A stretch of 28,488 nucleotides of DNA from a virus (taxonomy: Duplodnaviria > Caudoviricetes). The notes under the pieces were generated by a model, which ran no database searches, was not told where the DNA came from, and saw nothing but the letters and a program-made list of their open reading frames with translations. Made by a program: the position numbers and the translations under genes. Below are positions 1 to 28,488 of the stretch, one piece after another (the first letter of the stretch is position 1; each line of letters begins with the position of its first letter). The stretch lies in IMG/VR virus record IMGVR_UViG_3300022821_000085, positions 1 to 28,488 of that record; one strand, given 5' to 3'.

Positions 1-3
1 AAA

Positions 4-162
4 TTACTTCTTCTTTTCTTCCTTTGGAGCTTCCTCTTTCTTTAAAGCTTCAGATAATTTTACTTGTAGTTGAGCTACTGCCATTGCTTCTTTTCCAGAG
101 ATTTGAACCTTCTCTGACATAACAAGAATGTTTTGAGCGTCTTCACGTGTAATTTCTATCAT
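4..162 (-). CDS. small hypothetical protein (52 aa, MIEITREDAQ...KEEKKK)
   Basis: Read manually: ATG at 162, TAA at 4-6; below the ORF-track cutoff; co-directional with neighbours. Confidence 0.65.
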   Translation of the reverse strand: MIEITREDAQNILVMSEKVQISGKEAMAVAQLQVKLSEALKKEEAPKEEKKK

Positions 163-185
163 TGTTTTATATTAGTTATTAACTC

Positions 186-608
186 CTATATTTTACCATA
201 ACTAAAGATTCCTCCAAAGTGAACACCATTAGTAAATAGCCAATTTCTTACAGGTTTGATTCTTTTAACTTCTTTTTGGTATTGCAACATCTGATATTTC
301 ATTTCTTTGGTTGTAAATTTTCTAGTAACATATATAGGTTCTAGTTTTTTATCACTAACATAATTTCTATAATTAGATAAAAAATCGTGGATTATAAATG
401 CTTCTAAATCATCTCCTATATGGTCGAATGTTTTTAAGTAAACTCCAAGAACTTTAAAAGGTTTAGGTAAAGAAGCAAAGTCTGTTGGATAACCTTTTTT
501 GATTAACATGTTATCGCCATTAGATAGAGTAAAATTAATATCCTTTACCAGTTTAAAGGGTTTATTCTTTATACCTGAATATGTAAGTATTGCTCTTGGT
601 AGTTTCAT
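186..608 (-). CDS. DUF1353-like phage protein
   Basis: Motifs GYPTDFASLP and AFIIHDFL match the DUF1353 pattern (TDxASIP...AxxxHDxL); located near tail/lysis genes. Confidence 0.7.
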   Translation of the reverse strand: MKLPRAILTYSGIKNKPFKLVKDINFTLSNGDNMLIKKGYPTDFASLPKPFKVLGVYLKTFDHIGDDLEAFIIHDFLSNYRNYVSDKKLEPIYVTRKFTTKEMKYQMLQYQKEVKRIKPVRNWLFTNGVHFGGIFSYGKI

Positions 609-826
609 TATATTCTATCTTTAATAAATATTAGTGATGTTTCAATAGAAGCTAGTCTTGTTTGTATGTCTACTAAAACCAATTGGCTACTATTTTGTTT
701 TTCTTTAAGTTCTGAAATATTGTCTGTATTTACTTGTATTTGAGTTCCAAATGTTACCCACTGAACTACGAGTTGAATAACAAATATGTATATAAACCAA
801 TTCTTTTTTAAGTGTGGTAAGTCCAT
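608..826 (-). CDS. small membrane protein (holin-like/XhlA-like; one TM plus coiled coil)
   Basis: N-terminal hydrophobic stretch WFIYIFVIQLVVQWVTF followed by a heptad-like segment; downstream of the tail fibre gene. Confidence 0.5.
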   Translation of the reverse strand: MDLPHLKKNWFIYIFVIQLVVQWVTFGTQIQVNTDNISELKEKQNSSQLVLVDIQTRLASIETSLIFIKDRI

Positions 827-827
827 G

Positions 828-941
828 TTAATCTTTTAAATTTCTGAATTTAAGTCTTCTCTCTAATCTATTAGATTTATTGATAATAGTTGCTACTACA
901 TCTTTAACTATTTCTTCTTGTGTTTTCTCTATTGTTGGCAT
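828..941 (-). CDS. small hypothetical protein (37 aa, MPTIEKTQEE...)
   Basis: ATG at 941, TAA at 828-830; fills the gap between 826 and 957. Confidence 0.5.
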   Translation of the reverse strand: MPTIEKTQEEIVKDVVATIINKSNRLERRLKFRNLKD

Positions 942-956
942 GTTTTTTGTTAATTA

Positions 957-2927
957 TTACCACGTTGCGATTGCTGTTCTTTTCCAAGTGTCTGTAGCTG
1001 TGCAAACATATACATAACTTGAATCCCATCTAATCTCTCCCTTTGCACCAGTTGCAGAAGCAGAAGCAGGTGTTGAATCATTTCTAACTCTTATTGCATC
1101 TGAATTTATATCTAATGCTTCTGTTGGGGCTGTTGTTCTAATACCAATATCACCATTGGCATCAATTTGTAATAAGGTATCAGAGCCATTTGCAAATGTG
1201 TATAAAGTTCTATTTACCACAGCCCCATCTAAATTATTATTAGGGTCAGCAGCATTATCTGTATTAAATACTTCAAAATGAACAATTCCAAATCTGTTTA
1301 TATTAGTTATATCTTGACTCGTAGGAATAAGCCCTCTAAAGTTTAGAGAATAAATATACCCTGAACCATAATTACTATCTTTATATCCTATAAATGTTGG
1401 TGCAAAGTTGGCAGCAGTAGAAGTTCCATTACCAACACCAAAGAAGTCGTTACCAGCATCTGAAACATTAGCTTTTAGTAAAGTTTCTCTACCAGAAATA
1501 CCTGTGGCTTGTAAGTGGAGTAATTCGTCTGGTGTATCTGTTCCTATACCTACGTTACCATCTTGGCTTAATCTCATTTTTTCTGACCAATCACCTTCTC
1601 CTGTATCTCTTGTAAAGAATCTCAAAAAACCTTCGTCTTTGTTTGTTGTATCATCCCCTGAGGCAAATACTACTCCATTGACTCTGTTTCCATTCCAATA
1701 CCCCGTAAAACCTCCTAGTCCTGAACCAGTAGATGTTCGGTTTGAATCGAAATTAATAGTTGTTGAAGAGTTATGTGTATTCTTTAGAGTCATTCTTGCT
1801 CCGTATCCGCTCGATGCTTCCAGATGTAGCATTTCATCTGGTGCTGTTGTCCCTATACCTACATTACCAGTAGATTCATCTAAATATAAAATTGTTGCAT
1901 TAGAACTATCTTCAAACTCTACATCTACACCTGATGTCATTGTATATAAAGATTTTGCTGTATTGTCTGACAATAGTGAAATACCAGCTAGAGTTTGAAC
2001 CTCTGTTGTTAAATATGTATTTGAATCAACACTTCCATCTGCTTTTAGAAACTGTGATGAAGTTCCTCCTGTCTTTGTGAAAGATAATGCTTCTATGTTG
2101 TTGGTAGTGATTGAACCATTGTCTGTAACTTCTTGTAGAGTATCTTGTGTTGCTAGTTGGTCTGAAATGTATGTTGTGAGGTCTGTTTGGTCTGTTAGAG
2201 TTCCATTGATATTTCCCCAGTTAATAGTAGTTAGTTCGGTAGGGTCTACTGTGATGTCAACCTGATTTCCATTCAAAGCAACGTCTAATCCCGTACTGAA
2301 GTTTAGTCTTTTTGATAATCCTTTCTTTACGCCGTCCTCTAATATCTCAATATTTCCAGATGGTGTATATGTAGGGAAAGGTCTTCTTGCCATTTCAGAT
2401 ACTTCTTTGTAATCACCAAGACCACGAATTGAATTAATATCTAGTCTTTCATCTCCATTAAGTATTTCTAAACTGTCTCTTACTTTTTCTCCAAGAACAG
2501 GAATGTTTTTAGCAATACTCTCTGATGTAGGTATAAGCGTTTTTAATGTAACCTCAGCTAATTTAGATGCCTTTAAGGCTACTTTGTCTGTATCGAAAAC
2601 CTCTCTGATTGTCTCTGTATTGTTTATAACCTTTTCTGCAACAGGAACTTTAATAGCCTTGACAATCTCCTTTTTGTCTTGTGAAGTTAGAACATAGTCT
2701 GCTCCGTTCTTTACAACAGGAATAAGAGGCTTAATAAGTTTAATTATTTCCTCTTTAGTTGGTGTCTCTCCTTTATCTCCTTTTACTCTCTTTAATATGT
2801 TTTTAAGCTCTGGGATTTCCTCGTCAATCTTTTCTTCGATATCTAATAGGTATTTAAATAAAGCTAATTCTCCGTCTTGAGCTAGTTGAGATATTCGTTC
2901 TATTTTTTTACGTTTTTTTTCGTCCAT
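957..2927 (-). CDS. tail fibre / receptor-binding protein
   Basis: GNVGIGT twice plus GDIGIRT (fibre repeats), short collagen-like KGDKGE, C-terminal GAKGEIRWDSSYVYVCTATDTWKR motif typical of fibre ends. Confidence 0.7.
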   Translation of the reverse strand: MDEKKRKKIERISQLAQDGELALFKYLLDIEEKIDEEIPELKNILKRVKGDKGETPTKEEIIKLIKPLIPVVKNGADYVLTSQDKKEIVKAIKVPVAEKVINNTETIREVFDTDKVALKASKLAEVTLKTLIPTSESIAKNIPVLGEKVRDSLEILNGDERLDINSIRGLGDYKEVSEMARRPFPTYTPSGNIEILEDGVKKGLSKRLNFSTGLDVALNGNQVDITVDPTELTTINWGNINGTLTDQTDLTTYISDQLATQDTLQEVTDNGSITTNNIEALSFTKTGGTSSQFLKADGSVDSNTYLTTEVQTLAGISLLSDNTAKSLYTMTSGVDVEFEDSSNATILYLDESTGNVGIGTTAPDEMLHLEASSGYGARMTLKNTHNSSTTINFDSNRTSTGSGLGGFTGYWNGNRVNGVVFASGDDTTNKDEGFLRFFTRDTGEGDWSEKMRLSQDGNVGIGTDTPDELLHLQATGISGRETLLKANVSDAGNDFFGVGNGTSTAANFAPTFIGYKDSNYGSGYIYSLNFRGLIPTSQDITNINRFGIVHFEVFNTDNAADPNNNLDGAVVNRTLYTFANGSDTLLQIDANGDIGIRTTAPTEALDINSDAIRVRNDSTPASASATGAKGEIRWDSSYVYVCTATDTWKRTAIATW

Positions 2928-2985
2928 ATTGTTTAATTATACCATTTATGCTTTACAAATGTTAGGGAGGTGGTAGAGTTTAGGC

Positions 2986-3096
2986 ATGAGTATATTAATC
3001 TTTATTATTGGTTGTGCTGTCTTTGGCTGGAACATGTTGTGGATATGTCCACTTATAATGTTCTTCAAGGGTTTTGTTGAATATCTAGTAGAGTAG
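2986..3096 (+). CDS. small hydrophobic membrane peptide (36 aa), moron-like
   Basis: MSILIFIIGCAVFGWNMLWICPLIMFFKGFVEYLVE; candidate promoter TTTACA (2952-2957)-16 nt-TAGAGT (2974-2979) with upstream TG; stop abuts the convergent stop at 3097. Confidence 0.55.
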   Translation: MSILIFIIGCAVFGWNMLWICPLIMFFKGFVEYLVE

Positions 3097-4575
3097 TTAT
3101 TTAGCCGATTCTAATATTTTAACTATTTCATCATCGGTTTTACCTTTTAATGCTTTATTAATTAATTTAAGGTTGTCGGCTAGTCGTTTTTCTAAATCAA
3201 GTGCATTAAATACTTTGTTACCAACTCCTCTTGGCAGTATTCCTCCTATTACACCTCTAACAGCTCCACCAGTTACAACGTCTGCTGTTTTTGATACAAC
3301 ATACCCAAGTTTTTCTAGTAGCCCTCTGTCTGATATTTTTTGTTGTAGTTTATTAACAGCCTCAATGTTTTTTTGAACAAGTTTGCTTGTGTTAAACATA
3401 GAACTAATTACAGAGTCTATTTCTTGTGCTTCTTTACTTCCTATACCTTTTCTTGCAACACTCTTTAATCCTTTTCTGGTGTTCTCAAATAGTTGTGCGT
3501 TTACACTTGTTAATGGGTCACCTAATTTACTGAAAGCTTTACTTCCAAACTCTTGACCATACTCTCTGGCAATATTATTTACTTCTAGTTTAGTAAGACC
3601 TGTTTTTTTAGCCTTACTTACTAAGTCTTTAATGTTTTGTGCTTTAGCACCATCACCAATCTTTGCATATAATTCTGCAAGGTCAGTTAATGCTCTATTA
3701 ACATAATTAGTTTTAATAACTTTACCAGAAGTTGATTTTGTTTCTGTTGTTAGTTTATTAAGTTTAGTTGGTGTTACATCTTGTCCAAGAACCTTATCAA
3801 CACCTTTAGATAGTGAGCTAATTCTTGTTTGAAGTGCCTTACCTAAATCATCGTATGTTTTTACACTTGTTGTATCTAAATTAGATAATGCTTTAACTCC
3901 TTTTTCAACATCTTTTGATTTACCTTGTATAATCTCTCCAACAACATCTGTTACTTTCTTTTTGGGTTTAATTAAATTCTTTCCTACTGGAACTACTGTA
4001 TCAATAGTTTCTTTTGCTATTTTAACTCCCTTTGTTGCTATATCTGTTGCAACGTCTAATCCTTGTTTACTTATTTGAGCTAATGGTTGTTTCAAAGCTG
4101 TTGCACCTTTAAGACCCACAATGTCTAGCATTGCTTCTAAAAATTCTCCTGATGTTCTAAGGTCTTGTTTTCTATCTTCTGGTAAAAGACCATAACTGTT
4201 TACAAGTGATTGAACTGACTCTGTATTAAATAGTTTTTCTGCTCCAACCTGTGCAACCTCTGCTACCTTGTCCTCTGCTGATTGTGGTAGGGCTACTTTA
4301 CCTACTCCTACAGTTACATCTCCTATAGCACCACTAACACCTCCCACAACAGAACTGGCAATATCAAAACCAGCTTTAACAGGGTTTCTTTCTCCAGATT
4401 GAGACTTTTGAAAATCGCTTACAACTTCTTCTCCAGCTTCTTTAAATGAACCTACTACAGATTTTCCAGTTTCTACAACATCACCCAGAGTTTCTTTAAT
4501 AAAACCTTCTTTCTTAGGTTCTAGAACATTGCTTCCATATTGTTCTTCAAATTGTTTTTTTGTTATTGTTGCCAT
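3097..4575 (-). CDS. probable internal virion / DNA ejection protein
   Basis: 492 aa, Ala/Gly/Lys-rich and helical-looking; position after tail genes matches podovirus ejection proteins (inference from synteny). Confidence 0.5.
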   Translation of the reverse strand: MATITKKQFEEQYGSNVLEPKKEGFIKETLGDVVETGKSVVGSFKEAGEEVVSDFQKSQSGERNPVKAGFDIASSVVGGVSGAIGDVTVGVGKVALPQSAEDKVAEVAQVGAEKLFNTESVQSLVNSYGLLPEDRKQDLRTSGEFLEAMLDIVGLKGATALKQPLAQISKQGLDVATDIATKGVKIAKETIDTVVPVGKNLIKPKKKVTDVVGEIIQGKSKDVEKGVKALSNLDTTSVKTYDDLGKALQTRISSLSKGVDKVLGQDVTPTKLNKLTTETKSTSGKVIKTNYVNRALTDLAELYAKIGDGAKAQNIKDLVSKAKKTGLTKLEVNNIAREYGQEFGSKAFSKLGDPLTSVNAQLFENTRKGLKSVARKGIGSKEAQEIDSVISSMFNTSKLVQKNIEAVNKLQQKISDRGLLEKLGYVVSKTADVVTGGAVRGVIGGILPRGVGNKVFNALDLEKRLADNLKLINKALKGKTDDEIVKILESAK

Positions 4576-4576
4576 A

Positions 4577-6013
4577 TTAGTCTAGTATTCGCTCTAATTG
4601 CGTTAATGTTTCGTCTGCATTTTCATACCAAATATTACCATCATCTGTTGTAATTAAGCCAATATCTTCTGGTAGTCCTCCCCTAATGATATAGTCCATA
4701 CTTGCAAACCTGTTAATCTTATCTAGTTCTGCTTGGAATTTAGCAGGGCTAGTTTGATATCCTTCTGTTTTCTTTCCTATTAGTTTTTCTTCTTTCCAGT
4801 TTTCTATTTGAGTAGCAGATGCACCAAGTATCTTCCATTCTGCATTAGATAATGCACCAAAAGTTGCTCCTTGTGCTTTTGCGTTTTGTAACTCTGTTAA
4901 GGACAGACTTGATACAAGTTGTTCAACACTAGCAACGAAGTCTGATTTACCTGCTGTAAATACACTGGCAGGAGATAGCCTTGCCGCTCTGTTTGTTCCT
5001 ACCGCATTGTTTAGATAACTATTGTTAATCAAGCTGTCAACCTGCAGTATTTTTTCTTCTTTTTGTAATTTACCTAATGGTGTTAGGCTATCGCTTGAAG
5101 ATGATACTGGTGCGGGCTCAAACTGTCCTGTTTCTGAATTAAATACTGAATCTACACCATTAACTTTTACAATCTTTGGAGTTTCACCTCCTCCACTCAT
5201 AGCGTCTATACTTGCTTTGTAATCAACCAATTCTTTCTGTTGCTCAAAATCTGTTTCATCTTGTTGTATTTTAAAGTTTTGGTCTAATGTTAGTTTTTCA
5301 CTTGCTGTTAAATCATTCTGTAGAGCATCTCTTGTAGCGTTATATACTTGGAATTGGTAATCCCTAAAATCTTTCATGTCAGCTACTCTTGCATCATATG
5401 TTTCTCTGGCTCCAGTTAAATCATCATTTGCAATTTTATATTGAAAAGAAAGATTTGCTAATTCTTTATTAGCTTCTTGTGATAATTGATTTATTCTTCC
5501 TGCTAAAGCACCACCAAAATTTCCTTGTGCGTTTTTTTCTAATTCTGCAATTTGGTCTTCGTATCTTGTTTTAACACTAATAATTTTATTATCTAAATCA
5601 ATAGCTTTTTTACGTTTTTCATCAAGTCGAAGTTCTTCTCTAACTGCTTGAGTATTAATTTGTCCACCCTCTCCCAATTGGTCTTGTAAAAATTGTTGTG
5701 TTTTGTCTTGTAAAGAAGTAACGGGTGCCTTTGGAGGTATCGCCTGAGCCTCTGAGATGTTTGTAGCGGCGTTTATTCTTGTATTAGTAGGGTTTGGTGG
5801 TAAAGCAGTTGGATTAACTACTGGAGTCGGTTTTAAATTATTTGAATTAATAGTAGTTACACCGGCAGCTAAGTTACCTCCAACTGAACTAGCTGTTTCT
5901 GATTGACGTGAAATTTTGTCTTGTGCAGCAGATACAACAATATCTCTAGCCTCTTTGTTTCCTGCTAGTGCTGTTCCTATATTTGTTACTTGTTCTCTCG
6001 TTAGTGGTGCCAT
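4577..6013 (-). CDS. probable internal virion / DNA ejection protein
   Basis: 478 aa, low-complexity N-terminus, Q/A-rich coiled coils, GALSNAE motif; synteny. Confidence 0.5.
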   Translation of the reverse strand: MAPLTREQVTNIGTALAGNKEARDIVVSAAQDKISRQSETASSVGGNLAAGVTTINSNNLKPTPVVNPTALPPNPTNTRINAATNISEAQAIPPKAPVTSLQDKTQQFLQDQLGEGGQINTQAVREELRLDEKRKKAIDLDNKIISVKTRYEDQIAELEKNAQGNFGGALAGRINQLSQEANKELANLSFQYKIANDDLTGARETYDARVADMKDFRDYQFQVYNATRDALQNDLTASEKLTLDQNFKIQQDETDFEQQKELVDYKASIDAMSGGGETPKIVKVNGVDSVFNSETGQFEPAPVSSSSDSLTPLGKLQKEEKILQVDSLINNSYLNNAVGTNRAARLSPASVFTAGKSDFVASVEQLVSSLSLTELQNAKAQGATFGALSNAEWKILGASATQIENWKEEKLIGKKTEGYQTSPAKFQAELDKINRFASMDYIIRGGLPEDIGLITTDDGNIWYENADETLTQLERILD

Positions 6014-6034
6014 ATATTATACTTATTATACCAT

Positions 6035-8140
6035 TTATTTACCAGCCCGTAGTTGAACATCATTATCAACCATTAATTCTTCTTCTTGTATTGATATTCC
6101 CCTAAACTCTGTTTTTATCTGCAACCATTTAGCTTTAACATTAAGTTCTGCAAATTGTTCATAACCAAGGTCATTGTTTGGTGAGTCTTTTGTAATTACT
6201 CCTAATTTAATCCAATTAGAAAAAGTTGCTACTACCCTGTCATCTGCCACTACATTTTTAACCGTTTCGTCTATTGTTACTGTATAAGTCCCTGATGATT
6301 CAGTTATAGCTGTAATATGTGCAAGATAACCTGCTCCAACCCCTGCCACAAATTCTACCTCGTTGCCTATTACCACATCTGACAAATCTTGTGTTGTTGT
6401 AAATGAAGTTGTATTTACCCATGTTGCTGGTGCTTGTAATCTTTCAACCCAATTAGGAAGTGTGTTTTCTTCTGTTCTGTATTTAACAATTATTTTATCT
6501 TCTTCATAGACTAACTTTTTGAACTTTTTAATTACAGATTTAAAATTGTCTATTAAGTTTTGTGATTCCATTCTAGGAGTAATCCAATACCCTCTGTTTT
6601 CTTGATTTGTTTGTGTGGCAAATAATCCATTTCTATTAAGAGATGTTGACGTTCCTGCTTGTATATTACCACCTATAAGCAGTTCATTTATAGTTGACGG
6701 GGAAACTTGTTTTAATGTGTCTAAATCTCTAACTAAGAAAAGACCTCCATAAAAGTTATAAGTTCCACCATAATCTAAATCTTTATTAAAAGTTATAAAC
6801 TGTAAATCATTTCCTGTGCCTGTTAAATCTATTGCTGTTCCTGCTATTGCATTTGAATAACTATCTGCAAGTTTTAAAGTTGTATCACTCTGATAAATTA
6901 CAAAGTATCTTTTAGAATTGTCAAGACCTGCTATTTTAGTTGCACTATCAGAACCTGAAAAATAAAAACATTGTGTTCCTGTTGCTGGAACTGTTTGACC
7001 AGCTACTGTAATAATGTCTGTTGATATGGCTACATTTCCAGTTGTAATTACATCTGTAGGTAATTGTTGTGATTCTCCAATTGTGTATTTAAGATGAAGT
7101 TTATTTGTTGGATTATAGCACCATACACCAGATGGCAAGTCTGTTGTCCAATAATCTTTGTTGTCTCCATCATTAGAATTTAATTGAATATTCATTGAAA
7201 TATAAATGTTTTCTCTGTCTACAACAAGACCTCTTGGCACTACGGCGCTAGAAGCTGGGTTACTACCAAGAAAATATTGTCTCTTTTCGTTTTTGGCTCT
7301 TGGAAATGAGTCTAGTTTTTGCAACCCACCTGAACAATAAAACAAGTCTCCATTAGTGTCTAAAAACGCAACACCATTTTTATATTTGTCTAACGAAAAT
7401 ACACCTTTAGCGTTTACTGTATATCCAACATTAGCTTCATCTGAAATACCGTCCCATTCAAAAAGAATACAATAATCATCTTTATTAGATACAGTTGCAA
7501 TATAAAGTCTGTTATTAGAATAAGCCATAGAAGTAATTGTATATTCTTCTGGTAAAGTAAGTGTTTTAATAGGTGTAACACTTCCTGTGTATAATTCTAT
7601 TAATCTGACAATGTTGTCTGCTGAATATGCTAAAGCACTCAAGTTATCAAATTGACACAAAAAATTTGCATTTCCTGTAATGTCTATTTCTGTCCAAGCA
7701 CTTGCACCTCTTACAAACAAATCAGAAGTTCCATTACAAACAATCATCTGGTCTGATGTTGATGCACCCACTCTAAACCTTGTATAAAACATGTCGTTTT
7801 TACCACCTGCACTTAATGTTGGAACATCAGTAGCATTATCAACTTCCCAATTTAAAACGTCGTCACTGTAAGATACAACATTTGTTGTTCTATATATTTT
7901 TTCATTTGAAAGCATATAAAATCTTGAATTGTCTTGTGTTGCTGCTAAAACAGGAGCTTCAGTTGAACCGTCAATTAAATCTGAAAGATTTGAACTGTCT
8001 CCAATACTTCTTGTTCTGTCTGATAAAGAAATATACCCATCATTATCAAAAGTTATGTTTTTAGTAATATGAACATTTCCTTTTCTGTCTGAAGAATTGT
8101 TTTGTTGGTATTCTTTTGTTTCTAATGGTATTTTAAACAT
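6035..8140 (-). CDS. tail nozzle / tail tubular B-like (P22 gp10-like) protein
   Basis: 701 aa beta-rich, propeller-like sequence located between adaptor/tail genes and ejection genes. Confidence 0.55.
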   Translation of the reverse strand: MFKIPLETKEYQQNNSSDRKGNVHITKNITFDNDGYISLSDRTRSIGDSSNLSDLIDGSTEAPVLAATQDNSRFYMLSNEKIYRTTNVVSYSDDVLNWEVDNATDVPTLSAGGKNDMFYTRFRVGASTSDQMIVCNGTSDLFVRGASAWTEIDITGNANFLCQFDNLSALAYSADNIVRLIELYTGSVTPIKTLTLPEEYTITSMAYSNNRLYIATVSNKDDYCILFEWDGISDEANVGYTVNAKGVFSLDKYKNGVAFLDTNGDLFYCSGGLQKLDSFPRAKNEKRQYFLGSNPASSAVVPRGLVVDRENIYISMNIQLNSNDGDNKDYWTTDLPSGVWCYNPTNKLHLKYTIGESQQLPTDVITTGNVAISTDIITVAGQTVPATGTQCFYFSGSDSATKIAGLDNSKRYFVIYQSDTTLKLADSYSNAIAGTAIDLTGTGNDLQFITFNKDLDYGGTYNFYGGLFLVRDLDTLKQVSPSTINELLIGGNIQAGTSTSLNRNGLFATQTNQENRGYWITPRMESQNLIDNFKSVIKKFKKLVYEEDKIIVKYRTEENTLPNWVERLQAPATWVNTTSFTTTQDLSDVVIGNEVEFVAGVGAGYLAHITAITESSGTYTVTIDETVKNVVADDRVVATFSNWIKLGVITKDSPNNDLGYEQFAELNVKAKWLQIKTEFRGISIQEEELMVDNDVQLRAGK

Positions 8141-8141
8141 A

Positions 8142-8639
8142 TTATCCTGTAATTAAAACATAATTGTCACCTCCTCCTGTTGAAGTAATGTCTACCGCTG
8201 TACCTCCTTGTGATAAAGCTAATTTAAACGTGTTTGCCGTTGCATCTATAATAAAATACTGAGCGTTGTTTCCAAGAGGTGCTGGGAACACACCTGTTGA
8301 AACCACAAACACTCCCAAGTCGTCTATCATTTGGTGATTAGGAGAAGTACAAACATCAGAAGTTGCTGCTGTAAATTTCAATAAGTATGGTTTTGGAGTA
8401 TAACCAATCAAACCTTCTGTATTTAAAAACTCCGCTATATAACTTTTAAATTCAAGACCTGACGGATTTGTGTAAGTTGTTAATCCAGTTTTAAACCTAA
8501 CAAAACCTTTATCTGAAAGAGTTTTTAAGAATTGTTCTGGCATTGTAGTCGGATTGGAAAAATCGTCAACCTTTTTAGTTAATGCTTCTATTTGTCTTTC
8601 TAAATTATCTATTTTTGTGTTGGAGTCTTCTGGTTGCAT
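8142..8639 (-). CDS. virion structural protein with C-terminal beta module
   Basis: N-terminal coiled coil; C-terminal YFIIDATANTFKLA...GTAVDITSTGGG resembles an internal segment of 6035..8140. Confidence 0.5.
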   Translation of the reverse strand: MQPEDSNTKIDNLERQIEALTKKVDDFSNPTTMPEQFLKTLSDKGFVRFKTGLTTYTNPSGLEFKSYIAEFLNTEGLIGYTPKPYLLKFTAATSDVCTSPNHQMIDDLGVFVVSTGVFPAPLGNNAQYFIIDATANTFKLALSQGGTAVDITSTGGGDNYVLITG

Positions 8640-8654
8640 ATATATATTATACCA

Positions 8655-9998
8655 TTAAGACTTAGGTGTATTAGTTATTACAGATACGGCAGTCTTTACA
8701 CCGTTAGTTACTGTTGCTACCGTTGATTTAGATATATTGCTCCATTTTTTTTGAACGTATGCTTTTATTTCTATTAACCCTAGACTTTCTGCGATGTTAA
8801 ATAGTCTGGTTCTTGTTGATGTAAATGTTTCAACTAAACCAAGAGTGTCTAAGATAGTAAATGAAATACCTTTAAGAGCTGATATTGTTTCTGATACAGA
8901 TAGTGATTCTGATGTAGTTGTAATAAGACCTCTTAGATTTGTTGATGTTTCTGAAAGAGAAAGTGTGTCTGTGATAGAGAATGTAATGCCTGGTGCTGTC
9001 GCTGTATAAAAAGTGCTAGGAGAGTTTTGGTTGTTGTATTCTGTTGTTATCCAATCGGCAGAGAGTGCAGAACCTATGATTTTTACTTCATCTATTTTAC
9101 CGTTTGTGTACGATATATCTTCTGGTAATGCCCCACCAATGGTTGTTGTGTTGCCCGATTTTGTTACATTTATATTATTAGAAGCAGATGTTCCGTCAAT
9201 GCTCGCATTTAAGTAAAACTTTGATACATTTGATTCTCTGACAAGTACTACATTGTACCAAGTATTAGTAGATATTGTTGAAGACCCATCTAGTGAGGTA
9301 GATTCTGGAGCAGTTTTATTTTGTTGGTAAATAAAATGATTTAATTGACCAGAAACAACTCCAGTATTATATTGAACATTATTCGGAGTTTGGTTAGTAG
9401 TGTACCAGTTTCTAAATAGACTTACCGAAGTAACATCTATAAGATTTATCCACATTGAAATAGAGAATGAGCCTGTGCCATAGGCGTTTAAATCTGCAAA
9501 AACACCTGATAAATATTCCTCATTCGCAGAAGCAAAACTAGCAGAAGTTCCAACTTTTCCTGTTGCACTCGTTACAGTGTTATTATCTGTGAAGTTATTT
9601 GAACCTGTCGCACTGTATCTCGTACCTGAACTTTCATTAGTATGCCATACACCATCATACCCACTCCACACATTATTCCTTCCATAAGTCGCACCTACTG
9701 CGTAATCACTTGATGAACCATCTGCATGTATCTGTATTTCTGTATCTACTGATGATGATAAAGTTCCTGTGTATTTAAAATGTAGTTCACCAGTTTCTCC
9801 AGAAGTATCACAACTAACAACTTCTCTTGCTAGTTCTGTTGTGCCATCTGATTTAAATATACGAATATCTCCACCACCATTAGCTACCGTAGACCAAAAA
9901 GTAGCGTTCATGTCAGATAAATCTACATAAACTGGAAAATCAGTTGCATTAGCAGCAACTTTAGTATTGTCTACGGTTAAATTTGCGACATGAGCCAT
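8655..9998 (-). CDS. DUF2341 + LamG/concanavalin A-like virion adhesin
   Basis: DFPVYVDL...GGDIRIF...LAREV (DUF2341-like); FSISMWIN, WYNVVLV, FYLN, GKIDEVKI...LSADWITTEYNN (LamG-like). Confidence 0.75.
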   Translation of the reverse strand: MAHVANLTVDNTKVAANATDFPVYVDLSDMNATFWSTVANGGGDIRIFKSDGTTELAREVVSCDTSGETGELHFKYTGTLSSSVDTEIQIHADGSSSDYAVGATYGRNNVWSGYDGVWHTNESSGTRYSATGSNNFTDNNTVTSATGKVGTSASFASANEEYLSGVFADLNAYGTGSFSISMWINLIDVTSVSLFRNWYTTNQTPNNVQYNTGVVSGQLNHFIYQQNKTAPESTSLDGSSTISTNTWYNVVLVRESNVSKFYLNASIDGTSASNNINVTKSGNTTTIGGALPEDISYTNGKIDEVKIIGSALSADWITTEYNNQNSPSTFYTATAPGITFSITDTLSLSETSTNLRGLITTTSESLSVSETISALKGISFTILDTLGLVETFTSTRTRLFNIAESLGLIEIKAYVQKKWSNISKSTVATVTNGVKTAVSVITNTPKS

Positions 9999-10009
9999 AC
10001 TATTTTAGG

Positions 10010-10477
10010 TTAAGCTACCTCTAATTGATAAGTTCCCGTCAAAGTTTCGCCCGTTGTAACTGCCTTAGTTCCAGTTAGTGCATGTGAAAGCATTGTTCCT
10101 GTTGATGCGTCATTGAATACTCCAACTTCTTCAACTGATACTGAACCTGTTGCTGTCCAAGTCTTTGTAATTTGGTATGTATCGTTAGTTCCTGTTGTTG
10201 TTATTCGTGAAACTGTTCCTGCTGCTCTTTCTAATCCATTTGTTGTAGTTTCTGCATTAAGAGTTGTATCTGAAATAGCTACTGCTGTTGATGAGGTTCC
10301 TACTGCAAGATATGTAAAGGGAACTGCTGTTGCGTCTCCTGCAAGTAATGCCAGTTGAGCAAAACCTACTGTTGTTACTAGGTTTTTAACTTCAAAAGTA
10401 TCACGAACATTTCCGTTCACGTCTTTTATTTCGAACTTATATGTTCCTACTAATCCTTTAAGTGTTTCTTTAATCAT
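10010..10477 (-). CDS. tail-associated structural protein
   Basis: NLVTTVG...YLAVGT...EVGVFN pattern common in phage tail/fibre-attachment domains. Confidence 0.55.
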   Translation of the reverse strand: MIKETLKGLVGTYKFEIKDVNGNVRDTFEVKNLVTTVGFAQLALLAGDATAVPFTYLAVGTSSTAVAISDTTLNAETTTNGLERAAGTVSRITTTGTNDTYQITKTWTATGSVSVEEVGVFNDASTGTMLSHALTGTKAVTTGETLTGTYQLEVA

Positions 10478-10498
10478 GTTTATTTTTAATGTTGTTAA

Positions 10499-11278
10499 TT
10501 ATCTACTGTCTATTGACACTGCTTCTAATACTGATTGCTCGTCTTTTGCTCTATTACCGTATGCTTTAGCAATAGAACCAACTCGACCTGTTGTTACATC
10601 TCCTTCTAGTTTTAAGACTTCATCTCTTAATTTTGTAAAAGAGTCAAGGTTGTTTATTCGTGCCATTTCTAAACAAGGCTTTAAATAAAAGTATTCTTGA
10701 TGGTATGGATAACCTGCTGTTTTCGTTGTATCTGTTGACACAAAGTAATCTGATTCTCTGTTTATAAAAATCTTAACACCCTGTTCTCCCTCTGTTCCAA
10801 TTCTCCAGTTCCAAGTAGGTAAAACATCTAAGAAAATACCGTTTGCTGTCTTGTCGTATCTAATGGGCTGTCCTGTTGTGTTCTTACCATCCCAAAATGC
10901 TTGCATGTTAGAATCTGTTTCTTGGTCTACTGGGAATATTTCATAATAAACTCCTGCTTCGTCTTTTATCATTACTTTGTAGATATCTAGTATCATATTT
11001 CCACTACCATCTGCTGAAAAATTGTAATCTCTTTGAAGTGCTATAAGGTCTGTTTCAATGATGTTGTAGTCTGTGTGGTTTTTACTATCTAATTGCCATG
11101 TCCCGCTAGCCTGAACTCCAATAGAAAAATATGTATCAAGTGAGTTGTTTACTCGTGCTGTAAATTGCTTTAATCTTGTTGCATTACCTGAAATAGCACC
11201 AGATGTGTAACCTAGTTCTTCTTCTGCTAGTTGAACTAGCCCTCGTAAATTTGTTATGTCGTTAAATTGAATTGCCAT
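10499..11278 (-). CDS. head-tail adaptor (tail tubular A / P22 gp4-like); start revised to 11278 (MAIQFNDIT)
   Basis: Position after capsid genes; the ATG at 11278 lies 7 nt from TGGTATAAT, whereas the track start at 11323 is a TTG inside a hairpin. Confidence 0.55.
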   Translation of the reverse strand: MAIQFNDITNLRGLVQLAEEELGYTSGAISGNATRLKQFTARVNNSLDTYFSIGVQASGTWQLDSKNHTDYNIIETDLIALQRDYNFSADGSGNMILDIYKVMIKDEAGVYYEIFPVDQETDSNMQAFWDGKNTTGQPIRYDKTANGIFLDVLPTWNWRIGTEGEQGVKIFINRESDYFVSTDTTKTAGYPYHQEYFYLKPCLEMARINNLDSFTKLRDEVLKLEGDVTTGRVGSIAKAYGNRAKDEQSVLEAVSIDSR

Positions 11279-11299
11279 TTGTCTAATTATACCATTATT

Positions 11300-11347
11300 T
11301 AGTATACTCACTCCAAACCCCAATAAAGGGTCTGAATGAATATGCTA
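11300..11347 (-). terminator. long intergenic hairpin after the capsid operon (terminator or processing stem)
   Basis: Minus strand UAGCAUAUUCAUUC-AGACCC...GGGUUU-G-GAGUGAGUAUACUA pairs over ~20 bp with G-U pairs; no clear U-tract. Confidence 0.5.
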
Positions 11348-11348
11348 G

Positions 11349-11759
11349 TTAGTCAGGCACAACTGCTGTTGCGACTGCACCTATAGCTGTAAATCCTTGT
11401 CCCATCCAACCGATAGTGTTATCAATTTTAGTGAATCTGTGGATTTGTGTAGCTAGAATAAGATATTCTTTTGTTCCATCACTATTCTCTGAGTTAATTT
11501 CCTCATCTGAATCTTCTGGTGTTCTAACTTCTGAGTTAGCTGCACCTGCTACGATAGTTACTACGTGTCCAACTGGTACTGATGTGAGTGAAGGTAAAAC
11601 TGTAAAGTCTGTAACTCCGTTCGCATTAGCTTCCAATCTGACTGATGTAACACCTGCATTAATACTGTTAGTTGCAAGTTGACTTGAATTTGGTACAAGT
11701 GTTTGTGCTTCTATTTTAACTGTATCGAATGTAGGATTTTTTCCATTTGATAGTGCCAT
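11349..11759 (-). CDS. putative capsid decoration / minor head protein
   Basis: 136 aa beta-rich gene directly downstream of the capsid gene. Confidence 0.45.
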   Translation of the reverse strand: MALSNGKNPTFDTVKIEAQTLVPNSSQLATNSINAGVTSVRLEANANGVTDFTVLPSLTSVPVGHVVTIVAGAANSEVRTPEDSDEEINSENSDGTKEYLILATQIHRFTKIDNTIGWMGQGFTAIGAVATAVVPD

Positions 11760-11800
11760 AATGTTTTTATGTTAGTTAATAATATTACCTTTAAAGTAAA

Positions 11801-12649
11801 TTACGCTACTAGCACATCATACAAAATTGGTGCCATTTTAGTCCAAGCGTTGAATTTGTAATCAATTCTTGATTCTAGTCCTAGTCCTGAAATTTGAGCT
11901 GATGAAACAACTGGGTTAACAATTTGTTTCATTTTTCCGTAAGTTGATTTAACAATTCCAACGTGAAATGCTTTCTTTACTCCAGCAAATACGTGACCTG
12001 ACACGTTCTTTGATGTTGAATAATGTTCTACACCAAGGTATGAGAAACCTTGTTTGATTCCGTTGTTTAGAACGTTATCTGCTGTGTTGAAACCTTGTGA
12101 TGCTGCTAGTCTTTCAACTTTAGCGAAATCAGCTTCTCTCCATTGGATGAAGATTCCGTTTCGGTCAGCCATTTCTCCTCCTCCTGCTGTTCTGATTGCA
12201 GTTTTGATTTCTACAACGATGTCATCGATGTTTGAAGTCGCTACTGTAATGTTTCCTGCTGCACCTCCAATTGAAGCGTTGTCGAAGTTTGTCCATGAAG
12301 CGTGTCCTGCAAGCATTGCAGTTTCCATAGTTTCGTTCAACATTGTTCCCATATTGTCAGCAATTTCCATGAAGTCGCTGAATGACTTTTGAGCTAAGTC
12401 AGCTTCATCAATATGTTGTGCTGAATATTTGTAAGTGTTGATTGTTACTGTATCATCTGTTGTAGCTGATGCTGTAGATGTGTAACCTGTTCCTCTAGTT
12501 CCTGTTCCTATTGTTGAATCTGTTAGATAAGGATTGTGTAGGACTCCTGTGTCTGTGTAAGAAACTTTACAAACCTCTTTCCACACTGCTGGTGCAGATA
12601 GACGTTCTTGTAATTTTGTTTCAAACTCTTCTGATGGTACGATTGAAAT
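11801..12649 (-). CDS. major capsid protein (HK97 fold, P22-coat-like); 5' end unresolved
   Basis: Follows the scaffold gene; frame stays open upstream of the track's GTG (12586) as ISIVPSEEFETKLQERLSAPAVWKEV, with no ATG before the TGA at 12677-12679. Confidence 0.8.
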   Translation of the reverse strand: MSIVPSEEFETKLQERLSAPAVWKEVCKVSYTDTGVLHNPYLTDSTIGTGTRGTGYTSTASATTDDTVTINTYKYSAQHIDEADLAQKSFSDFMEIADNMGTMLNETMETAMLAGHASWTNFDNASIGGAAGNITVATSNIDDIVVEIKTAIRTAGGGEMADRNGIFIQWREADFAKVERLAASQGFNTADNVLNNGIKQGFSYLGVEHYSTSKNVSGHVFAGVKKAFHVGIVKSTYGKMKQIVNPVVSSAQISGLGLESRIDYKFNAWTKMAPILYDVLVA

Positions 12650-12659
12650 ATTGTTTAGT

Positions 12660-13317
12660 ATGACTGCTTTATATCTTCAAATTAAATATGCTATATTGGG
12701 GTTAATATCTTTTTGTATTTTTCTTCAAATAAATGTTCCTTATAAAAAGTTTTCATATGGCATTTTCTACACAAAGTTATTCCATTATTAATGTCAAACT
12801 TTATATTCATATCATTTCTTAATGGAACAATATGATGAGGTTCCAAGCGACCTCCAATGGTTCTACATTCCTGACAAGTAAAATCATCTCTTTCAAAGAT
12901 AGTTTTTCTCCAATCCTTCCACTCGCCACCACCCCTTAGCCTTTGCTTTTCTAACTGGGCAGTTCTATTTTTAATCCATCTGGGGTGTTTTGTACCCACT
13001 CTTGAACGAGCAGATTGTTTTTGTTTTTCTGATGTTGTTTTTCCTAGATTAGAATAAACAAACTCTGGTCTACTTTTAGCAGAACAAGATAGTGAACAAA
13101 ATTTAGATTTTTTAGCATTCTTATAGTTTGCTTCATAATCTTTTTTACAATACTCACAAGTTTTGATAGTAACTTTTCTCCCTTTAAAATATTTCTTTCT
13201 GTTGGTATGGGTTCTACCCTTGTTTATGAGTTTGTGCTTTTCTGTTCTTTGGTAAACTCCTGATGGCATATTAACCACATTATAGCATATTTAATTGTGA
13301 ATGAGCTTCGGCGTCAT
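12660..13317 (-). mobile_element. inverted-repeat-bounded HNH insertion at the capsid gene start (intron-like element)
   Basis: Arms 12676-12708 and 13268-13301 (perfect 16-bp and 9-bp blocks); outer ATGAC-GC (13317-13311) pairs with GC-A-GTCAT (12667-12660). Confidence 0.7.
12691..13269 (-). CDS. HNH homing endonuclease with N-terminal basic/zinc-ribbon DNA-binding regions
   Basis: RDDFTCQEC...LEPHHIVP...NGITLCRKCH HNH core; CEYC...FCSLSC zinc ribbon; MPSGVYQR start 9 nt after TGCTATAAT. Confidence 0.85.
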   Translation of the reverse strand: MPSGVYQRTEKHKLINKGRTHTNRKKYFKGRKVTIKTCEYCKKDYEANYKNAKKSKFCSLSCSAKSRPEFVYSNLGKTTSEKQKQSARSRVGTKHPRWIKNRTAQLEKQRLRGGGEWKDWRKTIFERDDFTCQECRTIGGRLEPHHIVPLRNDMNIKFDINNGITLCRKCHMKTFYKEHLFEEKYKKILTPI

Positions 13318-13341
13318 CTTTAGTTAATTTATTAATTTAAC

Positions 13342-13887
13342 TTAAGAGTTGTAGAAAGTTCCTGATGAATCATCTTTTTTAATTCGTGCGTTTACTACGT
13401 CACGTCTTAATTGCTGTTCTGATGCTGGTGGTAATTCTCCTTTTGCTATCCAATATTCTACTGAATCTGATGTTGAATTATTTGAGCGTTTACTACCTTC
13501 TGGATTAGCTTGTTCAGTTGTTTTAGTTTCTCTTAAAGTTTTAAGTTCTAATTGAAAGTAAGTGCTGTCCAAAAGTGCTTCTAAGTCTTTTCCTGTCTCT
13601 TTAGATAGTTTCCTAGCTAAATCTTTTTCATCTGATTCTTTAATGCCATTAGCAATTAAGTATGCAGATTCTCCTAAGTTATTTGATTCTTGTTTTACTT
13701 CTTTTTCTTCCGTTACGCCTAACTTTTTGTTAGTTTGCTCTAATTGTCTAGTTAGTCTTGAGCGTCTTGCTTCTAACGTTTCTGTAGGTTTTTTGATTTC
13801 GGCTTTATCCTCAACTTCTTCTTCGTCAAGTTCAATGTCAATATCTTCTTCTACATCTTCGTTTAATTCTTCGTTTTCTTCGTTCAT
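13342..13887 (-). CDS. capsid scaffolding protein
   Basis: Very acidic N-terminus, coiled coil, located between portal region and capsid gene. Confidence 0.7.
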   Translation of the reverse strand: MNEENEELNEDVEEDIDIELDEEEVEDKAEIKKPTETLEARRSRLTRQLEQTNKKLGVTEEKEVKQESNNLGESAYLIANGIKESDEKDLARKLSKETGKDLEALLDSTYFQLELKTLRETKTTEQANPEGSKRSNNSTSDSVEYWIAKGELPPASEQQLRRDVVNARIKKDDSSGTFYNS

Positions 13888-13966
13888 ATATATGTTTTAA
13901 GGTCATTCAGTGTGGAATGATACACATGTTATAAGTATTTTTTATGGGTGAAATATAACCAAACTA

Positions 13967-14599
13967 CTATTCGTAGTGTATTGTAACGTCTAATGTGTTT
14001 GCAATAGTTGCAAGTAACCCATTTGAAAACGATACATCTCCTAAATCATGATAACCGATAGCTGGTGTTATTGTGTTATTAATTAGTGGTGATACATTAA
14101 GTCCACCTGTAAGTGTGGGGTCTCCCCATAGGTTAGCTGCATCACTTGACAATGTTGCGACTTCATTGTATGAAGTTCCCACTGCTAATGCTTCTACCAC
14201 TTGAGTAGTATCCGTATTTGTAGTTCCTGCTACAAAAGCGTTAGCTACTGTTTCAGAACCATAAGTAGTTCCTCCACCTGCTGATTTATTGATAGCACTC
14301 TTAATATTGTCTAATGCTGTTGCATCTGATACACCAATGAGAACTTCGTTTGCTGTTGTTGATGCTGTTAGAGTTGTCTTAAATGTATAAGTTTGTCCTC
14401 CAATAGATACTGTGTCGTCGTCTACGATTGCTGCCGCTACTGTGAATGTTCCTGTGGCTTTAATTCCTGCCTCAGTTGCAGTAAATCCATCATTGAACTC
14501 AATAGTTCCTGTTGATGTAGAATTTACATACATCCCCTTTAATACTCCTGTTATTGCTTTTACTTGCGATGTTGCCGTTAAGTTTTTATATTTATTCAT
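13967..14599 (-). CDS. virion structural protein with probable inserted domain
   Basis: Thr/Ala/Gly-rich beta protein in the head module; own extended -10 at 14608-14616. Confidence 0.55.
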   Translation of the reverse strand: MNKYKNLTATSQVKAITGVLKGMYVNSTSTGTIEFNDGFTATEAGIKATGTFTVAAAIVDDDTVSIGGQTYTFKTTLTASTTANEVLIGVSDATALDNIKSAINKSAGGGTTYGSETVANAFVAGTTNTDTTQVVEALAVGTSYNEVATLSSDAANLWGDPTLTGGLNVSPLINNTITPAIGYHDLGDVSFSNGLLATIANTLDVTIHYE

Positions 14600-14621
14600 A
14601 TGTTTATATTATACCACACTA

Positions 14622-14951
14622 CTACTCTGCCTCGTTTATTAAATCTTCAATCACAACTTCCTCTTTTTTGATAGTTTTTAGTTGGTCAAAACCGTTTAAG
14701 ATTGTATGCACTCCTTCAAATTTAGCTCTTAGTTGTTCTCCTAATTCGTCATTAGTAATATTCTTGTTTTCTGAGTAAGCATTAGCAATAAGTGAGAAAG
14801 CTCCGTTTCTTTGGTTAAGCTTTTCATCTTTATTAACTACACCATCTGAATATAGGATTGCGAATAAGATTTTTTTAACTGCTTCAAACATTGCTTCATC
14901 TTTACAAAATGCTTCAATCTTTGCTACTTCTAGGTCGTTTAAATTTTCCAT
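14622..14951 (-). CDS. hypothetical protein (head module)
   Basis: 109 aa ORF tightly coupled to the portal gene. Confidence 0.6.
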   Translation of the reverse strand: MENLNDLEVAKIEAFCKDEAMFEAVKKILFAILYSDGVVNKDEKLNQRNGAFSLIANAYSENKNITNDELGEQLRAKFEGVHTILNGFDQLKTIKKEEVVIEDLINEAE

Positions 14952-14953
14952 AA

Positions 14954-16735
14954 TTATTGTTTAGTTTTTAATTCTTGTTCTGATACTGGTGTCTTTATTT
15001 TAGCAGCAGGTGCTTCTGGTGTTTGCTGAACTCCTCTTGTGATTTGTGCAAAATCTATTGCACTCATTCCTGATTCTTCTAGCAATTCGTTATAACTTTT
15101 AGCTAGTCCTGGAATAGTTGCAAAGGCTTGTGGATTTGCCAAGATATTACTTAGTAACTTAGAAATCTTATCAGCGTTCTGTGCCATGTTTCTTTGTTTA
15201 CCTGCAATGTTTACAAACACTTTAACTGGAATATCTTTAAGCTCATCTTTAACCACTTCCATAAATCTTTTGTTACCACCCTTCATTAAGTTTTCTTTAA
15301 TAACTCTAGCTAAAGCATCCTTGTCTTCTGGTGTGTAAGTTCTACCTTCAAGCATTCCTTCTTTTAATCTAGTATTAACTAAATTGTCTGAAATAGCTGT
15401 TGCAATTTCTTCTAACTCATCAAGAGATAAATCTTCTGAGAATTTAACACCTTTATTCATATCTTTAACTAGATAACTTAATATCCAATCTCGATACAAA
15501 ACATCTGCAAAGAAAGTAGCAATCTTACCTCTACGGTATTCATGTATTCCTTCTCCTTGTTGTACTACTAGGTCTTGTAATGCAAATGGTGTTCCTGATA
15601 CTGGGTTTCTACCTAATGCTCCGTCAGAAGCTGAACCAAGCATCCTAGCGTTGTTTTCTTGTTGTGTTTGGTAGTTAGTTAGCTCTGTAACATTTTGTAG
15701 GTTCATGTCTACTCTTGAAATAGGTCTTCCCGGCTCATGTTTAAGGATTCTCATTTCTTTAAGGTCTGAAATCTTTTTGTTTCCATATTCTTCACTATCA
15801 GTCTGCAATAGATTTACAGCACTGTCAAGCATACCTTTAATCTTGATTCCTGAGTAATTATTCCATACTTGTGGTTCAAATAGTCTTTCTACAATAGATT
15901 TTCCACAAGCTCTACCGTGTGAACGAACTTGGTCAATCTTCAATGCTTTGAAGTTAGCTGATATTTCTTTGTCTTTACCTTTAAATAGTTCAATACCATT
16001 CTTTGAGCCATCTTCTGATGTGTAATAAGTAACAATATGTAGTTGTGGTGTGTAAACATTTTCGTCTCCGTCTTCATCTAGCCATGTTTCTTTAAAAGAA
16101 CCCCTAAGTTCATAAACTTCTATATATTTAGATGGTGTTTTTACCTTTCTATCAGTTGCTGTTGAAATACTCTTGCTTGCTTGAGCCATTGTAATAGATT
16201 CGTCAATCTTATCATCGTTCCATTTACCTTTATAGCTTAATAGTTGTGGGATTGTGTACTGATGTTTGATACATAATGCTCCTGAAAGAATATCTGTCTG
16301 GTCACAAAATGCAATGTCTTGTAGTTTAACTACTTCTGGTCTTGATTGGTTTAGATTCTTAATCAATACAAGGTCATAAATAACTGAGCTTTCTACTACC
16401 TCATCAATAAACGTATCTAGCTCGTTAGTTCTAGCCCATTGTGGGTGAAACTTTTTAATTAAAAATGATTTGTAATTTTCTTCTATGTCATCAACAAAAG
16501 GCACAATGTCTTTAACATCAAATCCTTCTAAACGAAAAGCTACGTCAATAATTGGTGTAACAATATCATTGTATGGTCGCATCCCGTCATTCTTTCCTTT
16601 ATGAAACCAACCGTTAGAAACATTCATACATCTTTCGATGTGGTCTTTCATGTTCCATTCCTTAGAGTTAGTCAAAGGAACTTGCTCTGTTGCCCAAGTT
16701 GTTTCTTCTAGTTTTATATAATCAAATACATTCAT
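14954..16735 (-). CDS. portal protein
   Basis: 593 aa downstream of the terminase; GKSIVERLFEPQ...N pattern and helical C-terminus typical of P22-like portals. Confidence 0.75.
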   Translation of the reverse strand: MNVFDYIKLEETTWATEQVPLTNSKEWNMKDHIERCMNVSNGWFHKGKNDGMRPYNDIVTPIIDVAFRLEGFDVKDIVPFVDDIEENYKSFLIKKFHPQWARTNELDTFIDEVVESSVIYDLVLIKNLNQSRPEVVKLQDIAFCDQTDILSGALCIKHQYTIPQLLSYKGKWNDDKIDESITMAQASKSISTATDRKVKTPSKYIEVYELRGSFKETWLDEDGDENVYTPQLHIVTYYTSEDGSKNGIELFKGKDKEISANFKALKIDQVRSHGRACGKSIVERLFEPQVWNNYSGIKIKGMLDSAVNLLQTDSEEYGNKKISDLKEMRILKHEPGRPISRVDMNLQNVTELTNYQTQQENNARMLGSASDGALGRNPVSGTPFALQDLVVQQGEGIHEYRRGKIATFFADVLYRDWILSYLVKDMNKGVKFSEDLSLDELEEIATAISDNLVNTRLKEGMLEGRTYTPEDKDALARVIKENLMKGGNKRFMEVVKDELKDIPVKVFVNIAGKQRNMAQNADKISKLLSNILANPQAFATIPGLAKSYNELLEESGMSAIDFAQITRGVQQTPEAPAAKIKTPVSEQELKTKQ

Positions 16736-16736
16736 G

Positions 16737-17018
16737 TTAGAAAATTAAGTTTTTAATAAGTGTTTCCATAAAGTATTTATTGTAAAACAATTTCTTTCCT
16801 TCTTGTAAAAAATACAGTCTGTCTAGTGTCTTGCCCTCCTTTGTTACTTTAAGTATTACTTTAGTTCTTAAAAACTCTGGCTCTACTGACAAAATAGATT
16901 CTCTCAAGTCATCTGTATCAAATTCAAATACCTCATCGTTAAGACTTATTACTAAATGAAATTCTGGTTCTTTTGCAGGTGCTTTCTTTTCTGCAACTGT
17001 TTTTGTAGGTGTTGACAT
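16737..17018 (-). CDS. hypothetical protein
   Basis: 93 aa ORF between terL and portal with TGGTATAAT 10 nt upstream. Confidence 0.6.
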   Translation of the reverse strand: MSTPTKTVAEKKAPAKEPEFHLVISLNDEVFEFDTDDLRESILSVEPEFLRTKVILKVTKEGKTLDRLYFLQEGKKLFYNKYFMETLIKNLIF

Positions 17019-17039
17019 ATATGTTTAAATTATACCATA

Positions 17040-18599
17040 TTAAATAGCCTCGTTAGATTCTTTTAAATCGTCAAAACTATATTCCATTAAAGGTTTACTT
17101 GGTCTAGCATGTTGATTCATTTGCCATGCAATACAACAAGCCATTAGTAAGTCGTTGTGTCGTGTTGCTAATCTTATGTCTACATCTCTGTCAATCATAT
17201 CGTTCCTTGAGTAGTATTTAGCTTCATTTATTAGGTCTTTGTCGTTTAGCTCCAACAAACCTGATTCAATAGCCTCACGAAGACCTGAGAGCATTGTAGA
17301 CTTATTTAAAGAGTTAGTGTTCCAGCCAAAAGTCTGGGGAGCAACTTGATGTATCTTTATAATCCTTCCAACTGCTGTATATAGTTTTGCTCCAAGCTGT
17401 TGAGCTTTTAGGATAGTTTGGTCAAACTTATTATTCTCTGGTGCAATCAAACAACCTCCAAAGATATTAGCCTCTCTAACAATTTCATCACCAAATGCTT
17501 CTGGTAAAATCTCATTGCTATTATAAGTTCCAACTACTTGAGCTGGCACAGTAGAAAAGTCTATAAACACAGATGCAGAGCTATCAAGTCCAACACCTCC
17601 TGCAATATCCATTCCTCCTGCATATCTATGAGAAGGATTGTATTTCTTAAATATTTTAAATCCTGCTAAAGTTTCTATTGGTTCTATTGGTGTCATTCTG
17701 TCTAATGAAGCTCTGTCAAAGTATTGGTCTTTAGATGCACTCGGTTGACATAGATATTCCCCTTCTGGGTCATCAGCATTTTTTAATATTTTTTCTATTT
17801 CTTTTAATGTATATCTATCCCAAGTAGGCTTCCCATCTTCTATAATAGGCACAATCATTATAGATTTGCTGGGCGATAGTTTTTCTGTAACAAGTTTATG
17901 AACATTACCCATTTCTGATATGTAGTTAGCAAGAAATACAGTTGAACCACCTTTTTGTAGTCCTGTTCGTGCTTCTTCCATGTTATCCCAAATATTACGA
18001 GATATAACAGCACTTCTTAATGTTTTGCGTGATTCAATATCGTTAAAGATGATGAGGTCGGGTCTTGCCTCCTCTTGAATAGCTCCACGTTGCTCTGTGC
18101 CGACAGTATCTGACATAACTTTAATACCTGTTGCAGTAGTGAAAGCTCCCATAGTTTCTTCTCTTTTAAACTCTGACTTAATAAATGTGTCTGGGTATAG
18201 TTTTAATATTCTAGGTTGAATAAGCATGTTGTAAACATCAGTACATAACTGTTTAGCGTTAGTTAGGTCGGCTGACAATACTTTATAAAACTTTCGGAAG
18301 TGTGTTGTGTCGTTTAATATACAAAAAGCTATAAACAATTTAGTCTTAACGTCTTTACCGGCTCCACGAAATGCAATATTAATAAAGGTTTCTATGTTTC
18401 CCTTATAAGCGTGTATTAAATTTAATGTCATTTCTTTATGAAACGGTGCGTCTCCTGATTCAAAATACTTATGAAAAAAGTATCTACCCCAAAGATTAAA
18501 CTTTATTAGGATTTTATCATCACTTGTTTCTGGAGTAAAATTGAATAAAGCAATTAACTCTTTTGGATTACCCTGTTTGAGTATTTCTTTTATCGTCAT
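17040..18599 (-). CDS. terL: terminase large subunit
   Basis: Walker A-like AFRGAGKD, Walker B-like LIIFNDIE, RNase H-like GGMDIAGG, APENN and HNDLLMA motifs. Confidence 0.9.
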   Translation of the reverse strand: MTIKEILKQGNPKELIALFNFTPETSDDKILIKFNLWGRYFFHKYFESGDAPFHKEMTLNLIHAYKGNIETFINIAFRGAGKDVKTKLFIAFCILNDTTHFRKFYKVLSADLTNAKQLCTDVYNMLIQPRILKLYPDTFIKSEFKREETMGAFTTATGIKVMSDTVGTEQRGAIQEEARPDLIIFNDIESRKTLRSAVISRNIWDNMEEARTGLQKGGSTVFLANYISEMGNVHKLVTEKLSPSKSIMIVPIIEDGKPTWDRYTLKEIEKILKNADDPEGEYLCQPSASKDQYFDRASLDRMTPIEPIETLAGFKIFKKYNPSHRYAGGMDIAGGVGLDSSASVFIDFSTVPAQVVGTYNSNEILPEAFGDEIVREANIFGGCLIAPENNKFDQTILKAQQLGAKLYTAVGRIIKIHQVAPQTFGWNTNSLNKSTMLSGLREAIESGLLELNDKDLINEAKYYSRNDMIDRDVDIRLATRHNDLLMACCIAWQMNQHARPSKPLMEYSFDDLKESNEAI

Positions 18600-18999
18600 C
18601 TAAGTATTTATCTAATGTGTTATCTACCCTGTCTTGTGTTTCTCTATCTGGTGTTAAGTCTTTACCTCCTTTACCTGTAAGTTCTGTTCTGTCTGAATAA
18701 CCTAAGTCTTTACCTAATGTTTTAAGTGTAAACTGTAAGTTAGAGGTTGATATTCTTTCGTCTTCTGAGTCTAGTAATAAATCTAATCTTAACTCTGCTT
18801 TTCTTATTAGTTTTTCATGTTTCCATGATTGCAAATTAACTCTAAAATCCACTTTATTTTTATTAACCCAATTATCCCACGTTGATGGGTTTATGTCTAG
18901 TGTTTCTTGTATAGATTTATAGTTAAGCCCATCAAGATACAAAGTTCTAATTTTTGTGGTTAACTCCTCATTTAGTATTGTTGGTCTTCCTGCTGTCAT
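18568..18999 (-). CDS. terS: terminase small subunit
   Basis: MTAGRPT start, HTH-like segment, C-terminal RTELTGKGGKDL; overlaps the terL start. Confidence 0.8.
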   Translation of the reverse strand: MTAGRPTILNEELTTKIRTLYLDGLNYKSIQETLDINPSTWDNWVNKNKVDFRVNLQSWKHEKLIRKAELRLDLLLDSEDERISTSNLQFTLKTLGKDLGYSDRTELTGKGGKDLTPDRETQDRVDNTLDKYLDDDKRNTQTG

Positions 19000-19025
19000 A
19001 TATAAATTATACTACTAATCTGTTG

Positions 19026-19098
19026 AGCTGACAAGAGGATTCGAACCCCTGACCTATTCATTACAAGTGAATTGCTCTACCATCTGAGCTATGCCAGC
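19026..19098 (-). tRNA. tRNA-Thr (anticodon UGU), no encoded CCA
   Basis: GCTGGCA/TGTCAGC acceptor stem, GCTC-AGATGGTA-GAGC D arm, ATTCA-CTTGTAA-TGAAT anticodon arm, AGGGG-TTCGAAT-CCTCT T arm. Confidence 0.95.
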
Positions 19099-19376
19099 TA
19101 TTTATTCAATACTAACCATAGTTTTGCTACTGCTTCTTCGGGAGTTTTGCCTAATGTTATTGTTTCCCAACTGTAACCATGTTCTCCACAACAATATTCC
19201 ATTTCACCACATTCCCATTCACCATACTCATTAGATAACTTTGGAAAGTTTTTTCCACAAGCATCTATTAGTTCTGATAGTGAAGTTGTTTGTATAGCAA
19301 GTATTGACCCTGCTATTGTTACATTTTTTGGTTTAAACCCTGTTTTGTGTAATTCCTCTGCTAATTCGTAATCCAT
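19098..19376 (-). CDS. hypothetical protein, paralog of 20196..20537
   Basis: Shared MDYELAxEL..GF, LSELIxACG and PEEAVAxLWLxLN motifs. Confidence 0.7.
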   Translation of the reverse strand: MDYELAEELHKTGFKPKNVTIAGSILAIQTTSLSELIDACGKNFPKLSNEYGEWECGEMEYCCGEHGYSWETITLGKTPEEAVAKLWLVLNK

Positions 19377-19390
19377 ATTATTATATTAGT

Positions 19391-19705
19391 TTATAGTCCC
19401 TCTTTAACAAGCCTCTTAATATAAGACTTATCCTTTAACTTATCTAAGTTGCACGTTTTTAACCCTCTCATCTTTAAGTCTAGTATGTATTCATTCATAT
19501 CAGCGTGACGTATAAACTTTTTTAGAATTTGCTTTTCTAGTTTTTTGCCTGATAGTATCTGTAAGTATTCTAGTAGTTCTTGGTTGTCATACTCTCTCCA
19601 TAGATATCCTGAACGATATACTTTCTCTAGTATTTCGGCAGCAATATTGTATTTATCAGAGTAAGCTATAAATGGGTCTGGGAAAGTAGTAAAGTCAATA
19701 ATCAT
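19391..19705 (-). CDS. hypothetical protein
   Basis: 104 aa ORF; promoter TAGACA-17-TATAAT ending 7 nt before the ATG. Confidence 0.65.
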   Translation of the reverse strand: MIIDFTTFPDPFIAYSDKYNIAAEILEKVYRSGYLWREYDNQELLEYLQILSGKKLEKQILKKFIRHADMNEYILDLKMRGLKTCNLDKLKDKSYIKRLVKEGL

Positions 19706-19738
19706 TAATTAAATTATACTATGTATATTGGTTTATGT

Positions 19739-19885
19739 CTATACTTTTAACATTAAGTAAACAGCTACAAATACTATTAATACTCCTACGATTGTAATTG
19801 AACTCATTAGTATATCTCCTATTGACTCTATACCTTGTGATTGTCTTAACATCTTTTTTCTTTTTGCTGTGTATTTATCGTTCAT
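19739..19885 (-). CDS. small protein with C-terminal TM helix (48 aa)
   Basis: MNDKYTAKRKKMLRQ...ITIVGVLIVFVAVYLMLKV; first ORF after a DnaA-box promoter. Confidence 0.6.
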   Translation of the reverse strand: MNDKYTAKRKKMLRQSQGIESIGDILMSSITIVGVLIVFVAVYLMLKV

Positions 19886-19914
19886 GTTTATTTGTTTAAC
19901 TTATTAATATCTTA

Positions 19915-19957
19915 AGTATATAAGTTGCGGGGAATTAGTCCAGAAAGTTATCCACAG
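19915..19957 (-). promoter_or_regulatory. DnaA-box-coupled promoter 3
   Basis: CTGTGGATAACT-3 nt-TGGACT-16 nt-TATACT. Confidence 0.6.
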
Positions 19958-20196
19958 GTAAAACTAAACTCATAAACTTCATTATAACTATTAAAAACAA
20001 CCCATGAGTCCTCGTATAAAGGTCTACAATATTGCCATGTTGTTTTAGCTATCTTGCTTGGCTCTATTGGCACTATCAATAATTGTTTGTCTGATACTCG
20101 CTCGAATCTTATCTGTTTCTCCGTCTCTTTCATTCTCCATAAGTGTTTTAACTTTTTGGTTAATCCATTTTTCTTCAGCTGTCCACTGTATATCAT
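19948..20196 (-). CDS. hypothetical protein (start uncertain)
   Basis: ORF track; fills the gap between co-directional genes. Confidence 0.5.
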   Translation of the reverse strand: MIYSGQLKKNGLTKKLKHLWRMKETEKQIRFERVSDKQLLIVPIEPSKIAKTTWQYCRPLYEDSWVVFNSYNEVYEFSFTCG

Positions 20197-20537
20197 TATT
20201 CATTTAATTCTAACCATAGTCTAGCTACTGCTTCTTCTGGGGAATTACAATCTAATTCAATTCCATCTATATCAATTCTCTTTACCCTTGTGTACCCAAT
20301 AGCATACCACCTACCATTTGTTCTATATAAAGTATCAAACCCATCTCCACAAGCCTCTATTAGTTCTGAGAGGGTAGGGATATAATAAGCATTATCAAAC
20401 ACTCCTAGATAATTCTCACATCTATCGTCTAGGTCTTGCCACACTTTAACCTCGCCATTGTGCCAGTATTTACCATACCGACTAGAACTCTGCGGAAACC
20501 CTGCATCCTTTAATTCTTTTGCTAGTTCGTAATCCAT
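20196..20537 (-). CDS. hypothetical protein, paralog of 19098..19376
   Basis: Same conserved N-terminal, central and C-terminal motifs as 19098..19376. Confidence 0.7.
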   Translation of the reverse strand: MDYELAKELKDAGFPQSSSRYGKYWHNGEVKVWQDLDDRCENYLGVFDNAYYIPTLSELIEACGDGFDTLYRTNGRWYAIGYTRVKRIDIDGIELDCNSPEEAVARLWLELNE

Positions 20538-20538
20538 A

Positions 20539-20937
20539 TTATTTATTGTTTAATGTTTTAAACTGCATGTTATACCAATGTATATCTGCTTTAACTGTTC
20601 CACGCTTTTTAATTTCTATTTCTCTAAACCAGTCGAGTCCTTTTATTTCAACAATCTTGGAAGCCCAATAGCTTTCATTATGGTGTAACATTAAATGACA
20701 ATGTGTGCATAATGGTATTAGGTTTTCTAGGTCATATCTTAAAGCTAAACTCTTTGACTTATGCACATGGTGATGGGCGACTTGAGATTTATAAGAGCAA
20801 TTAAGATTATCCTCCAACCCATTTAAGAGACACACTGGGTGCATTTCTGTAATAATTGGAGAAAGTAATCTATCGCACTTCTTCTGCATTTTAGATGTTG
20901 CAGACTTACCAACTCTTTTTATAGGACTCCTTTTCAT
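20539..20937 (-). CDS. NinG/Rap-like HNH nuclease
   Basis: AHHHVHKSKSLALRYDLENLIPLCTHCH, matching the NinG-type LRxDxxNxxxxCxxC pattern. Confidence 0.7.
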   Translation of the reverse strand: MKRSPIKRVGKSATSKMQKKCDRLLSPIITEMHPVCLLNGLEDNLNCSYKSQVAHHHVHKSKSLALRYDLENLIPLCTHCHLMLHHNESYWASKIVEIKGLDWFREIEIKKRGTVKADIHWYNMQFKTLNNK

Positions 20938-20964
20938 TACCTAATTATACCATAATAGCTATAT

Positions 20965-21180
20965 TTAGACCATTCTATAACCATTTTCATCTACCATTTC
21001 AAGATTATTAATAGGTGGTCTTTTATAGTTTTCTGGTGGTTGTAACTCTATCTCTATTTCTAACCCAAACTGTTTCTGGTTTAGTTTAGATAGTTTCTTA
21101 GCCATATCTATACAGTCAGCAGAACAGTATTTCCACGAGGTTAAGTTTTCTTCTTTACAAATCGGGCATATCTTTTTCAT
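20965..21180 (-). CDS. small zinc-finger protein
   Basis: CPIC...KYCSADC. Confidence 0.6.
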   Translation of the reverse strand: MKKICPICKEENLTSWKYCSADCIDMAKKLSKLNQKQFGLEIEIELQPPENYKRPPINNLEMVDENGYRMV

Positions 21181-21191
21181 TGAATGGTAGG

Positions 21192-21512
21192 TTAATCTTC
21201 TATTGATTTGACAGGAAAAGGTAAATTAACCCTGCCTTTAGACCTTTGGCTAATAATATTTCTTAAGTCGTTTATAACTACATTAATTTCATCTTCTGTG
21301 CAGTCTTCTGTGCTGTCTTTGTTGTACCTGAACTTGATAAGTTTGTGCGTCATGCCTTCATGGAGTGTATCTTTCGTTACTGGTATGTCTTCTGGCTTAT
21401 CAAACAGGATGGTTAAATCAGTACCAGTTTCTAAACACATGTCTGCTGTTGCTTGCATCCATTCGTGGTATGAGCCTCTTTGTGCTTTGCTTATTTTTAG
21501 TTCATTTGACAT
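21192..21512 (-). CDS. NinB/Orf-like recombination accessory protein (putative)
   Basis: SKAQRGSYHEW start, STEDCT and terminal LPFP resemble NinB-like proteins; lies between ssb and the NinG-like gene. Confidence 0.45.
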   Translation of the reverse strand: MSNELKISKAQRGSYHEWMQATADMCLETGTDLTILFDKPEDIPVTKDTLHEGMTHKLIKFRYNKDSTEDCTEDEINVVINDLRNIISQRSKGRVNLPFPVKSIED

Positions 21513-21533
21513 AATGTAATAATTGTTATGTAA

Positions 21534-21968
21534 TTAAAAAGGGATGTCTTCTGGGTTAATATCATCTACTGGTAGTTCTTCTTTTTTATCCATATCTTTC
21601 CAATCTTTTTCTGTCCTGTCTGTTGTGTTTTCTTTTTTCTCTGAATTTCCGAACTGGAAGTTTTCAGCAATAATTTCAGTTCTATACATCTTCTTTTGCG
21701 TATCTTTATCTTCCCAAGTGATTGTTTTCAATCTGCCCTCTACATATATTTGTTTTCCTTTCTTACAATATTGACCTATAATTTCTGCAACTTTTCCGAA
21801 AGCAACAACATTATGAAATTCTACTTCTTCTTGCTTTTCTCCCTCTTTATTTTTAAATGTTCTGTTGGTTGCTAGAGAGAACTTCGATACAACTACACCA
21901 CTCGGAAGTGAAGCCTGTTCTGGGTCTCTTGTTAAGTTTCCTATAATCTGTGTTTTGTTTAAATACAT
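21534..21968 (-). CDS. ssb: single-stranded DNA-binding protein
   Basis: LNK..IIGNLTRDPE, FSLATNR, EFHNVVAFGK, IYVEGRL and acidic DIPF tail. Confidence 0.95.
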   Translation of the reverse strand: MYLNKTQIIGNLTRDPEQASLPSGVVVSKFSLATNRTFKNKEGEKQEEVEFHNVVAFGKVAEIIGQYCKKGKQIYVEGRLKTITWEDKDTQKKMYRTEIIAENFQFGNSEKKENTTDRTEKDWKDMDKKEELPVDDINPEDIPF

Positions 21969-21970
21969 AT

Positions 21971-22576
21971 TTATTTTTTAAGTTTATTTTCTATTAGATT
22001 TATAATTTCTTCTCCCATAACAAGTCCAGCTACTATTTTATCTTGCATTTCACTATCTGGAAAAACTCTTTCTACTAATATTGAGTCTGGGAAGTTGGGA
22101 TTGAACACAACAAAGTCATTCCACTCTCTACCTGTAAACAATAATTGCATTTGCATTTGCCACATATACTGTTTTTCAATCTTTATCCCATCAATAATCA
22201 TCTCAAAATGTTTTTTATCTGCAAAACATTTAATCTCTACCATTCCATCTTTATCTACTAAGCCATCTGGGCTTACTCCTGCTAGTTTAGATATTTTGCT
22301 ATCAGTTATAAAGCCAACCTCTTTGACAGTATTACCTGTTTGTAGTTCATAAATGGCTCTTGCTTGTTCTTCTAGCTCTACACCACGCTCTAGGTCTTTA
22401 TTAGTATATTTTTCTTTAACTTCTGATGAATACTTTTCAGATAGCTTTTCTATACATAATGTTTTTAAACCTGCTCCTTGAGCCGATATAGCTTGAGCTT
22501 TGCTTGCTGTTAATGGATGTTTAATCCTTAACTCAAACCATTCTGGTGTTCCTTGATTAACTTTGTGCGATTTCAT
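21971..22576 (-). CDS. YqaJ / lambda-exonuclease family protein
   Basis: QGTPEWFELR, LTAS, RGVELEEQAR, GVSPDGLV, VEIKC and YMWQMQMQL motifs. Confidence 0.9.
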   Translation of the reverse strand: MKSHKVNQGTPEWFELRIKHPLTASKAQAISAQGAGLKTLCIEKLSEKYSSEVKEKYTNKDLERGVELEEQARAIYELQTGNTVKEVGFITDSKISKLAGVSPDGLVDKDGMVEIKCFADKKHFEMIIDGIKIEKQYMWQMQMQLLFTGREWNDFVVFNPNFPDSILVERVFPDSEMQDKIVAGLVMGEEIINLIENKLKK

Positions 22577-23039
22577 TTTTTCTATCAGTTACTAGCTTTG
22601 CAAAATCTTTACCTAAACCTTTATTTTCTTCCCATACTTGTTTGAGTTCTTCTTCTGTTTTAGCTTTATTTACTTTATCAAATATTCCCTCAAGTTTTTC
22701 ATTCTTGTATTCGATAAATTCTTCCATTTCTTCTGTTGAAGCAATCTCTCCACTAGCCATATATCCTAAATTGGCTAAAGCTCTACCAACTGCGATAGTT
22801 TCTAGCTTCTCAAATGCCTTCTCGCCCTTCTTAACTGATTGAGCATGTCCCGTTGCTCTTGCACAAGTTTCAGGATTGGACTTGTCTTTAATTACTGTTG
22901 CTTTAAATACTAGACCGCTTGTTAGTTCAAGAGGGTCTGTATCAATGTCTCCATTTGGGCAGTCCTCTCTAAAAAGCTTTATTCTTTCACTAACTTTGGC
23001 ATAATCTGCACTACCTAGTTTAATTGTTTTCGCTTTCAT
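22557..23039 (-). CDS. single-strand annealing protein (Rad52/Sak-like, putative)
   Basis: YAKVSERIKLFR..., ATGHA, EKLETIAVGRALANLG; directly upstream of exonuclease and ssb. Confidence 0.65.
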   Translation of the reverse strand: MKAKTIKLGSADYAKVSERIKLFREDCPNGDIDTDPLELTSGLVFKATVIKDKSNPETCARATGHAQSVKKGEKAFEKLETIAVGRALANLGYMASGEIASTEEMEEFIEYKNEKLEGIFDKVNKAKTEEELKQVWEENKGLGKDFAKLVTDRKNEIAQS

Positions 23040-23175
23040 TGTTATTGGTTAATCCTAATAACTTCTCTACAACTTCAACTGCATCCTCTTTGGTTTCATA
23101 TTCTGCCACGATGTCTGCTTCATGGTCTATCACTATCCACCCTGTTGACCTCTCTAACACTTGAAAATTTACCAT
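23020..23175 (-). CDS. small hypothetical protein (51 aa, MVNFQVLERSTGWIV...)
   Basis: ATG at 23175 after a DnaA-box promoter; TAA at 23020-23022 overlaps the SSAP start. Confidence 0.6.
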   Translation of the reverse strand: MVNFQVLERSTGWIVIDHEADIVAEYETKEDAVEVVEKLLGLTNNNESENN

Positions 23176-23201
23176 ATGTTTGTTTAACTATTAATACTTA
23201 T

Positions 23202-23244
23202 ATTATAACTAATCTGTGGTTTTAAGCTATTGAGTTATCCACAG
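23202..23244 (-). promoter_or_regulatory. DnaA-box-coupled promoter 2 (recombination operon)
   Basis: CTGTGGATAACT-3 nt-TAGCTT-16 nt-TATAAT. Confidence 0.7.
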
Positions 23245-23260
23245 TTTTAATTATCTAGTG

Positions 23261-23800
23261 TTATTTCTCCCTTTTCGTGTTAGTTGGTAATAGAGAGATG
23301 ACATCATCATAGCAACTGTCATATTTAAAACTGCCTGTTTGTTTTTGTACTAATGTCTTTATCTTCTCTATCTTCCCCCTCAACCTCTCTCTCTCTTCTG
23401 CTACGTCTTGTGCGATTGAGGTGGCGAGCCATTCGGGTTCAACAAGCGTTGCTTTCGTATACTCATACACGTTATACCCGCCATCTTCATCAACACCCTC
23501 TTCGTAAAGCCCATTTACAAAATCGTTTTCTTCTAGTTCGTAATCACAACCCACAACCCTACTTCCTAGCACTATCCCTTTTTGTAGTAATGATATTTCA
23601 CTGTCAAACACCTCATCACCACCCTCTCCTGTGTGACTATCATATACTTCAAAAAGGACGATAACCCCATCTCTCCATTTCACTTTACTAATTTCTTTTT
23701 CATCTATCTCATTACATTTTGCTTGATATTCTTTATACGCTGGTTCTTCTATTGCATTATATTCTGCATACGCTTTGTCTTTTTGTTCTTGTTTTGTCAT
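23261..23800 (-). CDS. hypothetical acidic protein with N-terminus shared with 25276..25458; start revised to 23800
   Basis: MTKQEQKDKAYAEYNAIEEPAYKEYQA is identical in both genes, including the upstream leader DNA. Confidence 0.65.
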   Translation of the reverse strand: MTKQEQKDKAYAEYNAIEEPAYKEYQAKCNEIDEKEISKVKWRDGVIVLFEVYDSHTGEGGDEVFDSEISLLQKGIVLGSRVVGCDYELEENDFVNGLYEEGVDEDGGYNVYEYTKATLVEPEWLATSIAQDVAEERERLRGKIEKIKTLVQKQTGSFKYDSCYDDVISLLPTNTKREK

Positions 23801-23817
23801 ATGTTTATTTTTTAAGT
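23719..23817. repeat. 99-bp direct repeat, copy 1 (copy 2 at 25377..25475)
   Basis: Base-for-base identity by manual alignment. Confidence 0.85.
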
Positions 23818-23840
23818 TAATAATTTTTATTGCTAACATA

Positions 23841-24020
23841 TTAGTTTTTTATCTCATCGCCAAACCATTTTTCTAAAAAGTTCATTTGTTCATCTGTGAA
23901 CCCTGAATCATACCCATCTCTAATAAACATGTCGTAAGTCATTCTGTGGTTGTGTCCTCTTTTAACATCTCCTTCTGGTAAATCTTTACAATCTTCACAA
24001 TGTCTTTTATTCCATTTCAT
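23841..24020 (-). CDS. small hypothetical protein (59 aa, MKWNKRHCEDC...)
   Basis: ATG at 24020, TAA at 23841-23843; CxxC plus His residues. Confidence 0.6.
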   Translation of the reverse strand: MKWNKRHCEDCKDLPEGDVKRGHNHRMTYDMFIRDGYDSGFTDEQMNFLEKWFGDEIKN

Positions 24021-24023
24021 ATC

Positions 24024-24390
24024 CTATTTTTTAAGTAAGTTAATAACTTCTTCTAGTCTTGCTTGTGCTTGTTCTTTACCTTTTGGTGTATGGGGGAAGA
24101 TGAGGTTGAGGGATAGTCTGTTTTTATCTTCTTTCTGCTCACTCCAAGATTCTTCATATACACCTAAAGGTTCTATATCTACATAGTAATACAATTCATT
24201 TATTTCTGGTGTCCATTTTGGTTCTTGTAGTGTAAAACCATAAAAATCTAATTCTAGTAGAGTCAAAAGTTCTCTACATACCTCATCTGAATTATCATAA
24301 GTAAGAATATAATAATCTCTAACTATTCCTAATATTTTTCTTGTATTTCCGTTTTTATCTATTATTGTGTCGTTTTGTTTGATATTTCAT
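24024..24390 (-). pseudogene. frameshifted paralog of 25463..25828
   Basis: ATGAAATATCAAACAAAAC versus ATGAAATACAAACAAAAC: one extra base in codon 3; the rest of the frame is intact and homologous. Confidence 0.7.
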
Positions 24391-24596
24391 ATTTGGAGTT
24401 TTTCAAGCATATCTCTTGTTCCTTTAAACTGTGGTATCTCATCTAATTCTATTTCATTTATTTCTAATAAGTCTTTAACAATTTCAGCAACATATTCACT
24501 TTCTCTGTCTGGAAAATCATCGTGATGTATTCCATCCTCTGTCATTTCTTCCATTGCTAGGTCTACTATATTCTCTTGTATTGTTTTAATGTTCAT
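24387..24596 (-). CDS. small acidic hypothetical protein
   Basis: 69 aa, D/E-rich; ATGA overlaps at both ends. Confidence 0.65.
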   Translation of the reverse strand: MNIKTIQENIVDLAMEEMTEDGIHHDDFPDRESEYVAEIVKDLLEINEIELDEIPQFKGTRDMLEKLQI

Positions 24597-24943
24597 AATT
24601 TTTGTATTAACGCTAATGTCTTCTTGTAATAGTCTATTTGGTCTTGGATTGCTATTTTCCTGCCCAGAAAGTAAGAGGATTCATAATCCTGTGGAATAGT
24701 AATTGATTCTATTCTTTCTATCTCATTTATCTTTCTAAGGTTAATTTTTATTGTTCCCTTCTCCAACTCTAATCTCTCTATCTCGTTCTCTATAAATGAT
24801 ATGTGAGATTGTTTGATGAAAATATCTATTCTCACCAATTGTGGTTCTTGAAATTCATCAGGCAACACCCCGTCTATACCATTATTCATAAAATTATTTC
24901 TAAACTCCTCTATATTCTTTTGTATGTTATCTATTGTTGACAT
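24593..24943 (-). CDS. hypothetical protein
   Basis: 116 aa ORF, tightly packed. Confidence 0.65.
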   Translation of the reverse strand: MSTIDNIQKNIEEFRNNFMNNGIDGVLPDEFQEPQLVRIDIFIKQSHISFIENEIERLELEKGTIKINLRKINEIERIESITIPQDYESSYFLGRKIAIQDQIDYYKKTLALIQKL

Positions 24944-24944
24944 A

Positions 24945-25265
24945 TTAGAATCGTGATTTAAGTATTTTATTTCCCTTTTGAACCCTTTTTAGTTTAGTTT
25001 TAAGTTCTGATAATCTTTCTTTATTAGAGTTAATTTTTTCCTGCAAATCATTTTCAATTTCTCTGTATAAAGTTTTGTCAGTATGTTCTAGTAAATTATC
25101 AATTTCATTCTCTAATTCTTTTAAACTGTTAAACCTTTTTCTACTATAATCCCAATTTCCACAGTAAATCTCATAATATGTATATGTTTGAAAAACTTTA
25201 AATGAAATATCCCAATAGCACTCATATTTTTTACTTAATTCTGTTAATTTATTATCTATTTTCAT
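24945..25265 (-). CDS. hypothetical protein with C-terminal coiled coil
   Basis: 106 aa ORF, tightly packed. Confidence 0.65.
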   Translation of the reverse strand: MKIDNKLTELSKKYECYWDISFKVFQTYTYYEIYCGNWDYSRKRFNSLKELENEIDNLLEHTDKTLYREIENDLQEKINSNKERLSELKTKLKRVQKGNKILKSRF

Positions 25266-25275
25266 AATTTATTTT

Positions 25276-25458
25276 TTAATCCACTAACTTATATTTCTTG
25301 CCATCAATTATTTTAATATCTAGCTCGTCTATCTCATTACATTTTGATTGATATTCTTTAAACGCTTGTTTTTCTATTGCTTGATATTCTTTATACGCTG
25401 GTTCTTCTATTGCATTATATTCTGCATACGCTTTGTCTTTTTGTTCTTGTTTTGTCAT
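25276..25458 (-). CDS. small hypothetical protein with 11-aa internal repeats
   Basis: AYAEYNAIEEP / AYKEYQAIEKQ / AFKEYQSKCNE; ends IIDGKKYKLVD. Confidence 0.65.
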   Translation of the reverse strand: MTKQEQKDKAYAEYNAIEEPAYKEYQAIEKQAFKEYQSKCNEIDELDIKIIDGKKYKLVD

Positions 25459-25475
25459 ATGTTTATTTTTTAAGT
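25377..25475. repeat. 99-bp direct repeat, copy 2
   Basis: Identical to 23719..23817. Confidence 0.85.
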
Positions 25476-25828
25476 AACTCTACTACTTCTAATAATCTTG
25501 CTTCTGCCTGCTTCTTTCCTTCTGGTGTAAAAGGGAAAATTAGGTTTAAATCTTTTCTACTGTTATCAATTTCACAATTAAACCAGAAAATTCTTCTAAC
25601 AGAATTTACTTCAATATTTGGATAATAATAATCTTCATATATTTCTGGTGTCCATTTTGGTTCTTGTAGTGTGTAGCCTGAATTGTCTAATTCTTCTTGA
25701 TTCCAAAGCATTTCACTCACTTTATCTGAATTTTCATGAGTAAGAATATAATAATCTCTAACTATTCCTAATATTTTTCTTGTATTTCCGTTTTTATCTA
25801 TTATTATGTCGTTTTGTTTGTATTTCAT
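25463..25828 (-). CDS. hypothetical protein (intact paralog of 24024..24390)
   Basis: 121 aa ORF sharing DNA blocks with 24202-24233 and 24301-24366. Confidence 0.7.
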   Translation of the reverse strand: MKYKQNDIIIDKNGNTRKILGIVRDYYILTHENSDKVSEMLWNQEELDNSGYTLQEPKWTPEIYEDYYYPNIEVNSVRRIFWFNCEIDNSRKDLNLIFPFTPEGKKQAEARLLEVVELLKK

Positions 25829-25830
25829 AA

Positions 25831-26433
25831 TTAGTTCTCCACTTGAAAACCAAGTGCGTTTAAGAAATCTGGTAACTGCTCTTTTGTTAGTTTTGATGTT
25901 CCTCCTTTTCCATAGAATTTAGCATTCATTAACTCTGCTTCACGAAGGTTTGCTTCACGAAGGTTTGCTTCACTAAGGTCTGCTTCACGAAGGTTTGCTC
26001 CACGAAGGTCTGCTTCACGAAGGTTTGCTTCACTAAGGTCTGCTTCACGAAGGTTTGCTTCACGAAGGTCTGCTTCACGAAGGTTTGCTTCACTAAGGTC
26101 TGCTTCACGAAGGTTTGCTTCACGAAGGTTTGCTCCACGAAGGTTTGCTCCACGAAGGTTTGCTTCACTAAGGTCTGCTTCACGAAGGTTTGCTCCACGA
26201 AGGTTTGCTCCACGAAGGTTTGCTTCACTAAGGTCTGCTTCACGAAGGTTTGCTTCCTCTACAGCTTCTCCCCATGTTGTTTTAGTTGATGTAAATATTA
26301 CATTTCCCGTAAATCTGTTTTTAATTTCTAACCCCACTTTCTTTTCTTCTACAGGTTTACTGTTTTGTTTTACAATTGCTTTTACTTCATCATCTGTTAA
26401 TTCTATTTCTTTGTTTTTTAATGTGTATTTCAT
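25831..26433 (-). CDS. pentapeptide repeat protein
   Basis: About 21 tandem A[D/N]L[R/S][E/G] units. Confidence 0.9.
   Translation of the reverse strand: MKYTLKNKEIELTDDEVKAIVKQNSKPVEEKKVGLEIKNRFTGNVIFTSTKTTWGEAVEEANLREADLSEANLRGANLRGANLREADLSEANLRGANLRGANLREANLREADLSEANLREADLREANLREADLSEANLREADLRGANLREADLSEANLREANLREAELMNAKFYGKGGTSKLTKEQLPDFLNALGFQVEN
25936..26256. repeat. 15-bp coding tandem repeat (tgcttcacgaaggtt and variants)
   Basis: Directly visible; encodes the pentapeptide repeats. Confidence 0.9.
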
Positions 26434-26435
26434 AA

Positions 26436-26981
26436 TTATTTTATTACTTTTACTTCATATCCTAACTTCTCTGATATTTCTGCTACTGTCATTTCTTTAG
26501 AAATCTCCATATTAGGTTTAAACCCTATAATTTTCTCTACAACATTTATATCCCATTCTGGTAGTTTAGCTAGTTCCTGCCATACAGAGTTAGGTAATTT
26601 TTTCCATTCGTCTGTCCATTCGTTATTTTCTAGTTCTAGTTTGAAATCTCCTTTTAGTTTGTTCCAAAGGTTTATAATTTCATATAACCTATCTGTTGTA
26701 ACTTGCTTATTAAACGCATAGTATTCTTTGCATTTTATATCACAGCAGAAGATTACATTACGACTTGAATCTACATTACGACTTGAATATACGATACGAC
26801 TTGAATCTACATTACGACTTGAATCTACATTACGACTTGAATATACATTACGACTTGAATATACATTACAACTTGAATCTACATTACGACTTGAATCTAC
26901 ATTACGACTTGAATATACATTACGACTTGAATATACAACACGACTTGAATCTACATCACTTGAATTATTTATATTTTCCAT
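26436..26981 (-). CDS. hexapeptide-repeat (beta-solenoid-like) protein
   Basis: About 12 SSRNV[D/Y] units followed by a helical domain ending EMTVAEISEKLGYEVKVIK. Confidence 0.75.
   Translation of the reverse strand: MENINNSSDVDSSRVVYSSRNVYSSRNVDSSRNVDSSCNVYSSRNVYSSRNVDSSRNVDSSRIVYSSRNVDSSRNVIFCCDIKCKEYYAFNKQVTTDRLYEIINLWNKLKGDFKLELENNEWTDEWKKLPNSVWQELAKLPEWDINVVEKIIGFKPNMEISKEMTVAEISEKLGYEVKVIK
26753..26963. repeat. 18-bp coding tandem repeat (tacattacgacttgaatc/ta)
   Basis: Directly visible; encodes the SSRNV[D/Y] units. Confidence 0.9.
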
Positions 26982-26983
26982 AA

Positions 26984-27097
26984 TTAATTGATTATCTCTC
27001 CGTCTTCGCTAATAACTCCTTCTTCTGGTTCTTTTTCATCCTCATATTCTTCTATGCCGATTGCGTATTCGTCTACATCTGGTGGTAAGTTATCCAT
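26984..27097 (-). CDS. very acidic 37-aa peptide
   Basis: MDNLPPDVDEYAIGIEEYEDEKEPEEGVISEDGEIIN; ATG overlaps the end of the upstream gene; stop lies 2 nt before the next ATG. Confidence 0.65.
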   Translation of the reverse strand: MDNLPPDVDEYAIGIEEYEDEKEPEEGVISEDGEIIN

Positions 27098-27272
27098 TTT
27101 CATATTTTTTAACTATTAATTCTACTTTTTCAACTTCGTCTTTGTGTCCTGACCAAATAAGGTTTCCATCTTCTGCAACACCTTCTAAAGTTAAATGTCT
27201 TAGCTTGGGAAGTAATTGATAAGCTAAGGTGTCTTCGTTTCTACTTATACCTGCGTAATCTATTGTTCTCAT
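27090..27272 (-). CDS. hypothetical protein, first gene of the early operon
   Basis: 60 aa ORF 26 nt downstream of the -10 of a DnaA-box promoter. Confidence 0.65.
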   Translation of the reverse strand: MRTIDYAGISRNEDTLAYQLLPKLRHLTLEGVAEDGNLIWSGHKDEVEKVELIVKKYENG

Positions 27273-27298
27273 AATGTTTTGTTAACTGCTATGTGTAT

Positions 27299-27341
27299 AT
27301 TATAGCTAATCTGTTTTGATTGTCTAATTAGTTATCCACAG
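27299..27341 (-). promoter_or_regulatory. DnaA-box-coupled promoter 1
   Basis: CTGTGGATAACT-3 nt-TAGACA-16 nt-TATAAT. Confidence 0.75.
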
Positions 27342-27609
27342 TTTTATATTACAGACATAGAAAGCAACTTTTACCTTTTAATGTAAGGCAAACTTTGGCT
27401 CTCTTTATATGTATTATTTACTGTTAATAGTTTACACAAGTTAATGCTTCTCTATCTAGTTAATTACGATACTTATTAAACGACAGGGCAAGAGTTGCCA
27501 ACTTGTTTTCCCTGTTTTCTCATAAATACCTTAATCAACTTTAAAATTTAGAAGACGTAGTTTAAAATTCCAGAACGCCTTAAAGGAATGTTGTAAATAA
27601 ATTGTATGC

Positions 27610-27640
27610 AAAAAAGACGCACATTGCTGTGCGACTTTTT
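27610..27640. terminator. intrinsic terminator, potentially bidirectional
   Basis: AAAAAAG-A-CGCACA-ttgc-TGTGCG-A-CTTTTT. Confidence 0.7.
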
Positions 27641-27710
27641 ATGCGGTGACTAAACCAGTAAAAAAACAGTTCGGTGTGAAATATTCTTTTACTGATTCTG
27701 CTTTAGTCAT
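27639..27710 (-). other. short leaderless ORF (23 aa) or sRNA folded into a hairpin
   Basis: TTCACA-16 nt-TATAAT (27717-27722, with upstream TG), ATG 6 nt downstream; TGACTAAA (27647-27654) pairs with TTTAGTCA (27702-27709). Confidence 0.4.
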
Positions 27711-27760
27711 ATATATATTATATCACAGTTTTAAGTTGTGTGAAACTTCTGCTAAAGTGC

Positions 27761-28368
27761 AGAGTGATATACACACCTTTTACAAATCATTATCTGGTTT
27801 ATGAGAAGCATAAAGCTTACCAAACATCGAAATTGTGTGCATACATCACTCTATTCTCTACGGGTTCATTCAGCTCAAAATAGTCTACTTTTGAACACTT
27901 CTCTATGATTAAGAACTGGTGGCGCTAGGCTAAGCATGATTAGTACCTAATTTTCTAAAATCACCTAGCTGCATCAATTCTCAATCTATTTATAATGTGC
28001 AAGATTGAGAAGGCAAGGTTTGACTTGCAAGAAGGCTCTAGGTTTATGTTGGGGAATATAACCGTATCCTTTTCCAACTCCTGTCAATTCAGGGCGACCT
28101 ATTTTATTTTGGGAACGTGCGTTATCCCTATTCCTAGCTACCGTATATTCTAGGTAGCTTTCGGCTCACAGTCCGATACTCCTCAATTCTACACACTATT
28201 TATAATGTGCAGGAGCGGGGGTATCCTAACCTCTAGACGAATGAATACAGCTATATCAAATGTTTTAAATATTGTTTAATGTACACTCGACAATATCCTA
28301 CACATTATATTTCGCTAATCATAGGGGAATCGAACCCCTGTCTACCCCTGCTTCTACACATTATATTT
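27761..28368 (-). ncRNA. cluster of candidate structured non-coding RNA modules
   Basis: No long ORF; successive long-range closing stems (27761-27852, 27917-27976, 27996-28195, 28204-28362) separated by repeated linkers. Confidence 0.45.
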
Positions 28369-28488
28369 ATGTTAAAGTTCTTCCTAAAGTATACACTATA
28401 ATCTTTTAATAAGATAGCCCACTTTAGAATATTTAGCTGGCAACTTTTCAGCTGTGTCGCAAAGGTCTAATACAACATTCATTGGCAA

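Follow-up and report, generated by a model that had tools for sequence, protein, structure and literature searches.

On the minus strand of an uncultured lake phage record, there are genes for the terminase, a probable scaffold protein, an HNH endonuclease and the major capsid protein, and the capsid reading frame has no ATG at its beginning. The locus raises the question where translation of the capsid gene starts and why its ATG is missing. The original prediction reasoned that the capsid protein must still be made despite the insert, which we accept, and suggested that an undescribed minimal intron-like element may be spliced out, joining the AUG at 13317 to the capsid frame. All positions refer to the window, i.e., the whole stretch of 28,488 nt that was analyzed, and the features at this locus are:

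13342..13887, minus strand: upstream gene, probable capsid scaffold, 181 aa (open reading frame; role from position)
13323..13341, minus strand: P0, native A+U-rich hairpin (pair probabilities 0.5-0.8)
13311..13319, minus strand: 5' strand of P1, including the originally noted ATG at 13317-13315 (fold; covariation in relatives)
13291..13317, minus strand: eight-codon open reading frame MTPKLIHN*, unconserved (ATG here in 2/10 HNH alleles)
13304..13309, minus strand: 5' strand of the internal loop, GAAGCT (consensus RAARUU)
13268..13303, minus strand: 5' arm of P2 and the long stem, pairs the HNH start region (inverted repeat and fold)
13279..13287, minus strand: predicted extended -10 promoter TGCTATAAT of an HNH mRNA with almost no leader (sequence only)
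12691..13269, minus strand: HNH endonuclease gene, 192 aa
12675..12708, minus strand: 3' arm of P2 and the long stem, overlaps the HNH stop (inverted repeat and fold)
12669..12674, minus strand: 3' strand of the internal loop, ATATAA; last four bases invariant in 23/23 scored
12657..12667, minus strand: 3' strand of P1 with a bulged A (fold)
12647..12649, minus strand: ATT, presumed capsid start codon, positionally homologous to the ATG of empty alleles
11801..12649, minus strand: major capsid protein gene, 282 codons given the ATT start (phrog_267, Atlas neighbours, alignment)

The capsid protein matches phrog_267 (major head, E 3e-13), and its Atlas neighbours carry Phage_capsid_2/_4. The upstream 181-aa gene (13342..13887) had no matches in Pfam or PHROG.

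The capsid gene probably starts with ATT

The capsid frame is indeed open from 12676 without an ATG, and the ATG at 13317, 24 nt past the upstream stop, opens MTPKLIHN* alone, both as noted from the start. When capsid N-termini and upstream DNA were aligned between relatives with and without the HNH gene, the ATT of the window fell on the ATG position of the relatives. An assembly error at 12649-12647 was considered; however, the ATT recurs across independent assemblies. It is also found in L002, L003 and L005, which originate from other assemblies and share 94-96% capsid identity, and over 12616-12800 a contig of run X4 is identical to the window (0 differences). A contig of run X3 crosses the ATT site as well, and no variant is listed there. 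Empty alleles with ATG are present in the same runs as the carrier.

Gene callers choose the GTG at 12586, and the Atlas entry of the window capsid begins at residue 21. A start at this GTG would place residues E9 and L12-L16 outside the protein, although these are invariant in 22/22 aligned capsids; in practice, gene callers truncate such capsids. We have little doubt, judging from the sequences, that the capsid initiates at the AUU at 12649 without splicing. Initiation at AUU is favoured because it explains the absence of upstream ATGs in relatives, the near-cognate codons found in their place and the loss of ATG in a second capsid family that has no helix, and because it does not need splicing.

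Splicing and bypass of the insert

The proposed minimal intron could draw on several observations: a 668-nt excision would be in frame, P1 pairs the AUG, true group I-like introns occur at the capsid 5' ends of relatives (L412, L436, L456, L458 and L478), and group I introns in phage capsid genes have been published (excerpts of PMC3706429). However, an ATG in the stretch from the scaffold stop to the loop is found in only 2/10 HNH alleles (L001 and L009), and 13/19 non-ATG remnants (with L410 and L411 outside this count) have none anywhere in the intergenic region. In 8/10 HNH and 13/19 remnant alleles, the frame-restoring ligation typical of group I introns would find no AUG to join. In addition, the codon ahead of residue 2 is always near-cognate, and the second capsid family loses its ATG behind an HNH gene without a flanking helix. 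Also the junctions speak against an intron, as the would-be intron begins with AC and ends with ATT, without a 5' U and without a terminal G; group I exons end in U and their introns in G, whereas here the exon would end in G and the intron in ATT. The ends ACGCCG and AATATT do not correspond to those of group II introns (GUGYG and AY), and an Rfam match was lacking. As the upstream ATG is absent in most alleles and a non-AUG start suffices, splicing of the AUG at 13317 to the capsid frame is very unlikely. Among the sequencing runs listed for the locus, none was an RNA run.

The search for introns with Rfam models identified none in the window (RF00028, E<=1) or in nine compact loci, and did find the intron of L338 (79.7 bits). 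RF00028 scored the compact L016 at 9.9 bits against a cut-off of 50, compact copies being only ~50 nt long. By itself this negative result is weak, since RF00028 also did not detect the intron of L412 described below. Together, the Rfam search and the reading of the junctions bear out the original statement that the insert has no group I or II intron core, no GUGYG start and no terminal G.

Programmed bypass of the T4 gene 60 type involves a conserved upstream open reading frame and matched take-off and landing codons. A recoding element had been suggested, and a ribosome could conceivably leave MTPKLIHN* at its AAT-stop and land on an in-frame AAT, since a matching AAT lies two codons ahead of residue 2. 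However, the short frame is missing in most alleles, with an upstream ATG in just 2/10. Taken together with the GTG start, which has the choice of the gene callers in its favour, and with an assembly error, bypass accounts for the locus with hardly any probability.

Capsid start codons in alleles with and without the HNH gene

Contig scans (viral, metagenome and genome) yielded 52, 80 (best of 160), 5 and 76 loci, which overlap. The N-terminus of the window-type capsid (family 1) could be placed in 203/207 loci, resulting in 101 distinct upstream 50-mers and, together with six distant loci, in 107 alleles, which were classed by eye. The intergenic region in relatives was bounded by the FYN-stop end of the upstream gene. 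The start codon of empty alleles was ATG in 61 and GTG in 2 (n=63), whereas the HNH alleles (n=12) had ATT, TTG and GTG three times each and ATC, ACG and ATG once each. The only ATG among them belongs to L412, and in the intron-free HNH alleles ATG occurred in 0/11 (Fisher p 2e-11). Among 27 remnants that have lost the HNH gene, 21 were non-ATG and 6 were ATG; four contigs ending inside the element were non-ATG, and one allele remained unclassed. Every substitute start codon is one base from ATG.

In the exception L412, capsid codon 2 is followed by a group I-like intron of 206 nt (L412:1586-1797). By eye, its 5' site has a U and the intron ends with a G, and a complementary guide and segments resembling P7 and P8 are recognizable.

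Presence of the element changed 22 times on the capsid tree. In 14 independent pairs on starred branches, a mean of 10.2 differed in the same way, 0 in the opposite way and 3.8 showed no difference (median p 0.002). L231 (empty, ATG) and L232 (HNH, TTG) have 0 nucleotide differences across 840 nt of capsid, and L016 matches L242 on both flanks of a clean HNH deletion. Invasion, decay and loss are the pattern expected of a homing element, and the patchy presence, the two pairs L231/L232 and L016/L242 and the occurrence of empty alleles in the same runs fit this pattern. A regain of ATG following loss of the HNH gene (6/27 remnants compared to 0/11 HNH alleles) is not significant (p 0.15).

Three further loci were noted. 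At a loose end at window position 12645, run X18 has a seemingly empty TTG allele, like L004 with the whole element deleted. Upstream of the capsid gene, L004 (2953-3000) and L188 contain a second variant of the 3' element (GTAAAGTTCGAGAATA) without the usual loop strand. L498, from a genome of the phylum of G001, encodes a distant capsid (minus strand, 927-1844) with no Met near the frame start and no upstream HNH gene.

The insert is likely a homing endonuclease

The HNH gene lies inside the inverted repeat as originally described; its start had to be corrected to the ATG at 13269, giving a protein of 192 aa. This protein has an N-terminal basic region with CxxC and a C-terminal zinc-ribbon HNH domain (clade A, the ATT/ATC type). 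It matches PF01844 (29.3 bits, above the cut-off), phrog_1271 (E 1.5e-18) and the PDB entries 5H0M and 9K2Z, and H145, H146, N162 and H171 are invariant. In L002, ATT and flanks are kept and the HNH is shortened by an early stop. Among cultured phages, none was found with the window capsid, and HNH matches there were distant.

Thus, HNH catalytic residues, presence and absence at one site, degenerate copies and an intergenic position come together at this locus. By its sequence the upstream insert probably represents an HNH homing endonuclease of a free-standing, modular kind, and homing of the cassette appears highly likely. The results support a mobile HNH cassette enclosed by a conserved RNA helix that belongs to neither group I nor group II introns.

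An extended -10 of the form TGnTATAAT or TGnTATACT precedes the HNH ATG in 10/10 alleles and is decayed in the HNH-deleted L327. The promoter scan did not list it because a -35 match is missing. As the extended -10 is present in all ten alleles, the HNH gene is probably expressed from a separate mRNA with a short leader and kept silent on the long mRNA, by analogy to the hairpins of T4 endonucleases.

Loss of ATG behind HNH genes in other gene families

A search based on the HNH (best 80 of 573 relatives; 11/64 parts scanned) led to an unrelated 396-aa capsid family (family 2), for which 80 loci (best 80 of 121) comprised 65 distinct alleles. With an upstream HNH gene, family 2 started with ATG in 0/6 alleles (5 ATT, 1 TTG), and the start was located 1-4 nt past the HNH stop. 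Without the HNH gene, 56/59 alleles started with ATG (p 1e-6 versus those preceded by HNH). Long-range stems were found in none of the 6 HNH alleles, in which pairing was no better than in shuffles (p 0.44-0.98). Among the 120 family-2 homologs listed, 7 begin at an internal Met.

The same was observed for a connector gene, which has ATG in 21/21 HNH-free alleles and TTG in 2/2 behind HNH; this TTG overlaps a TGA stop, and its flanks are unlike those of the capsid genes. A gene of 182 aa has ATC behind HNH in one allele, and in 120/120 listed homologs the gene calls place a Met at this position or beside it. An association of HNH and non-ATG start was thereby seen in four gene families. There are also possible counter-cases, as judged by eye: at least six related HNH genes are followed by genes with ATG (L334, L347, L354, L357, L358 and L404).

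In L384, a gene starting with GTG directly follows the HNH stop at 2136. L435-L437, L456, L458 and L478 have group I-like introns after codon 13 of the family-2 capsid and retain the ATG; the introns of L435-L437, L456 and L458 contain an endonuclease-like open reading frame, that of L478 does not.

The type of start codon follows the nuclease domain

Trees of 22 rows were calculated for the nuclease domain (81 columns) and the N-terminal domain, and the 21 non-ATG HNHs were scored. On the nuclease tree, the codon class had to change 5 times (mean of shuffles 9.8; 0/500 as low), and on the N-terminal tree 9 times (p 0.37). Conversely, the target gene required 4 changes on the N-terminal tree (0/500 as low) and 8 on the nuclease tree (p 0.21). 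Nucleases of the window type (clade A) include eight with ATT or ATC, spanning three genes; clade A was unsupported as a single clade in the careful tree, where L313, L315 and L412 nest within it. Of the seven members of the starred clade B, six have TTG, again spanning three genes, and one has ATC (L042).

Phage zinc-ribbon HNH domains are described as nicking sites of 3-7 bp and as being able to be fused to other binding domains (PMC3592412). The double dissociation of codon and target is what would be expected of a modular nickase whose binding domain contacts the first codons and whose catalytic domain recognizes a few bases of the ATG. On this sequence evidence we consider it more likely than not that the N-terminal domain binds the first codons of the gene and that the nuclease reads a short motif including the ATG, in which the G would be required by clade A and the A by clade B. 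The nuclease domain is encoded 1-42 nt from the start codon, and joint inheritance could mimic the codon-nuclease pattern. L001, L330 and L417/L418 have a short, similar A+T-rich junction in common.

Loss of ATG as possible self-immunity

We propose that empty alleles with ATG are targets which the HNH would nick at the 5' end of the capsid gene, and that carriers would escape self-nicking through a near-cognate start in place of ATG. That the loss of ATG represents self-immunity against the carrier's own HNH is the reading we prefer, with a probability of roughly 0.6 given the sequences. Against it, the insertion itself replaces bases upstream of the ATG, which might suffice for immunity. If the reading is right, a selfish gene drives the choice of start codons in essential phage genes, and the reading sharply predicts the ATG base required by each nuclease clade. 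In the open-access literature, as far as search listings and the beginnings of abstracts go, a start-codon-targeting endonuclease with intron-free self-immunity by loss of ATG was not found, and the excerpts of 10.64898/2026.09.22.753630 contain no passage on HNH, capsid or homing.

The missing ATG might also reflect history and linkage: the insertion would have taken or displaced the ATG and brought a weak start at its 3' end, and homing would outpace the regain of ATG, with no selection against ATG as such. This would agree with the ATG of the family-2 HNH, which occupies the native initiation region, with the ATG at 13317, which may be the old start, and with the resemblance of 3' junctions among some of the clade A alleles. 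The ATG of the MTPKLIHN* frame may be what is left of the original start of the capsid gene. However, five different near-cognate codons are found and ATG, only one mutation away, occurs in 0/21 intron-free HNH alleles; also, the connector TTG overlaps a TGA stop and its flanks differ from the capsid ones. We regard linkage without selection as unlikely, and self-immunity remains the preferred reading.

An RNA helix encloses the HNH gene

The inverted repeat of ~30 bp reported around the HNH gene was confirmed with 29 nt (12680-12708 with 13268-13296; 93% complementary), and it is the best-matched of the 25 longest among 371 pairs in the window. The duplex of the flanks has -39.9 kcal/mol, compared to -11.8 +/- 2.9 for shuffles (0/300 as low). 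An outer helix which pairs the AUG had also been recognized; here 13317-13311 pair with 12660-12667 at probabilities of 0.84-0.99. Both parts hold, with the correction that they form one continuous helix in which a 6x6 internal loop connects P1 to the repeat. The flanks fold into P1, this internal loop, P2 and the long stem, and the HNH gene sits in the loop of this stem. A P0-type hairpin is found also in empty alleles, 5-10 nt ahead of the ATG.

In 15 compact copies, 86.7% of the cells pair versus 72.5% when shuffled, with 19 two-sided changes (0/500 shuffles), values which kinship may inflate; slid registers of the compact copies gave 36-51% pairing. Among 23 elements with both loop strands, a set that leaves out the alleles L004, L034, L252, L313 and L315 without the 3' strand, four P1 pairs are kept in 19-21, and the loop follows the pattern R.A (23), A/A (23), A-U (23), R.A (23), mostly U.U, and then U-A. 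In the long stem, 23 positions are G-U versus 11 A-C, and the sense strand is more stable in 10/11 alleles, the window being the exception. The G-U excess and the stability of the sense strand lend modest support to pairing of the modelled long stem at the RNA level. A distance of 24-28 nt separates the 3' loop strand from the end of the start codon, and the loop is kept in remnants without HNH. Some ATC, TTG or GTG alleles retain just a hairpin or nothing, and therefore the folded RNA is not essential for every weak start.

The element matched no Rfam family at the gathering score, either in the window or in the compact loci. A covariance model of the 15 compact copies (R1) detected no second copy in the window (best E 1.8), one half-match (L256) and no copy at other genes in 100 loci, and no match in 151 genomes of the phylum of G001, a weak search run without a positive control. 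A pattern scan of viral contigs for the motif (16/64 parts) returned 120 stretches with 2 true copies, both at known capsid loci, and a stricter 5'-arm pattern returned 1 known locus. Four motif strings gave 0 matches in six supplement files of PMC10690425, and the excerpts of PMC1888825 contain nothing on a RAA/UAA loop. A local alternative fold with the loop ahead of the HNH AUG fits L256 and, by eye, not the other loci. The 3' TATAA was dropped as a capsid promoter because the adjoining base covaries with P1, and a tRNA-mimic IRES was ruled out since all codons are near-cognate.

The structure of the flanks is supported, and its roles are inferred. On a long late mRNA, the flanks would fold into P1, the RAA/UAA loop, P2 and the 29-bp stem, with the HNH looped out and its AUG buried. 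The folded element would set a helix ~7-14 nt ahead of the capsid start, where empty alleles have a comparable native hairpin, and it may aid initiation at a weak codon. The HNH would meanwhile be expressed from its own extended -10 promoter. More speculatively, RNase III could cleave the long stem, and the ends would not be rejoined.

The weak start could alternatively serve as a translational gate that keeps the capsid off the transcript from the HNH promoter and is activated only by the folded late mRNA, in which case the nuclease need not read ATG. The extended -10 in 10/10 HNH alleles would fit such a gate, as would the loop, which is invariant and which HNH-less remnants retain at the above distance of 24-28 nt, and the GTG alleles L252, L313 and L315, which lack the 3' loop strand. 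However, family 2, the connector gene and the 182-aa gene have lost ATG and no such RNA was found there, gating does not predict that the codon type tracks the nuclease domain, and six remnants have ATG, three of them (L010, L014 and L197) together with the loop. Gating thus seems a rather improbable explanation compared to self-immunity.

Comparison with known systems, yield of weak starts and probable host

Free-standing endonucleases are described to home and to be silenced by hairpins, and those of T-even phages (mob, seg) resemble the window HNH in the intergenic position by a conserved gene, in patchy occurrence and decay, and in a promoter-like site of their own and RNA pairing over the start (excerpts of PMC2988022). 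Their known cleavage sites are hundreds to thousands of bp away (same excerpts), whereas the inferred target of the window HNH is the start codon of its neighbour, 1-42 nt from the HNH stop. In addition, the window carrier gives up its ATG, and silencing would involve a long-range stem around the entire open reading frame. Collaborative homing, as outlined in the excerpts of PMC2988022, resembles L412, which combines a free-standing HNH with a group I-like intron lacking an open reading frame after codon 2; in the window and 10 other family-1 alleles, a change of the start codon replaces the intron. Group I introns in phage capsid genes (LittleE; excerpts of PMC3706429) share the capsid gene, an endonuclease open reading frame and GAAGAUAUA, which resembles J8/7. 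Unlike the LittleE intron, the window element lies outside the coding frame and has no P3-P7 core, 5'-site U or terminal G. The hidden-HNH insertion of ShiLan (excerpts of PMC11855218) is similar as a homing HNH insertion that persists without a detectable splicing element, but it is read through in frame inside a methylase, while the window insert precedes codon 1 and supplies a new start.

AUU starts are known from infC and pcnB, in which the AUU is sometimes located a few bases past a stop, as in family 2 (excerpts of 10.1101/063800 and PMC3592434). However, these genes are low-level or autoregulated according to the same excerpts, whereas the window capsid is the major virion protein and its codon varies with a mobile element. 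In E. coli, AUU and AUC initiate at 1-2% of AUG (excerpts of 10.1101/063800) or, in another assay, 6-8 times lower than AUG (excerpts of PMC3592434), and this low yield is hard to reconcile with a major capsid gene. In family 2, coupling to the HNH stop could raise initiation, and the folded RNA is the candidate for family 1. It is conceivable, though doubtful, that the cassette is a composite mobile element which offsets its insertion through translation instead of splicing. A start-codon-targeting HNH would reside in an RNA, and the RAA/UAA loop of this RNA would bring ribosomes to AUU, AUC or ACG, sufficiently for a major capsid protein despite IF3. If true, this would be a natural bacterial enhancer of non-AUG initiation, and the cut motifs of the nucleases would be readable from the start codon of each carrier.

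The UAA/GAN internal loop (Lee, Gutell and Russell 2006, via excerpts of PMC12550061) is alike in GAA/AAA opposite UAA by a helix and in two conserved As, and the window loop differs in R.A and then Y.Y mismatches before P2 with no regular pair. Across the 23 elements, the corresponding loop positions read G.A in 16 and A.A in 7, A/A in 23/23 and A-U in 23/23, followed by two mismatches before P2. The likeness of the loop core to UAA/GAN, a sequence resemblance, is a lead only. A link to 23S helix 40 is conceivable. L20-binding leaders (excerpts of PMC1865079) were compared for their loop with conserved As, and the element had no match to Rfam L20_leader.

Relatives of the capsid occur in MAGs labelled Pacebacteria, Gracilibacteria, Woesearchaeota and others, and the SSB of the window matches Patescibacteria at up to 58% (no outgroup control); these similarities suggest a Patescibacterium host. 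Among these probable hosts, IF3 is encoded in 41/41 and RNase III in 38/41. If the reading is right, production of the most abundant virion protein from AUU in hosts that likely bear IF3 is a testable puzzle, for which the locus supplies a candidate RNA.

Elsewhere in the window, a second, short HNH gene (20539-20937, minus strand; NinG/Rap-like PHROG match) is unrelated to the cassette. A tRNA-Thr(TGT) gene lies at 19025-19098 (minus strand), and the window end (28322-28488, minus strand) has a weak partial tmRNA match (E 0.006, below gathering). The regions 25831-26981 and 23719-25820 contain genes with tandem repeats of 15 nt (pentapeptide-repeat-like) and 18 nt, and duplicated gene segments of 99-211 nt are also present. 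A 51-nt repeat occurs at 23199-23249 and 27296-27346; each copy contains TTATCCACA, which we take to be DnaA-box-like, and a minus-strand TATAAT, and the copies are possible promoters.
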